64,000 nt of DNA. It comes from an uncultured Bacilli bacterium (lineage in GTDB: Bacteria > Bacillota_I > Bacilli_A > RF39 > UBA660). The stretch covers positions 79,152-143,151 of the forward strand of contig CANREL010000002.1 in assembly GCA_947629655.1 (NCBI GenBank), given 5' to 3'. Within the stretch, counting starts at the first letter, position 1. Each line of letters starts with the position of its first letter. Under the pieces are notes generated by a model. That model worked only from the letters and a program-made list of their open reading frames with translations, had not been told where the DNA came from and did not search any database. This document shows, one piece after another, positions 1 through 64,000 of the stretch. Both the position numbers and the translations under genes were made by a program.

Positions 1-662
1 CGATCAAAGCTTTTCACAATTATCTATTTCAAAAACAAATCTTAAAAGTAGATGTTTCTGAAACTGTTGAAAGGCCAAAACTTCGTAAAAAGTTACCCAA
101 CGTTTTAACCGTTGATGAAGTTGATCGTCTTCTCGATATCGATTGTCAAACCCCATTTGACTACCGCAATAAATCTATGCTAGAATTGATGTATGGCACT
201 GGTCTTAGAATATCAGAATTACTAGATTTAAAATTGACTGATTTCGATTTGGAGAATTGTATCATCAGATGCCGTGGAAAAGGTAGCAAAGAGAGAATTG
301 TTCCCATCGGTGAATATACCATGGACTCATTAGAAAAATATTTAGAAGTGCGCAATGTTCTTCTCAAAAATAAGAATTGTGAATACCTATATTTGAATAA
401 TTTAGGTGGGAGATTGAGTCGTTTCAGTTTTTTTAAAATTCTAAAGCGAATGTTAGTAGAAAAAAACATTCATAAAGATGTATCTCCCCATTCCCTAAGA
501 CATAGTTTTGCTACCCATATGTTGGAATATGGTGCTGATTTGCGAAGCATTCAAGAATTGTTAGGTCACTCTGACATCGCAACGACCAAGATATATACCC
601 ACATATCCAACAACAAAATAAAAAGAGAATATGAAGAGTACCATCCTAGAAGTAAAAAATAA
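1..662 (+). CDS. xerD: Tyrosine site-specific recombinase XerD (5' end truncated by the window; frame is open from nt 3)
   Basis: The in-frame translation from the window start reads ...ERPKLRKKLPNVLTVDEVDRLLD...LELMYGTGLRISE...LGHSDIATTKIYTH. This matches the XerD/XerC catalytic domain, and the stop is TAA at 660-662. Confidence 0.85.
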   Translation, partial: IKAFHNYLFQKQILKVDVSETVERPKLRKKLPNVLTVDEVDRLLDIDCQTPFDYRNKSMLELMYGTGLRISELLDLKLTDFDLENCIIRCRGKGSKERIVPIGEYTMDSLEKYLEVRNVLLKNKNCEYLYLNNLGGRLSRFSFFKILKRMLVEKNIHKDVSPHSLRHSFATHMLEYGADLRSIQELLGHSDIATTKIYTHISNNKIKREYEEYHPRSKK

Positions 663-674
663 GGAAGTGTATAT

Positions 675-1844
675 ATGAAATTCAAAAGAATATTTGTCTT
701 GATATTAGATTCATTAGGAGTAGGTGAAGCTCTTGATGCCAATGATTATGGCGATAATGGTGCTAATACATTAAAACATATTTTAGATAATTATGATCTA
801 TTCATTCCCAATCTTGAAAAATTAGGTTTTTTAAATACCATCAATATGGATGATAAGGAAGATGTAGAAGCATATTATACTATCGCAAGACCAACTAATA
901 GTGGTAAAGATAGTTTAACTGGTCATTATGAAATAGTTGGTATTGAGAATAAAGTACCATTTAAAACTTTTACAGAGAGAGCTTTTCCAATCGAATTAAT
1001 TGATAAAATAGAAGAAATAACTGGTAAAAGAATAATTGGTAACAAAGTCATCAATGGTGAAGAAATAATAAATGAACTAGGGGAGAGACACCTAAATTAT
1101 GGTTCCTTAATCTTATATACGTCAAGTGATTCAACCTTGCAAGTAGCTGCGCATGAAGATATCGTACCAGTTGCTAAATTGCATACTTATTGTGAAAAAA
1201 TTAGAAAATTGACACTTAATGAAGAATGGAAAGTAGCGCGTGTCATCGCAAGACCTTTCACTGGAAAACCAGGAAGATTCAAATTCACTAATGATCGCAT
1301 GGACTTTGCTGTAAAACCTCCAAAAAGAAGTGTCTTAAATGAGTTAAAAGACCATCAATATGGAGTTATATCAATTGGTAAAATAGCTGATGTTTTTGAT
1401 GGTGAAGGAATCACTAAAACGATTAAAGGTGCTAAGACAAACATTGATACAATCAATAAATTGACCGATATTATGAGCAAAAATTTCACTGGTGTATGTT
1501 TGACAAACTTGAATGATTTTGACGCTCTATATGGTCATAATAGGGACATAGAAGGGTATGGAAAAGCCATTGAAGAGTTAGACGTCGAAATACCTATGAT
1601 TTTGAATAAGCTAAATAATGATGACTTATTGATCATCACTGCTGATCATGGTAACGATCCAACTTTCCCAGGAAATGCTCATACGCGTGAGAATGTGCCA
1701 GTAATCCTATTTGGTCGTAATTTCAAAACACCATCTAAACTAGAACCACTTCAAACAATGGCTGACATCGGAGCAACAATCGCTGAAAACTTTGGTGTTC
1801 CTGCTCCAGAAATTGGAACTAGTTTCTTAGATAAACTAAAATAA
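675..1844 (+). CDS. deoB: Phosphopentomutase
   Basis: N-terminus MKFKRIFVLILDSLGVGEALDANDYGDNGANTLKHI. Full-length 389 aa. RBS AAGGAAGTG precedes the ATG. The gene follows xerD as in Bacillus ripX-drm. Confidence 0.9.
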   Translation: MKFKRIFVLILDSLGVGEALDANDYGDNGANTLKHILDNYDLFIPNLEKLGFLNTINMDDKEDVEAYYTIARPTNSGKDSLTGHYEIVGIENKVPFKTFTERAFPIELIDKIEEITGKRIIGNKVINGEEIINELGERHLNYGSLILYTSSDSTLQVAAHEDIVPVAKLHTYCEKIRKLTLNEEWKVARVIARPFTGKPGRFKFTNDRMDFAVKPPKRSVLNELKDHQYGVISIGKIADVFDGEGITKTIKGAKTNIDTINKLTDIMSKNFTGVCLTNLNDFDALYGHNRDIEGYGKAIEELDVEIPMILNKLNNDDLLIITADHGNDPTFPGNAHTRENVPVILFGRNFKTPSKLEPLQTMADIGATIAENFGVPAPEIGTSFLDKLK

Positions 1845-1845
1845 A

Positions 1846-1878
1846 AAGAGTAGAATCAAATCTACTCTTTTTCTTCTT
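1846..1878. terminator. Bidirectional rho-independent terminator shared by deoB (+) and the convergent mini-ORF (-)
   Basis: Stem AAGAGTAGA, loop ATCAAA, stem TCTACTCTT, followed by TTTCTTCTT. An A-run lies on the other side. Confidence 0.6.
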
Positions 1879-2029
1879 CAAAACTGTCACAAACAGTGTC
1901 GTCTTTACAGTTTGGATCACTGCAACCACAACCAACTTTAATCTCGCTCAATTGACACATTTCTTTCTCACAATCGTTATGTTTACAAGTATCAACATTG
2001 CATTTAATCTTTTGATTTTTCTTTGTCAT
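1862..2029 (-). CDS. Small Cys-rich protein (55 aa), DUF1540-like (C-x-V-x-x-C-x-H/Y-N motif); not in the ORF track
   Basis: The reverse complement has GGAGG, a 7-nt spacer, then ATG. It encodes MTKKNQKIKCNVDTCKHNDCEKEMCQLSEIKVGCGCSDPNCKDDTVCDSFEEEKE, and its stop lies inside the terminator hairpin. Confidence 0.45.
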   Translation of the reverse strand: MTKKNQKIKCNVDTCKHNDCEKEMCQLSEIKVGCGCSDPNCKDDTVCDSFEEEKE

Positions 2030-2084
2030 AATAAATACCTCCGTTAATTATGTTGTCCAAAAACGGGTTAAATATGACAAATAA

Positions 2085-2113
2085 TTGACATTTTTTAAAA
2101 AAAGTGCTATAAT
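2085..2113 (+). promoter_or_regulatory. Sigma-A type promoter with extended -10 (TTGACA, 17 nt spacer, TGcTATAAT)
   Basis: TTGACA at 2085-2090 and TATAAT at 2108-2113, with TG at 2105-2106. The RBS AAAGGGGG and the ATG at 2141 follow. Confidence 0.55.
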
Positions 2114-2140
2114 GTAGCACATAAAAAGGGGGAATTTAAT

Positions 2141-2887
2141 ATGTCAGTAAGTGATAAAGAACTAGAGAGAGTGGTATTGCCATTCATTGATGAATATCAA
2201 CATTTTTATGATAGTGATGAAGAATTACGTGAAGAAGTTGATTGCTCATCCGTATCTAATTTCTTGCGTTATTCATACAAAGATGCTTATCATTTTCTAG
2301 GTGAAAATGAATCAGTATATACACAAATATTTGCTCATCTTGGTCTATTGCCCGAAGAAAAAAATCCATACTACCAAATGATGAAAAGAATCGAAGCTGA
2401 ATATGGTCTTGATCGTGATATCGTCGAAGTAGGGGGAGGAATGATTCCTGTTCTCGGTATGGAAATAGCTAAAAGACAACTTGAAATAGGTAAAGGTAGC
2501 ATAACTATATATGATCCTAAAGCTTTTATAAAAACAGCTAATGGAGCCAAAATAATCAATGGTTATTTCACCGAAGCAACAAGTCCAGCTTTAAAAGAAG
2601 GGGACTTATTGATAGGGCGTAAGCCATGTGATGCTACAATTGGCATGATTAAAGCAGCTAACAAACGTAATGTCGAGTTCTACATAAGCTTATGTGATTG
2701 TGATCATACCCCTACTGAGTATCGTTTAACACATGGTGGTCTACGTGGATGCATATGGCATGACTACGTTAAAGATGTAGCAACATCTACATTACCAAAA
2801 GACATGGACCTAAAAGTCGAAGAAGAACAGAGTGTAATGAATGATATGTATCATGTTACAGTAATAAAAACTAAAAAAATGAGATAG
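2141..2887 (+). CDS. Hypothetical protein (248 aa) with an acidic N-terminus. The E-V-G-G-G-M-I-P stretch weakly resembles a SAM-binding glycine motif.
   Basis: Long ORF with a good promoter, RBS and terminator. No confident family assignment could be made from the sequence. Confidence 0.55.
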   Translation: MSVSDKELERVVLPFIDEYQHFYDSDEELREEVDCSSVSNFLRYSYKDAYHFLGENESVYTQIFAHLGLLPEEKNPYYQMMKRIEAEYGLDRDIVEVGGGMIPVLGMEIAKRQLEIGKGSITIYDPKAFIKTANGAKIINGYFTEATSPALKEGDLLIGRKPCDATIGMIKAANKRNVEFYISLCDCDHTPTEYRLTHGGLRGCIWHDYVKDVATSTLPKDMDLKVEEEQSVMNDMYHVTVIKTKKMR

Positions 2888-2906
2888 GGTAATATCTCTT
2901 TTTTTT
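2881..2906 (+). terminator. Rho-independent terminator
   Basis: GAGATA, loop GGGTAA, TATCTC, then T8. The stop codon is embedded in the left arm. Confidence 0.5.
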
Positions 2907-2918
2907 GCCCTATTAATA

Positions 2919-3050
2919 TATAACCTTATTATAATTTAAAAATAGGATATATACGTGCGCATTATAACCTTATTATATTTATAAATAAAGATAATATACG
3001 CGTATTTATAACCTTATTATATATTTAAATAAGGTTATATATATACATAC
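2919..3050. repeat. Three direct 44-bp tandem repeat units with core TATAACCTTATTATA at 2919, 2963 and 3007. An inverted partial copy at 3028-3039 makes a 12-bp palindrome with unit 3.
   Basis: Read directly from the sequence. The period is exactly 44 bp. The units also share GATA(a)TATACG(t)GCG. Confidence 0.7.
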
Positions 3051-3410
3051 CAAAAATTTTTTATGATTTACCAGTCTCACATCTACACATCATCATCAAT
3101 AGTGACATAATAACTATTACATGATAAGATAATATATGAAAAGATACTATCTGCTTATATTTATTGTTTGGATTATATCCAAAAGGCAACATAATATCAA
3201 TTATAGGAAGTTAATCTTCGGAAAGAGAAGTATGAATTTATAACTGAAATAAATAGATTCTCATTCTAATAAAAACTACATTATTATTAAGTATATTAAG
3301 GATTTATAAAGCATCTCATCACACATATGAATATATAATCATATGTGTTTTATTATTTTTATAGCATTATTATTCATGAATTATGTTACCCTAAATAGAG
3401 TGACCTACTC

Positions 3411-3440
3411 CACTAAAAAAAGCTGATGTTTCACAGCTTT
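3411..3440. terminator. Bidirectional terminator immediately 3' of the minus-strand gene 3439..4422
   Basis: AAAGCTG, loop ATGTTTCA, CAGCTTT, flanked by A6 on one side and T-runs on the other. Confidence 0.55.
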
Positions 3441-4422
3441 ATTTTTTCTTTACTAACATGCAAGCAGTTGCATCTTTTTTACCATGTTTTACTTCTTCAA
3501 AGAGACTGCTTTCCTCACCAGGGAATACAGCTAGCTTTTCTCTTTTACCATCAGTAGCTGTCTTTATTATCTCTTCTACTATTTCCTCTTCAGGCATAGT
3601 GCTATTAATTACAACCATTCTATCCTCGCTTACGCAATTGACAACACCTCTAGAGAATAAATACATTCTATCAAAGTCATCACTTGATATGACATAGATA
3701 GTTGTCATGTATTTGCGATCTGATTTAGTATCACCCAATTTAGAAACATTAAAATCTCTTGACTTAGTGAAACGCATTTCGTCTTTAGCAAAATATCCCA
3801 TACGATATTCTTTCCAAATATCTGAGTCTTCTTCATTCAATTGAGAAATGTTAAGACCATCACCTATATAACAACGCAAGTTACCAACATTAGCGACAAA
3901 AGTGTATTCAGGTCCAATGACAGCCATGATCATCTTTGCTTCATTATCACCCTTAGCTCTTTTTAAATTTCTATCAACATTAGTAAGACAACTGTTAAAA
4001 CGATCATTTATTCTTTCAATATTAAAATTTCTTAAAGTCTCAGCATCTAACGAATCAAAACAACTCTTCAATCTAGAAACGACATATTGGGCAGAAGGTA
4101 TCATCTTAGAAGCACTTTCACCAGGGACAAATCCATTTCCTTCTGCAACGACCATAAACTTATAATCACTATCCATGGGATGAGAAGCTATTTCAAAGCT
4201 ATCATTACTTTCTCTATCACGATCAGTACCATACATTATATATCCCTTCAAAAAAGCTCCACTACCACTCTTTTCAAGTGCATAAGTACTTTTATCACTA
4301 TTAACTCTTTTTCTCTTAATTGGTGACTTTATTGCATTCTCACGAGCTGAATTAAAAAAATCATGATAAAATTTTAAATTCTTTACTATCTTATTTTTTA
4401 AATCATCGAAATTAATATTCAT
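3439..4422 (-). CDS. PP2C/PPM-fold Ser/Thr phosphatase-like protein with degenerate catalytic motifs (possible pseudophosphatase)
   Basis: Motifs FMVVAEGNGFVPGESAS (cf. VADGMGGHxxGExAS), FVANVGNLRCY (cf. ANVGDSRxY) and ISSDDF (cf. LCSDGL). The metal-binding Asp residues are replaced by E/N. Confidence 0.5.
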   Translation of the reverse strand: MNINFDDLKNKIVKNLKFYHDFFNSARENAIKSPIKRKRVNSDKSTYALEKSGSGAFLKGYIMYGTDRDRESNDSFEIASHPMDSDYKFMVVAEGNGFVPGESASKMIPSAQYVVSRLKSCFDSLDAETLRNFNIERINDRFNSCLTNVDRNLKRAKGDNEAKMIMAVIGPEYTFVANVGNLRCYIGDGLNISQLNEEDSDIWKEYRMGYFAKDEMRFTKSRDFNVSKLGDTKSDRKYMTTIYVISSDDFDRMYLFSRGVVNCVSEDRMVVINSTMPEEEIVEEIIKTATDGKREKLAVFPGEESSLFEEVKHGKKDATACMLVKKK

Positions 4423-4530
4423 ATATAAACTCCTCCCCTCAACAATATGTCCATTATTATACCATTTTTTCCTAAGTATTTAAAGGAAGAGTCAAGATAA
4501 AATTACAATTACTTGCTTCTTTACGTAAAA

Positions 4531-4555
4531 TAAAAAAAGATATCTTTCGATATCT
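4531..4555 (-). terminator. Rho-independent terminator (7-bp stem, GAAA tetraloop, T7) overlapping the stop of gene 4554..5321
   Basis: The minus strand reads AGATATC gaaa GATATCT TTTTTTT. Confidence 0.55.
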
Positions 4556-5321
4556 ATACTTTTCTTGATTGTATTTCAGCAATCTTTTCTAATACTTCTT
4601 TAGCATTAACTTCATTTATTTCCGTATAACCAAGTTCTCTTAAAGCTTGTACTTTAGCAGTGTTAAGTTCTTGAGTTCTACTTAACTTTTCTTCATTCTT
4701 ATGCTCAATGTCTTGAACAAATCTCTTATGTGATTCAGCTAACTTAGTTTTAGAAGCACCACCATTGTTATAAAGAGTCAATCCAGAGAATAAAATACTT
4801 TCAAAGATAAATTGTTGTTCTTGATTAAAAACGAATTCCATTGGATCAGTAAATCCCATAGACTTAGACATATAAGCAAGGATATATTTAAGTTCTTTAG
4901 AAGTCTCCATAGATTTTAGATAATGATACAAATAAACATAAGCATTATAAGTATCTTTAGTTTGATCTTCCTGTAATTTTTCTTTTAATAAGTTAATAAT
5001 ATCTGTAAGAAGATCTTGTTCTTTTTTATTGAATCCTTTTAAATCAGCTAAAACCTCTTTATCAGAAGAATCTTTAACACCATCATTTAAACGACCTTCA
5101 ACATCGATTATATAACTTCCCTCTATTTTAATATCTTGTAATTCTTCTTCAGATTTTATATTTAAAAGACTCATTAACTTCGTAGATTTTTCTTTAGGCC
5201 AATCCTTTAAACTTGGCAATGCCAAATAGTTATAAAGCATTTGACGAGAAACACCTAAATACTTAGCTAATCTAACTTTTGATATTCCTAACTCATTTAA
5301 TATATTATTTAAATTTTCCAT
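4554..5321 (-). CDS. HTH (XRE-like) domain protein of unknown function, 255 aa
   Basis: N-terminal helix-turn-helix LNELGISKVRLAKYLGVSRQMLYNY. A GGAGG RBS is present. The gene lies 35 nt downstream of the NERD gene. Confidence 0.6.
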   Translation of the reverse strand: MENLNNILNELGISKVRLAKYLGVSRQMLYNYLALPSLKDWPKEKSTKLMSLLNIKSEEELQDIKIEGSYIIDVEGRLNDGVKDSSDKEVLADLKGFNKKEQDLLTDIINLLKEKLQEDQTKDTYNAYVYLYHYLKSMETSKELKYILAYMSKSMGFTDPMEFVFNQEQQFIFESILFSGLTLYNNGGASKTKLAESHKRFVQDIEHKNEEKLSRTQELNTAKVQALRELGYTEINEVNAKEVLEKIAEIQSRKV

Positions 5322-5356
5322 GACTTCTAACCTCCATACAATTTAATTTTATCATT

Positions 5357-6370
5357 TTATTTGACATTGTCAAGTGTAAAGTTATCATTATTAATAATTT
5401 CAATAATTTCCTCACCATGAAGTTTTAGTTTTGTATTATCAAGTATTTTTGAATCTTTTAATTTTTCAATTGTATTTGGTTTTTCTTTAACTAATCTTTC
5501 AAGTTCAGCATTATTAAATACGTAATAAGCAGGTATTTTTCTATCTCTACTCTTCTTAGTTCTAAATTCTTTGAGTCTTGTTTCTAACGCAATATCATAT
5601 TCCATTGGTGATTCAGTATTATTTTCTTGTTCAATTTTTCCATATTTATCTTTTAGTTCTCTTACTCTTGTAATATTAGCATTTAAAAAGCCTTCACTAT
5701 TATCAAGCATCTGTTTTTGCGTAGATAAATTATCCCATGTTGTATTATTGTATTCTTTTTTCAAATATTCATTTAACTGATCAATTTTAACAATGTGATC
5801 TTTAATTTCTTTTGGTGCATATTTAATATTTAAGATACCTTTAGGATTACAAAACACTACTAAAGGTCGATACCAACTACTAAAATTTTTTTCAAACAAC
5901 AATTGACTCAATTTACCATTACGTTCTAACCATCTTTTCTTTATGAGTTCAATATGGCGCAAAGCCTGACGATATGGTGAATATATTGATTCTTTAATAT
6001 GTTTGCCATTTATATAATATTCTCTAACAAATTCCCCTTTATTATCAACAGTAACGTTTCCAATTAGATTTTTACATTCAACTATATAAGTCGCAGCTGG
6101 TGTATTTATAATATAATCTATTTGTGCTGTTAAGTCTTCATATGGCAAAGTTATATCATGTAATACATAAATTCCTAAATCACTTGTTTTTAGTTCATAT
6201 TCGATTTGTCTTTCACCCATTAAACCTAACTCTAATTTTTTAATATCGATATCTAATTTTTCTTTATCTTTTACTTGTTCACGAATACTTTTTAATTCAG
6301 CAATTTCTTTTTCTAATTCACTATCAGACTTTAAAAAAATCGTTTCTCTAAATCTATCAAATAATGCCAT
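5357..6370 (-). CDS. NERD (nuclease-related domain) protein with an HRDC-like C-terminal region
   Basis: NERD signature GERQIEYEL...VLHDITLP...IDYIINTPAATYIVECKNLIGNV and a C-terminal PAYYVFNNAELERLV...LHGEEII segment. The likely ATG is at 6370, with an AGGTGG RBS overlapping the mnmA stop. Confidence 0.7.
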   Translation of the reverse strand: MALFDRFRETIFLKSDSELEKEIAELKSIREQVKDKEKLDIDIKKLELGLMGERQIEYELKTSDLGIYVLHDITLPYEDLTAQIDYIINTPAATYIVECKNLIGNVTVDNKGEFVREYYINGKHIKESIYSPYRQALRHIELIKKRWLERNGKLSQLLFEKNFSSWYRPLVVFCNPKGILNIKYAPKEIKDHIVKIDQLNEYLKKEYNNTTWDNLSTQKQMLDNSEGFLNANITRVRELKDKYGKIEQENNTESPMEYDIALETRLKEFRTKKSRDRKIPAYYVFNNAELERLVKEKPNTIEKLKDSKILDNTKLKLHGEEIIEIINNDNFTLDNVK

Positions 6371-6379
6371 AAATACCAC

Positions 6380-7489
6380 CTATAATAAATACCAAAGTTT
6401 TTCGTCATTCTTTCTTACTTCTTTAATAATTCCTCCACCAAGACATCTTTCCCCTAAATACAAAACACAAGCTTGTCCAGGTGTCACTGATTTAATATTG
6501 TCATATCTAACCAATAAATTACCATCATCTAAATATTCAATTTTTACTGGATAATCACTCGCACGATATCTAAATTTAGCTGTGCATTCACTAGGTCTTT
6601 CATCACCATTAAAGTTAACCATTTCAACGATACAACTATCAGATAATAAATAATCATTATCTTCACCTAAGGCGACATAAAGAATATTTTTTTCAAGGTT
6701 TTTTCCAACGACAAACATTCTATTCTCATAGCCACCAATATCTAATCCTCTTCGTTGACCAATCGTATAATACATTAACCCAATATGTTTACCTAAAACC
6801 TCATTATTATCAATATTAACGATATCTCCTGGTAAGTTAGGTAAATAATTTTTTAAAAAGTTTTTAAAGTTTCTCTCACCAATAAAACATATACCTGTAG
6901 AATCTTTTTTAGAAGCCGTAGTTAAATTATACTTTTTAGCAATTTCTCTAACTTCACTTTTTTCAATATCCCCCAAAGGAAATAAAACATTTTCGAGTTG
7001 TTCTTTACTCAATTGTGATAAGAAATAAGTCTGATCTTTATTAGTATCTTTACTGCGACATAATTTACCATCTTTCATTTTGGCATAATGACCAGTAGCG
7101 ATATAATCTGCCCCTAATCTTTTAGCTTCACGAATAAAATAATCAAACTTAATATATTTATTACACATAATATCTGGATTAGGTGTTCTTCCCTTTTTCA
7201 ATTCCTCTAAAAAATAAGTAAAGACATAATCCCAATACTCTTTAACAAAATCAATGCGATGAAGAGGTATCCCTATTTCTTCACATACTTTTAAAGCATC
7301 ATTATAGTCTTGTTCTTGTGGACAAATATTTTCATTTAAAGTTGGATTACCTAGTATGTCATTATTGATAGCAGCATCCCAATTGCGCATGAATAAACCT
7401 TCTACATCATATCCTTGTTCTTTTAAAAGAATAGCTGCAACTGAAGAGTCCACTCCCCCACTCATTCCAATAATTACCTTTTTATTCAT
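6380..7489 (-). CDS. mnmA: tRNA-specific 2-thiouridylase
   Basis: [38 protein letters not shown] (PP-loop). Full-length 369 aa. GGTGA RBS. Confidence 0.9.
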
Positions 7490-7558
7490 AACGAATCACC
7501 TAGGCATATTATACAACAATATATAAAAAAACAAAAGATACTAATCTTTTGTCCATTT

Positions 7559-7675
7559 TTACTTTCTAGTACCAAGTTCAATAATGATTAAAACTGGTAA
7601 TGCTAGAATCACTAATACTATAGCTAATAACGTCTCAAAAAATCCCCAATTTTGATTTCTAATATATCTTCTCAT
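7559..7675 (-). CDS. Possible 38-aa hydrophobic peptide (MRRYIRNQNWGFFETLLAIVLVILALPVLIIIELGTRK)
   Basis: AAGGAG sits 5 nt upstream of the ATG and overlaps the stop of the NUDIX gene. The ORF is below the ORF-track size cut-off. Confidence 0.25.
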   Translation of the reverse strand: MRRYIRNQNWGFFETLLAIVLVILALPVLIIIELGTRK

Positions 7676-7677
7676 AA

Positions 7678-8121
7678 CTACTCCTTTACTACATATCCCA
7701 TTTTTTCTAATCCATATTTTGCAAACGGTGATAATTCGTCACCATTTAGTTTATCTATTTCATACCAAGAAGCACCTTCTGAATCTAGCCCATCAGCTTC
7801 TTTTTTTAAATTAAAATCATTTGTTTCAACTTCATAAAGAATTCCGATGTGATGCAAATCTTCCCATAAATCATTTTCGACATTCCATTTTATGTTTACT
7901 GAAGTACAATCAATCAATTTCCAACTGTTAACACTAATTCCTGCTTCTTCCATAATTTCACGTTTCAATGCTTCAACAGGGGTTTCTGTATGTTCAATTC
8001 CACCACCAGGTAAATCAAGTTTACCCTTATAACCACCTCTTGCTTTCCTAATCAAAGCAATCTTATTATTTTGAATAATGATGCCATATGAACCAATATG
8101 AGTATTTACCATTGTTTTCAT
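7678..8121 (-). CDS. NUDIX hydrolase
   Basis: Nudix box LPGGGIEHTETPVEALKREIMEEAGI. GGTGA RBS. Confidence 0.8.
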   Translation of the reverse strand: MKTMVNTHIGSYGIIIQNNKIALIRKARGGYKGKLDLPGGGIEHTETPVEALKREIMEEAGISVNSWKLIDCTSVNIKWNVENDLWEDLHHIGILYEVETNDFNLKKEADGLDSEGASWYEIDKLNGDELSPFAKYGLEKMGYVVKE

Positions 8122-8400
8122 AATTCACCAACTTTCTTTTTTTATTATATCATACGGCAAATGTTGTCAGCAACCTAACTTAATTACAAAAAAAGCAAAC
8201 CAATGGTAGAGATTTAATTTCATCTATTCTTGTATTTACTGATAAAATCTTACTTAATTAATACTACATATTTCTATGAGGTAAGGAGTTTTATTGTCTT
8301 TTTAATAAAAATTTGTTTTTTATTTATGTTTTTTGAAAGTAATAACATAAAAAATAATAACAAAATATACCTTAAATAAGTTCTTAAAAAAAATTTAAAT

Positions 8401-8443
8401 TTTAAAAATTAAAAAACTATATTAAGTATAACACTTAATATAG
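8401..8443 (-). terminator. Rho-independent terminator of the RHS-immunity transcript (11-bp perfect inverted repeat)
   Basis: CTATATTAAGT ataac ACTTAATATAG, followed on the minus strand by TTTTTTAATTTTT. Confidence 0.5.
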
Positions 8444-8512
8444 CAAAATTATTATTTATATATAATAAATTTAAATGAGAAAAATATTTTTGTTTGCTTT
8501 TAATAAATAATT

Positions 8513-9052
8513 CTATGTTCTTTTTTTACTATTATAATAATCAATTCTTTTTTTATCTTCACAATATTTGATTGATTCCTTTGCTGTTTTATTCAAATAT
8601 TCCAATATTTCACTTGGTTCATCAAAATTAATATTTGGCTCAGCATAGTAAAAGTTAATATTATTTTTTTTACACCAATCTATAATTATTCTTTTTTCTT
8701 CTTCTCTTCTAAACTCTTGAAATTCTCCCCATAAATCATTATCTTCACAAATACAATGAAATAAATTGAAATATGATATCAATTCGTTATCATCTATTAT
8801 TTTAATTCTATCCTTATCAATTACTAATTTATTAAACAAGGTTTTAATTTCTTTATTATTTTGAAAATTAATAGCAAACTCAATATTTTTATAAAAGGGA
8901 ATTTTAGGAACTTTAATGTAATTTTTTTTACTTTTAACTTTCAAATTTATAAAATCATATTCCTCTATAATTTCTAACGAATTAATATTAACATAATAAT
9001 CAATTATTTCATGAGTAAATGGTAAAATCAAATCATATATGTTTATTTTCAT
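8513..9052 (-). CDS. Putative cognate immunity protein of the RHS C-terminal toxin (179 aa, cytoplasmic, K/E/N-rich)
   Basis: Its ATG is 9 nt after the RHS stop, and an AAGGAGG RBS overlaps that stop. There is no signal peptide. The position is the canonical rhs-rhsI arrangement. Confidence 0.55.
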   Translation of the reverse strand: MKINIYDLILPFTHEIIDYYVNINSLEIIEEYDFINLKVKSKKNYIKVPKIPFYKNIEFAINFQNNKEIKTLFNKLVIDKDRIKIIDDNELISYFNLFHCICEDNDLWGEFQEFRREEEKRIIIDWCKKNNINFYYAEPNINFDEPSEILEYLNKTAKESIKYCEDKKRIDYYNSKKRT

Positions 9053-9061
9053 AAATCCTCC

Positions 9062-12000
9062 TTATGGTGTGAAATTTCCATACCAAATATGTACAGTATG
9101 ATATATATCATGATAATGACCATAATAATTAGGTCCATATCCATGGGTTTCTGGCACATCTACAAGTCTTGTTCCACTTTTCGAAACTTCTTCTGCTAAT
9201 GCCCTAGCATGAGCTTGATCTAATGTATAAATCCCTATCTTAGCTTTTCTACTTCCGTTCATTAACCTCAAAGCATTTATTTGTTTCTCTGCTTCTTCAA
9301 AGGTTAATGGCGTTGGTACAATAACCAGTTTATTTTTTTTATTAACAGTAGCAGGAAAATAAACTTTTTCATTTTTCTTTGGCTTTGAAGCTTTTGTATC
9401 TGGCAGTTTTCTAGTTTTAGAAATTGCAGCTTGAACTGCTTCAGTAAGATTTACTGCAATGCCCTTAAGACCATTTAATAATGATGGGAACATTGCTAAT
9501 CCAAGAATTCCAAGAACAGTTAATAATTCACCTGTACTAATTCCTAAAACTGCTAATGCAGCTTCAAATGGAAAATTACCATCAGGATCACTATAATTAA
9601 TTGGATTATTATGACAATACTCATATAAATTATACCCTGATATTTTATTATTTTCAACTAATATACTGTCTGCATTAATAAATCTACACCATTTTGGATT
9701 ATAATATCGACTGTTTAAATAATATAGTTTAGTTTCTTCATCATAATAATAACTTCTATATCTAAATGGATTAATATGACCAATATTATTATTATCTATT
9801 ATTTCAATACCATTTTCATCTTTTATAGATAAAATATTTCCCCATGAATCATATTCATAATTAACAACTTTAACATATTGTTCATTTAATATACCAACAA
9901 TATCGTTTTGTAAATTTTTTACATAATAGTATTTAGTTCCATTTATTGATAATCCAACAATACCTGTATGATCATATAGATAATATATTAAATCATTTCC
10001 GCGTTTTTCAAAAATAATATTCTTATCTTCTAAATAATAATTTATTTCTGTGTTATTTACCTTTTTACCTATTCTTATTCCATCTTTGTTATATTTATAC
10101 TCTACATATAAATTATTGATAATATCATTATAGGAATTTAATTCTCTACCATTTTTCCACTTCAATAAAATATTATTACCTATAGATGCAGGATTTCCAA
10201 TCATATCATATGATATCATCTGTTCATTAATTTTTGTTAACTTATCTTCCCATTCAACATCATCATATGAATAAATACATTCATCTATAATTTCTAATGT
10301 TTCAATATTGGTAATAGTTTTTCTCAATAAATTACCATTTAAATTGTAGATATAATTAATTTGTATATTTGAATTAAAATCTAATTCTTTTATTAGTTCA
10401 TTATAATCATCATAATAGTAGCTTTTTAGTAAAATACCATTACAGTAAATATCTGTGATATTATTCAATTTATCATATTTATAATTAAATATGTCATCTC
10501 CATTTTTTAAACTATCAATCAATAAAGAACTTTTTTTACCATGCAATTTATATTTATAATTTAAATCAAAATTATTTCCAATGTTTTTACTTATTAATCT
10601 ACCAAGGCTATCATAATTATAATATATTGTACTTTCATCTAATGTTGTTTTTATTACATTTATATTACTATCTAGTTCATTATCTATATTATGATAATAA
10701 TTTTTCAACTTAATTTTTTTACCAACTATCTTATTATTAGCACTATAATTATAATTAATTCTGAAATCATTAAATCTATATTCTTTTATTTTTTTTCCAA
10801 TATCATATGAATATTTTTCAGTATAATTATTGGATAAAATTTTAGTCAAATTTCCATTATTATCATATTTTAATTTATATTTATCATCAGATTTGATAAT
10901 ATTATTTAATCTAGAAAATTCATCATAATTAAATAGTATTTCATCTTTATTTCCATAAATAACTTTTGATAAACTTTCATTATTTTCTTTATATTCATTT
11001 GTAACTAATGTTATTGAATCCCCTATTGTTACTTTACTATTATTTAAGAAATTATCATAACTAAACTTATAATTTTTATTTCCAAAAATAATTTCATTAA
11101 GTTGATTGGAACTATTATAATTAAATGTTACTTTTCTATCTTTATTTGTTATAGATGTAATATTTTTTTTACTATCATATTCATAATAAGTTGTTTGATT
11201 TTTTGGATTTGTTATTGATTTAGTCAATCCATTTTTTTCATCTATATCATAATATGTAGTATTAGAATTACTATCAGTTTTACTTGTGATAAACCTACCA
11301 TCAGTAGTATATGTAGTTTTTTCTTCAATGAATTCTTCACATACGTTTTCTAAATAAAATTCAAATGAAGAATCATTGTATATTAATGGAGAAAATTCTA
11401 AAAAGTTATTATTCATCTTTAAATATATATCTTCATCTTCAAGTTTAATATAACAACTTCCATTATCTCTTGGTTCAAAAACAAACAAATTATTTTTATT
11501 AGAAGTAGTTAAATAAATATTACCTTCTAAATATGCAAATGAATAATTTGGCATCTCTGAAAAAATAATTTTATATTTATTATCAATTTTTTCTAAATTC
11601 CATATTGGATCACTACAATTATTATTATCTACAATAATCTCTTTTGTATTTTTTACTCTTAAATATTTATTGGTTCCTTTGACTCTAATCCGATAACTTC
11701 CATTTGACAATTCTTTACTCCATTTTTTTGAAGTCCTACAAACAGTTTCATTTCCAAATGAATCATATTTTGATTCTTTAACAAGCCCATTTGATGATAT
11801 TGAACTTAGTACTCTATCCTTAATTTCATTATCATATTCATATTTTAGATTTTCACCTTCTAATCCAGTTACAGTTAATAATTGATTATCTTTATTATAA
11901 CCAAATTTATTATCACTATTACCAACATTGTCTTTAATTGAAGATATGTTTCCATTAACATCATATTCATAATAATTTGTTGCTAGATCTTTAAATAAAG

Positions 12001-15000
12001 TTAGATTAGTAATATAAAAATCGTTTGCATTTCTTCCTTGATGAAAATCTAGTATTATTGATTTATAATCCCATTCTGCAACAAAATCATATGAAAAATA
12101 TTGCCAAATATTATCACTGTTATTAAATTCTGTGCTTGGCATTACACATTGTTCAATCTGACTGCCATCAGCTGGAATAAAATACATAGTTACATTATTT
12201 GCAACAAATTCTCCATCCCCATTTATTCCTTCATTTTTATACCAAAAAGATATACGATATAAATCCCCACTTTTTCCTTTTACTATAAATTCTTTTGAAA
12301 AACTTGAATAATTAAAAGGATCCATTTTAACTTTCAAAGCAGTATTCTTGTTATCATTGAAATTAACTAATTCAAATACTTTGTTTGTATCTACTGAAAT
12401 ATCATCAAAACTATCAAGAACATGAGCAGATAAATTCCAATCATCTAATCCATCAGAAAAATCGGAATTTTCAATTATATTATAATTGTTAACTACTTCT
12501 CCTTCTTCTAATTGTATATCATCAATATATGTCATACCTTCATCGTGAAACTTAATTACAATTGACAAATCAGTAAGTGCATCTTCTGCATAAAAAATTG
12601 TAACATCACTACGTTCAAAATTATCAGATATTTCAACCTCTTCATAACTATTAATATCAATACCATCTTTATTTAAGTAACTTAAACATAATTCAATTTT
12701 ACTTTGATTTTTAAAATAGCCACTAAAAGTATAATATTTACCTTTTGGTACAGAAAGAGTATAGCTTAAAAATTGGTCATTTGAAGTACTTAAAGCACTA
12801 AAACATCTATTACCAGAGTAAGAGCATTCATCTGTAATGCCAGTCGGCATTTTTCCATTAGAGGAAAAATATAGAGTTTCTTCTTCAAAACTAGAATTTT
12901 TTATATAGTTTTTAACATAACGAACAGGAATAGTATCCTTTAATAGCTTATTTTTTACATTTTTATCCTCACCATAATACTGAGTTATAGAATATGCATT
13001 ATTTATATCTTCACTAGAAAATAAACTATTATTAGATAAAACATTACCATTTGAATTAAATATTAATGTATTTTGTTTACCAAAATGATCAATAATGGTA
13101 GTTGTAAGAAATCCATAATTTAAAGAAAAGAAGTTACCTAGTGTATCGTTTAAACCATACTGTGTTACTTTTTTTATTTTAAATGGATATTCTTCATAAT
13201 AATCATATTTATTCTTCATACCAGTTACATCTGTAATACAATTTATTAAATTATTATTATTATATTCAAAATTAGTTATACCATCTTCTGTTTGAATTGA
13301 AACAACATTTTTATTATTATAATTTATTTTTGTTGTTGTATATGAACTCTCAACACTAATACAATTAGATTCATAATTAACATTAATTTCCGAACTATTT
13401 TCATCACAAATTTTAGTAATTAAATTATTATCATTTCGTTCTATTTTTAATATATTATTACTAATGTTTGTAATACTTGTAAGATACCAAAGTGTACCAA
13501 ATTTTGTAAAAGTCATTTTATTCGTGTATTGATCTGTCATAATATAATCACTATCTATTTTTTCTATAGAAAGATTTAAACCATCTTCATCATAATATAC
13601 ATTAGATGTATTAACATCATTTTCGCCAAATGCTAAATCTTTAATAAAATAATGGATTGTTCCATCATCATCAATATACTCTAAATAATCTTGTTCTTCT
13701 ATTTTTAATTCCCTAATAGTTTGATCTAAATTTAATCTATAGCCCTTACCATATATAGTATTATTATTTAATACTACATCATTTGTATTATATACCAAAT
13801 CTAAATTTCCCTTTAATTTGCTACCTACTGTAGAACCTAAATTCCAAATTCCTGTCAAATTACCATTAAAACAATTAACATAAGTCTTTCCATTTTCAAA
13901 GCATTGTTCTTTATATTCTAAATATTCTTCTAATCCATTTTGATTTCGATATACAATTTCTAGTGTAGGTTGAAGATTAGAGGTTTCATCACTATTTTTT
14001 GAAATAAAGGCTGGAAAATTATCATCTATATAAACTTCATTAGGCGATTTGATCATTATTCCATAATTTGGTGTTCCTGTATACCATTTTTTTACTAAAT
14101 TAGTTATATCATTATACGGAGATGATACAGTAACGATTTCATCATCATCATCAGTAAAACTTCTACTACAATAATATATACTTTCAACTTTACTAGAATA
14201 TTTATCATTCATAGTAGACCAATTTGCAGTTTTTTCATCCCAATCTTTAGTAATTCTATGAATTGTAACTAATTTATTATTATTAGGTTTATTCTCAACT
14301 GCTGGAAAAGAAATTAATTGTAACCTAGCAAAAATTATTTCACTTCCAGTTCCTATTTTTGGTAAATCAAATTTTACTAATGTTCTATTAATATAATCAA
14401 CACCATTTAATCTCTCTACTCCTGCTTTTAATATATTTTTACTATTTCTATCAACATTTGTATCGTTTGGATAAATATATGTATCATATACATTACCACC
14501 ATCTATAAAATTAGAAATTGTTGGATCTATTGAAACTGGAAAAATTGTATCATTAGAATTTAACCACTCTGAATCTAATGTTAATTCAAGTTCATAAATT
14601 CCATTAAACTTTTTTAAATTATAAAATATATTATTATTAATATTATTATTAGAATCAAACATATATGGTTGTTCAATTTCAAATATAACATTATTATCTT
14701 TTTTAGCAATTATTGAATTTTTATCAATAGATAATTCTAAATTAGTATTTACTAGAAAGTTTAGCTTATCAATAATCTTCTCTCTTTTATTTATTACTAT
14801 TGTTTCTTTAACTTTATTAGGTGTTGTTTGATATTTTATATCAATTCCATCTAATATATCTTTATAAATTATATTACTAATTAATTTACTATTTTGTTTT
14901 TCTTTTCTAGCAAAAACATCGTTAGAATCCTTTAATTTCATTTCTAAATAATCATTTTCTTTTTCCATTCTAACGATTGTATTACTGCTATGTTCATTAT

Positions 15001-15196
15001 AGTACACTTTAAAATTATTAGAGCTATTGCAAAAATAATTATCTTTTTTTATTAAAGTATTATCTATTTCTTCAAATTTACCATCTTTAAAATAATGAAT
15101 ATCATTACTATACATTTTAGCAACAATCGTACCATCTTTTTGTAAAAAGTGCTTTTCTTTTTTTCCTCTTTTTTCAATTAATTCAATTTCTTTCAA
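9062..15196 (-). CDS. RHS/YD-repeat polymorphic toxin (2044 aa). Two tandem CBM-like modules map at about 12.0-12.9 kb and a ricin-B/beta-trefoil lectin at about 11.40-11.70 kb. The RHS core ends ...YLNSRYYNPKWCRFINADS, followed by NYSDPDG. The 171-aa C-terminal toxin maps to 9062-9577.
   Basis: Many YDxxGR(L) repeats (e.g. YNYDSLGRLISK). The RHS-core terminal consensus RYYxPxxxRFxxxD and the DPxG autoproteolysis motif are at 9578-9589. TTG start with a GAGGAGTG RBS. No signal peptide or LXG N-terminus. Confidence 0.9.
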   Translation of the reverse strand: MKEIELIEKRGKKEKHFLQKDGTIVAKMYSNDIHYFKDGKFEEIDNTLIKKDNYFCNSSNNFKVYYNEHSSNTIVRMEKENDYLEMKLKDSNDVFARKEKQNSKLISNIIYKDILDGIDIKYQTTPNKVKETIVINKREKIIDKLNFLVNTNLELSIDKNSIIAKKDNNVIFEIEQPYMFDSNNNINNNIFYNLKKFNGIYELELTLDSEWLNSNDTIFPVSIDPTISNFIDGGNVYDTYIYPNDTNVDRNSKNILKAGVERLNGVDYINRTLVKFDLPKIGTGSEIIFARLQLISFPAVENKPNNNKLVTIHRITKDWDEKTANWSTMNDKYSSKVESIYYCSRSFTDDDDEIVTVSSPYNDITNLVKKWYTGTPNYGIMIKSPNEVYIDDNFPAFISKNSDETSNLQPTLEIVYRNQNGLEEYLEYKEQCFENGKTYVNCFNGNLTGIWNLGSTVGSKLKGNLDLVYNTNDVVLNNNTIYGKGYRLNLDQTIRELKIEEQDYLEYIDDDGTIHYFIKDLAFGENDVNTSNVYYDEDGLNLSIEKIDSDYIMTDQYTNKMTFTKFGTLWYLTSITNISNNILKIERNDNNLITKICDENSSEINVNYESNCISVESSYTTTKINYNNKNVVSIQTEDGITNFEYNNNNLINCITDVTGMKNKYDYYEEYPFKIKKVTQYGLNDTLGNFFSLNYGFLTTTIIDHFGKQNTLIFNSNGNVLSNNSLFSSEDINNAYSITQYYGEDKNVKNKLLKDTIPVRYVKNYIKNSSFEEETLYFSSNGKMPTGITDECSYSGNRCFSALSTSNDQFLSYTLSVPKGKYYTFSGYFKNQSKIELCLSYLNKDGIDINSYEEVEISDNFERSDVTIFYAEDALTDLSIVIKFHDEGMTYIDDIQLEEGEVVNNYNIIENSDFSDGLDDWNLSAHVLDSFDDISVDTNKVFELVNFNDNKNTALKVKMDPFNYSSFSKEFIVKGKSGDLYRISFWYKNEGINGDGEFVANNVTMYFIPADGSQIEQCVMPSTEFNNSDNIWQYFSYDFVAEWDYKSIILDFHQGRNANDFYITNLTLFKDLATNYYEYDVNGNISSIKDNVGNSDNKFGYNKDNQLLTVTGLEGENLKYEYDNEIKDRVLSSISSNGLVKESKYDSFGNETVCRTSKKWSKELSNGSYRIRVKGTNKYLRVKNTKEIIVDNNNCSDPIWNLEKIDNKYKIIFSEMPNYSFAYLEGNIYLTTSNKNNLFVFEPRDNGSCYIKLEDEDIYLKMNNNFLEFSPLIYNDSSFEFYLENVCEEFIEEKTTYTTDGRFITSKTDSNSNTTYYDIDEKNGLTKSITNPKNQTTYYEYDSKKNITSITNKDRKVTFNYNSSNQLNEIIFGNKNYKFSYDNFLNNSKVTIGDSITLVTNEYKENNESLSKVIYGNKDEILFNYDEFSRLNNIIKSDDKYKLKYDNNGNLTKILSNNYTEKYSYDIGKKIKEYRFNDFRINYNYSANNKIVGKKIKLKNYYHNIDNELDSNINVIKTTLDESTIYYNYDSLGRLISKNIGNNFDLNYKYKLHGKKSSLLIDSLKNGDDIFNYKYDKLNNITDIYCNGILLKSYYYDDYNELIKELDFNSNIQINYIYNLNGNLLRKTITNIETLEIIDECIYSYDDVEWEDKLTKINEQMISYDMIGNPASIGNNILLKWKNGRELNSYNDIINNLYVEYKYNKDGIRIGKKVNNTEINYYLEDKNIIFEKRGNDLIYYLYDHTGIVGLSINGTKYYYVKNLQNDIVGILNEQYVKVVNYEYDSWGNILSIKDENGIEIIDNNNIGHINPFRYRSYYYDEETKLYYLNSRYYNPKWCRFINADSILVENNKISGYNLYEYCHNNPINYSDPDGNFPFEAALAVLGISTGELLTVLGILGLAMFPSLLNGLKGIAVNLTEAVQAAISKTRKLPDTKASKPKKNEKVYFPATVNKKNKLVIVPTPLTFEEAEKQINALRLMNGSRKAKIGIYTLDQAHARALAEEVSKSGTRLVDVPETHGYGPNYYGHYHDIYHTVHIWYGNFTP

Positions 15197-15221
15197 AATA
15201 TCACTCCTCTACAAAAAATTA

Positions 15222-15893
15222 TTAAGATACTCTCTTCCACATATAAACAGCTAAATATGGAGGTAAATTACTGCTAGCAGAAGTTCCTGGTGAAGTTTTT
15301 CCTGTTTCGCCTGGAGTGGTGCTATTAGTGTTTCCTGCTAATGCAGTAGCTCGTGTATTAGATGTTGATGATGTACCATGGCCAGAGGTTGTCGCCTTAG
15401 TATTGTCTTTCCAACTTGTTACACCAGTTTTAGTTGAGGCATATATACCATTAGCAGTTGCTGATGCGTTAATTAGTGCATAACCATTAGATAGACCATG
15501 AGTATGAGCAGCACTTGTATGAGAATGTGAATCAACAGTATGTGAATGAGTAATGCTACCACCTGTACTACCATTTGCATAATCATTCCCACAAGCTAGT
15601 AAGAAAGTATCTTTTATTTGTTCCCATCCTCCACCAATTAATATATCAGGACTTGTCTCGTTAACAGACATATAGATAGATCCTATTGGATATATTAAAT
15701 TTAAAATTTCTTCTCGTGAAAACATACCTTCCTGTACTTCAAGACTCTTACCAGTAATATGTCCTTCACTGTCAATTCCAAAAGCATTATTTTTAGATGT
15801 TATACATCCAGCAGTTAAATTATCAACTTCTTCATTTACGTTATCTCCATCTTTTGTAAAAGCATTAATTATATAATCATATTCTTCATTCAT
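15222..15893 (-). CDS. Phage tail-collar-domain-like protein with an HxH cluster and a Gly/Ser/Thr-rich tail (223 aa)
   Basis: LIYPIGSIYMSVNETSPDILIGGGWEQI...GGSITHSHTVDSHSHTSAAHTHG...NLPPYLAVYMWKRV matches the phage tail collar pattern (PIG(S/A)I...GW...PPY...). It lies 25 nt upstream of the RHS start. Confidence 0.55.
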   Translation of the reverse strand: MNEEYDYIINAFTKDGDNVNEEVDNLTAGCITSKNNAFGIDSEGHITGKSLEVQEGMFSREEILNLIYPIGSIYMSVNETSPDILIGGGWEQIKDTFLLACGNDYANGSTGGSITHSHTVDSHSHTSAAHTHGLSNGYALINASATANGIYASTKTGVTSWKDNTKATTSGHGTSSTSNTRATALAGNTNSTTPGETGKTSPGTSASSNLPPYLAVYMWKRVS

Positions 15894-15912
15894 TTATAAA
15901 ACCTTCTTTCTC

Positions 15913-16935
15913 TTATTTTAAATATTTATTAGCCACATATCCTGTCTTACTATTATATTTAACTTTTGACCAAATGTAGCCATTATTATTTCCAGCATTT
16001 TCTAATAAGACCTCAACTACTTTTTTATGAGGAATTGTTAATATAACACTAGAATTTGTAGTTGCTTTAGATCTTAAATTAAGACCCAATGTAGCATTAA
16101 CTGTTTTTGTTATTTTAGATGTAGTAGATGAAGAAACAAATTTTATATCATCTTCATCCATCCAACCTAAATCCCCCGTAGTATTATAAGGATGTTTTGC
16201 ATTTTTAACATATCTAGTGATTTTTGTTTTTTTATTTGTTACTTTACCAGCTGTGTTTATATAATTTGCAGTTATATATAAATTTCCACTAATAATGACT
16301 TCATCTCCTAAGTTAAATTTATTAGTATTACTTGAACTAGCGGTTCCTTCACTTTTTAAGTTTGAATCAACATTAGAACCATCATAATTTATAAAATTCG
16401 ATTTTCCATGTTTAGTCCATGTTCGTGTATTATAACCATTTCTACTGCCTATATTTCCTACAGCAGTTATTTGAACTCCATCTTTCCATATTGGAGTACA
16501 TTCAACAGCTAAACCATCGCCTATATAAATTCCAATATGCCCACTCATCCATAAAAATTCGCCAGGAACAATAGTGTTAAAATTTGTTGATATATCAGTA
16601 CAATAATTATTAAACATTTGATTGGCATTTTTATCTGGAACACCATTTGAAGCATACTTTGCTCCTCCATAAGTCGCATTGGTCTTTCCAGACCAGCCCC
16701 ACAAAATTCCTTTTATTAGACAAACGCAATCAAATCCAAATGTATTATATTCTGCATTATTTATTTTAGTTGATCTGCTTAATTGCATATTATATGAATA
16801 GTTTTTGGTATAGCGTGATTTATTAGAGGATGTCATTGGTGATCCGAAGCATCCCATTACATATAATGTTTTATATTTAGTTGCAATTTCCTTTATTTTA
16901 TTAACAAGAGTAGTTGCAAGCATGACTTTAGTCAT
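15913..16935 (-). CDS. Signal-less peptidoglycan hydrolase (NlpC/P60-CHAP / Amidase_5-like papain-fold catalytic domain plus two SH3b domains); endolysin-like
   Basis: Catalytic Cys in FGFDCVCLIKGILWGW and His in SGHIGIYIGDGLAVECTP. SH3b-like ...GYIWSKVKYNSKTGYVANKYLK. No signal peptide. Confidence 0.65.
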   Translation of the reverse strand: MTKVMLATTLVNKIKEIATKYKTLYVMGCFGSPMTSSNKSRYTKNYSYNMQLSRSTKINNAEYNTFGFDCVCLIKGILWGWSGKTNATYGGAKYASNGVPDKNANQMFNNYCTDISTNFNTIVPGEFLWMSGHIGIYIGDGLAVECTPIWKDGVQITAVGNIGSRNGYNTRTWTKHGKSNFINYDGSNVDSNLKSEGTASSSNTNKFNLGDEVIISGNLYITANYINTAGKVTNKKTKITRYVKNAKHPYNTTGDLGWMDEDDIKFVSSSTTSKITKTVNATLGLNLRSKATTNSSVILTIPHKKVVEVLLENAGNNNGYIWSKVKYNSKTGYVANKYLK

Positions 16936-17045
16936 TATGTTACATCCTTTTCATTTTCATTGTATACTTCCTCTATATCACCAATAACATCTACATAATC
17001 TTCTATTTCAGCTAATTTTTTAAAATGCAAATTATTTTTTTTCAT
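16935..17045 (-). CDS. Possible 36-aa acidic peptide (MKKNNLHFKKLAEIEDYVDVIGDIEEVYNENEKDVT) between the holin and the lysin
   Basis: Its TAA overlaps the lysin ATG (TAATG). A weak AGGAAAGAAG lies upstream. The ORF is below the ORF-track cut-off. Confidence 0.25.
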   Translation of the reverse strand: MKKNNLHFKKLAEIEDYVDVIGDIEEVYNENEKDVT

Positions 17046-17050
17046 TTTTA

Positions 17051-17305
17051 TTACTTCTTTCCTGACTTGTTTTTTGTTTGAATTTCATAGCCACCGATAC
17101 TTAATGCCATTCCTAAAGATACAATAAGAGCAGTTGCCCAATCATCAAACAAATTCATATAAATTGCTATTATTGCAGAAATTATACCTACAATAATATT
17201 TTGAATAGGAATATATTTTGATGAAACTATTTTATCTTTAGTTATTACTCCAAGTATCGCTGCAACAACCGCTGTAACAACTGCGAAGATAAATTCAATT
17301 GTCAT
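17051..17305 (-). CDS. Holin-like small membrane protein (84 aa; 2-3 TM helices with a basic C-terminal tail KNKSGKK)
   Basis: Hydrophobic helices IEFIFAVVTAVVAAILGVI, IIVGIISAIIAIYM and ALIVSLGMALSIGGY. It lies immediately upstream of the signal-less lysin. AAGGAAGGTGA RBS. Confidence 0.55.
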   Translation of the reverse strand: MTIEFIFAVVTAVVAAILGVITKDKIVSSKYIPIQNIIVGIISAIIAIYMNLFDDWATALIVSLGMALSIGGYEIQTKNKSGKK

Positions 17306-17350
17306 CTAATCACCTTCCTTTTTAATTCTAATTTTTAGAATATTTTTTAA

Positions 17351-18094
17351 TTACCAATTTCCTGACCAAGTAGTCTCTGCACAATCAATTGCGTCATATT
17401 TGTTTATGACACCTGACTCAAAAACAATTCCAGTTGTACCGACTGTATATTTTTTTGAATCGGACAATGTAACACTTGAAGTCGCATGAGCATAATCGCC
17501 GTATGCAAATTGTCTTAATATTGTAGATTGTGTATTTTTTTCTACATCAAAATACATTTTCTGATTTAAAGAAGAAAGATTCCCTGTTGGAACTTGGAAA
17601 GTTACTCCAACACCATTGGATCCAACATAAGAATATTTGTATCCAGTAGATGTATAACAATCATCATTTGTTACACAATAGTTTTCAGCAAATATAGGGG
17701 TAGTGGCAACTTTCACACTAGATGGAAATCCTATAGCAATAGTGTCATAACTTCTTACTTTTGGAATATTTTTCCATTCAAGAGTTACTGTATATCTATA
17801 ATGTGAATCAACTTTTGATATTGATGTTGTCATTTTCTTATATGTTGTTTCTATTGTTGTACTATTTGCATCAATCATTGGATTGTAAGATTCATATTCA
17901 TCTCTTGAAATTTCCACTGTGTATGAATTATTATTTGTTTCATTACTAAAGCTTTGCACAGATGATTGTATTGTAACTGTTTTATAATATTTCGTATTAA
18001 AAGTCTCAAGTATATCTTCTTCTATTTGACTTGCAAAAATTGCAAGTGGACTTATTGCATATAAAATAGAAAACAATACTACAAATTTTTTCAT
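17351..18094 (-). CDS. Secreted protein of unknown function (Sec signal peptide MKKFVVLFSILYAISPLAIFA)
   Basis: AAAGGAGG RBS with the ATG at 18094. The hydrophobic N-terminus is followed by a mature domain with no recognisable motif. Confidence 0.6.
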   Translation of the reverse strand: MKKFVVLFSILYAISPLAIFASQIEEDILETFNTKYYKTVTIQSSVQSFSNETNNNSYTVEISRDEYESYNPMIDANSTTIETTYKKMTTSISKVDSHYRYTVTLEWKNIPKVRSYDTIAIGFPSSVKVATTPIFAENYCVTNDDCYTSTGYKYSYVGSNGVGVTFQVPTGNLSSLNQKMYFDVEKNTQSTILRQFAYGDYAHATSSVTLSDSKKYTVGTTGIVFESGVINKYDAIDCAETTWSGNW

Positions 18095-18224
18095 CGCTAT
18101 CCTCCTTTCCACTTACACTTTAAATAAATAAAAGCGGTAATTAAACTACTTTTCAGGAGAACTTTCTCTCTTTTTAGGAGAAATTTTAATTTAAAATTCA
18201 TCTCTTTTTAAGAGAGTTTCTTAT

Positions 18225-18262
18225 TTTTACAATATAAAAGCAATCTATCAAAAATAGATTGC
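18225..18262 (-). terminator. Rho-independent terminator after the membrane XRE regulator gene
   Basis: GCAATCTAT caaaa ATAGATTGC, with a T-rich tract on the minus strand. Confidence 0.45.
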
Positions 18263-18263
18263 C

Positions 18264-19058
18264 TTAATACATTATTTTATTGTTAGTAAACTTTTCTTCG
18301 AAATTTAATTTAATCTTAGTCCTAATTATTTTATCTTGTTCGTTTTTACATTCAATAATTAATTCTAGTTCATCAAGATTTGTATTATAATCAATAACAT
18401 TAGCATTATTTTTCTTTGATTCATCTACACTAAATGATAGTTTTGATAATACTTCACTTAATAACATATCTTCTTCAACTAATTTACTAAAAGATAAGAT
18501 GTTTAGATCATGATTCATAATAAATATATTTATTTCTTTGATTTTAGGTTCATCAGAAGTTCCTCTATTATTTCCTTGATAATTTATATTGTTTATTATT
18601 AATAAATTTTGATTCTGATTAAAAACTAAATATCCATTAATAGCATAATCAGAGTTTAAACTTGATATCGTATATACTTTGCTTTTATTATAATTACTAA
18701 TTAGAAATAGAAAAGAAAAAATAAAAGTAATTATAGTAAAAATTACTATCCCTATAAATATATATTGTTTTTTCAAGAAATCAATATAAAATCTTATACC
18801 TGCAATAGTAGTTTTATTATTAATTTCTTTTTCCTCTTGTTTTATTCTTTCTCCATTCATTATTTCATTTACTGAAACACCTAATATTTGTGATAAATTT
18901 TCTAATTTTGAAAGAGATGGTGCTGTTAATCCTGTTTCCCACTTAGATACTGATTTTCCATTTATACCTAGTTTTTCGCCTAATTCTTCTTGAGTTAACC
19001 TCTTTTCATCTCGCAATTTTGCAATAAATCTACCAATTTTATCTTTATCTAACTTCAT
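18264..19058 (-). CDS. Membrane-anchored XRE-family (Cro/CI-type HTH) transcriptional regulator with an extracytoplasmic C-terminal domain
   Basis: HTH LRDEKRLTQEELGEKLGINGKSVSKWETG, then a TM segment IFIGIVIFTIITFIFSFLFLI. AGGAG RBS. Confidence 0.7.
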   Translation of the reverse strand: MKLDKDKIGRFIAKLRDEKRLTQEELGEKLGINGKSVSKWETGLTAPSLSKLENLSQILGVSVNEIMNGERIKQEEKEINNKTTIAGIRFYIDFLKKQYIFIGIVIFTIITFIFSFLFLISNYNKSKVYTISSLNSDYAINGYLVFNQNQNLLIINNINYQGNNRGTSDEPKIKEINIFIMNHDLNILSFSKLVEEDMLLSEVLSKLSFSVDESKKNNANVIDYNTNLDELELIIECKNEQDKIIRTKIKLNFEEKFTNNKIMY

Positions 19059-19071
19059 ATAATACTCCTAA

Positions 19072-19398
19072 TCAAAAATTATTATTATTTAGAAAATCTT
19101 GTAAATTAACATCAAATATTAACGATAATTTAATTAGATTATCTAAAGTAACATGTTTACATTTGTCTTTTTCATTCTCTAACCTCTTATAATGAACCTT
19201 ACTTATACCTAGATATGATGATATATTTTCTGTACTATAAGGATTATGATAACTTTGAACGCCTTTGTATTGTTTTTTATAATTGTTATAGCGTTGTGTT
19301 CTAAAATTTTTAATATTTCTACATATTATTTTTCTTTCTTCTTTAATATCTAAGTTATCTAGTAGTTCATATATCTGATAAACATGTTTAACTTCCAT
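19072..19398 (-). CDS. XRE-family HTH regulator (small, Cro/repressor-like)
   Basis: HTH ISSYLGISKVHYKRLENE...LDNLIKLSLIFDVNLQDF. The likely start is MEVKHVY, with AGGTGG 6 nt upstream. Confidence 0.65.
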   Translation of the reverse strand: MEVKHVYQIYELLDNLDIKEERKIICRNIKNFRTQRYNNYKKQYKGVQSYHNPYSTENISSYLGISKVHYKRLENEKDKCKHVTLDNLIKLSLIFDVNLQDFLNNNNF

Positions 19399-19614
19399 TA
19401 GTACCACCTACATAATTATCACATTATTAAAAAAATAAATTGGTATCATTTTAGGACATTTTTACAAATTTTTAATGTACAAAAAAAAGTAGAATTTAAT
19501 TCTACTCCAATATTTTAGTGTTCAATTTCATTTAAATAATTTACATTTTTCTTATTTTATAAATATTTAAATCTAAATTAAATTTTTGTTTTTAGCTTTA
19601 AATTAACATTTAAA

Positions 19615-19656
19615 AAAATATTGTATAGAATTACGTTCTACACAATATTTTTTTGA
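19615..19656. terminator. Imperfect 11-bp inverted repeat (ATTGTATAGAA ... TTCTACACAAT) flanked by T-runs on both strands
   Basis: Seen directly. It sits 3' of the minus-strand gene 19671..20042. Confidence 0.4.
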
Positions 19657-19670
19657 TCTTTTAAATTACC

Positions 19671-20042
19671 TCATTTATAAAAATGGTTTACTTTTTTTCT
19701 CATTGAGTTATATTCTTCATCTTGATATTTTTGGCAAGAAAGGTATACTGTGGCATTCCATTTACCATTAGAACACTTTCCATAAATTACAACTTTACAA
19801 TAAGACTTTTTATCAACATCTAATAGTATATTTTTGTCACTTCCACGAGCTCTAAGATTAGTAATATCCTTTTCATAAAGATATTCTTCTCTACCTTCAT
19901 TATATTTAGAAGGAAGAGTTATTTCCAAATACCGAACAGCTTCTTCTAATATGTCGTTTTTAATTTGATTATATCTATTCATATTATATTTATGTTTTAT
20001 TAATATAAATATAGTAGAAAGTGCAATGATACTAGTTGTCAA
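19671..20042 (-). CDS. Small membrane-anchored protein (about 123-134 aa); the 5' end is disrupted or phase-variable at an A8 tract
   Basis: A perfect GAGGT-N5-ATG at 20074 leads into ATGAAAAAAAAG-TAA, which is out of frame by one A. With A9 the product would begin MKKKVIIIVLILTTS... Only a TTG at 20042 is in frame. Confidence 0.4.
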   Translation of the reverse strand: MTTSIIALSTIFILIKHKYNMNRYNQIKNDILEEAVRYLEITLPSKYNEGREEYLYEKDITNLRARGSDKNILLDVDKKSYCKVVIYGKCSNGKWNATVYLSCQKYQDEEYNSMRKKVNHFYK

Positions 20043-20113
20043 AATTAAAACTATAATAATTACTTTTTTTTCATAAATACCTCATATAAATTAACATTTA
20101 TCTATCAATTCAA

Positions 20114-20431
20114 TTATATCATATTACTATGACTTGATAGTATATTTAATTTTTCAAGTCTTTCTTTTTGCGAAACATTATTATCTATCATACTGGCATT
20201 AATAACCTCTAAATTACTTAGAACTACTAGATGCAAGATATCCATATAATCTCTAATATTCCCTTTCAAATTAAAAGCAGAGTCAATCCAAGATGCAAAC
20301 TCCAATGCTATATCAGGATGGGCAAAAGTGCCACCATCATATTTTCTTCTTTTGCTCATAAAACCTTTGGCATTAATTGTAATTATCCATCTAGAAAGAC
20401 TCATCGTAAAAGATTATACTCTGAATCATTT
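20114..20431 (-). CDS. KilA-N/APSES-type DNA-binding domain fragment (phage-associated)
   Basis: ...SRWIITINAKGFMSKRRKYDGGTFAHPDIALEFASWIDSAF matches the C-terminal half of KilA-N (GTWxHPxxAxxFAxWL). The N-terminal half is missing. Confidence 0.4.
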
Positions 20432-20510
20432 TTAAACTCGTGATATTCCGCTAGTTTAAAATCTTCATTATATAACCCCACAAAGATATAAATAATTAAA
20501 TTATGAAAAT

Positions 20511-20654
20511 TTATGCTTTGACATCTTGTTCATTTTCTTGTGTTTCAATATTTTTACTTTTTTTAGCTTCTTCACTCTTTTTCTTAACTTGTTCAGCTAA
20601 TGCCCTTTTAAATGAATCATACTTTTTCTTTGCTTCTAAAGTCTTTTCATCCAT
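20511..20654 (-). CDS. Possible 47-aa K/E-rich hydrophilic protein (MDEKTLEAKKKYDSFKRALAEQVKKKSEEAKKSKNIETQENEQDVKA)
   Basis: AGGTGA RBS 6 nt before the ATG. The opposite-strand ORF 20503..20721 is its antisense artefact. Confidence 0.3.
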   Translation of the reverse strand: MDEKTLEAKKKYDSFKRALAEQVKKKSEEAKKSKNIETQENEQDVKA

Positions 20655-20709
20655 TCTAATCACCTACTCAATTAAATTATACTTTATATCAACATCTTTT
20701 TCAATTCAA

Positions 20710-21315
20710 CTATATGATTAATTTTATCAAATACGGAACAAAGAACACTTCATAACTTGAACATATAACAGCACCTATCAATGATAATATGAATACTTTT
20801 ATATATTTTTCACTAACTTTTCGAAAATTGATTATTTGTTTCATAAATATATGTTTAAACAATCGATAACAAAAATTACATCCATAAAAACACATCAATA
20901 AAAGAATTATTAAAAATAATATTTGATGAGGAAATACATATATAAAAGATAGAATAATACCTTTTAAACCAAATGTTCCAATGATAGAAGAAAACGAAAA
21001 TCCAACGATGAAACATTTCATTAAAATTATACCTATTATGAATATGAAGCCAACTACACTAAGACCTAATAAAAATATTCCAACTACGTATAAAGAATTA
21101 ACTAATATTGAATTTATAAAACTTTTAACATAATTTATACTGTTGACATTATTAAAAAAGGCTCGCTGCATATTAATTACCATTTCTTTATTATCATTAG
21201 ATATTATGAAATAGAAGAAAAATCCTAAAACGAGACTCATCATCATCATTCCAATTAATAATAAATACATTTTTTTCTGTTTATCAATAACACGTCTATT
21301 GCTATATAAATTCAT
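20710..21315 (-). CDS. SpoIIM/DUF95-family polytopic membrane protein
   Basis: About 200 aa with 5-6 TM helices and a DUF95-like length and topology. The ATG at 21315 has a GGTGA RBS. Confidence 0.45.
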   Translation of the reverse strand: MNLYSNRRVIDKQKKMYLLLIGMMMMSLVLGFFFYFIISNDNKEMVINMQRAFFNNVNSINYVKSFINSILVNSLYVVGIFLLGLSVVGFIFIIGIILMKCFIVGFSFSSIIGTFGLKGIILSFIYVFPHQILFLIILLLMCFYGCNFCYRLFKHIFMKQIINFRKVSEKYIKVFILSLIGAVICSSYEVFFVPYLIKLII

Positions 21316-21413
21316 TAATATCACCAGTAAAATATATTCATATTTTTAATAAATATTCTTTTTTATTTTACTTTTTAATCATTTTCTATTATAATTATAC
21401 CGAGGTGGAAAAT

Positions 21414-21503
21414 ATGAGTAAAAAGGCAATGCAAATCACATCTATATTATTTTTAATAATCATGATAGGATCAATGATCGCAGGTTTATTTGTATTTATA
21501 TAA
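21414..21503 (+). CDS. 29-aa hydrophobic micro-protein (MSKKAMQITSILFLIIMIGSMIAGLFVFI)
   Basis: GAGGTGGA RBS 4 nt before the ATG and TATAAT at 21390-21395. The gene lies upstream of the SpoVB-like gene. Confidence 0.35.
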   Translation: MSKKAMQITSILFLIIMIGSMIAGLFVFI

Positions 21504-21557
21504 ATTAGAGAAGATATTTATCTTCTTTTTTTATTGTTTCTTACATAGATATAAACT

Positions 21558-22877
21558 ATGAAAGAAAAATTTATAATATCGACAATTATATTGATCATAG
21601 GTGGTTTCATCACTAAAATATTGGGTTTATTTATCAAAATTGTAATGACGAGAACAATTGGAATTGAAGGTGTAAGTCTATATACACTAATACTTCCCAC
21701 TTTTTCTCTTGCCATGACTATCACTCAACTGAGTCTACCGATATCAATATCAAAATTAGTATCTGAAGATAAATATAATAATAAAAATATTTTGTTTTCA
21801 ACTATTCCCATATCTATCATTATAAATATTTTAGTAATCTCTATTTTAATCTTTTCTTCTAAATATTTAGCTATCAATTTACTCCATGATGAGCGATGTA
21901 TTTATCCTTTAATCGCTATTAGTCTCACTCTTCCTTTCATAAGTATGTCTAGCATCATAAGATCATATTTCTTTGGCAAACAACAAATGTTACCTCACGT
22001 CATATCAAATATAGTTGAACAATTGACGCGCATCACTCTAATCATCACGTTAGTTCCCAACTTGATGAAAAAGAGTATTGTGAGCGCTGTATGTGGCGTC
22101 GTTTTAGTAAATGTCATCAGTGAAACAGTTTCTTTTTTAATTCTCTTCTTTTTCTTACCCAATAAACTTCATCTCACTAAAGATGACATAAAACCTAAGA
22201 GAAGATACATAAAAAATATCTTAGATATCTCTATTCCCAATACATCAGGAAGAATAGTAACATCTATTTTTTATTTTTTTGAACCGATTATTTTGATGTA
22301 TATCCTTCGCAAAGTCGGTTATTCTGAAAGTTTTATCTCAACTGAATATGGAATCATCGAAGGTTATGTCTTGCCACTAATCATGTTACCAAACTTTTTT
22401 ACAATTGCACTAAGTAATAGTCTCCTACCAACTATTTCAAAATATCACTCTCTTCACGACTATCAGTCCATAAAGAAAAAACTGAAACAAGCTTTAATAA
22501 TTTCTGGCACGATTGGTCTAATTGTCGTCATAGTTCTCTATTCCTATCCAGACTTTTTTCTAAAATTGATCTACAACACGACATATGGTAAAAACTATTT
22601 ATTGTTTCTTCTTCCCTCTTTCATCTTTTATTATCTTCAACCACCCCTTGCTGCCACTCTCCAAGGAATTAATCGTTCAAAAGAATTAGTGACTAATGAA
22701 ATAACTGGTATAATTTTAAAAACATTAGCTATTCTCTTCTTATCATACTTTAGAATTGGCATATATAGCTTAGTAATTGGAATTATTATCAATATAACTG
22801 TAACAACTCTTCTTCACTTTAAAACCATAAAAAAAGTATTTAATTACTTTCTTCCAAAAAGGAAAAAGCGAAAGTAA
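21558..22877 (+). CDS. SpoVB/YtgP-like MOP-superfamily polysaccharide/lipid-II flippase
   Basis: TRTIGIEGVSLYTLILPTFSLAMTITQLSLPISISKLVSE aligns with the SpoVB N-terminal motif RFIGEEGVGLY...GLPVAISKLVAE. 439 aa with about 12 TM helices. Confidence 0.65.
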   Translation: MKEKFIISTIILIIGGFITKILGLFIKIVMTRTIGIEGVSLYTLILPTFSLAMTITQLSLPISISKLVSEDKYNNKNILFSTIPISIIINILVISILIFSSKYLAINLLHDERCIYPLIAISLTLPFISMSSIIRSYFFGKQQMLPHVISNIVEQLTRITLIITLVPNLMKKSIVSAVCGVVLVNVISETVSFLILFFFLPNKLHLTKDDIKPKRRYIKNILDISIPNTSGRIVTSIFYFFEPIILMYILRKVGYSESFISTEYGIIEGYVLPLIMLPNFFTIALSNSLLPTISKYHSLHDYQSIKKKLKQALIISGTIGLIVVIVLYSYPDFFLKLIYNTTYGKNYLLFLLPSFIFYYLQPPLAATLQGINRSKELVTNEITGIILKTLAILFLSYFRIGIYSLVIGIIINITVTTLLHFKTIKKVFNYFLPKRKKRK

Positions 22878-23418
22878 CAAATACCATAACAGGGAACAAG
22901 AATAATAATAATTCATAATCGATCTTTAATATCGAATTTAAAAATATCTTATCCATATCAAAGGAATATAGATTTAACTTCAATATCGAATTGGAAAACC
23001 AATACGTTATAATGTTAAAAAATCCCGTTAAAGAACATATGACATAACCTATATTTACCTTTTTTAATTTAAATAATTTCTTTGCTAAATAGAAAGTAAA
23101 TACGCATTGAAAAACAGATACTGCAAAGAAAAGAATAGTCATCAAAGACAAATTACTTATCTCTGTCGTAAAATAGCCAATTGTTCCAGTTTCAACTGTT
23201 CCCAGATCATTAATAGCTATTGAGAAATATCTATAGAACAAAATATATATCAATATGTATAGAGCCGTTAAAAAGCCATAGATAAATAATTCATTATTTA
23301 AATTGGCATCTTTTCTTTTTCTACCTGGTCTAATGATATATCGCAACGTCAAAGATGGTATTATAAACCACAAAGAAAAGTTAAGAGCAAAGAATATTGC
23401 AAAAGCTAAGTAATACAT
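22840..23418 (-). CDS. Polytopic membrane protein of unknown function, convergent with the flippase gene
   Basis: 192 aa with 5-6 hydrophobic helices. Confidence 0.5.
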   Translation of the reverse strand: MYYLAFAIFFALNFSLWFIIPSLTLRYIIRPGRKRKDANLNNELFIYGFLTALYILIYILFYRYFSIAINDLGTVETGTIGYFTTEISNLSLMTILFFAVSVFQCVFTFYLAKKLFKLKKVNIGYVICSLTGFFNIITYWFSNSILKLNLYSFDMDKIFLNSILKIDYELLLFLFPVMVFVTFAFSFLEESN

Positions 23419-23548
23419 ACTGCCACCCCTTTTTCTATTCTAAAAATATTATAACAAATATTTTAGATATAATCTACTTTTTTATTTTTATATTATTTTT
23501 ATTCAAATAGATTGATTTTTAATGTATAATTGTAATGGAGATGATGTT

Positions 23549-24964
23549 ATGAAGAAGTATGACGTAATTATAGTAGGAGCTGGTCCTGCTGGATTGTTTA
23601 CTGCCTATGAATTAATTACTAAAAATAACAGTTTAAAAATATTGCTTTTAGACCAAGGTAAATTCGCAGAAAATCGTCTATGTCCCATGAATAAATATGG
23701 AACTAAATGCGCTAACTGCAATCCTTGTCAAATCCTATCTGGATACGGAGGAGCTGGAACTTTCTCTGATGGAAAATTAAACTTTATTCCTAAACTTGGT
23801 AAAAGTGATCTTTTCAAATACATGAATGAAGAAGAAGCTTATGCAATAATTGATGATACAGAAAAAATATTTACTAAATTTAATATGGATAGTGATGTAT
23901 TTCCATCTGATATGAGTAAAGCTGATGAAATAAAGAAAAAAGTTGCTCTATCAGGAGCTCGACTATTACTAATAAAACAGAAACATTTAGGTAGTGATCA
24001 CTTACCAACTTACATTAAAGGTTTCACTGATTTTCTAAAAGAGCAAGGTGTAGAAGTAATTGAAAGCGCTAATGTTACTGATATTAAGAGTATTAAAAAG
24101 AATAAACATGAAGTAACAGCGAAAATTAATAAGAAAGAAGAAGTTTTTGAAGGACGAGCTGTCGTCGTTGCTCCAGGTCGTACTGGTGCTAAATGGATTC
24201 AAGAACTAGCTGATAAATATCACATTTCTTATCTATCTCAAAGTATTGAAATTGGAGTTCGTGTCGAAGTTAGAAAAGAAATTTTAGAAGATTTATGTAA
24301 TGTCATATATGATCCAACAATTTTTATCAAAACTAATACCTATGGTGATGAAATAAGAACTTTCTGTACTAATCCTGGTGGATTTGTCGCTAAAGAAAAC
24401 TATTATGGCTATATCTGTGTCAATGGTCACTCTCTAAAAGATATCAAATCTAATAATTCAAACTTTGCCTTCATCAGTAAAGTAAATTTGACGGAACCCG
24501 TTACTAATACTAGACAATATGGTGAATCAATCGCTCGAATTGCTAATGTTTTAGGTGATGGTAAACCAATAATTCAATCATTAAAAGATTTGAAGAGTGG
24601 TCGTCGCAGTGAATGGCATCGCATCAATAAAGGATTCATTACTCCAACTTTAAAAGATTGTGTTGCTGGTGACCTAGCTTTAGTTTTACCACACCGCATC
24701 ATTACAAATATCATTGAAGGATTAGATAAATTAAATGAAATAATTCCTGGTGTCAACAATGGAGAAACTCTTCTTTATGGACCAGAAATCAAATTTTTCT
24801 CCAATGAAATAACTACTAATAATAAATTTAAATTAGAAGACTATGATGTATATTTCATCGGTGATGGAGCTGGAAAAGCAGGTAATATCGTAACAGCCGC
24901 TGCAACGGGATTGATAGCAGCAAGAGATATCCTTGAAAATGATCAAAATAAAAAGAATGCTTAG
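23549..24964 (+). CDS. FAD-dependent dehydrogenase (COG2509-like; Rossmann GxGxxG plus a Cys cluster)
   Basis: MKKYDVIIVGAGPAGL...CPMNKYGTKCANCNPC. A GGAG RBS precedes the ATG at 23549. Confidence 0.7.
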   Translation: MKKYDVIIVGAGPAGLFTAYELITKNNSLKILLLDQGKFAENRLCPMNKYGTKCANCNPCQILSGYGGAGTFSDGKLNFIPKLGKSDLFKYMNEEEAYAIIDDTEKIFTKFNMDSDVFPSDMSKADEIKKKVALSGARLLLIKQKHLGSDHLPTYIKGFTDFLKEQGVEVIESANVTDIKSIKKNKHEVTAKINKKEEVFEGRAVVVAPGRTGAKWIQELADKYHISYLSQSIEIGVRVEVRKEILEDLCNVIYDPTIFIKTNTYGDEIRTFCTNPGGFVAKENYYGYICVNGHSLKDIKSNNSNFAFISKVNLTEPVTNTRQYGESIARIANVLGDGKPIIQSLKDLKSGRRSEWHRINKGFITPTLKDCVAGDLALVLPHRIITNIIEGLDKLNEIIPGVNNGETLLYGPEIKFFSNEITTNNKFKLEDYDVYFIGDGAGKAGNIVTAAATGLIAARDILENDQNKKNA

Positions 24965-24974
24965 CATTCTTTTT

Positions 24975-25859
24975 TTACATTGAAGTACCACCAGTCGTAC
25001 CATTATGTCCTAAAACATTATTAGGAATGGTAACACTACCAGCCTTATTAAAATCTTTTAAAGAGATTTCAATATAGAATTGATCATATCCTTCTGTTTC
25101 CATTAATGAAGACAAATCATATGACAATTTCGTTATATAACCATTACTTACATAGACATCAGCTAAAATGCCACTATATTGTCCAATAGCTTGGTCAAAA
25201 TCAACTACGACATTGTAATGTCCTTCTCCAAGAACTTTGACATCTTTACTATTACTATTTATTTTATCAATGATTGGTTTTAAATTAATTGTATCAGTCC
25301 CTGTAATTTTTTCTTCTTTCCAATTGATATTATCTTCACTCGTATAAGATGTATTAGTTTTATAGTCTGTATAACTGTATGATACAACACTATTAACACC
25401 ATTAGTAGCCGTTGTCTTCATCTTATCTGTTCTATTTTTAACATCTGCTGTTCCAACTGAATAAGTCGTAACGGTACTACCACTAACACCTAATTTCATC
25501 GTCATTTCAAAATTATAATTTTCATACTTAGAGAATTCAACTACGGAAGAATTAGATTCTTCTTTATCTTTTGTTTCATCTTTTCCCTCTTCTTCTTTTT
25601 CTTCATATTGATAATCATCATCATATTCATCTTCATATTTAGACCCCAATGCGAAATAGATAACAATACCGACCACTAATCCGACAACTACCGCCACTAA
25701 GATATAGACCAAAGTATTATTCTTTGGTTTTTGTGGTTGATACATATTAGGATTATATCCACCATTCATATTATTGTTATTGTAATTAGGATTTACACCA
25801 TTGTTATAATTATTATTGTAATTATTATTATTATACATATTATTCATTTGATCATTCAT
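24975..25859 (-). CDS. Single-pass membrane protein with an Asn/Tyr-rich prion-like N-terminus (NNNNYNNNYNNGVNPNYNNNNMNGGYNPNMYQPQ) and an extracellular domain
   Basis: GAGGTGA RBS. The TM segment is LVYILVAVVVGLVVGIVIYFAL. Motifs in the C-terminal domain are shared with the next gene. Confidence 0.6.
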   Translation of the reverse strand: MNDQMNNMYNNNNYNNNYNNGVNPNYNNNNMNGGYNPNMYQPQKPKNNTLVYILVAVVVGLVVGIVIYFALGSKYEDEYDDDYQYEEKEEEGKDETKDKEESNSSVVEFSKYENYNFEMTMKLGVSGSTVTTYSVGTADVKNRTDKMKTTATNGVNSVVSYSYTDYKTNTSYTSEDNINWKEEKITGTDTINLKPIIDKINSNSKDVKVLGEGHYNVVVDFDQAIGQYSGILADVYVSNGYITKLSYDLSSLMETEGYDQFYIEISLKDFNKAGSVTIPNNVLGHNGTTGGTSM

Positions 25860-25880
25860 AATCTCACCTCAAACTAACTT

Positions 25881-26618
25881 CTAAGAAACATAACTGATGT
25901 CTAAAGTTACATTTCCTTGTACTGATCCATTAACAATTGTTTCTGGTATAGTTATATCACCAACTTTATTTATAGAACTGAATTCATAAGTTATGACATA
26001 ATTTTCAATTGTTTCATCAACATTAGGAAATTCATAAGATATCTTTGACAAATATCCATCATTAGTAAATTTAGCTGTCGTTTTAACACCAGTATAATTG
26101 ACACCAGAAACAACTAAATCACAATTGTATGAATATTCACCACTATCATTTTTAACAACGCCATCAGAACTTTTAATCTTTGTAATTAAATTAGTAAAAT
26201 CTGGTAAATTCGTTCCTGTATTAACATTCTTCTCCCAAGTATTATTATCACTAGAATAATACTGCAATTGATTATTGAAATCGTAATAGACGTATTGAGT
26301 AACACCCATTGATGTAAGACTCGTATTAATTATCTTATTTTTCGCATCAACTGAACCATCACTAGATATTTGTACAGTATTTCCAGCACTAGTAATAGAA
26401 GCAACCATTTTTAAATTGTAATTACTATATTCTGAATAATCCTTAACATCTGTCAATTTTAAAGAATCATCATTTACTTTCGTATTATTTGGACTACCAT
26501 TATCTTCTTTTGTAGAAGTATCTGAATCATTCTCATCAGTCATAAAATTTAAATAACCACCAACCCCTAAACAAGTTACGCCAACTAGAATCATTATGAT
26601 TGCTATAACTCTCTTCAT
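25881..26618 (-). CDS. Paralog of 24975..25859 (membrane-anchored extracellular domain; shared YSNYNLKM / DNNTWEKN / ITIPETIVNG-type motifs)
   Basis: N-terminal signal-anchor MKRVIAIIMILVGVTCLGVGG, with alignable motifs in the same order as in its neighbour. Confidence 0.6.
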   Translation of the reverse strand: MKRVIAIIMILVGVTCLGVGGYLNFMTDENDSDTSTKEDNGSPNNTKVNDDSLKLTDVKDYSEYSNYNLKMVASITSAGNTVQISSDGSVDAKNKIINTSLTSMGVTQYVYYDFNNQLQYYSSDNNTWEKNVNTGTNLPDFTNLITKIKSSDGVVKNDSGEYSYNCDLVVSGVNYTGVKTTAKFTNDGYLSKISYEFPNVDETIENYVITYEFSSINKVGDITIPETIVNGSVQGNVTLDISYVS

Positions 26619-26711
26619 ATCACACCATCCTCTATCATATATTATATCATCTTTACAAATATATAAAAGAAAAAATTAAAAAAAGAGATGACTTTACTCA
26701 TCTCTTAACAC

Positions 26712-27596
26712 TCATATTAAATCTGTTTCCAAACAATCATCAATATAACTGTAAACATCAGGAATGACAGTTGCTGCCCTACTAGCTAAAAAATCATACA
26801 TGAATTCTTTGACCATACCATTAAAATTGAAATATGCATAACTCATTTCACGATCGAAATCAATCCATACTCCTAAAAAATTAGGTCTATCTTTTATCTT
26901 CTTTTCAAAATCTTGTTTTAAATATTCATATTCATTATAAGTTTTAACGACTAAACTATCAAACTTAACTCCTTTATAATTATATGACTTAGTCACGTGT
27001 CTGAACAACTCATCCAATCCTTGTGATAGATCCGTTGGAATAAAATACTTCTTAAACATCTCATTAGCATCTAAATCATATCCGAGTTCTGTTATTAGTT
27101 CTTTATCGTCATCACTAAATCTACTTCCTTTAAAAAATAAACTATCAGCTAGTGAAGCCATATAGATCATAAACTTTTCTTCATTAGAAAAACTGTAATC
27201 ATTTTTAAAATATTTATATATTAATAAACTACAAGAACAAGTATTACCAATTACGATATTTGATAGAATATTAGAATTTTTATGATGATCAATTCCCCAA
27301 ACAATCTTTTTACCAAACCCAACTGATTGGGTCGGATCATTATGATCAACTAATATGTAGTTATAATCATTATTCAAAGAAATAGTTTTAACATTAATAT
27401 CTGTACAATCATCAATCATTTTCTTATTGTACTCATCTATTTCATAACCACTATCTAAGAAACATGGATAACACTCTATTCCCTTACTCTTCAGTATCTC
27501 ATGAAGCAGAATAGTTGAAATGACACTATCGACATCTGGTCTTTTATGGCCAACTATATAAAGTGGAACATATTTCTTAAACATATCAAAATTCAT
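26712..27596 (-). CDS. DHH/DHHA2 phosphoesterase, family-II inorganic pyrophosphatase (PpaC)-like
   Basis: IVGHKRPDVDS (DHH motif I), ILVDHND and GIDHHK. The likely start is the second ATG, 7 nt from GGGG. Confidence 0.6.
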   Translation of the reverse strand: MNFDMFKKYVPLYIVGHKRPDVDSVISTILLHEILKSKGIECYPCFLDSGYEIDEYNKKMIDDCTDINVKTISLNNDYNYILVDHNDPTQSVGFGKKIVWGIDHHKNSNILSNIVIGNTCSCSLLIYKYFKNDYSFSNEEKFMIYMASLADSLFFKGSRFSDDDKELITELGYDLDANEMFKKYFIPTDLSQGLDELFRHVTKSYNYKGVKFDSLVVKTYNEYEYLKQDFEKKIKDRPNFLGVWIDFDREMSYAYFNFNGMVKEFMYDFLASRAATVIPDVYSYIDDCLETDLI

Positions 27597-27624
27597 AATC
27601 ATACCCCTTTCTTGTAAAAAAGAA

Positions 27625-28179
27625 CTATACAGTTAATAGTTCTTCATTTTTTTCTTTTAGTTTCTCATCAATAATCTTGTTATATTCATTAACTAAATTT
27701 TGAACCTCATTATTTTTACATTTTTCTTCATCTTCAGGAAATTCAGCTTTCTCGATATCTTCAATAGCTTCATGTCTAATATTTCTGATTGCTACCTTTC
27801 CTTCTTCACTAATCGCTTTTACTTGTTTTACAAGTTCTTTTCTTCTATCTTCAGTAAGCATTGGAATGACAATTCTTATCGTCTCTCCATCATTACCAGG
27901 TGTATATCCTAAATTAGATTCAAAAATCGCTTTTTCAATATCAGCTAAACAACTCTTATCAAAAGGTTTTATTAATAATTGTCTTGCTTCTGGTACTGAG
28001 ATAGTAGCAAGTTGTTTTAAAGGTGTCATCACCCCATAATAACTGACCATTACTCCATCCAAACTGCTTGGATTAGCACGTCCTGCTCTAACCGTTTGAA
28101 ATTTTTTCTCTATTGCTTCAACTGCTTTTTTCATTTTTTCTTCTGTTTCTTTTAGAATATCAAAGTCCATTTTATTCAT
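27625..28179 (-). CDS. frr: Ribosome recycling factor
   Basis: ...VRAGRANPSSLDGVMVSYYGVMTPLKQLATISVPEARQLLIKPFDK...TEDRRKELVKQVK. 184 aa. Confidence 0.9.
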   Translation of the reverse strand: MNKMDFDILKETEEKMKKAVEAIEKKFQTVRAGRANPSSLDGVMVSYYGVMTPLKQLATISVPEARQLLIKPFDKSCLADIEKAIFESNLGYTPGNDGETIRIVIPMLTEDRRKELVKQVKAISEEGKVAIRNIRHEAIEDIEKAEFPEDEEKCKNNEVQNLVNEYNKIIDEKLKEKNEELLTV

Positions 28180-28248
28180 CTCTCCTCATAATAATTTTAC
28201 TAAACTTTTTAAATCTTATCAATAAATTAAAGCAAATATTTACGCTTT

Positions 28249-29040
28249 TTAACTACCAATTACTTGCTTTAAATCATTAACGATTACAGAAAAACTTTCA
28301 TCATCAGTGAGAACCATGTCAAAAACATCTCTAAAACTCTCTAACTGATTGACATTATCGTGGGGAAGAAAAGCAATTTTTATGACATTGTCTACATAAT
28401 AACCACTGACCATCATGACATCTGATAACTGATCACCTATTAAAACAACATATTTTTTATCATTCTTTTTAATCGCATAAGAACTTTTATTCAAACTGTG
28501 TAAAATGTCGCCTTTTAAACCGATGATTACACCATGACGATCAAAGTTTAGATAGTTACTTCGAATTTTTAAATTGTCATATAGACAATTATTGTTTTCT
28601 AAAAAAGTGATGATGAAGTCCCCTACACCAGCCGATAAAATATTAACTTCTATTTTTTCCTTGTCCAAATATTCAAAAAACTCTTTAGCTCCTGGACGAA
28701 AAGACATCACATCAGGAATCGAAAATATTTGATCAATATGTCTTTGATTAAAACGATATTTCTTCAATAAATCGACATGTTTTTGATGCCAATCAGCCAT
28801 AGCTACCATTTTCACTGAATCATCAAGTGTATCATTTAGTTCAATGGGACGATAATAATTATATAGAGAATTTCTTTCAAAATCATATTGATCAGGTAAT
28901 ATCCCCGCATTGCTCAAAACGCCCCAAGTAGTATGACTAGTACTAGTTGTTATAGTGCGATCAAAATCTGACACGACCATGAAATTATCTATCGTCAAAT
29001 TTTTAATTTTATCATAGTAATTATCTTTTCTATAAATCAT
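28249..29040 (-). CDS. HAD-superfamily hydrolase, pyrimidine 5'-nucleotidase (UMPH-1)-like
   Basis: Motif I DFDRTIT, a late IGDQLSD motif and a UMPH-1-like length. Confidence 0.55.
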   Translation of the reverse strand: MIYRKDNYYDKIKNLTIDNFMVVSDFDRTITTSTSHTTWGVLSNAGILPDQYDFERNSLYNYYRPIELNDTLDDSVKMVAMADWHQKHVDLLKKYRFNQRHIDQIFSIPDVMSFRPGAKEFFEYLDKEKIEVNILSAGVGDFIITFLENNNCLYDNLKIRSNYLNFDRHGVIIGLKGDILHSLNKSSYAIKKNDKKYVVLIGDQLSDVMMVSGYYVDNVIKIAFLPHDNVNQLESFRDVFDMVLTDDESFSVIVNDLKQVIGS

Positions 29041-29041
29041 T

Positions 29042-29479
29042 TCAAATACCTCTATTCTTCCATGTCAAATAATATGTTAAAGCACCCAAACTACCACCGA
29101 CAGTATCGATGATGATATCGCGTATTTCCCCACTGCGGCCAGGAATGAACAATTGATGAAATTCATCACTACATGCATATAGAAAAACGATTATTACTGT
29201 CATTATTAAAATTCCTTTTTTCTTTTCTTTTGATACAAATAATGCATTAAAAACAACAATTCCTAACACCCCATAAATTACGAAATGGGCAAGTTTTCTA
29301 ACAAAGGAATGAAAATCATCAAACGCCAATAATTTATCTAAGTTTAAAATATCAAAAACGACATGAGTTATCGACCCACTGACATCACTAGATTCTACAC
29401 TCGGTTGATTAGAAAATGAAAAAATTAAAAACATTACTGACAAAACCATAATCCAACTCATAATTTTTATTCTTTTCAT
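29042..29479 (-). CDS. VanZ-family membrane protein
   Basis: VRKLAHFVIYGVLG and CSDEFHQLFIPGRSGEIRDIIIDTVG match the VanZ signatures. The likely start is MKRIKIM, with a GGAAGTGA RBS. Confidence 0.65.
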   Translation of the reverse strand: MKRIKIMSWIMVLSVMFLIFSFSNQPSVESSDVSGSITHVVFDILNLDKLLAFDDFHSFVRKLAHFVIYGVLGIVVFNALFVSKEKKKGILIMTVIIVFLYACSDEFHQLFIPGRSGEIRDIIIDTVGGSLGALTYYLTWKNRGI

Positions 29480-29535
29480 CCAATTCACTTCCATTATAAA
29501 TTATTAAAAAAAGTAGACGAATGTCTACAATTTTA

Positions 29536-30006
29536 TTATTTAGTTTTCTTAGTTCCAGATTTTTTAGTAGTTGTTTTCTTCGTTGTCTTTTTCTTACTAG
29601 TATTCTTTTTAGCCCCTGTTTTCTTACCACCACTCTTTTTAGTAGTAGTTGTTTTCTTAGCAGGTTTCTTTTCTTCTTTGATGACAGGTTCTTCTTTTAC
29701 CTCTTCAACAATTTCTTTTTCTTCTACTTCGACTACTTCTTCTTCTTTTTCTTTAACCTTTTCTTTTTCTTTCTCTTTTTCTTTTATTTCTTCAATAGTC
29801 TTTTCTTCTTTAGTTTTAGTATCTTTATCTCCATCTTTACTATCACTTCTATAAGTAAGCACAAGCCCAATAAATTCTAATATTAGTCCAACTACCATAC
29901 AAGCATCAATTATGATGGCATTAATATCAACAAAATATCCAAATAGATAAGCAATTACAAAAACTAAAACACCTACAAAAAATATAATATTACCTTTATC
30001 TTTCAT
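29536..30006 (-). CDS. Small membrane protein with a highly charged disordered tail (EKEKEKEK... then KKTTTTKKSGGKKTGAKK... repeats)
   Basis: Two N-terminal TM helices, with low-complexity K/E and K/T repeats encoded at 29536-29800. AGAGGAGTG RBS. Confidence 0.5.
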   Translation of the reverse strand: MKDKGNIIFFVGVLVFVIAYLFGYFVDINAIIIDACMVVGLILEFIGLVLTYRSDSKDGDKDTKTKEEKTIEEIKEKEKEKEKVKEKEEEVVEVEEKEIVEEVKEEPVIKEEKKPAKKTTTTKKSGGKKTGAKKNTSKKKTTKKTTTKKSGTKKTK

Positions 30007-30068
30007 ATTAACACTCCTCTATATAAGAATAACATAATTTTATTTTAAAAAAAAGAATAATTATTAAA

Positions 30069-31001
30069 TTATTCTAATTTATCATCAATATTCGCTTCAG
30101 TTAAAGCTTTCTTAGCCATCAAATAAGCATCATCCAATTCTTCACAGACTGCTAAAAAGAGTGAAGAATGACAAAAAGTAGCACTTTTTACTCCTGATAC
30201 TTCTTGTAATTCATGATTGCTCAATCCACCCCATTCCTTTGGAAAATCACAACGCGTCACATGGGTGTTCTTATCTTTAGGAATTGTATGGATGTTATAA
30301 CCACTGCGATTAGATGGCGTTATTGTAAATAATATATCTTTAGCTTTAGGATTATTAGAAGTTATGACAAAGTCTTTAAATGGCATGTGCTGTTCTAAAA
30401 ACATTATGTGATTTTCACTTTTGTCAATCGCTTCTTCTACATATTCTTGCGCTTTAGCTTTTGAAAAGCACTTCTTTATGACTGAAGAAAAAATCATTAG
30501 AGCCACGTCAACGGCCTGTTTAAAATATATGTCATTATCGGTATCTTCATCCCAAGTACTATTGAAATCGCCAATTATTGAATCGATGCTCTTATAACTA
30601 TAATTAGCATTTATCTCTGGAAATTCCCCATTGTCAATCGCATCAATTCCTTCAACTAATTCGTGTTCAACCATTGAAAAGACAGTATCAGCAAACTTTT
30701 CATCAACCAATTTTAAATACTTCATACCGAATTCTTTCCAAACCAAACCGAATGAAGCATATTTAACTCCACTGTCATGGCGAAGATCGAAATCTTTCAT
30801 GTGATGGTCATACTTGCCATAACCTATGTCATAGATCAAAACTGATGCTGATAAATCGCTAGGAACATCATTGACGCGACAAACGACGGGATTATCAACT
30901 AAAGTAGTTAAAAATGCTGTTGCGAAGACTTCATCCGCATGAAATTTACCACTGTGCGTAACTAAATTAGCTTCATATATATTTTTAGTTATCTTAAACA
31001 T
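30069..31001 (-). CDS. MYG1/UPF0160-family metal-dependent hydrolase
   Basis: Signature THSGKFHADEV (cf. MYG1 THnGxFHxDE). Confidence 0.55.
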   Translation of the reverse strand: MFKITKNIYEANLVTHSGKFHADEVFATAFLTTLVDNPVVCRVNDVPSDLSASVLIYDIGYGKYDHHMKDFDLRHDSGVKYASFGLVWKEFGMKYLKLVDEKFADTVFSMVEHELVEGIDAIDNGEFPEINANYSYKSIDSIIGDFNSTWDEDTDNDIYFKQAVDVALMIFSSVIKKCFSKAKAQEYVEEAIDKSENHIMFLEQHMPFKDFVITSNNPKAKDILFTITPSNRSGYNIHTIPKDKNTHVTRCDFPKEWGGLSNHELQEVSGVKSATFCHSSLFLAVCEELDDAYLMAKKALTEANIDDKLE

Positions 31002-31045
31002 CTTCATCACCAAGACAATTATATCAAAAATCGTTTACAATTTCA

Positions 31046-32176
31046 TTAAACTTTTTTCTTTACTAATGGAGCATTTTTTCTTCGTCCATTAACTTTGCGA
31101 TATAAACTGGCATTGCGATATTCTATATCATCAGTTATGTCCTTAGATACCGTTACAAAATCAGGTATTTTGACATCTTTACATTCATTCGTCAATTCTG
31201 TTTCTAAAACGACTAAATTAGCTGGTTCATCAAAGACGTCCAAGCGAAAATATTGACGATTATGCGTAAAACAGTAACGACACTTTCTAATCGGTTTATC
31301 ATCACTATTCATGAGTAGTTCTTCATATTCACGACCAGAGATAATCTTTGAAGTAGTAATTCTCTCATGAGGAACAGAAGTATCACGTTTTACAGTGCGA
31401 CTATAACTGCTATTTCCATCTTTAGTCGTCTTTCTAACCATGACGTCTTGACTGTCACTAGCTTCGATAAAGAACTGTTCCAATTCCAATTTCACTAAGT
31501 GCTTGTCTTTTAATTTGTCAAAGTCAATTTTATCAACTAAGAATTTGGACTGTTTTTGAATTGGATATGGATCACCTAATTCCTCATAAATCGTTTTTAT
31601 GACGTTGTGAATTTTATCATCAAAACTAACTTCATTACCCAAAATACATATCTTTTTATGACCGACCCAACTATCGAGAGTCTGGCGATCTTTTTCGATG
31701 GCTTCTTCCGCTGTCTCAGTACGCGCTTTATTATTGGTAGTCGTGTAATACTCCCTTGCTCCATCAGCTGCTGTCACTAAGTGCAACACGATGTCATACG
31801 AAGAGAGAATATCCATCTCATTTAATTTTTTCTCTTGTAATAACATCTTAAACTTTTCATCATTTATGTAAGCACGATTATCCATGATTCCACGATCGCA
31901 CAAAATAATTGTATCCTGCTCACAACCATTAGCAACTTTTTCATATAACTTTTCTTTAGCCAATTGTAATTCCAAAACATAGCGTTGAAAATCAATCATA
32001 TCACACGGATTATTTCCAAATGGTTTAATTCCACCATTAATCAATTCTGTTGCCGTCTCAGCAACTACAAAAACTTTATATCCTTTCTCTGTAAATTCAT
32101 CAACGATGCGCTGCATAGCGGTCGTCTTTCCAGCACATGGTCCTCCAGTAATAGCAATCTTTTTATGTCTATACAT
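31046..32176 (-). CDS. P-loop NTPase (AAA_28 / NadR-like ribosylnicotinamide-kinase-type domain) fused to a C-terminal CYTH-like triphosphate-tunnel domain
   Basis: Walker A ITGGPCAGKTT. The C-terminal beta-strand pattern ELEQFFIE...VMVRKTTKDG...YSRTVKRD...FRLDVFDEPANLVVLETELTNE is typical of CYTH. Confidence 0.5.
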   Translation of the reverse strand: MYRHKKIAITGGPCAGKTTAMQRIVDEFTEKGYKVFVVAETATELINGGIKPFGNNPCDMIDFQRYVLELQLAKEKLYEKVANGCEQDTIILCDRGIMDNRAYINDEKFKMLLQEKKLNEMDILSSYDIVLHLVTAADGAREYYTTTNNKARTETAEEAIEKDRQTLDSWVGHKKICILGNEVSFDDKIHNVIKTIYEELGDPYPIQKQSKFLVDKIDFDKLKDKHLVKLELEQFFIEASDSQDVMVRKTTKDGNSSYSRTVKRDTSVPHERITTSKIISGREYEELLMNSDDKPIRKCRYCFTHNRQYFRLDVFDEPANLVVLETELTNECKDVKIPDFVTVSKDITDDIEYRNASLYRKVNGRRKNAPLVKKKV

Positions 32177-32184
32177 AAATCCTC

Positions 32185-32751
32185 CTAAAAAATTCTTTTA
32201 ATTTTTTTCTTATCGATATCCATTTCATGGATAGAAGCATGTCCCACTCCAAATTGCGTCTTATTCATCGATAGAGGAATGTCATTAAACATGAAATAAA
32301 GCATGTTTATAATTCCACGATGAGTCACAATTAATGATTTATCTTTATCCTTAAAAAATCCACTATCAACCAAATTTCTAACTCGCTCATACATGTCTTT
32401 CATACTTTCACCACCAGGATATTTTTGATTTATATCAGTCATGTTTAATGTTTTTTCTTCTTCTAAAGTCAAAGTATCCTTTTTTCTTCCAGTCAATATT
32501 CCCTTATCGAGTTCCCGTAACAGGGAAGTCTTAGAAAGAGGAATATCATCATCAAGAATCGTTTTGACGATCAAAGCACTAGAGACACTCCTCTTTACAT
32601 CACTAGTTATAATTCTATCAACTTTTAAATTATCTCTTATGAAAAAGGCACTTTTTATCACTTGAGCTATACCTTCATCGACTAAATCGACATCACTATG
32701 CCCTCCAACATATTCTTCATCATCTAAACCATGGCGCAAAAAATATATCAT
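32185..32751 (-). CDS. Histidine phosphatase (phosphoglycerate-mutase superfamily, branch 1)
   Basis: N-terminal MIYFLRHG catalytic RHG motif. 188 aa. AGGAGG RBS. Confidence 0.7.
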   Translation of the reverse strand: MIYFLRHGLDDEEYVGGHSDVDLVDEGIAQVIKSAFFIRDNLKVDRIITSDVKRSVSSALIVKTILDDDIPLSKTSLLRELDKGILTGRKKDTLTLEEEKTLNMTDINQKYPGGESMKDMYERVRNLVDSGFFKDKDKSLIVTHRGIINMLYFMFNDIPLSMNKTQFGVGHASIHEMDIDKKKIKRIF

Positions 32752-32760
32752 TCTAACCTC

Positions 32761-33456
32761 CTATATTGTTCTCTCTTTAAAGATTGAATAAATTCTCTCA
32801 TGTTCAGAAAGCATTTTCTTAAGTCTAGATATTCCGCTCATCTCATCACCATAATCATCAGGAATGAACATTGATAACTCGGCTTTCTTTGCCGTATTGA
32901 ACAAATCCTTATCACCTGGATCTAAACTATTATTATATTTTGTAACTTTTTCAATCTTTTTAACTAAATCTTCCATATTGCTATAAGGAATGCAATCAAT
33001 CTGTTTCAAAGAGAAAGAATTCATTATTTCATCAATGTATTGATCATAAGGATAATCTTCTAAAAGTCTTTTTTTCTTTCTACTCTCTTTCATATTTTTT
33101 ATGTAAAGAGGAAGACGATATTCATTTAATTTTTCAATATTAGAAATATCCCCATCACGCAACAACAATGCTTCATTTAAAATATCTGGATACTTTATTC
33201 CCTTATAGAACATCTTTACATAGTTACCAACGTGCAACAACTCTTTTTCTTCGATAAAAGCATAATAACCATCAATTTTAACTTCTTCATTATTAGTATA
33301 ATAATCTAATTCATTAATATTAAAATTATAAATACCATTGATGTGTTGCCCACCATTTTTCAATATTTTTTCTTTTATTTTATAAAACTTTAAATTAGTT
33401 TTTACTTCATATACATATAATTTATTTTTCTTTAAAACACATAATTTTTTACCCAT
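32761..33456 (-). CDS. Hypothetical protein (231 aa)
   Basis: ORF with an AAAGGAG RBS and no recognised motif. Confidence 0.5.
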   Translation of the reverse strand: MGKKLCVLKKNKLYVYEVKTNLKFYKIKEKILKNGGQHINGIYNFNINELDYYTNNEEVKIDGYYAFIEEKELLHVGNYVKMFYKGIKYPDILNEALLLRDGDISNIEKLNEYRLPLYIKNMKESRKKKRLLEDYPYDQYIDEIMNSFSLKQIDCIPYSNMEDLVKKIEKVTKYNNSLDPGDKDLFNTAKKAELSMFIPDDYGDEMSGISRLKKMLSEHERIYSIFKERTI

Positions 33457-33514
33457 ACTACACTCTCCTTTGTGTATATTTTACACATTATTTTCTTTTT
33501 TAAAATGTATTTTT

Positions 33515-34189
33515 TTAAAATACATTTTTATTTTCACTATTCTTTTTGAATTTATATAATTTAGCTGGTTTATTACCTTCAAATTTAACCAATTTATTAG
33601 TATCTTTAATGAGCCCTAAACTCAACATTTTCTTTCTAAAATTACGACGATCCAACTCTTTATTTAGAATTGCTTCATATACTTTTTGAATTTCTGGTAG
33701 AGTGAATCCATCAGGATATAGACTCTTCAAGATATCCGAGGAGACGATTCGCGTCTTTAACAGTTCAACAGCGTCACTTAGAATTTCATTGTAATCATAA
33801 GCAAGTTCTGGAATATTATCAATTGAAAACCAAGCGGCATTTTGCGTTTTCAAAGTACTAGTAACTAAATTAGCCTTTTTGATATCCATTATTCCAATAT
33901 AAGATATCGCAATCATGCGCATGACTGGTGAACGATCAACCTTGCTATAATTTTTGGATGGAATTAATTGAATGTTCTCGATATTAGTCTTTTCTTTTAT
34001 TTCACGCATCATGCCCTCTTCCAACTCTTCATTGTTGTAAAGAGCACCACCAACTAATGCCCACTTGCCTTTAAAAGGTTCATTATTTCTTTGAATCAAT
34101 AATACTTTACAAACGCCTTTATCAATCGTAAAGATTGAACTTACGACGTGAATACCTTGATTTTTATATAACGGATTATTTACTTCCAC
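33515..34189 (-). CDS. NrtR-like regulator (degenerate Nudix ADP-ribose-binding domain plus a C-terminal winged helix)
   Basis: Nudix box GGALYNNEELEEGMMREIKEKTNI with EE changed to EK and G changed to N. C-terminal GFTLPEIQKVYEAILNKELDRRNFRKKMLSLGLI. GTG start with a GGGAAGTGA RBS. Confidence 0.55.
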   Translation of the reverse strand: MEVNNPLYKNQGIHVVSSIFTIDKGVCKVLLIQRNNEPFKGKWALVGGALYNNEELEEGMMREIKEKTNIENIQLIPSKNYSKVDRSPVMRMIAISYIGIMDIKKANLVTSTLKTQNAAWFSIDNIPELAYDYNEILSDAVELLKTRIVSSDILKSLYPDGFTLPEIQKVYEAILNKELDRRNFRKKMLSLGLIKDTNKLVKFEGNKPAKLYKFKKNSENKNVF

Positions 34190-34272
34190 TCTATCACTTC
34201 CCTTAGCTTACAAATATATTATATGTGTAATTATTACACTTGTCAATAACTAAAAAAAAGAAATAATAAAAA

Positions 34273-34845
34273 TTATTTCTTATCTGTCAAAACCTTAACA
34301 ACTACATCAGTAGTATGAACTGGTTCTTTAAAATCTTTAATTCTTCTACGCGTGATAGTTTCAATGATTGAACCAGTAACACCTACTCCACTAGGAACAT
34401 AATCGAAGTCTGTTCCCTTAGCCATTTCACGCATCTGTAAATCACTTTCACGATTTTTACTACCGACCAAGATGATCGTACTCATCGCATTCTGACCTAA
34501 AATTAGTTGCGCTACTTGGTCAATATCATTATGGTAATCATGAGCCATGATGACTATCGGTTCATAACATCCTCCGATCAATTGACTAAGTGATGTCTTA
34601 GAACGTCCACAACGCATGTCTTTTTCACTGACATCTAGTCTAAAACAGTCCAATAGATTTTTGGAAAAATCGAATTTAGAAGAACACATGATAAATGAAT
34701 CGACATCATTTCCATATTCCTTTAAAAATTCTACTATCTTTTTAACGTCTTTAGTTCTCAATGTTTCATCATTACTAAAAACAATAATATTTTGTCGTTT
34801 ATCTACTACTTTGAAATAGTTTTCTAATTCTTTATTCTTCGTCAT
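34273..34845 (-). CDS. Hypothetical protein. The start was chosen at MTKNK, which has an AGGGGG RBS.
   Basis: ORF with no recognisable motif. It is adjacent to the NrtR-like gene. Confidence 0.45.
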   Translation of the reverse strand: MTKNKELENYFKVVDKRQNIIVFSNDETLRTKDVKKIVEFLKEYGNDVDSFIMCSSKFDFSKNLLDCFRLDVSEKDMRCGRSKTSLSQLIGGCYEPIVIMAHDYHNDIDQVAQLILGQNAMSTIILVGSKNRESDLQMREMAKGTDFDYVPSGVGVTGSIIETITRRRIKDFKEPVHTTDVVVKVLTDKK

Positions 34846-34960
34846 GAATAACCCCCTATAAACATGAGCCATTATATCAAAAAAAATTTACAAAAGCAAT
34901 AAATCAATTCTTCAAATAATCAAAAGTGTTAATGAATGACACTTTTAAAAAAAAGACAAG

Positions 34961-35554
34961 TTATTTTCTTCCTTGTCTCATCAATTTACCGACTTCTTTT
35001 TCTAATTTTTTATTAGCTTCTTCCAAAGTCATATCACCAACTTTAAAAGGCTCACCATATATTATCTTCAAGTTTTTACTTCTGAATTTGTAATCACCAC
35101 TAATACCAAAAGGCACTAGTGTAGCATCAGTCTTTGCAGCCATTGATACTGCTCCAAATTTAAATGGCAACATGAACTTATCCGTCTTATTTCTAGTTCC
35201 CTCAGGGAAAAGTCCAATTGCTCCACCTTGACGTAAGACGTCTAGAGCTTCACTCTTTGCCACCTCATCCTTAATGGCACGATCAACTCTTATAACACCA
35301 GACATTTTAAAAAACCAACGTGTTTTCCAATCGTCAAAGTATTCTCTCTTTGCCATCCAGTGAATCATTCTCTTAGTAGCAATAATTGTCAAACACTGAT
35401 CCATTATATGTTTATGATTACCAACTATCAAGATATTTCCCTCTTTTGGTATTTTCTCTTTTCCTATGATCGTTGGATTATAATAAAACTTAAAAATTGG
35501 TTTTAAAATCGTACGTAAAAATACATAACCAAACTTACCATCATTCTTATTCAT
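34961..35554 (-). CDS. 1-acyl-sn-glycerol-3-phosphate acyltransferase (PlsC family)
   Basis: HX4D block VGNHKHIMDQ and the FPEGTRN block. Confidence 0.7.
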   Translation of the reverse strand: MNKNDGKFGYVFLRTILKPIFKFYYNPTIIGKEKIPKEGNILIVGNHKHIMDQCLTIIATKRMIHWMAKREYFDDWKTRWFFKMSGVIRVDRAIKDEVAKSEALDVLRQGGAIGLFPEGTRNKTDKFMLPFKFGAVSMAAKTDATLVPFGISGDYKFRSKNLKIIYGEPFKVGDMTLEEANKKLEKEVGKLMRQGRK

Positions 35555-35602
35555 TTACTTCATCACCTATCTTAATTATAACATAACAGCTAGTATTATG
35601 CA

Positions 35603-36184
35603 TTAATCTTTTCGATTATCAGTTATTAACTTCTTCACTTTGTTCATCAATTTTTCATTTTCTTTATCCAAATCATCATCATTAATATCATAGGCTTTAC
35701 CATATACTATTTTCATTCGTTTGCCAAATGGTTTATATTTACCAATGATAGCAAACGGAACAATTTTACTATTCGTATCATGAGCCATCTTCACTGCACC
35801 TATTTTAAAAGGAATAATTAATTCATCAGTTCTATTAAAAGTACCTTCTGGAAAGATACCGATGGCGTGATCTTTTTTCAATTCGTCAATGGCTGCAGCT
35901 AAAGCGTGATGATCTTTTTCTCTTCTGTTAACTGGAATTATTCCCATCAATCTAAAAATAAATCCAAATTTCGATTTCAACAATTCATCTTTAGCTAAAA
36001 AGTGTAACGTTCTTTTATTAGTTGCAATCAAAAAGATACAATCCATATTATTTGAATGTGTTCCAGCAATGACAACACCACCACTTTTAGGAATGTTTTC
36101 TTTTCCAATGACAACTGGTCTATAAACGATATAAAAGAACGCCATGACAAGTGGTCTAACCAATCTATAAAACCATACATCCAT
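35603..36184 (-). CDS. Second PlsC-family lysophospholipid acyltransferase (tandem paralog)
   Basis: AGTHSNNMDCI and FPEGTFNRT. The start at MDVWFY has a GGAGGAAGAGAAA RBS. Confidence 0.7.
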   Translation of the reverse strand: MDVWFYRLVRPLVMAFFYIVYRPVVIGKENIPKSGGVVIAGTHSNNMDCIFLIATNKRTLHFLAKDELLKSKFGFIFRLMGIIPVNRREKDHHALAAAIDELKKDHAIGIFPEGTFNRTDELIIPFKIGAVKMAHDTNSKIVPFAIIGKYKPFGKRMKIVYGKAYDINDDDLDKENEKLMNKVKKLITDNRKD

Positions 36185-36198
36185 TTTCTCTTCCTCCA

Positions 36199-36882
36199 TT
36201 AGACAAACATATCAAATATCGCTATGACAATTAATATGATAAATCCTATAAAAAAATAAATTGAATTTTTACTAATCTTTAACTTTTTATAATCCTTAGC
36301 TTTAACACTAGAGTCATAAACACCATATTTGTCCAGTTTAATAGCTGGAAATTTTTTCTTTTTTAAATCTTCATCCGTCAATATCGTAAAACTAGTTGTA
36401 TCATCCAAGTCTAGATAGAACATCTTCTTTGGCATCATAATGATATCAATTATCATTAAAATATCTCCCGTTGCTCCTGCAATATTAACTATAGATAAAA
36501 AGATTAATAAATCATTACTGATAATGATTCCTAGTACATAAGTAAGTATTCCTATAAAAAATAGTGGAAATACTAAAGCTACCAAAATGTTCAATTTCGA
36601 TATTTTCTGTTTACACATACAGTAAAAGATACCCTTTTCAAGTTCAGCTCCAAAGACAATGTTTTTAGCTTTTACTTTTCCAAGGCAAAAAAATCCTACC
36701 CCATGCAATATCTCATGTAAAAACATCCATAATATCAAAATGATAAAACTCATCAGATTTATATTTTCAATAAAACTCATCGTCCCCGTTATCAAATAAG
36801 TAATAAATACCATGCAACAGACCAAAACGACAGCTAAGACATTTAGAACGAGCAAATCCATCTTATATGTATAATACTTCAT
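36199..36882 (-). CDS. DUF3267-like membrane protein carrying an HExxH zincin motif inside a TM helix
   Basis: WMFLHEILHGVGFF. 227 aa and polytopic. Confidence 0.45.
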   Translation of the reverse strand: MKYYTYKMDLLVLNVLAVVLVCCMVFITYLITGTMSFIENINLMSFIILILWMFLHEILHGVGFFCLGKVKAKNIVFGAELEKGIFYCMCKQKISKLNILVALVFPLFFIGILTYVLGIIISNDLLIFLSIVNIAGATGDILMIIDIIMMPKKMFYLDLDDTTSFTILTDEDLKKKKFPAIKLDKYGVYDSSVKAKDYKKLKISKNSIYFFIGFIILIVIAIFDMFV

Positions 36883-36884
36883 AT

Positions 36885-37442
36885 TTAGCGATATACTTTG
36901 TAATTGACCTTTTTCTCATCTTTAATAAATGATTTAAAAGATGCTACATCCTCAATATTTTTCTTTATCAAAATAAAAGCTTGATTGTCACTTATGAATA
37001 TGTAGAAATTATTTTTTGTCTCACAAACTCTATATATGTCTTTATATTCAACACGACAATAGTTATGACTGGATTTGCTCTCTAAATAGTCATCATAAAA
37101 AGTAATTGTCTCTTCTAATACATTAATTCGACGATTTGACTTATACATTTTATTTATTTGAATATTGATCGTTAATGTAAAGACGATGACATAGGCAATG
37201 ATAAATATTATTATTAAGAAAACAATATCAAAATTTCCTCGAAAAAAATTGATAGTTATCGCTGCTAATGCCAATAAGACTATTATCAATTTAGGAATGA
37301 AACTATTCTTAAACTTATTCAAATAAAACTTTTGAAATTTTTTAAATTCTTTCTGATTGATGATTGTCTTAGTTTGATAAATATATTTATTTTCAACTTT
37401 TTCTTTTATCTTTTTTTTCTTATTTCCACTCTTAGTGCTCAT
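36885..37442 (-). CDS. Membrane protein of unknown function (two TM helices, YcxB-like)
   Basis: ORF with a basic N-terminus and a central hydrophobic hairpin. Confidence 0.5.
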   Translation of the reverse strand: MSTKSGNKKKKIKEKVENKYIYQTKTIINQKEFKKFQKFYLNKFKNSFIPKLIIVLLALAAITINFFRGNFDIVFLIIIFIIAYVIVFTLTINIQINKMYKSNRRINVLEETITFYDDYLESKSSHNYCRVEYKDIYRVCETKNNFYIFISDNQAFILIKKNIEDVASFKSFIKDEKKVNYKVYR

Positions 37443-37517
37443 ATAATCACCTAGAATTAATTATATCAAACCAACTAAATAAAGTAAATTGACATAAAAA
37501 AAGAAATATGAATTCCT

Positions 37518-47886: not shown

Positions 47887-48837
47887 TTATTTTTTAATAT
47901 TTGTATCTTTTACGATATAAATAGGTCTTTTTTTAGTTTCTAAATAAGTCTTAGCTAAATATTCACCAATGACACCAATACACAATAGTTGTAAGCCACC
48001 AATGAAGATGATGATACAAGCAAGACTTGGCCACCCACTGACTGGATCACCAAATATTAGTGTTCGACATATTATTATAGCTATGAAAAGAAATGCCACA
48101 AAACAAAGAAATACTCCTAAGAATGAAGCCATTACTAGTGGAACTGTTGAAAAGCCAACGATTCCCTCAATCGCGTATTTGAAAAGTCCCCAAAAAGACC
48201 ATTTAGATTCACCCGCTACGCGTTCAATGTTTTCATATTCTAACCACTTCGTCTTAAATCCAACAAAACTGAATAAACCTTTACTATAGCGATTGTACTC
48301 TTTCATCTCGACTAAAGCATTGACCATTTGTCTAGTCATCAAGCGATAATCTCTAGCTCCATCAACCATCTCAGTATCACTCATCTTGTTGATGATCTTA
48401 TAAAATCTTCTAGCAAAGAAACTTCTGATGACCGGTTCCCCTTTTCTCGTCACTCTTCTAACTCCGACTGAATCATATCCTTCTTCTTTGATGATCTTAA
48501 TCATTTCTTTTAAAAGTTGTGGTGGATCTTGTAAATCGGCATCCATAACTGTCACATAGTCACCAGTAGCATTTTCAAAACCGGCATACATCGCTGCTTC
48601 TTTCCCAAAATTTCGAGAGAAAGATATGTATTTGACACGTTTATCACTATCAGCTAAATTTCGCAAAATAGTAAGTGTATCATCACTACTTCCATCATTT
48701 ACAAAAATGAATTCAAATTCTTGTTCCATCTCTTTTGCTAAACTCTTAACTTCATCATAAAAATATGGTAAAGCTTCAGCTTCATTATAAGAGGGAACAA
48801 TTATTGATATAACTTCTTTTTTAAATGGATTTTTCAT
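47887..48837 (-). CDS. csbB: Polyprenyl-phosphate glycosyltransferase (GT2; CsbB/GtrB-like, with a C-terminal TM anchor)
   Basis: ISIIVPSYNEAEAL...FVNDGSSDDT...DADLQDPP and two C-terminal TM helices. Confidence 0.7.
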   Translation of the reverse strand: MKNPFKKEVISIIVPSYNEAEALPYFYDEVKSLAKEMEQEFEFIFVNDGSSDDTLTILRNLADSDKRVKYISFSRNFGKEAAMYAGFENATGDYVTVMDADLQDPPQLLKEMIKIIKEEGYDSVGVRRVTRKGEPVIRSFFARRFYKIINKMSDTEMVDGARDYRLMTRQMVNALVEMKEYNRYSKGLFSFVGFKTKWLEYENIERVAGESKWSFWGLFKYAIEGIVGFSTVPLVMASFLGVFLCFVAFLFIAIIICRTLIFGDPVSGWPSLACIIIFIGGLQLLCIGVIGEYLAKTYLETKKRPIYIVKDTNIKK

Positions 48838-51580
48838 AAATATCACGCCTTCTTCGCATTTCAAATACAATTATAACACAATATGTAATAAATCCAACTA
48901 TTGATATGAATATTCCAACATTTTTAAAAGGTGTGTGATAAATTAACTCGATATCATGTTTTCCTTCATCGACATAAATACCAAGAAAATATTTATTTGA
49001 TACAAAAGCATCTACTTCTTCACCATCAACTAATACCTTCCATCCCTTCGAATATGGCGTATTGAATTGTAAAACTCCCTTCTTCTCTAAATTGACTTTT
49101 CCTTTTAGAGTATTACTATTAGAAATAAATTCAAAATTACTTCTATTTAAATTATTGATATCTCTATCATAATCATCAAACTTATTAACTATTACCTCCA
49201 TATTGTCAAAAGTATATTTTCCTTCTTGAAAAAGTTCAATTGTAATAGTTCCATCCATCCTGTTATAACAAGTCAAATTTATCAAAAGATCATCATTTCC
49301 CGAAGAATATGGGAAGACTCTTAAATCATCAAATCTCTTACGTAGACTTATATCCTTATATTTGACATCCATATAAAAACTATCTGATTTAACAAAATTG
49401 CCATAATGCGAATTAAATTCTTTTTCACTAGTGAGATGTTTACCTACAATTTCTTCATATAATGCTTCTTTATCTAAAGCCTGATAATGAAAATTATCTA
49501 TTTTTAAATATAGTTCACCTCTGATATCTTCATCAATAGATAAAGTAATTTTACCATCATGGAATTTAGAGACAACTATTTCATTAGAATCGATTGAAGA
49601 TTCATACGGAATAGATACGATTAAATCATTTAATTCTTCTCGTAAATTATCTTTTTTTCCTAAATATTCTTCTTTTAAATCTTTTTTATCAATAGCAACA
49701 GTCTTCATCAAACTGTTCTCTTTTTCGATATTAGATAATTTTTCATATTCATTAATATCGATATAATTATCATAAAAAGAAGCAAAATTAACGGGATGAT
49801 TATTTACATAAATGTTGTTTTTCAATAAAGAATAGCCATATGGAATATAGTAACTGTTATCAGCAATTAAATATTTGACACCCAATAAACTAGTTATTCT
49901 ACTGCGATAATTAAACTCCCCGATTTCACGCGATGAGCGATAGTGGAAATTTGATAAGTCATAAGCCATATCACCAAGTCTTTTAGGAACGATACTATAG
50001 AAATAATTAATGGAATTGTAATCGTAATATAAAGAAGAATTCAAATAAGTATTTGTAGATTGATATGAATTTTCTGGATACTTGGCAATTTTATAAAAAC
50101 TTTTATCAATCTTTTTAATTTCTTTTACTGCTTCATCAAGATTATTTACACTGTATTCATTAGTAGCGTATATCTCTTGAGCTTTACCGAAATCAATAAA
50201 TTCATTGATGTAACCACTAGGAACATATAAGACATAAATATTGATGATTAGACTAAAAATTACGATAAGAGCAATCCCTACTCTAAACAATTTTATTTTC
50301 TTAAACAAATTATTAATAAAGTTCTTGTTTAGACAGTAAAAGATCATGAATAATGTGAAAATTATTGATAAAGTCATCATGCGTGATAAATCATTGATGA
50401 ATAAAAAGACAATACTCAAATAGATGATATTAAAAGAGAGAATCCATTTGACATCACTCTTTGATAAGTTTAGATGTCTATCTAAAACATTAGCGCTTAA
50501 ATAAGAAATGATAAAAGCAATCGCAAAACTCCAACGATGATTAGGAAAAGCAAAACCACAAAAAATACTACCTATACTAGGAAATAACAATGGTATGAAT
50601 AAAATAGCTAAAAGACTTAACATCTTACCATTCAAACGATAATCTTTTAAAGCAAGCGGGATGGTGAATAAAACTATCTCACTAGTACCTAGAATGACCC
50701 AATTAGATATTGATGTTGAAACAAGTGATGTCAAAAGATTGTGATAATAATTAGGATTATATACATATGTGATACCCATTCCCAAACGTGATGAATTAGT
50801 TAGTAAAAATGCTACTGGCAACACGACAAAAGCTGCAAGAGAAATACCTAATATACTATAGAAAAACACTTTTAAATATACTGATAATATAACTTTTATG
50901 CCATATTCATGATACTTACTAATGATCAAAATACTTCCATATATCAATAATATTAGAAAAAGCATGTATGAAAAATAGAAACTGCTAATAATTGATATAA
51001 AGATTATGAAAACATAAAAAATCTTTTTATCTTCATTAACTATTTTTTCAATTCCTAGAAATAGTAATGGTAAAATAGCCACACTATTCATGAAGAAAGG
51101 ATGTTTAGCGAAAGTGAATAAAGAATATATTGAAAAAGTATAAATAAGGGCTGAAATAACGCTTGAAAAATTACTTATCTTCTTATATTTAGCATAGATG
51201 ATAAAACATATACCAACCATGAATATTCTCATGAAGACTAAAAAATCATAGAAGTATTCCATATCGCTTTTAGCGAAAAAAACATTGAAATAAGCAAAGA
51301 AATCACCAAAGATGTAATATGCGAGATTAGCATATAGATCAATACCTGTTCCTATGTTGAAATAAAAAGTATTAAAACTTCCCGTTTTTAAAAAATTGAT
51401 TAAAATCTGACGATAGACATTCAAAGTGGCAAAATGTTGTTCAATGCCATCTATGTTCCAAATAAAAGATTTGTCATAATGATAAAAGATAAGTGATAAA
51501 AAACCAAAACATACAGAAAAAAGCAATATGTATAATAAAATTGCTCTTCCTATTCTTTCTTTTCCAAATATCTTTTTCAT
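48821..51580 (-). CDS. yfhO: YfhO-family membrane glycosyltransferase (919 aa). It overlaps the downstream GT2 gene by 17 nt.
   Basis: A large polytopic N-terminal domain plus an extracytoplasmic C-terminal domain. Classic csbB-yfhO adjacency. GGGGGG RBS. Confidence 0.65.
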   Translation of the reverse strand: MKKIFGKERIGRAILLYILLFSVCFGFLSLIFYHYDKSFIWNIDGIEQHFATLNVYRQILINFLKTGSFNTFYFNIGTGIDLYANLAYYIFGDFFAYFNVFFAKSDMEYFYDFLVFMRIFMVGICFIIYAKYKKISNFSSVISALIYTFSIYSLFTFAKHPFFMNSVAILPLLFLGIEKIVNEDKKIFYVFIIFISIISSFYFSYMLFLILLIYGSILIISKYHEYGIKVILSVYLKVFFYSILGISLAAFVVLPVAFLLTNSSRLGMGITYVYNPNYYHNLLTSLVSTSISNWVILGTSEIVLFTIPLALKDYRLNGKMLSLLAILFIPLLFPSIGSIFCGFAFPNHRWSFAIAFIISYLSANVLDRHLNLSKSDVKWILSFNIIYLSIVFLFINDLSRMMTLSIIFTLFMIFYCLNKNFINNLFKKIKLFRVGIALIVIFSLIINIYVLYVPSGYINEFIDFGKAQEIYATNEYSVNNLDEAVKEIKKIDKSFYKIAKYPENSYQSTNTYLNSSLYYDYNSINYFYSIVPKRLGDMAYDLSNFHYRSSREIGEFNYRSRITSLLGVKYLIADNSYYIPYGYSLLKNNIYVNNHPVNFASFYDNYIDINEYEKLSNIEKENSLMKTVAIDKKDLKEEYLGKKDNLREELNDLIVSIPYESSIDSNEIVVSKFHDGKITLSIDEDIRGELYLKIDNFHYQALDKEALYEEIVGKHLTSEKEFNSHYGNFVKSDSFYMDVKYKDISLRKRFDDLRVFPYSSGNDDLLINLTCYNRMDGTITIELFQEGKYTFDNMEVIVNKFDDYDRDINNLNRSNFEFISNSNTLKGKVNLEKKGVLQFNTPYSKGWKVLVDGEEVDAFVSNKYFLGIYVDEGKHDIELIYHTPFKNVGIFISIVGFITYCVIIVFEMRRRRDIYEKSI

Positions 51581-51591
51581 CTATATCCCCC

Positions 51592-52086
51592 CTAATAATT
51601 TTCTAAAACGCTATCATTACTCTTTTCTATAAACTCAATAGTTCCTGGTGATATATCTTCAACACTACTAGAAGTTATGACTAAAAAGATTTTATCATTT
51701 CTAAAAATTATTCTTCCTGATAAAGTGATTTCATCATTTCTATCAACGATGTCAAAATTAGCTTGATTAGCTTCAATACTAGCTGTTTGACTTTCAAAGT
51801 AAGCGACATCTTTGACAAAGTAATCAAAAGTCAAAGTAGATCCATCGATGATATTGATACAAAGTTCTTCACTAGGTTCATCTTCATCTTCCCCTTTTAA
51901 AAACCAAACTCCTTTATAGTCGTCATAGTTAGTACTCTCTTCAGTAGAATCATCAACTTCACTCTTATCTTCTTCTTTGTGATAGTTAAAGACAAAAAAG
52001 TATCCAACGACAGCAAAAATTATCAATATGATAAAAAATACTACCCAATAAATACCCTTGTCATATTCATTTTCAAATTCTTCCAT
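51592..52086 (-). CDS. Membrane-anchored acidic protein of unknown function
   Basis: ORF with a GGAGG RBS and one N-terminal TM helix. Confidence 0.5.
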   Translation of the reverse strand: MEEFENEYDKGIYWVVFFIILIIFAVVGYFFVFNYHKEEDKSEVDDSTEESTNYDDYKGVWFLKGEDEDEPSEELCINIIDGSTLTFDYFVKDVAYFESQTASIEANQANFDIVDRNDEITLSGRIIFRNDKIFLVITSSSVEDISPGTIEFIEKSNDSVLENY

Positions 52087-52094
52087 AATACCTC

Positions 52095-53195
52095 CTATTT
52101 ATCTAAAAACATTGCATAATACTCTTCATAACACAAATTGTTTTCATATATATATGTAGCTATTTCTTTTCCCACATATCGGAAATGCCACGATTCTGAA
52201 GCAATACCCGTAATGTCAACTTTAGATTCTGGATAGCGATGAATAAATCCATATTTATGACCATTCTCTAACATCCATTTATATTCTTTAGAACTTTTGA
52301 AAATATTGGCATTTTTACTCTTAATATCGACTGACAATCCCGTATGATGTTCAGAATAACCTGGTTTAGTAACATATTTATCATTATAGCTCTGACCATA
52401 CAACCCGAGATATAAATCCCAAGTTCGCTGTTGGGCTTCAATATCGCGATAAGTAGAATTAGCTAAGATGTCATACCCTTCTTTTTGGGCATCACGACAC
52501 ATCTTTTCAAATGCCGTGGCAGCTTCTTTAGTCATGTATTCTTCATCATCAACTGAACAATCACTAGCTATTTGAACTAGATCAGGAACGACAAAATCTT
52601 CTGTGATACCATTATATTTATTGACTAATATCGTATTGGAAAACTCACTAGTCATATTAGTATCTGTATAATAATCTTTGTCTAATCCTATATTAACATA
52701 TAAAACGGTTTTTTCATAGTTACCATTGAAATAAGCCTTATATCGATCAAAATTCTTTTCTTTGAAATAATCGACATTTAAATACTTACTTATGTCATAG
52801 ACATATTCATCAAATAATTTGGAATAGAATTCATCACTGACTTTACTATTGATCAAATTTATGTCATCAATCGTATATTTTAAATCGATCAATTTATTTA
52901 TATTAGTTAAAAAATTCTTACGATCATAATAATCGATATCCATATACATATCTAAGTTTTCTTTTTTAAAATTATCATCTTTTATGTATTTATCAACTAT
53001 TTCACTATATTCTTTATCAATTACTTCTTCATATAGATCACGACGATATATTTCTACACTAGAAAAAAAATTATAATCATGATTAACTAACTTAAAAACA
53101 CTTCTAATAGGAAAGTAAGCAGTCACAATTACAATAATCGCAATTACAGAAAAAAGTATTCTAAATGGTAATTTGAGAACTAATCTCTTTTTCAT
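52095..53195 (-). CDS. VanY-type D,D-carboxypeptidase (peptidase M15B) with an N-terminal membrane anchor
   Basis: SEHHTGLSVD and ...ESWHFRYVG motifs. Confidence 0.7.
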   Translation of the reverse strand: MKKRLVLKLPFRILFSVIAIIVIVTAYFPIRSVFKLVNHDYNFFSSVEIYRRDLYEEVIDKEYSEIVDKYIKDDNFKKENLDMYMDIDYYDRKNFLTNINKLIDLKYTIDDINLINSKVSDEFYSKLFDEYVYDISKYLNVDYFKEKNFDRYKAYFNGNYEKTVLYVNIGLDKDYYTDTNMTSEFSNTILVNKYNGITEDFVVPDLVQIASDCSVDDEEYMTKEAATAFEKMCRDAQKEGYDILANSTYRDIEAQQRTWDLYLGLYGQSYNDKYVTKPGYSEHHTGLSVDIKSKNANIFKSSKEYKWMLENGHKYGFIHRYPESKVDITGIASESWHFRYVGKEIATYIYENNLCYEEYYAMFLDK

Positions 53196-53208
53196 AATTT
53201 CACCTCAA

Positions 53209-53730
53209 TTACTTAAAGATAAAATTAAATGTAAAAACTAATAAAAAACTAAGAGCAGCACTTAATTCGCTTTTCTTTGAGTAATAAGCTTCACGAATCG
53301 CTACATAATCATCAACAAAATCAACTAAAAGGCTCTCTTTATATCTTGGTAAATATCTACCAAGTGGGAACATATGTGTAACGATTATATTCTTTTCCAT
53401 ATCTGACAAATCAAAATATCGCAATGAGTTATCAAGTGCATACTTAGGATGATTGAACAAAGTTTTCAATCTGTTATATTTAGTTATTGAATAATTATCT
53501 ATTAAAAAGAAATCGTGCAACAAAGCTGCTCTTGTAACTTTCTCATAATCAAAATTTAATTTCTTTGAAATTTTATAGGAACGATATGAAACATTTAAAG
53601 AATGCTGCAATCTATTGCTATTATGATGTTCATAATTAGATAACTTTTGAAATTCTTTATTTTCAAGGATATCTTTGATAATGTCTAAGAACTCTAAATT
53701 ATCATCTGCACTAACATCAATAGATTTCAT
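53209..53730 (-). CDS. HD-domain phosphohydrolase
   Basis: H...HSLNVS...LLHD (H and HD motifs). Confidence 0.65.
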   Translation of the reverse strand: MKSIDVSADDNLEFLDIIKDILENKEFQKLSNYEHHNSNRLQHSLNVSYRSYKISKKLNFDYEKVTRAALLHDFFLIDNYSITKYNRLKTLFNHPKYALDNSLRYFDLSDMEKNIIVTHMFPLGRYLPRYKESLLVDFVDDYVAIREAYYSKKSELSAALSFLLVFTFNFIFK

Positions 53731-53784
53731 GATCCACCTCCTATTTCATTACTATTAAATTCTAACATATTTATTAAAAACAAT

Positions 53785-53820
53785 AAAGAAAAAATAAAAA
53801 AAAGAGAGCTTTTTGCTCTC
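53785..53820 (-). terminator. Terminator 3' of comEC
   Basis: GAGAGC ttttt GCTCTC, with T8ATTTTTT on the minus strand. A second small hairpin (AACGTTAAA/TTTAACGTT) lies at 53832-53851. Confidence 0.5.
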
Positions 53821-53859
53821 AATCTATGTCAAACGTTAAATCTTTAACGTTAATATATA

Positions 53860-55884
53860 TTATGTCCAATTGACCAAATTTGTTACATTTTTTTTAAAAT
53901 TGATCCATATTGCTCCCAAATTGCTAGTCATGTGAATATTGACACCATTCTCGTTAAGAATATCAATAGTCTCATGATTGGGATGACCAAACTTATTGTC
54001 ACTTCCTACTGATATTAAAGCATCATCTGGTTTTGTCTCGGTCAATAATTCTTGACTAGTAGAAGTTTTAGAACCGTGATGACCGACTTTTAAAATGTCA
54101 ATTTTTGGCAAATCATAACTATCTAATAAAACTGTTTCACTATGTTTACTAGCGTCTCCCATCAAAAGAAAATTATTGTTAAAAATTTCCCCATAAAGTA
54201 TTAAACTACTATCATTTTCATCACCTAAATCACATCCTAAAGAATAGATTTGATAATTGCCAATCTGATAAAAATCATCTTTTCGACTGAAATTGTAATA
54301 AATATTTTTCTTCTCTAAAACATCTATGATCATTTTTTCATTATAATTGATATTTCCCTCGTTAAAAAACACTTTCATAACTTTAAAATTATTTATTAAA
54401 TTAATCGCTTCCCCAACGTGGTCGTAGTCACCGTGACTCAGAAATAAAAAGTCTATCTTTCTAATTCCCAGTGACTTAAAAAGAGGAATCAAAGTACCAC
54501 TTGCCATGTCATAATCAGAACCATATTCACCACCAGTATCTATTAAGATGTTTTTTTCACCACTATGTAGTAAAATGCTATCACCTTGTCCCACATCAAT
54601 CATGATCATATAATTACTCGGAAACAATAGATTGTAATTATAATGAATGATGAAAAGGATTAAAAGACTGAAATAAAAAAACTTCTTACGATATTTAAAC
54701 ATTAAAGATATCAATAAATAATATAAAAAGACTATTAAAAGATTGGGTTTCATCACAATGATATCAGACTTTATCAAAGCAAGTTTTAAAGCTAAAGACT
54801 CCATCATTACTAGAATGCCATTTAAAAAGAAGGATAATGGTCTGATCAAAAAACAGATTAAAGATAGTGGAAAGACTATTAATGATACTAGAGGAACAAA
54901 TAATAAATTATAAAAAATAGTTAAAATATTAAAACTGTAGTAATTGTATAAAGATATGGGAAGACTGAAGAAAAAAGCAATGATGGACGTGTATAGAAGT
55001 TTCATTAAATAATTTTTCTTCTCATTTATCAAATTGCCAAAAACAATCAAAGATGCCGTAATGATCGATGAATATAAAAAACCCGTATTATAGATGATAA
55101 AAGGATTAAATAGTAAAATGATACTAATCGTCAATAACAAGATGTTTGTGGGTTTAATATTAAAATAAAAAATAGTGTTGATTGATAGAAGAATAAAAAA
55201 TATTCCACTTCTCAAAACTGATGGACAAAATCCTACTAAAAACATGTAAAAAGAAATGAAGATAGATACTGTTACATACCTCTTTTCCTCGCTTATTTTG
55301 AATTTTTTTAAAACACTTAAAACTATCCCTGAAATAATTGAAATATGCATACCTGATACACTGAACAAATGACTGATACCAAGCTTCTGATAACTATCTT
55401 TGACGGCCTTTTCTAAATATCGATTGTCCCCTAAGATGAATAAGTACAAATACTTAGAAGAAGAATTTTTTTGTATCATAGATATCATATAATTTTTTAT
55501 TTTATAGAATATATTTTTATTATGCTCATCTTCCTTTAAAGAATCAATCTTCATCGTATAATATATTCCCCTAGATTTCAAAAAATTTTGATAGTTAAAA
55601 ATATTGGGATTAGTATTACTTTTAACTAGAGAAATATCTCCTTTAATAGTTATCTCATCACCTAAAGATATATCGTGTCTTTTTTCATAATAATAAGTTC
55701 CTCTTATCTTATCATGATTTTTTACTTCAACTACTATTCTCTCATCATCAATGAATAGATCTGTGACAATCCCTGTAAAAGAATTTCTTTTGCTGTAGTC
55801 TATTCCTTTATAATCACTATTTATCGAAATTAATAAGAATATTATGGCCGAACAAAAGAAAATGTAATAGATGTAATCACACAG
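53860..55884 (-). CDS. comEC: Competence protein ComEC/Rec2 (DUF4131, competence TM domain, metallo-beta-lactamase domain). The 5' end is uncertain.
   Basis: LGDNRYL...GISHLFSVSGMHI and the MBL motif FLFLSHGDYDHVGE. The reading frame stays open 300 nt upstream of the ORF-track start with no ATG. It overlaps the comEA 3' end, and a CTG or ATT start is possible. Confidence 0.65.
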   Translation of the reverse strand: MCDYIYYIFFCSAIIFLLISINSDYKGIDYSKRNSFTGIVTDLFIDDERIVVEVKNHDKIRGTYYYEKRHDISLGDEITIKGDISLVKSNTNPNIFNYQNFLKSRGIYYTMKIDSLKEDEHNKNIFYKIKNYMISMIQKNSSSKYLYLFILGDNRYLEKAVKDSYQKLGISHLFSVSGMHISIISGIVLSVLKKFKISEEKRYVTVSIFISFYMFLVGFCPSVLRSGIFFILLSINTIFYFNIKPTNILLLTISIILLFNPFIIYNTGFLYSSIITASLIVFGNLINEKKNYLMKLLYTSIIAFFFSLPISLYNYYSFNILTIFYNLLFVPLVSLIVFPLSLICFLIRPLSFFLNGILVMMESLALKLALIKSDIIVMKPNLLIVFLYYLLISLMFKYRKKFFYFSLLILFIIHYNYNLLFPSNYMIMIDVGQGDSILLHSGEKNILIDTGGEYGSDYDMASGTLIPLFKSLGIRKIDFLFLSHGDYDHVGEAINLINNFKVMKVFFNEGNINYNEKMIIDVLEKKNIYYNFSRKDDFYQIGNYQIYSLGCDLGDENDSSLILYGEIFNNNFLLMGDASKHSETVLLDSYDLPKIDILKVGHHGSKTSTSQELLTETKPDDALISVGSDNKFGHPNHETIDILNENGVNIHMTSNLGAIWINFKKNVTNLVNWT

Positions 55885-56575
55885 TAATATTTTCCTTAAT
55901 GCTAGAATAAAGACTTTCTCCTATTCCCTCAACGTTCAAAATATCATCAATTTTCGTAAATGGTGTCTTTTCTCGATAAGTAATAATACTTTTAGCTTTA
56001 GCTTCACCTATTCCTGATAAACTCATCAACTCTTCTAAACTAGCTGTGTTGATGTTGACTAATTTAGAATTAGTTGAAGTATCATTAACACTACTATTAC
56101 AAGCATCGTTTTCAATCTTTTCTTCTTGGCATATTGCCTGTGCTTTCTCTTCTTTTTCTAAAGTAGCAACATAATTTTTTACTTCCGTTTTACTATATAT
56201 CTTTATGACCATTCCATCTTCCATTTTTTTACTTAAATTCAATACACTAGTATCACTCTTATTAGTTAAACCTCCCGCTAAAGTAATCGCATCTATTATT
56301 CTTTTATCACAATCAATGGAATAGACACCTGGTTTATTAACTTCCCCTTTTATATCAAAATAACAAAAGATTTTTTCATCATCGTCATCTTCTTCTTCAC
56401 TTTTTTCTAAAGATACTTTCGCCACTTCCTTTTTCTCTTCTTTTACTTCTTCTTTCAAAAATAAATTATTATAAAAATAATACCCTATCACTCCACCAAT
56501 TATTAATATGAATAGAATCGTCATCAATATTTTTTTCTTATTGAAATATACAAATTCTTCTAAACTATTCTCCAT
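55877..56575 (-). CDS. comEA: Competence protein ComEA (membrane anchor, SLBB domain, tandem helix-hairpin-helix)
   Basis: C-terminal LNINTASLEELMSLSGIGEAKAKSIITYRE. GAGGAGG RBS. Confidence 0.75.
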   Translation of the reverse strand: MENSLEEFVYFNKKKILMTILFILIIGGVIGYYFYNNLFLKEEVKEEKKEVAKVSLEKSEEEDDDDEKIFCYFDIKGEVNKPGVYSIDCDKRIIDAITLAGGLTNKSDTSVLNLSKKMEDGMVIKIYSKTEVKNYVATLEKEEKAQAICQEEKIENDACNSSVNDTSTNSKLVNINTASLEELMSLSGIGEAKAKSIITYREKTPFTKIDDILNVEGIGESLYSSIKENITV

Positions 56576-56623
56576 AAAAAAACCTCCTCTTAAGGAGATT
56601 ATTATTCATTATTTATTCATTTC

Positions 56624-57784
56624 CTACTTACTTTCTTTACGCAGTCTATTTTCAATATTTATTCTTTGAATAACCCCTAAAATAAATATTAGACACAAAG
56701 TATAACTACCTCCATAACTCATGAAAGGTAATGGTACACCTGTCATTGGAATAAGGCCAAAAATACCTGCCAAATTGACAATGATGTGTACAAAGATATA
56801 GAAAGCACCACCATAACAAATTATGGCATCACGATTATTAGAACTTCTTTTACCGATGACAATGATTCGCGATAAGAGAATGATATATAGAAATATTATA
56901 AAAATTCCAAATAACAAACCCAACTCTTCAACGATGATACAGAAGATGAAGTCAGTATGAGCTTCTGGCAAATATAAATACTTTTGAATACTTTTACCCA
57001 ATCCACGTCCCGTTAAACCACCATTATTAATAGCGATATAACCATTGCAGACTTGATTACCATCAGTATAATAGTTCTCTTCACTACAAGGACTACTATT
57101 TATGACACTAGTAATACGTGACATCTGACGTTCTGATAATAGACCTTTACCCGCTACCATGAATATAAGAGCAACTAAAACGACCAAACCGACACCTATT
57201 CCAATGATATTAGTCTTAATTTTTTTACTGATTGGCGATAATAAAAAGATGACTCCAACTATTGAAAAAAAGATTAGTGCAGTTCCCAAATCCGGTTGAA
57301 AAGCAATGGCAATAAATGATAACGCACACAAAAAGATGGGATATAAAGATTTGACATATGAATCGAGTTTATCTTTGTTAATGTCATAATATCTAGCTAA
57401 CCAAATGATGGCGAATACTTTCAAAAATTCACTCGGTTGCATGTTAAATTCTCCCAAACTGTACCAACTTTGCGCATCATTAGAAACGATACCAAAAACG
57501 AATAGTAATGGCAGTGATACAATTAATACATAAGTTATAAAACTCGATACTCTACTGATGAATTTAACATTAAAAAACAAACTAGCAATAAAGATGATAA
57601 AGCCAATTATCAGTATTTCTATTTGACGGATTAAATATTTGTAGGGACTAGTCGCATAACGCATATAAAAAGATACATTAGAAGCTGAAAATATCATTAT
57701 TGTCCCAATTCCAAAAAGTAGTATCGTAACGAAAAATAACCATTTGTCAACATACTTGATACCTTTCACCCTAATCACTCCCAT
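56624..57784 (-). CDS. SEDS-family peptidoglycan glycosyltransferase (FtsW/RodA/SpoVE). The start codon is uncertain.
   Basis: Ten TM helices and the C-terminal motif ...GVPLPFMSYGGSYTL... Confidence 0.8.
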   Translation of the reverse strand: MGVIRVKGIKYVDKWLFFVTILLFGIGTIMIFSASNVSFYMRYATSPYKYLIRQIEILIIGFIIFIASLFFNVKFISRVSSFITYVLIVSLPLLFVFGIVSNDAQSWYSLGEFNMQPSEFLKVFAIIWLARYYDINKDKLDSYVKSLYPIFLCALSFIAIAFQPDLGTALIFFSIVGVIFLLSPISKKIKTNIIGIGVGLVVLVALIFMVAGKGLLSERQMSRITSVINSSPCSEENYYTDGNQVCNGYIAINNGGLTGRGLGKSIQKYLYLPEAHTDFIFCIIVEELGLLFGIFIIFLYIILLSRIIVIGKRSSNNRDAIICYGGAFYIFVHIIVNLAGIFGLIPMTGVPLPFMSYGGSYTLCLIFILGVIQRINIENRLRKESK

Positions 57785-57847
57785 ATTATTAAAATAATTA
57801 TAACATGCTCATGAAAAGAAGTAAATTGACTAAAAGGAGTCTTTACA

Positions 57848-58495
57848 TTATTTTATTAAATCATCACGTTTTATTAAAAATAATTTTTTATCGCGATAAA
57901 AAGCATAAAAGATATCTGATAAATTTAAATTGTCATTATCAAGAACACTAATTAACCATCTCTCACTTTTACCTATTTGTTTAAGAGTATCATAATCAAT
58001 ACTGCCATCTAAAATGACTGGTAATGGATATTCGCCAAATAGTTTAGAATCTTTTTTAAAGACTGATAATTTACCACTAGTCTCCAAAATGGCATAATCA
58101 ACTTCTTCTATTGTCCGAATATTTTTTTCACGTAACTGCGTCAATAAATCTTCCATATTGTACCTCTGTTTAATCATCTCTTTAAAATTTATCTTACCAC
58201 GATTGATGATGACTGAAGGATTACCATCAAATAGATTGCGCACTTTACTACTTTTTAGGGAGATATAACTCATTCCCATTTGAATGAATAATAGTAAAAA
58301 AATTGGTATTATTGATAACCAAATCGTCTCTTCTCTTTTTTCAATTGATACTGCCGCTAACTCCGCTATTAAAATCGATACTATTAAATCGACTATCCCC
58401 AATTGACCAATTTCTCTCTTACCCATGAATCGATAAATCATCGTTATGAAGACATAAAAGAAAAAAGTTCTAAATAAAACTGTAACGTATTCCAT
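57848..58495 (-). CDS. DUF421 (YetF-like) membrane protein
   Basis: MGKREIGQLGIVDLIVSILIAE signature. Confidence 0.65.
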   Translation of the reverse strand: MEYVTVLFRTFFFYVFITMIYRFMGKREIGQLGIVDLIVSILIAELAAVSIEKREETIWLSIIPIFLLLFIQMGMSYISLKSSKVRNLFDGNPSVIINRGKINFKEMIKQRYNMEDLLTQLREKNIRTIEEVDYAILETSGKLSVFKKDSKLFGEYPLPVILDGSIDYDTLKQIGKSERWLISVLDNDNLNLSDIFYAFYRDKKLFLIKRDDLIK

Positions 58496-58567
58496 AAAAT
58501 CATCTCAAATATATTATGGTAAAGTTCTTATTTTTTTATACTGACATAATATTTAATAGGTGATAAC

Positions 58568-58924
58568 ATGACATATAAAAATATTTTAAAGAGTTTTATC
58601 ATTTTTTTAAGTACTATTATTATTTTTAATACTATTAACACTATCTTATATTACAACAACATCTTAAATAGTAATACTGTTCAAATACTAGAAATCTTAT
58701 CTTTAGCAGCTACGACTATTATAACTAGTTTCTACATTGGTCTAAAAAGTAAAAATAAAGGTTATATAAATGGTATAATAGCTGGTTCAACGATAAGTAT
58801 TATATCTATAGTTACAGGTTTAATATTAAAAGAAAAGATAACTATCTTATCAATAATAACTTATATCTTAATCATCCTTTTAGCAACTTTTTCAAGTATT
58901 TTAGGCATAAATAAAAAGAAATAG
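58568..58924 (+). CDS. Small polytopic membrane protein (118 aa)
   Basis: ORF with an AGGTGA RBS and four hydrophobic helices. Confidence 0.5.
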   Translation: MTYKNILKSFIIFLSTIIIFNTINTILYYNNILNSNTVQILEILSLAATTIITSFYIGLKSKNKGYINGIIAGSTISIISIVTGLILKEKITILSIITYILIILLATFSSILGINKKK

Positions 58925-58934
58925 ATAACTATTT

Positions 58935-59192
58935 CTATTTTTTTTCTTTTAATTGTTTTAATGCTTTAGTTAGTTGATCTGGGCATGAAGTACTTTTAGC
59001 ACCACATCTAACTCCTTCTAAAGTATCAATGACTTCATCAATCTTTTTACCTATGCAAAGTTTACTAACTCCTAGAGTATTACCAGGACATCCACCAACG
59101 ATCTGTACTTTAGTTATGACGTCATCATCATCACATTCGACGACCATCTTGCTAGAACAAACCCCCATAGGGCGATATTCTACTGTCTTCAT
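58935..59192 (-). CDS. TSCPD-domain small protein
   Basis: Contains the eponymous TSCPD motif (GAKSTSCPDQL). Its ATG directly abuts the tgt stop (TAGATG). Confidence 0.6.
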   Translation of the reverse strand: MKTVEYRPMGVCSSKMVVECDDDDVITKVQIVGGCPGNTLGVSKLCIGKKIDEVIDTLEGVRCGAKSTSCPDQLTKALKQLKEKK

Positions 59193-61038
<1,846 letters not shown>

Positions 61039-61054
61039 AGTTAGCCTCCAACTA

Positions 61055-61567
61055 CTAATCTGTCAATTTTAAAACCATTTCTTCTCTTTCACCAGTTTCA
61101 AATTTACGATATTTAACACCACATCTATCAAACATGCGAATAGATGCTTCCATCTCATCAGAATGATTATCATAATCATATGCATGTAAATAAATAACTT
61201 CTTTTATTCCTGCTTGAATAATTGCTTTAGCACATTCATTACAAGGGAAATAGTGAACATAGATCTTACCACCGACAAAATCGTTATTATTACCACGATA
61301 ATTCAAAATGGCATTTAATTCACTATGACATACATACATGTATTTCGTATTTAATTTTTCACCAACTCTTCCCCATGGAAAATCATCATCATTAAATCCG
61401 TTTGGTGCACCATTATATCCCACTGATAAAATGCGATTGTCACGGCTTACAATACAAGAACCAACTTGTGTATTTGGATCTTTACTGCGCATTGATGAAA
61501 GTTGTGCAACTCCCATAAAATATTCATCCCAAGTTATGTAATCTTTTCTTTTTTTATCTTTACTCAT
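61055..61567 (-). CDS. comEB: dCMP deaminase (ComEB-like)
   Basis: CHSELNAI and PCNECAKAI zinc motifs. The start at MSKDKK has a GGAGG RBS. Confidence 0.8.
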   Translation of the reverse strand: MSKDKKRKDYITWDEYFMGVAQLSSMRSKDPNTQVGSCIVSRDNRILSVGYNGAPNGFNDDDFPWGRVGEKLNTKYMYVCHSELNAILNYRGNNNDFVGGKIYVHYFPCNECAKAIIQAGIKEVIYLHAYDYDNHSDEMEASIRMFDRCGVKYRKFETGEREEMVLKLTD

Positions 61568-61639
61568 AATAAATACCTCCACATCAAAGACAATTATAAC
61601 ATATAGAAATGTATATAAAAAGAAGAAAATCTTCTTCTT

Positions 61640-62578
61640 TTAAACATTTAATTTAATATTAGTAGCAATCTTATAAACATTGTTACCATCTTCACTATGC
61701 GTCAATTCAAATCCCTTATCTATTGTCAAAGTAAACTTGTTGTCTTCAAGGAAATCATCTATTTTACTATTATCAACTTCTTGTATTTTCGCAATTTCTT
61801 TGATGATGATAACACTCATATCTAAACCAAACCCACTATTGTTTGCGTCACAAGCAGCTGTTAAAACATCATTTTCTAAGACGAAATTGACACTTAATGG
61901 TGGCATTTGAACATATGGTGTAGCTGCTGGTGGAACAGGATTAGTCGTCATCGTAAGAGTATTTTCTGAAACTTCTACTGATACTTCCGTTGGATAATTA
62001 CTAATATCTTCAGATTTTTCAAGAGATGCTTTCAACTCTTCTAAATTGACACTCTTAACTTCTGGTTCTTTTTCTTTCTCTTTTTGTTCTTCTGTCTCTT
62101 CTTCAGCTACCTTTTTATTGATGTAATTCTCATTGAAATAAGTTACAATGTCATCGATAAAAAATGTAAAGACAATTACGGCTATTAAAACGAAGACCAT
62201 GAAAAAAGGAAAACCTTTTTTTTGATTATCAAATTCTTGTCCTTCTTTCATTGTTGAAGTAGTCGTTTCCGTTTCATTCTTTTTATTAAAGACACTATTT
62301 TCAGATATCTCATTCTCATTTAAAGTGTTGAATGCCTCACTATCAGCCGTTATGCTAACCTCTTCGATTAATGACGAATTATTTTCAGTATCCGTCTTTT
62401 CAGAAACAGCATTATTGACATCGGCTTCAATCACAGTCTCACTGACGACATTAGCTTCACTATCTGATTGAACATCTTCCTTAGGAGTATCAACCTTCAC
62501 TTGGGAAGTATCAACTTCTTCTTTTTTGACTTGTTCTTCACTATTAGCAGTTACTTCTTTATTTTCTTTTTCATCCAT
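61640..62578 (-). CDS. Single-pass membrane protein with an acidic cytoplasmic N-terminus and an extracellular domain
   Basis: ORF with an AGGGTGA RBS. The TM segment is FPFFMVFVLIAVIVFTFFI. Confidence 0.5.
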   Translation of the reverse strand: MDEKENKEVTANSEEQVKKEEVDTSQVKVDTPKEDVQSDSEANVVSETVIEADVNNAVSEKTDTENNSSLIEEVSITADSEAFNTLNENEISENSVFNKKNETETTTSTMKEGQEFDNQKKGFPFFMVFVLIAVIVFTFFIDDIVTYFNENYINKKVAEEETEEQKEKEKEPEVKSVNLEELKASLEKSEDISNYPTEVSVEVSENTLTMTTNPVPPAATPYVQMPPLSVNFVLENDVLTAACDANNSGFGLDMSVIIIKEIAKIQEVDNSKIDDFLEDNKFTLTIDKGFELTHSEDGNNVYKIATNIKLNV

Positions 62579-62630
62579 AACAATCACCCTTTATTCTAAT
62601 AACATGATATCACATAATGTTAAAAAGACC

Positions 62631-62657
62631 AATAAAAAAATAGAAGAAAACTTCTAT
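62631..62657 (-). terminator. Rho-independent terminator
   Basis: ATAGAAG aaaa CTTCTAT followed by T7 on the minus strand. Confidence 0.45.
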
Positions 62658-62658
62658 T

Positions 62659-63222
62659 TTAAGCAACTTGAGCAAAATTATTTATCTCGATATCACGAGA
62701 ATTATAAATGGATTTAACATCGTTAGAACTATCACTATTTCCTCTAACTATTCTTCTACTTCTCTTAGCACAACTGTATAAAAAATCTTTTTCTATTTCA
62801 CCATATGAAATGCTATCAGTAGATAAATCACAATCGACACAAAACAAATCTTTTCCTTTAACGACAAATAAGTGATCATTTAAATCAACTTTTGAACATA
62901 TCTCAGCCATATCTAATTGTTTAGCGACGATATGCTTACAAATATTGATATAATTTTTTAAATCTTTATTACGTGGATTATTGACATACTCTTTAATATT
63001 GGCTTTAATATCAAAAGGCAAATCCTCACTATGTAACTCTTGTTCAATTGACAAACGTTCCATCAACAAATAATTATCAATCTTATTTTTTAGAGTTGCA
63101 TCTTTTCTCAATTCCATTTTTCTATTTTTTAATACGCTAATTGAGTATTGTAAAGTATGATATTGAAAAGCTAATAAATAAATATTGTCATTAGGATTTT
63201 TTAATTTAAAAAGACTTTCCAT
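62659..63222 (-). CDS. Hypothetical cytoplasmic protein (187 aa)
   Basis: ORF with a GAGGAGG RBS. Confidence 0.5.
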   Translation of the reverse strand: MESLFKLKNPNDNIYLLAFQYHTLQYSISVLKNRKMELRKDATLKNKIDNYLLMERLSIEQELHSEDLPFDIKANIKEYVNNPRNKDLKNYINICKHIVAKQLDMAEICSKVDLNDHLFVVKGKDLFCVDCDLSTDSISYGEIEKDFLYSCAKRSRRIVRGNSDSSNDVKSIYNSRDIEINNFAQVA

Positions 63223-63350
63223 AATAATACCTCCTCAAAAGTAAGACCTATTATAACACAAAAGTCCTTATTTATCAAGTTTTTATTGAGGAATGGCATC
63301 ATTGATGAAAAAAATTAACCAAAGCTAATCCAAGTTTTAAATTTAGTACC

Positions 63351-63383
63351 TAAAAAAATAAAAACCCTTATCGAAATAAGGGT
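63351..63383 (-). terminator. Terminator after tRNA-Met
   Basis: ACCCTTAT cgaa ATAAGGGT followed by TTTTATTTTTTT on the minus strand. Confidence 0.5.
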
Positions 63384-63394
63384 AAAAATCAATA

Positions 63395-63471
63395 TGGTAG
63401 CGACGGAGGGGATCGAACCCACGACCTCCTGGGTATGAACCAGGCGCTCTAGCCAGCTGAGCTACATCGCC
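63395..63471 (-). tRNA. tRNA with anticodon CAT (elongator Met, or Ile2 if lysidine-modified)
   Basis: Minus-strand cloverleaf GGCGATG-TA-GCTCAGCTGGCTAGAGC-...-CCTGG TTCATAC CCAGG-...-GTGGGTTCGATCCCCTC-CGTCGCT-ACCA. Confidence 0.85.
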
Positions 63472-63492
63472 ATGACAAAATAATTTAATCAT

Positions 63493-63521
63493 ATTTAAAT
63501 TTATTTGTCAATATTTTTAAA
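63493..63521 (-). promoter_or_regulatory. Candidate promoter for the tRNA (perfect TTGACA, 17 nt spacer, TTAAAT)
   Basis: The reverse complement reads TTGACA aataaatttaaatatga TTAAAT, about 8 nt before the tRNA 5' end. Confidence 0.45.
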
Positions 63522-63526
63522 AAATT

Positions 63527-64000
63527 CTAACATGGTTTTTTACCATTGCAACCTTCACCATTGAACTGTAATACTGATATAGTTTTACTGCTATTAACGT
63601 TAACACTAACCGTACCATTACCACTGAATAGAATGTTATCGGCTTTGACACCAGCTGTTTTTAGACGGTCAATAGTTGAATGCTTGTCATTGACATACCA
63701 TTTCAAATTCGTCGTGACAGCATAAGAAGGTTTAAGTTTAGTCAAAGCATCTTGTGGGTTGTTGGCAGTTATTCCGTGATGTGCTACTTTGAAGACATCA
63801 ATTTTGGATAACTTATTATTAGTCATAACCGTATTAGCTATTGTATATACATTATTTGTTGCTTTTTTTACTTTTGAAGAAAAATCTTGTATGTCACCAG
63901 AGAAATAGAAGTTCTTACCATTAACAGTTCCAAGAGCAACTAAAGAATTAGAATTTTCATTACAACTAGCTGTACTCTTACAAACACTTCCTAAATCCTT
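63527..64000 (-). CDS. 3' portion of a second ComEC-C-terminal-like MBL-fold surface protein, a paralog of 37518..40778. The 5' part lies beyond the window end.
   Basis: The frame stays open to nt 64000 (...KDLGSVCKSTASCNENSNSLVALGTVNGKNFYFSGDIQDF...FKVAHHGITANN...LKPSYAVTTN). These are the same motifs as the C-terminus of the Big_2 protein (CNENSNSIV...TVNGKNMYLAGDI...KPSYSIITN). Confidence 0.55.
   Translation of the reverse strand, partial: KDLGSVCKSTASCNENSNSLVALGTVNGKNFYFSGDIQDFSSKVKKATNNVYTIANTVMTNNKLSKIDVFKVAHHGITANNPQDALTKLKPSYAVTTNLKWYVNDKHSTIDRLKTAGVKADNILFSGNGTVSVNVNSSKTISVLQFNGEGCNGKKPC

Follow-up and report, generated by a model that had tools for sequence, protein, structure and literature searches.

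Gene content of the locus

In the window, that is, the whole stretch of 64,000 nucleotides that we analysed, nine co-oriented ORFs run on the minus strand from position 19407 down to 8513. An earlier sequence-only reading had described this nine-gene array, and all nine ORFs were present where it had placed them; all features given below lie on the minus strand. It had also reported gaps of 19–25 nt from the lysin gene onward, which holds for lysin/collar (19 nt) and collar/RHS (25 nt), but not for RHS/immunity, where the gap is only 9 nt.

The cluster opens with a 111-aa protein (19072..19407), a possible regulator whose helix-turn-helix matches are weak (HTH_19, E 1.3e-3, 19 bits for a cut-off of 30; HTH_3 sub-threshold as well). 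A homologue, 48% identical, lies upstream of the gene for the membrane-anchored XRE regulator in the related locus L033. That regulator (264 aa, 18264..19058) has a clear HTH_3 domain (E 8e-14) and a single hydrophobic segment at about aa 98–122. Thus, of the two XRE repressors first proposed, the membrane-anchored one stands, while the other gene has sub-threshold matches only; with both regulators co-oriented, the suggested Cro/CI-like switch looks weak. The third product (17351..18112) is a predicted beta-sandwich protein carrying the signal peptide expected of a secreted protein. It has no Pfam match, and public gene calls start it at the ATG at 18094, which gives 247 aa. The membrane XRE regulator and this secreted protein are paired in many loci, some of them devoid of RHS, where they adjoin conjugation or recombinase genes; judged by these neighbourhoods, they are a separate mobile pair. 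Directly 3' of the XRE gene lies a terminator-like hairpin (18237..18265; 13-bp stem, −17.9 kcal/mol, z −6 against shuffles), so the nine genes probably form more than one transcription unit.

Three putative lysis genes follow. An 84-aa membrane protein (17051..17305) with 2–3 transmembrane segments in a transmembrane scan is holin-like, as had been thought: it matched a PHROG holin family (phrog_1299, E 1e-5), Phage_holin_5_2 and 5_1 being sub-threshold, and its homologues adjoin lysins in L005, L011 and L040. A 36-aa micro-ORF (16935..17045) overlaps the lysin start through its stop as TAATG, the coupling noted earlier. Its similarity to the C-terminal tail of the 105-aa holin homologue of L040 (shuffle p ~0.002) suggests a holin tail that has probably been split off. 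The third gene (15913..16935) encodes a 340-aa modular endolysin without signal peptide (phrog_3513, E 1e-18), composed of an NlpC/P60-like catalytic domain and a C-terminal SH3b domain. Pfam does not recognise the catalytic domain, and an AlphaFold2 model (pLDDT 88) retrieved only NlpC/P60 endopeptidases from the PDB, and weakly so (E 5e-3, probability 1.0). More than 5500 homologues of this domain were found, fused to SH3_3, PG_binding_1, CW_7 or LysM. Cys70 and His133 are invariant and both are kept, so by its sequence the enzyme is intact. The description of a signal-less NlpC/P60-CHAP lysin with two SH3b domains was therefore right as to the missing signal and the NlpC/P60-like fold, but SH3_3 was detected once (aa 284–340, E 5e-12), not twice.

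Next comes the collar (15222..15893), a tail-fibre-like protein in which the HxH motifs and a Gp10_C domain (PF21939, E 6e-14) corroborate the tail-collar assignment; the profile of its family matches the C-domain of T4 gp10 (2fkk, E 3e-8). It precedes a signal-less RHS/YD polymorphic toxin of 2044 aa (9062..15196) with DNRLRE, RHS_core and Rhs_assc_core domains and YD repeats. The claim that this protein lacks a signal peptide was borne out, since its N-terminus is hydrophilic and no upstream extension of the ORF is possible. From residue 1 it displays the family's signature N-terminal domain (aa 1–230, 14507..15196; weak DUF7948 match, E 2e-4), followed by DNRLRE (aa 238–414, 13955..14485; NF033679, E 1.7e-22, 80 bits for a cut-off of 34). 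The Rhs_assc_core (aa 1782–1873, 9578..9853; TIGR03696, E 4e-19) forms the cocoon end and closes with a DPDGN motif. In most loci, homology to relatives stops at about aa 1875. Beyond lies the polymorphic C-terminal toxin domain (9065..9574), a hydrophobic stretch and then a YYGHYH...HIWYG motif, for which no Pfam or PDB match was obtained and which is common to few loci only (L029, L032, L049 and L083). After the 9-nt gap, the last gene (8513..9052) encodes a putative immunity protein of 179 aa with a weak UPF0158 match; homologues lie 3' of related toxins in L032 and L081.

The collar is the constant partner of the signal-less RHS toxin

We then considered related loci, all of which come from uncultured gut Bacilli known from MAGs. 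RHS lay directly 3' of a full-length collar in 71/79 loci (59 non-redundant), with a median gap of ~13 nt, the exceptions being contig ends and tandem collars, of which two or three are present in some loci. The sequence-only reading had counted the collar within the lysis module, but it belongs with the toxin, as the pairing extends to loci devoid of lysis genes. From this gene order, the collar is an obligate partner of the signal-less RHS, lysis cassette present or not, and three genes make up the core module, those for the collar (~200 aa), the signal-less RHS toxin (~2050 aa) and immunity. The collars have no N-terminal hydrophobic segment (median hydropathy 0.41), and the hydrophilic N-terminus of RHS is conserved in 43/43 full-length homologues. 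Within the collar, the N-terminal anchor and the core are conserved (0.78 and 0.77), whereas an insert at aa 136–205 is hypervariable (0.28, with many indels), as is typical of receptor-binding proteins.

Unrelated lysis cassettes recur beside collar and RHS

A holin and a signal-less lysin were found within ~2.7 kb of collar-RHS in 19/37 adequately sampled non-redundant loci. At least five unrelated types can be told apart among these adjacent cassettes: a Holin_5-like protein with either an NlpC/P60-SH3 lysin or an Amidase_2 lysin; an XhlA-like protein, a small holin and an M23 lysin; two small membrane proteins and an M23-LysM lysin; a TcdE-family holin (TIGR01593, 62 bits for a cut-off of 40) and an M23 lysin; and Phage_holin_6_1 with a CHAP-SH3 lysin. 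L125 has a TcdE-type holin only, without lysin. The order of the window (membrane XRE regulator, secreted protein, holin, lysin, collar, RHS, immunity) is kept in L095, on a 1-Mb scaffold and amidst housekeeping genes, with a holin and a lysin that both belong to other families than those of the window. In L090, two HTH genes, an XhlA-like gene, a holin, an M23 lysin, collar, RHS and immunity are inserted between spoIVA and spoVIF/der. Lysin matches were concentrated close to the pair, with 24 at 0–2 kb and 3 at 3–10 kb (binomial p 5e-8), and all 21 adjacent lysins lacked an N-terminal hydrophobic segment (maximum hydropathy ≤1.22).

About half of the adequately sampled loci (e.g., L010, L021 and L093) showed no recognisable lysis genes within ~3–4 kb, indicating that the cassette is not obligatory in cis. 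The predicted co-occurrence of holin, lysin, collar and RHS in relatives was thus recovered in one half of the loci and not in the other, and these rates are approximate, because downstream flanks spanned only ~3.7 kb and lysins were detected through already encountered families.

RHS relatives with a Sec signal peptide provided a natural control. The RHS N-domain has 4064 homologues, the closest of which begin at residue 1, whereas distant ones place it after a classic Sec signal peptide. Neither collar genes nor lysin or holin matches were present in 33 non-redundant loci of the Sec-signal type, and a pooled Pfam search of 144 ORFs neighbouring Sec-type RHS returned no peptidoglycan-hydrolase or holin family with at least two members. 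In Fisher tests of signal-less versus Sec-type loci, p was 2e-6 (collar) and 8e-7 (cassette), values that overstate significance since the loci are not phylogenetically independent. The proposal of a dedicated release system hence gained comparative support, both from the recurrence of the cassette and from the Sec-type control, for a cassette that is frequent but not universal.

Discussion

On these comparisons, cassette and RHS are in all likelihood functionally linked, and it seems rather probable that the cassette serves toxin release. We favour, with some reserve, the view that the locus is a lysis-released, phage-derived polymorphic toxin system. Collar and RHS would both be made in the cytoplasm, and the holin and the signal-less endolysin would provide the exit, either because some producer cells lyse or through non-lytic, holin-dependent export. 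Once outside, the conserved N-terminal anchor of the collar might dock onto the conserved RHS N-domain. The collar could then act as receptor-binding subunit, aided by the DNRLRE and lectin-like domains of RHS, although we advance this targeting role only tentatively. The self-cleaved C-terminal toxin would enter a competitor, presumably a bacterium, and the immunity protein would shield siblings.

A different possibility is that the holin exports the lysin, and that the co-released lysin opens the thick peptidoglycan of the target for the 230-kDa RHS complex, RHS itself leaving the producer by other means. How very large RHS proteins of the WapA type pass through Gram-positive walls is recognised as an unsolved question (PMC12704120), every adjacent lysin is modular with cell-wall-binding domains (SH3b, LysM or CW_7), and half of the loci do without a cassette in cis. 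Yet, Sec-type relatives meet the same target wall with a recognisable lysin nearby in 0/33 loci, and the lone TcdE-type holin of L125 fits exit better than wall attack. Moreover, signal-less lysins still require a holin, hence a compromised producer membrane. We regard such a delivery aid as unlikely to be the main role; it is, however, compatible with toxin release, and both may be true.

Could the lysis genes be prophage remnants, or part of a live prophage, with collar-RHS as a moron at the customary cargo site next to phage lysis genes and no dedicated functional tie? Phage lysins very commonly contain the catalytic domain found here, and L007, L008 and L017 contain lysin fragments. In the window, a 96-aa KilA-N fragment (20114..20404; PF04383 covering aa 17–47 only, profile positions 66–96 of 107) lies 0.7 kb upstream of the cluster, the sole phage or mobile-element trace in its flanks. 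When 111 genes flanking 21 cassette-positive loci were pooled and scanned against PHROG, only L076 and L081 yielded tail proteins; in both, phrog_372 lies directly upstream of holin, M23 lysin, collar and RHS; at least there, the lysis genes may be the prophage's own. Against chance association, no capsid, portal, terminase or tail genes were seen in the Pfam-annotated contexts of the window, L090, L095 and L005. The flanking phage structural genes that would have spoken for a plain prophage were absent, and housekeeping genes border the island instead, on both sides in the first three and upstream in L005. Likewise, no RHS gene lay within 10 kb of the best 80 Gp10_C matches in IMG/VR viral contigs. 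Nearly all of these match the C-domain only, Gp10_C in phage contigs being the tail end of longer fibre proteins. Finally, the window's lysin is intact, and non-homologous cassettes occupy the same position across species. That at least five unrelated holin and lysin types recur in 19/37 loci supports the conclusion that the cassette is no chance prophage leftover, and we consider hitch-hiking improbable.

Least likely of all, the collar anchor would fix collar and RHS to the baseplate of a phage or tailocin with its genes elsewhere in the genome, RHS being a fibre- or spike-borne payload loosely like Rhs on the T6SS spike and the cassette freeing the particles; Gp10_C is indeed a baseplate and fibre domain, and, according to Zhang et al., PVC-type systems include RHS and tail-fibre repeats (PMC3482391). 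However, sheath, tube and baseplate genes were absent near the pair in Pfam-annotated contexts, and anchor-bearing collars were seen only beside RHS genes, not in viral contigs (best 80 matches). Lysis cassettes accompany tailocin loci such as those of R-type pyocins and diffocins, but the hosts here are small-genome gut Bacilli, in which we know of no documented tailocin.

Lysis-mediated release has precedents. Large toxins without an export signal are known to depend on a holin and endolysin for their release in Yersinia (Tc toxins; PMC10847048) and in clostridia (TcdA/TcdB; PMC3369941, PMC11344133). As in type 10 secretion of Tc toxins in Yersinia entomophaga and Serratia, where release proceeds through lysis of a specialised subpopulation (PMC10847048, PMC10847046), a very large signal-less RHS-cocoon toxin is accompanied by a dedicated regulator and a holin-endolysin cassette of phage origin. 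The Tc system, however, is Gram-negative and includes a spanin, and three components, A, B and C, make up its toxin; receptor binding and translocation fall to the TcA pentamer. Here, in a Gram-positive, RHS consists of one chain, a ~200-aa Gp10_C fibre-type protein is the candidate partner for receptor binding, and only about one locus in two has the cassette. The polymorphic C-termini with immunity genes, another difference, point to interbacterial rather than insecticidal use.

Clostridial large glucosylating toxin loci (C. difficile PaLoc TcdE/TcdL/TcdR, TpeE, TcsE; PMC3369941, PMC11344133, PMC8878733) are likewise Gram-positive, with a signal-less large toxin adjoined by a phage-type holin, an endolysin or its remnant, and a dedicated alternative sigma factor or regulator. 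The TIGR01593 holin of one collar-RHS locus and the holin-only L125 recall clostridial TcdE. In contrast, the clostridial cargo is a glucosyltransferase toxin acting on host cells, without fibre-like partner, and TcdL is a lysin remnant, whereas here the cargo is an RHS polymorphic toxin with immunity and collar, and the lysin is intact and modular. MuF toxins of temperate Firmicutes phages (PMC5576092) are also phage-associated, have immunity genes and no classical signals, and occur in Gram-positive gut bacteria. Yet they are head-morphogenesis fusions in complete prophages, thought to travel in capsids, while our loci have an RHS scaffold, no MuF domain and no capsid genes.

WapA-type RHS of B. 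subtilis and S. suis (PMC12704120) share the YD/RHS shell, a self-cleavage motif in the RHS-associated core, the polymorphic C-terminal toxin with immunity and DNRLRE in the N-terminal region. WapA, with its Sec signal peptide and its wall-anchoring modules, stays on the producer surface, whereas the present family is signal-less, with strict collar coupling and frequent lysis linkage, neither of which is found in its Sec-bearing relatives. Colicins come with lysis proteins; R/F-type tailocins and diffocins have holin-lysin cassettes, and their receptor-binding fibre proteins are exchangeable. Like these and S-type pyocins, the present system would be a cytoplasmic bacteriocin with immunity, released at a cost to the producer, and, as in tailocins and diffocins, specificity would come from a receptor-binding protein of the phage-fibre type, variable at its tip. 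It has no tail, sheath or tube, though, and killing would fall to an RHS cocoon whose C-termini, enzymatic or membrane-active, are interchangeable. Colicin lysis has been described (PMC3482391).

That, across dozens of related species, the lysis genes change while collar-RHS stays supports the idea of dedicated release. Since the same layout is kept with unrelated lysis genes, toxin release by controlled lysis or holin-dependent export is probable, a route that is not described for Gram-positive RHS toxins.

Gene cluster of the window and its surroundings

All nine co-oriented minus-strand ORFs of the sequence-only reading were recovered, exactly as it had placed them, from position 19407 down to 8513. 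In transcription order, they encode a 111-aa protein, a 264-aa membrane-anchored XRE regulator (XRE-TM, 18264-19058; HTH_3 E 8e-14, one membrane segment), a secreted protein of 247 aa (17351-18112) without any family match, an 84-aa holin-like protein, a 36-aa product (16935-17045) whose ORF overlaps the next gene at a TAATG, a 340-aa signal-less lysin, a 223-aa collar protein with a Gp10_C domain and HxH motifs (15222-15893), a 2044-aa RHS protein (9062-15196) and, 9 nt past it, a 179-aa putative immunity protein. The G+C content of the cluster (20-30%) matches that of the remaining window. Because a strong hairpin sits directly 3' of the XRE gene, we would not call the nine genes one operon. 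A promoter scan was uninformative in this AT-rich DNA (125 sites vs 118 expected).

Below the cluster lie genes for NUDIX, MnmA and NERD-HRDC proteins, and above it a 96-aa KilA-N fragment, SpoIIM and a polysaccharide flippase. No capsid, portal, terminase or tail gene was found beside the cluster, and blastn of 15200-19450 against 50,697 phage genomes gave zero matches. The objection that intact phage structural genes might adjoin the lysis module, raised together with the sequence-only reading, therefore does not hold for the window: the flanks are of housekeeping type and the KilA-N fragment is the sole prophage trace. The island is also present in four further assemblies of the same species. 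Apart from the truncated KilA-N ORF (20114-20404) and a 123-aa ORF (19671-20042) that is hydrophobic near its N-terminus, both immediately upstream of the cluster, the flanks hold nothing that resembles a mobile element; the two ORFs are kept in the other assemblies of the species.

The cluster had been credited with two XRE repressors and a Cro/CI-like switch. The 264-aa membrane protein is indeed an XRE regulator, but the 111-aa protein gave sub-threshold HTH matches only, and the genes in the window are not arranged divergently as in a CI/Cro switch. The genes for XRE-TM and the secreted protein of ~245 aa (17351-19058) make up a conserved two-gene pair with 203 homologues and no Pfam family. 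It occurs without RHS in comparison loci L097 (at the end of a conjugative element), L099 and L100 (near serine recombinases). The model of the secreted protein is an Ig-like beta-sandwich with non-specific pilin and adhesin matches. As a candidate lysis or assembly factor, this protein was dropped from the core system because its fold is generic and three of the four further contexts of the two-gene pair lack RHS. We took these two genes for a mobile regulatory module that adjoins collar-RHS in some loci; they may serve mobile elements in sensing or regulation.

The RHS protein and its termini

The RHS protein has the repeats, core and variable C-terminus of an RHS/YD polymorphic toxin, followed by the small putative immunity gene. 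A DNRLRE region (aa 238-414) precedes YD repeats (RHS_repeat E 9e-14; YD_repeat_2x 37 bits vs cut-off 15.8) and an RHS-associated core at aa 1782-1873 (TIGR03696 Rhs_assc_core E 4e-19, 69 bits vs cut-off 32.5). Across 59 non-redundant loci, homology stops at about aa 1875 and the C-termini then diverge, some being Ntox44; homologous C-termini are accompanied by homologous putative immunity genes. Pfam, NCBIfam and PDB sequence searches gave zero or weak matches both for the C-terminal toxin and for the N-domain (aa 1-230).

Two claims about the N-terminus were borne out, namely that it carries neither a signal peptide nor an LXG/T7SS-type domain. It begins with MKEIELIEKRGKKEKHF..., a hydrophilic stretch with a maximum 12-residue hydropathy of 0.26, the ORF is not extendable upstream, and a Sec signal of the WapA type is thus lacking. 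Pfam on aa 1-230 gave a weak DUF7948 match only.

The unclassified C-terminal putative toxin domain of the window (9065-9574) ends in YYGHYHDIYHTVHIWYG. Its YY.HYH...H.HIW motif is also found in small stand-alone ORFs downstream of other RHS genes (18262-18543 in comparison locus L069 and 12647-12802 in L083), apparently orphan cassettes of an undescribed toxin domain. In many loci (L016, L018, L021, L023, L066 and L081 among them), the region downstream of RHS holds a series of RHS C-terminal fragments, every one with a small gene behind it; these look like orphan toxin-immunity cassettes. Such cassettes are the classical substrate for C-terminal displacement.

The collar protein is paired with the RHS toxin

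The collar protein had been read as a member of the lysis module. The conserved unit is instead the collar with the RHS. The Gp10_C assignment is backed by a profile match (PF21939, 53.6 bits vs cut-off 27), and the family profile matches the T4 gp10 C-domain structures 2fkk, 2fl8 and 5hx2 (E 3e-8). Nearly all of the 3427 homologues are 180-230 aa long. In every context retrieved, the next gene after the collar encodes a ~2050-aa RHS protein homologous to that of the window over aa 1 to ~1875. A one-genome-per-species scan gave 79 loci, mostly from uncultured gut Bacilli (such as Ca. Scybalousia, Coprovivens, Faecimonas, Caccenecus); relatives are labelled Bacilli incertae sedis. After pooling with the loci fetched previously, the collar includes the N-terminal region in 79 loci. 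RHS was directly downstream in 71 of these, with a median gap of ~13 nt, making 59 non-redundant groups, and the other eight are contig ends or tandem collars. RHS was absent where the match was confined to the C-terminal Gp10_C domain, inside 450-900-aa proteins that are ordinary phage fibres. Of the 80 best Gp10_C matches among 2.9 million viral contigs, almost all cover the C-domain only, and not one had an RHS gene within 10 kb. A Gp10_C protein with the N-terminal anchor can serve in annotation to mark a signal-less RHS gene immediately downstream.

Conservation along the collar is uneven. The consensus fraction is 0.78 at N-terminal aa 13-52 and 0.77 in the Gp10_C core, and it falls to 0.28 in a hypervariable, indel-rich insert at aa 136-205. 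A fixed anchor combined with a variable tip is how receptor-binding proteins are built; for trimeric assembly or attachment to a baseplate or partner protein, the conserved anchor and variable insert are only suggestive. Some loci carry two to three tandem collars, or a 380-400-aa version.

A different layout was seen in comparison loci L123 and L126 (3002-6269), where three co-oriented fibre-like paralogues of 326, 294 and 465 aa precede the signal-less RHS and replace the single collar. The 294- and 465-aa proteins share the N-terminus MAYQKT..NN..PAL..KNLNK, and the 326- and 294-aa ORFs match the collar profile only weakly. These paralogues may be a second type of fibre partner.

Holin and lysin of the window

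A holin-like protein, an intact signal-less NlpC/P60-like lysin and the signal-less RHS share one cluster. The 84-aa protein is holin-typical in size and position, with 2-3 transmembrane segments and a KNKSGKK tail. Its profile scores are weak: Pfam Phage_holin_5_1 and 5_2 were below cut-off (20-22 bits vs 22-29), and the PHROG holin match had an E of 1e-5.

The 36-aa micro-ORF aligns to the C-terminal tail of a 105-aa holin homologue in comparison locus L040 (17762-18079), the aligned tails being VIGDIEEVYNENEKD and AIGDSSEVYDELEIKD, respectively. Because of this resemblance, the micro-ORF is probably a detached holin tail, and we dropped it as an independent gene. In the species of the window, stop codons appear to divide the holin, so that the membrane portion and the tail are translated apart from each other.

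The lysin (PHROG endolysin E 1e-18) had been described as signal-less with two SH3b domains; it is signal-less, but a single C-terminal SH3_3 domain was detectable. Its catalytic domain matches nothing in Pfam or NCBIfam, gave weak matches at most in sequence searches of the PDB, and is absent from the curated libraries. More than 5500 homologues at 60-75% identity are fused to SH3_3, PG_binding_1, CW_7, LysM or ChW, fusions that are, as domain architectures go, the signature of a modular phage endolysin domain. The ~28 top Foldseek PDB matches of its AlphaFold2 model (pLDDT 88) were all NlpC/P60 enzymes, with modest scores (E 5e-3 or weaker, TM 0.44-0.67, probability 1.0). Cys70 and His133 were invariant among 27 homologues.

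Non-homologous lysis cassettes recur beside the pair

Genes adjoining the 59 non-redundant pairs were grouped by clustering, and annotation of the groups that recurred brought out several cassette types. A Holin_5-like protein with the window-type lysin or an Amidase_2 lysin was found in the window and in comparison loci L005, L011 and L040. In eight loci and variants, an XhlA-like protein, a ~75-aa holin (phrog_443) and a ~312-aa M23 endolysin lie directly upstream of the collar. In six loci the cassette comes after the immunity gene and consists of an M23-LysM lysin with two small membrane proteins; an ECF-type sigma factor gene usually precedes the collar there. Locus L079 combines a TcdE-family "toxin secretion/phage lysis holin" (TIGR01593, 62 bits vs cut-off 40) with an M23 lysin.

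Two Pfam-labelled contexts are, to our reading, decisive. In L090, the order is HTH, HTH, XhlA-like, holin, M23, Gp10_C, RHS (Ntox44) and immunity, between spoIVA and spoVIF/der. L095, on a 1-Mb scaffold, has XRE (reverse strand), XRE-TM, secreted protein, Phage_holin_6_1, CHAP-SH3 lysin, Gp10_C, RHS and immunity, that is, the gene order of the window with another holin family and another lysin family.

Overall, a lysin and a holin lay within ~2.7 kb of the pair in 21 of 59 loci, and a cassette was present in 19 of the 37 loci for which each flank extends 3 kb or more. The linkage of holin, lysin, collar and RHS recurs in relatives with unrelated lysis genes. The main weakness of the release reading is that a cassette in cis is missing from roughly half of the loci. 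The adjacent lysins were without signal peptide in 21 of 21 cases. The lysin might act on the wall of the target; we consider this unlikely, and it is compatible with release by the cassette.

A less probable possibility was that the cassettes are hitch-hiking prophage remnants. Such an origin suits L076 and L081, where the pair comes after a prophage fibre-holin-lysin block. Among the 111 pooled flank genes of cassette-positive loci, a PHROG scan found phage tail proteins in these two loci only; in the window, L090 and L095, the cassette is separate from any functional prophage. Lysin matches numbered 24 at 0-2 kb from the pair (202 kb sampled) vs 3 at 3-10 kb (338 kb sampled; p 5e-8). Taken together, we regard hitch-hiking as quite unlikely. 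"Terminase" PHROG matches in the flanks turned out to be TraG/VirB4-type conjugation ATPases and were discarded.

Two further observations concern the neighbourhood. In locus L125, a TcdE-family holin (5770-6132) stands directly upstream of collar-RHS without a lysin and with the housekeeping genes queA and uvrC flanking, a holin-only layout that resembles the TpeL and TcsL loci. An ECF-type sigma-70 factor (~160 aa, TIGR02937), the commonest neighbour of the pair after XRE regulators, was found in 15 of 59 loci (among them L029, L049, L052, L055, L056, L060 and L079), either directly upstream, a few kb downstream or in both places; none was found in the window. Its position recalls the TcdR/UviA-type factors of clostridial toxin and bacteriocin loci.

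Sec-bearing relatives provide a natural control

Homologues of the RHS N-domain number 4064. The domain begins at residue 1 of 2000-2100-aa proteins in the nearest ~hundred cluster representatives, whereas in more distant ones it begins at residue 55-75, behind a textbook Sec signal peptide. This indicates that the N-domain is an extracellular domain rather than a secretion signal, of T7SS type or other, and that Sec export was lost in the subfamily of the window.

Direct look-up of two Sec-type relatives showed neither a collar nor lysis genes. In a metagenome scan seeded with Sec-type N-termini, none of the 33 non-redundant signal-bearing loci gave a collar or lysin/holin match, and Pfam on their 144 pooled neighbouring ORFs found no peptidoglycan-hydrolase or holin family with at least two members. 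The same scan returned five signal-less loci, all with the collar directly upstream, one with an XhlA-holin-M23 cassette and one with a TcdE-type holin alone. Fisher tests of the contrast gave 2e-6 for the collar and 8e-7 for the cassette, values that are uncorrected for shared ancestry and come with a lysin detection less sensitive in the control than desired. The absence of holin and hydrolase genes from Sec-bearing relatives is the one indirect support for a putative dependence of release on the two.

Discussion

How RHS toxins of more than 200 kDa leave Gram-positive cells through thick walls is a standing question. To our knowledge, the only routes described are Sec with wall anchoring, as for WapA, and a proposed T7SS route. 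The bacterial teneurin paper noted that some signal-less proteins may use other routes. Full-text literature searches turned up no Gram-positive RHS system that lacks a signal, has a fibre partner and is linked to lysis genes. The closest system in logic is the release of Tc toxins by T10SS lysis cassettes (PMC10847048), along with the clostridial TcdE/TcdL loci (PMC3369941, PMC11344133); in terms of protein family, the nearest are the Sec-exported RHS toxins of the WapA type (PMC12704120).

The central idea of the sequence-only reading, a dedicated release system, survived this comparative-genomic test in uncultured organisms. What the comparison shows is the gene content, the collar-RHS coupling and the repeated presence of non-homologous lysis cassettes next to the pair. 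We infer that the collar and the RHS would fold in the cytoplasm, that holin and endolysin would provide their exit, either because part of the producers lyse or through the holin without lysis, that the collar would supply target recognition, and that the C-terminal toxin would then be delivered, kin being protected by the immunity gene. This is the reading we find most likely, with somewhat better than even confidence. That the pair decorates a particle encoded elsewhere is, in our estimate, very improbable.

Release by the cassette would amount to a possible third route. In this family, the Sec signal is lost where a phage-fibre partner and, in many cases, a lysis cassette have been gained; Sec-type relatives have neither. 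If confirmed, holin/endolysin-dependent release would reach beyond insect and host toxins and include interbacterial polymorphic toxins in the gut microbiota. As far as comparative genomics of uncultured organisms goes, Sec export and putative lysis release can be contrasted cleanly, and testably, within one family. Fibre tip, lysis cassette and toxin tip are all swapped between species, and the parts could be re-targeted as tailocins are.

We also put forward, tentatively and with somewhat less than even confidence, that these loci are an undescribed class of Gram-positive bacteriocin: a trimeric fibre-type receptor-binding protein would dock on the N-domain of the signal-less RHS cocoon to give a soluble particle assembled in the cytoplasm, freed by a captured phage lysis cassette and directed at competitors by its exchangeable fibre tip. 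If so, the particle would in effect be an "RHS tailocin" without a tail, the Gram-positive equivalent of Tc toxins, and common among uncultured gut Bacilli. In the course of evolution, the family would then have changed between export by Sec and release by lysis.

Follow-up and report, generated by a model that had tools for sequence, protein, structure and literature searches.

RHS toxins whose C-terminal tails cannot be assigned to a family are common, and for that reason one more tail family would by itself be an incremental addition. The RHS gene in the 64-kb stretch of DNA analysed here (the window) raises broader questions: what its unassigned tail is, how a very large protein lacking a signal peptide leaves a Gram-positive host, and what the tail would do on reaching a target cell.

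The start of the RHS gene is well marked, with a Shine-Dalgarno sequence GAGGAG and a TTG codon 7 nt after it (Table 1); the same protein length of 2044 aa is given by a gene caller on metagenome contigs, and the start position is shared with a second lineage whose RHS protein is 43% identical. The RHS and immunity genes are identical on three independent metagenome contigs. A DNRLRE domain (residues 238-414) precedes the RHS repeats and the Rhs-associated core, and the YD/RHS shell repeats are recognised by PF05593 (E 9e-14), RHS_core and YD_repeat_2x, and by TEN_YD-shell in precomputed matches. The core hallmark RYYxPxxxRFxxxD can be read directly, as RYYNPKWCRFINADS, upstream of the DPxG motif. 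A preliminary description of this DNA had placed the end of the core at NYSDPDG (9578-9589), and the TIGR03696 match stops exactly at this DPDG, in the context NNPINYSDPDG. From what is known of the RHS family, DPDG is presumed to be an autoproteolysis site. Kyte-Doolittle analysis shows no hydrophobic stretch at the N-terminus, which lacks a signal peptide, and no PAAR domain is matched in the protein by Pfam.

Table 1. Features of the RHS locus, in window coordinates.
Feature	Position	Strand	Details
Intrinsic-terminator-like hairpin	8410..8444	minus	stem-loop 8416-8444, U run 8410-8415
Cognate immunity gene	8513..9052	minus	179 aa, soluble, pI 5.6; E 6e-27 to family HMM
Immunity-gene Shine-Dalgarno AAGGAGG	9057..9063	minus	overlaps RHS stop TAA (9062-9064)
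RHS/YD-repeat polymorphic toxin gene	9062..15196	minus	2044 aa, TTG start, no signal peptide
Toxin core domain (predicted)	9065..9364	minus	residues 1945-2044, ~100 aa, alpha/beta
Histidine cluster	9077..9151	minus	residues 2016-2040
Basic linker	9365..9439	minus	residues 1920-1944, AVQAAISKTRKLPDTKASKPKKNEK; 8 K/R vs 2 D/E in 22 residues
Hydrophobic pre-toxin segment	9467..9568	minus	residues 1877-1910, FEAALAVLGISTGELLTVLGILGLAMFPSLLNGL
Rhs-associated core TIGR03696	9578..9853	minus	residues 1782-1873, NCBIfam E 4e-19; contains RYYNPKWCRFINADS
Phage receptor-binding-like protein, Gp10_C domain	15222..15893	minus	223 aa; stop codon 25 nt upstream of RHS start
Endolysin-like protein, C-terminal SH3_3 cell-wall-binding domain	15913..16935	minus	PHROG endolysin E 1e-18
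Holin-like 84-aa membrane protein	17051..17305	minus	PHROG holin E 1e-5

The tail that follows DPDG is 171 aa long (residues 1874-2044), beginning with NFPFEAALAVLGISTGELLTVLGILGLAMFPSLLNGL and ending with ETHGYGPNYYGHYHDIYHTVHIWYGNFTP. The preliminary description had remarked on two of its features, a hydrophobic stretch of about 35 residues at the start and an end rich in His and Tyr, and both turn out to be traits of a family. Kyte-Doolittle scores for 19-residue windows starting at tail residues 6-19 are of membrane grade (1.6-1.94), and a comparable segment lies at most 110 aa before the toxin core in 39 of 46 relatives, being absent from the other seven; across the family its hydrophobic character is conserved and its sequence poorly so. 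The basic linker fits the family motif K-T-K/R-x-L-x-D-V/T-K-x-K-x-P and is packed on the toxin domain by AF2 (pLDDT 92-98). For the toxin domain itself the AF2 model (pLDDT 87.3, pTM 0.82) gives the topology beta-beta-alpha-beta-alpha-beta-beta-beta.

Conservation across the family is highest in the His-rich end, with the pattern PE-x-H2018 ... G-H2027-Y-H2029-D2030-x-x-H2033-x-x-H2036-I-W2038-Y-G. Conservation was taken from 38 HMMER-derived sequences, the only unbiased set, since the pattern used to select the 37 genome loci described below required the His motif: H2027, H2036 and W2038 are invariant in these sequences, and H2018, Y2028 and H2033 are conserved in at least 90% of them. His, Tyr and Trp, all within the last 30 residues, are the sole strongly conserved polar residues. 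The last three strands of the modelled domain carry the five histidines of the cluster together with D2030 and W2038. From the hydrophobic periodicity of beta4-beta6, with V2017, Y2028 and I2037 pointing inward, we infer that H2018, H2027, H2029, H2036 and W2038 would share one exposed face of the modelled sheet. The cluster is presumed to be an active or metal-binding site. Its catalytic set is uncertain because E2016 and D2030 are not strictly conserved, and the histidines could instead be structural or pH-sensing.

The tail had been called unrecognised, and a search for a confident match to a known family leaves it so. It matched no family in Pfam, NCBIfam, PHROG or PADLOC, the last also giving no relation to defence systems; no catalogued toxin domain (HNH/AHH/GHH, Ntox, deaminase, ART, REase, metallopeptidase and others) was significant in it, and a PDB profile search returned no match at E<=10. 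None of the 38 relatives matched a Pfam or NCBIfam family above that family's threshold, and matches to TraH_2 and the GspD N-domain, in a single family member each, were taken as noise. Structure prediction, which had been proposed as a check, gave the confident model above, for which Foldseek found no significant match in PDB and BFVD (best E 0.08, TM <0.4). Partial Foldseek alignments of ~55 residues were made with the vicinal-oxygen-chelate (glyoxalase/dioxygenase) fold (E 0.6-1.5, probability 0.2-0.35); that fold has paired modules forming a metal cup, and the model holds a single beta-alpha-beta-beta-beta module.

Some specific candidates were considered and rejected. (i) The strings of His recall an HNH or beta-beta-alpha-metal nuclease; such nucleases have a beta-hairpin and then a helix that gives a metal ligand, and the AF2 model lacks this helix, the chain stopping 4-5 residues past beta6. 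(ii) The Tde/Ntox15 HxxD DNases, which are enriched in gut Bacillota, are alpha-helical, with HxxD set in a PD(X)3GG motif that is conserved at 100% (PMC13556189). Like them, the tail belongs to a gut-Firmicutes polymorphic toxin with cytosolic immunity, and H2027-Y-H-D2030 reads as HxxD; unlike them, its modelled domain is beta-rich, it lacks PD(X)3GG and a Pfam match, and D2030 is not invariant. (iii) The solved toxins PT1 and PT7 (bioRxiv 10.1101/2021.10.19.465003) gave no sequence or fold match in the PDB search, which covers them only if they are deposited there.

Relatives of the tail are numerous. An exhaustive HMMER protein search found 51 at E<1e-3 (best 1.4e-16), where a word-indexed protein search found nothing with the tail and only three proteins with the family profile. 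A degenerate DNA pattern located 37 genome loci, nearly all of them in Clostridia or Bacilli. The family counts about 90 sequences, and searches of viral contigs, plasmids and phage records gave no member. The domain is C-terminal in all 51 relatives, in most of them after an RHS core and DPxG; in one it comes after a Hint domain and in two it is part of a signal-peptide protein, such that a single toxin family stands behind differing N-terminal architectures. About 15 loci are orphan truncated toxin stubs, which keep only the globular end and have an intact immunity gene. Judged by sequence, residues 1874-2044 belong to a previously unnamed C-terminal family of polymorphic toxins, almost entirely of Firmicutes, whose toxicity is predicted. 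The family is well defined, with a confident model that matches no solved fold, a conserved immunity family and evident residues to mutate, and it is abundant in uncultured gut and rumen Clostridia, among which little is known of how bacteria antagonise one another.

The immunity gene had been described as tightly coupled to the toxin and as lacking a signal peptide, with its start 9 nt past the RHS stop and AAGGAGG overlapping that stop. This spacing and overlap are read in the sequence (ATG at 9052, in the same frame), and the ORF has no hydrophobic N-terminus, signal peptide or membrane segment (maximum Kyte-Doolittle score 0.72). It belongs to a conserved soluble family, acidic (median pI 5.3) and with the C-terminal motif W..FE...L...A..WC..N.I.Y, which supplies the next, tightly coupled gene after the toxin in 35 of the 37 genome loci. 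Because the pair is identical on the three contigs and recurs in those 35 loci, it is not a chance arrangement of ORFs. Loci with more similar toxins tend also to have more similar immunity proteins (Mantel r 0.63, with 0 of 2000 permutations as high), as co-inheritance alone would in part produce. Divergence is quicker in the immunity proteins, whose median identity is 17% where that of the toxins is 45%. A single-sequence structure model of the immunity protein reached a pLDDT of only 36.5. Its residues 30-151 match UPF0158 (PF03682) with 19.6 bits, under the gathering threshold of 21.1, and a UPF0158 match at E<0.01 was found in 3 of 24 members of the immunity family; a distant kinship is possible on these scores. 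We know of no function for UPF0158.

The unit closes as the preliminary description had it, with a terminator and no orphan cassettes. The hairpin at 8416-8444 has a folding energy of -11.9 kcal/mol (z = -3.5, equalled by 0 of 200 shuffles) and is followed by its U run; a consensus terminator scan missed it because the stem is A+T-rich. A six-frame HMM search of the whole window found exactly one toxin-family and one immunity-family domain, and therefore no orphan cassettes, and the interval 8122-8512 holds no ORF of at least 50 aa.

We consider it fairly probable that this is an RHS cocoon toxin with residues 1874-2044 as its cleavable toxic cargo, which is built of a hydrophobic segment, a basic linker and a His-cluster domain. 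The RHS core would cleave itself after DPDG and enclose the tail, and the producer would free the protein through the adjacent holin/endolysin pair, a route proposed because no signal peptide is present; docking on Gram-positive cell walls may be aided by the receptor-binding-like protein. At the exposed cytoplasmic membrane of the target the hydrophobic segment would insert, and the linker and the domain, both basic (the family toxins have a median pI of about 9), would be drawn inward. Once in the cytoplasm, the His cluster would form the catalytic centre of a hydrolase and would probably bind metal, and the translationally coupled, soluble and acidic immunity protein would bind the domain and protect the producer. 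The sequence traits of the tail suggest an enzyme, not a pore, and probably a cytoplasmic hydrolase that depends on histidine or metal; a first guess at the activity would be a nuclease or phosphodiesterase.

The hydrophobic segment could, however, be the toxic element itself, or a mere membrane anchor. Glycine-zipper toxins such as TelE, EsxX and TspA dissipate membrane potential, and the glycine-containing LGISTGELLTVLGILGL might likewise insert and dissipate that of the target, leaving the globular domain an accessory for oligomerisation or regulation. The membrane-grade segment of the window protein and 39 of 46 relatives would fit this, as would a globular domain without enzymatic homology and a family found only in monoderms, with their exposed membrane. 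We nevertheless find it improbable that the tail kills in this way: the segment is the poorly conserved part, missing in seven of 46 relatives, while the invariant residues are in the soluble globular domain, which is also all that the orphan stubs keep beside the immunity gene and the part with which the immunity proteins co-vary. Immunity to pore-formers is usually membrane-embedded, and the immunity proteins here are soluble, acidic and without a membrane segment, so neither the distribution of conservation nor the immunity protein is that of a glycine-zipper pore-former. With the segment as an anchor, the domain might instead be an enzyme tethered at the inner membrane face and acting on phospholipid, undecaprenyl phosphate or lipid II. 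A basic juxtamembrane linker does consistently follow the segment, and AF2 packs it on the domain; the conserved Trp and Tyr near the His cluster could lie at the membrane interface, and the immunity protein is a cytosolic one. Yet the tail resembles no lipase, phosphatase or lipid-carrier-targeting family, the same seven relatives do without an anchor, and a basic toxin opposed by an acidic immunity protein is seen more typically where nucleic acids are the target; we give a lipid substrate little credence. The conserved hydrophobic stretch bears on how protein toxins cross the membranes of Gram-positive targets.

Upstream of the RHS gene, the window presents what the preliminary description did not mention: holin-like, endolysin-like and receptor-binding-like genes, in front of an RHS protein without a signal peptide. 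The receptor-binding-like protein is 32-36% identical to antireceptors of Lactobacillus delbrueckii phages, and the 84-aa holin-like protein has Pfam holin matches under the curated cut-offs. In a second lineage (L041-L044), an RHS gene of the same subfamily is flanked by homologous receptor-binding-like genes (39% identity) and, on the opposite side of the RHS gene, by lysis genes that are not homologous to those of the window, an M15 endolysin and a holin_4_1. The hallmark of a lysis-cassette (type 10-like) system, holin and peptidoglycan hydrolase genes linked to signal-less cargo, is thus present, and the linkage, which rests on two lineages, suggests release of the RHS protein by lysis. 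A full prophage was considered and rejected, as was type VII secretion as an export route: the window contains neither prophage structural genes nor type VII secretion genes. Release that depends on lysis is not general to the toxin family, since a related RHS protein, at locus L028, carries a Sec signal peptide.

The same genes could be a decayed prophage remnant that lies beside the RHS gene by chance, with the RHS protein leaving the cell otherwise. Weak holin matches, a linkage seen in only two lineages, the Sec signal peptide of a relative with the same toxin family and the lower GC over the RHS region, which fits mobile DNA, all lend themselves to this explanation. On the other side, other phage structural genes are missing from the window, the receptor-binding-like gene has the orientation of the RHS gene and stops 25 nt short of its start, and neither RHS lineage has a signal peptide nor the window a type VII system by which the protein might leave. 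The second lineage combines homologous receptor-binding-like genes with lysis genes of different families placed on the other side, which fits functional selection rather than shared descent of a remnant. We consider a chance remnant unlikely, though it keeps some weight. Release by lysis would give RHS/teneurin-like toxins without a secretion system a concrete exit route; in a 2026 study of bacterial teneurin-like proteins, how such proteins exit without a secretion system is stated to be unresolved (PMC13018210). A more ambitious proposal joins both halves of the locus: in some Gram-positive bacteria a self-contained, phage-derived kit would export signal-less RHS toxins, with holin and endolysin for release and the receptor-binding-like protein for targeting, and the cargo, a His-cluster metalloenzyme of new fold, would cross the cytoplasmic membrane of the target with its own membrane-insertion segment and no injection machine. 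Taken as a whole, this is speculative and rather doubtful.

Among known systems, the closest in overall plan are the RHS/WapA-type toxins (Bacillus subtilis WapA, T6SS Rhs effectors, TcC), which have the same YD/RHS repeats, DPxG-ended core, variable C-terminal toxin and tightly linked immunity gene, with orphan cassettes in relatives. A Sec signal peptide marks WapA, and the T6SS Rhs proteins come with PAAR/VgrG adaptors, whereas the window protein has no signal peptide or PAAR match and its tail lies outside the catalogued toxin families. The membrane helices of Tse6/prePAAR effectors and the cytoplasm-entry domains of CdiA-CT are membrane-interacting modules of delivered toxins, set, as here, beside an enzymatic domain bound for the cytoplasm. 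The window segment is unrelated to them in sequence and differs in its place, within the encapsulated cargo, with the RHS cleavage site before it and the toxin domain after it; we infer its entry role, and the basic cargo downstream of it is compatible with entry aided by membrane potential. Holin-assisted release is known for the large clostridial toxins. In Yersinia entomophaga, an RHS-containing Tc toxin is released by a phage-derived lysis cassette, in type 10 secretion (PMC10847048). The two loci share a very large signal-less cargo beside holin and endolysin genes; here, in contrast, an RHS protein of antibacterial type, accompanied by an immunity gene, takes the place of an insecticidal ABC complex as cargo, the host is Gram-positive, which accounts for the lack of a spanin, and the phage receptor-binding-like gene is an extra conserved partner.

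C-terminal variability is also seen among the relatives of the RHS gene. Two distant RHS matches, loci L045 and L046, add nothing on gene context. In the second lineage, a Pfam scan of the L041 RHS tail gave no match, and the RHS genes of L041 and L043 are followed by ORFs of 215 aa and 243 aa, respectively.

The RHS tail and the ORF behind it belong to an unnamed new toxin/immunity family, of a kind well known among RHS polymorphic toxins. Profile scans of the RHS protein detect DNRLRE, RHS/YD repeats and an Rhs-associated core (TIGR03696, residues 1782-1873, E 4e-19) that includes RYYNPKWCRFINADS and ends in NNPINYSDPDG. The preliminary description had closed the core at this DPDG, and both direct reading and the last TIGR03696 residue (1873) agree. 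The hydrophobic start that it gave the tail is borne out by a 34-residue run opening the 171 residues (Kyte-Doolittle 19-residue windows up to 1.94); the C-terminal end is ETHGYGPNYYGHYHDIYHTVHIWYGNFTP. Sequence reading also bears out the close coupling of the two genes and the lack of a signal peptide on the immunity ORF: AAGGAGG overlaps the RHS stop codon, the immunity ATG follows 9 nt further on in the same frame, and the encoded N-terminus has no hydrophobic stretch (maximum KD 0.72). Only a terminator, and no orphan CT/immunity cassette, was said to follow. Run on all six reading frames of the entire window, the family HMMs indeed find one toxin-family and one immunity-family domain only, no ORF of at least 50 aa lies between the immunity ORF and the downstream NUDIX gene, and the A+T-rich hairpin with its U run is a plausible terminator, overlooked by the consensus terminator scan because that scan demands G+C pairs.

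Positions of the RHS locus, its neighbors and the compared loci
Feature	Position	Strand	Remarks
A+T-rich hairpin, then U run	8416-8444	minus	-11.9 kcal/mol, z -3.5
Immunity ORF, 179 codons	8513..9052	minus	ORF reading
DPDG	9578-9589	minus	direct sequence reading, end of Rhs core
RHS ORF, 2044 codons	9062..15196	minus	TTG start, 7 nt downstream of GAGGAG
Holin-like, endolysin-like (SH3_3) and Gp10_C/receptor-binding-like genes	15222-17305	minus	directly upstream of RHS
Gp10_C protein, 223 aa	15222-15893	minus	receptor-binding-like
Secreted protein, 253 aa	17351-18112	minus	no family match; just upstream of holin
XRE-type HTH protein with membrane segment, 264 aa	18264-19058	minus	just upstream of holin
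Second RHS lineage with lysis genes	L041 5830-17387 (also L042, L043, L044)		RHS body 43% identical
Truncated-toxin loci	L004, L008, L009, L011, L014, L020, L024, L026, L027, L029, L030, L032, L034, L035, others		orphan cassettes

A word-indexed protein search with the tail returned no relatives; HMMER, run exhaustively over 1.84 billion representative sequences, gave 51 proteins with E<1e-3, the best at 1.4e-16. The match is C-terminal in every one, and most carry an RHS core and DPxG directly upstream; one protein carries a Hint domain, and two others have signal peptides. This modularity is as expected for a polymorphic-toxin tail. On contigs from a one-genome-per-species collection, a degenerate DNA pattern encoding the His motif picked out 37 loci. 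Almost all come from metagenome-assembled gut or rumen Clostridia or Bacilli, with Youngiibacter fragilis in addition. No family member turned up in viral contigs, plasmids or phage genomes. One divergent stand-alone member (P0048, 223 aa, locus L047 2210-4864) has its own hydrophobic segment; it is followed by a 171-aa ORF outside the immunity family and then by an orphan immunity-family gene with paralogous ORFs of 105 and 108 aa on its two sides (locus L048 has a 112-aa relative of these). A Mu-like transposase is close by.

At threshold, the tail matched nothing in Pfam, NCBIfam, PHROGs or PADLOC, nor did 38 relatives scanned singly match Pfam or NCBIfam, and the toxin-family profile hit nothing among PDB sequences at a cut-off as loose as E<=10. 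Judged by these profiles, the tail is not a known toxin: no confident nuclease, deaminase or ADP-ribosyltransferase match appeared, and the preliminary description of an unrecognised toxin domain with its immunity protein is supported overall.

The family alignment runs from the hydrophobic stretch through a basic linker (K-T-K/R-x-L-x-D-V-K-x-K-x-P), V-Y-x-x-A-Y-V, E-A and a variable insert to W-G-I-Y-T-x-x-Q-x-x-A-K-A-L-A and P-E-V-H-G-x-G-x-Y-G-H-Y-H-D-x-x-H-x-x-H-I-W-Y-G, with the C-terminus within a few residues after this last motif. Conservation is given for the HMMER-derived set only, because the DNA pattern itself requires the His motif: G1988, A1997, L2000, H2027, H2036 and W2038 are invariant, and Y1946, A1949, A1969, Y1990, A2001, H2018, Y2028, H2033 and G2040 are at least 90% conserved. 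An AlphaFold2 model of linker and core from the alignment (pLDDT 87.3, pTM 0.82) has the order beta-beta-alpha-beta-alpha-beta-beta-beta, with the linker packed on the domain (pLDDT 92-98). The family brings a confidently modelled domain whose predicted fold is unmatched, preceded by a conserved pre-toxin hydrophobic segment.

Because the conserved hydrophobics V2017, Y2028, I2037 and their neighbors alternate on the last three strands, we infer that E2016/H2018, H2027/H2029 and H2036/W2038 would share one exposed sheet face, with H2033 and D2030 in the connecting turn. These five histidines and one aspartate fall within 20 residues, the domain has no other conserved polar residue, and the cluster points to a putative metal-binding or acid-base catalytic centre. 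H2018 replacements in the family include Q, E and N, whose side chains can all bind metal. Since the domain is basic, about 100 aa long and paired with an acidic soluble immunity protein, our working model is that it would act in the cytoplasm as a hydrolase, with a nuclease or phosphodiesterase the likeliest kind; a nucleic-acid target seems to us possible rather than probable, a matter of judgement and not of measurement. HNH-type chemistry was rejected, there being no helix after the hairpin, as was Tde/Ntox15 identity, the Ntox15 domain being built of helices and carrying a PD(X)3GG motif (PMC13556189).

The ORF within a few nt after the toxin belongs to one family in 35 of the 37 loci. 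An HMM of that family picks up 12 sequences outside its building set and includes the window ORF (E 6e-27), whose closest relatives stand behind the toxins of loci L008 and L005. Its members are soluble proteins, most of them acidic (median pI 5.3 versus about 9 for the toxin core), best conserved near the C-terminus (W..[FY]E...L...A..WC..N.I.Y), and nearly match Pfam UPF0158, a family without assigned function, below threshold. A single-sequence structure model was unusable. Several patterns fit an immunity role: (i) in about 15 of the 37 loci the toxin is reduced to a truncated end, nearly always with an intact immunity-family gene after it (L029 is an exception); (ii) three tandem-duplicated downstream immunity-family genes occur (L016, L022 and L032; 255-339 aa); and (iii) identities among the toxins are correlated with those among their immunity proteins (Mantel r 0.63, 0/2000 permutations; linkage alone would account for part of this), while the immunity proteins diverge much faster (median identity 17% versus 45% for toxins).

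A hydrophobic segment precedes the domain in 39 of 46 relatives, its sequence not conserved, and the family is limited to bacteria without an outer membrane. Both facts agree with, and do not prove, the entry role first proposed for the segment, which would insert into an exposed target membrane, the membrane potential then drawing basic linker and domain inward. Were it instead a pore-forming element, the toxicity would lie in the segment, but the immunity protein is soluble and the conservation pattern also speaks against this. The other alternative to entry is a plain anchor.

The most interesting lead lies beyond the tail and immunity gene, in Gram-positive RHS genes that lack a signal peptide and stand in conserved company with genes for lysis and receptor-binding-like proteins. 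A hydropathy scan finds no signal peptide in the window RHS protein, and the L041-L044 lineage starts at the same residue, also without one; the RHS homologue of locus L028 does have one. Upstream of their RHS gene, L041-L044 carry a sigma-70-like gene, two receptor-binding-like genes homologous to the window's (39% identity) and a 121-aa ORF; after it come their own different tail and immunity-position ORF, then a peptidase-M15 endolysin and holin_4_1. These lysis genes come from families unrelated to the window's and are placed differently. That the function recurs with non-homologous parts argues for a functional association in which lysis would release the RHS protein; the linkage is seen in two lineages and goes with the RHS N-terminal subfamily rather than with the toxin family. 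Such release has been demonstrated for Yersinia's RHS-containing Tc toxin (PMC10847048).

The antireceptor of phage LL-H binds lipoteichoic acid. Over its C-terminal 160 residues, a region bearing HxH repeats HSHTVDSHSHTSAAHTH, the Gp10_C protein shares 32-36% identity with the antireceptor of Lactobacillus delbrueckii phages (Ld25A, Ld3, Ld17 and PMBT4); PMC3870949 connects the antireceptor of the related phage LL-H with lipoteichoic acid. Docking of the RHS protein is perhaps receptor-directed. The three genes may be a module dedicated to release and targeting, of which the 253-aa and XRE-type proteins may be parts or the regulator. Apart from these genes, the window has neither phage structural genes nor genes for type VII secretion.

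G+C is 20-25% over the RHS gene (window 9001-15000) versus 26-33% in flanking housekeeping genes, which fits horizontal acquisition. The RHS body holds a weak ricin-B-lectin-like stretch (E 0.4; window ~11650-11730, residues 1156-1183) within a segment, RIRVKGTNKYL...WNLEKIDNKYKIIF, common to the L005 orthologue; it may be a carbohydrate-binding insertion. Elsewhere, a NERD and HRDC protein (5357-6379, minus) resembles DpdF weakly in PADLOC, in the HRDC region only, and is probably not a defence system; a 1103-aa protein (37518-40829, minus), in which Big_2 domains recur alongside a hyaluronate-lyase N-terminal beta domain, is probably a surface protein.
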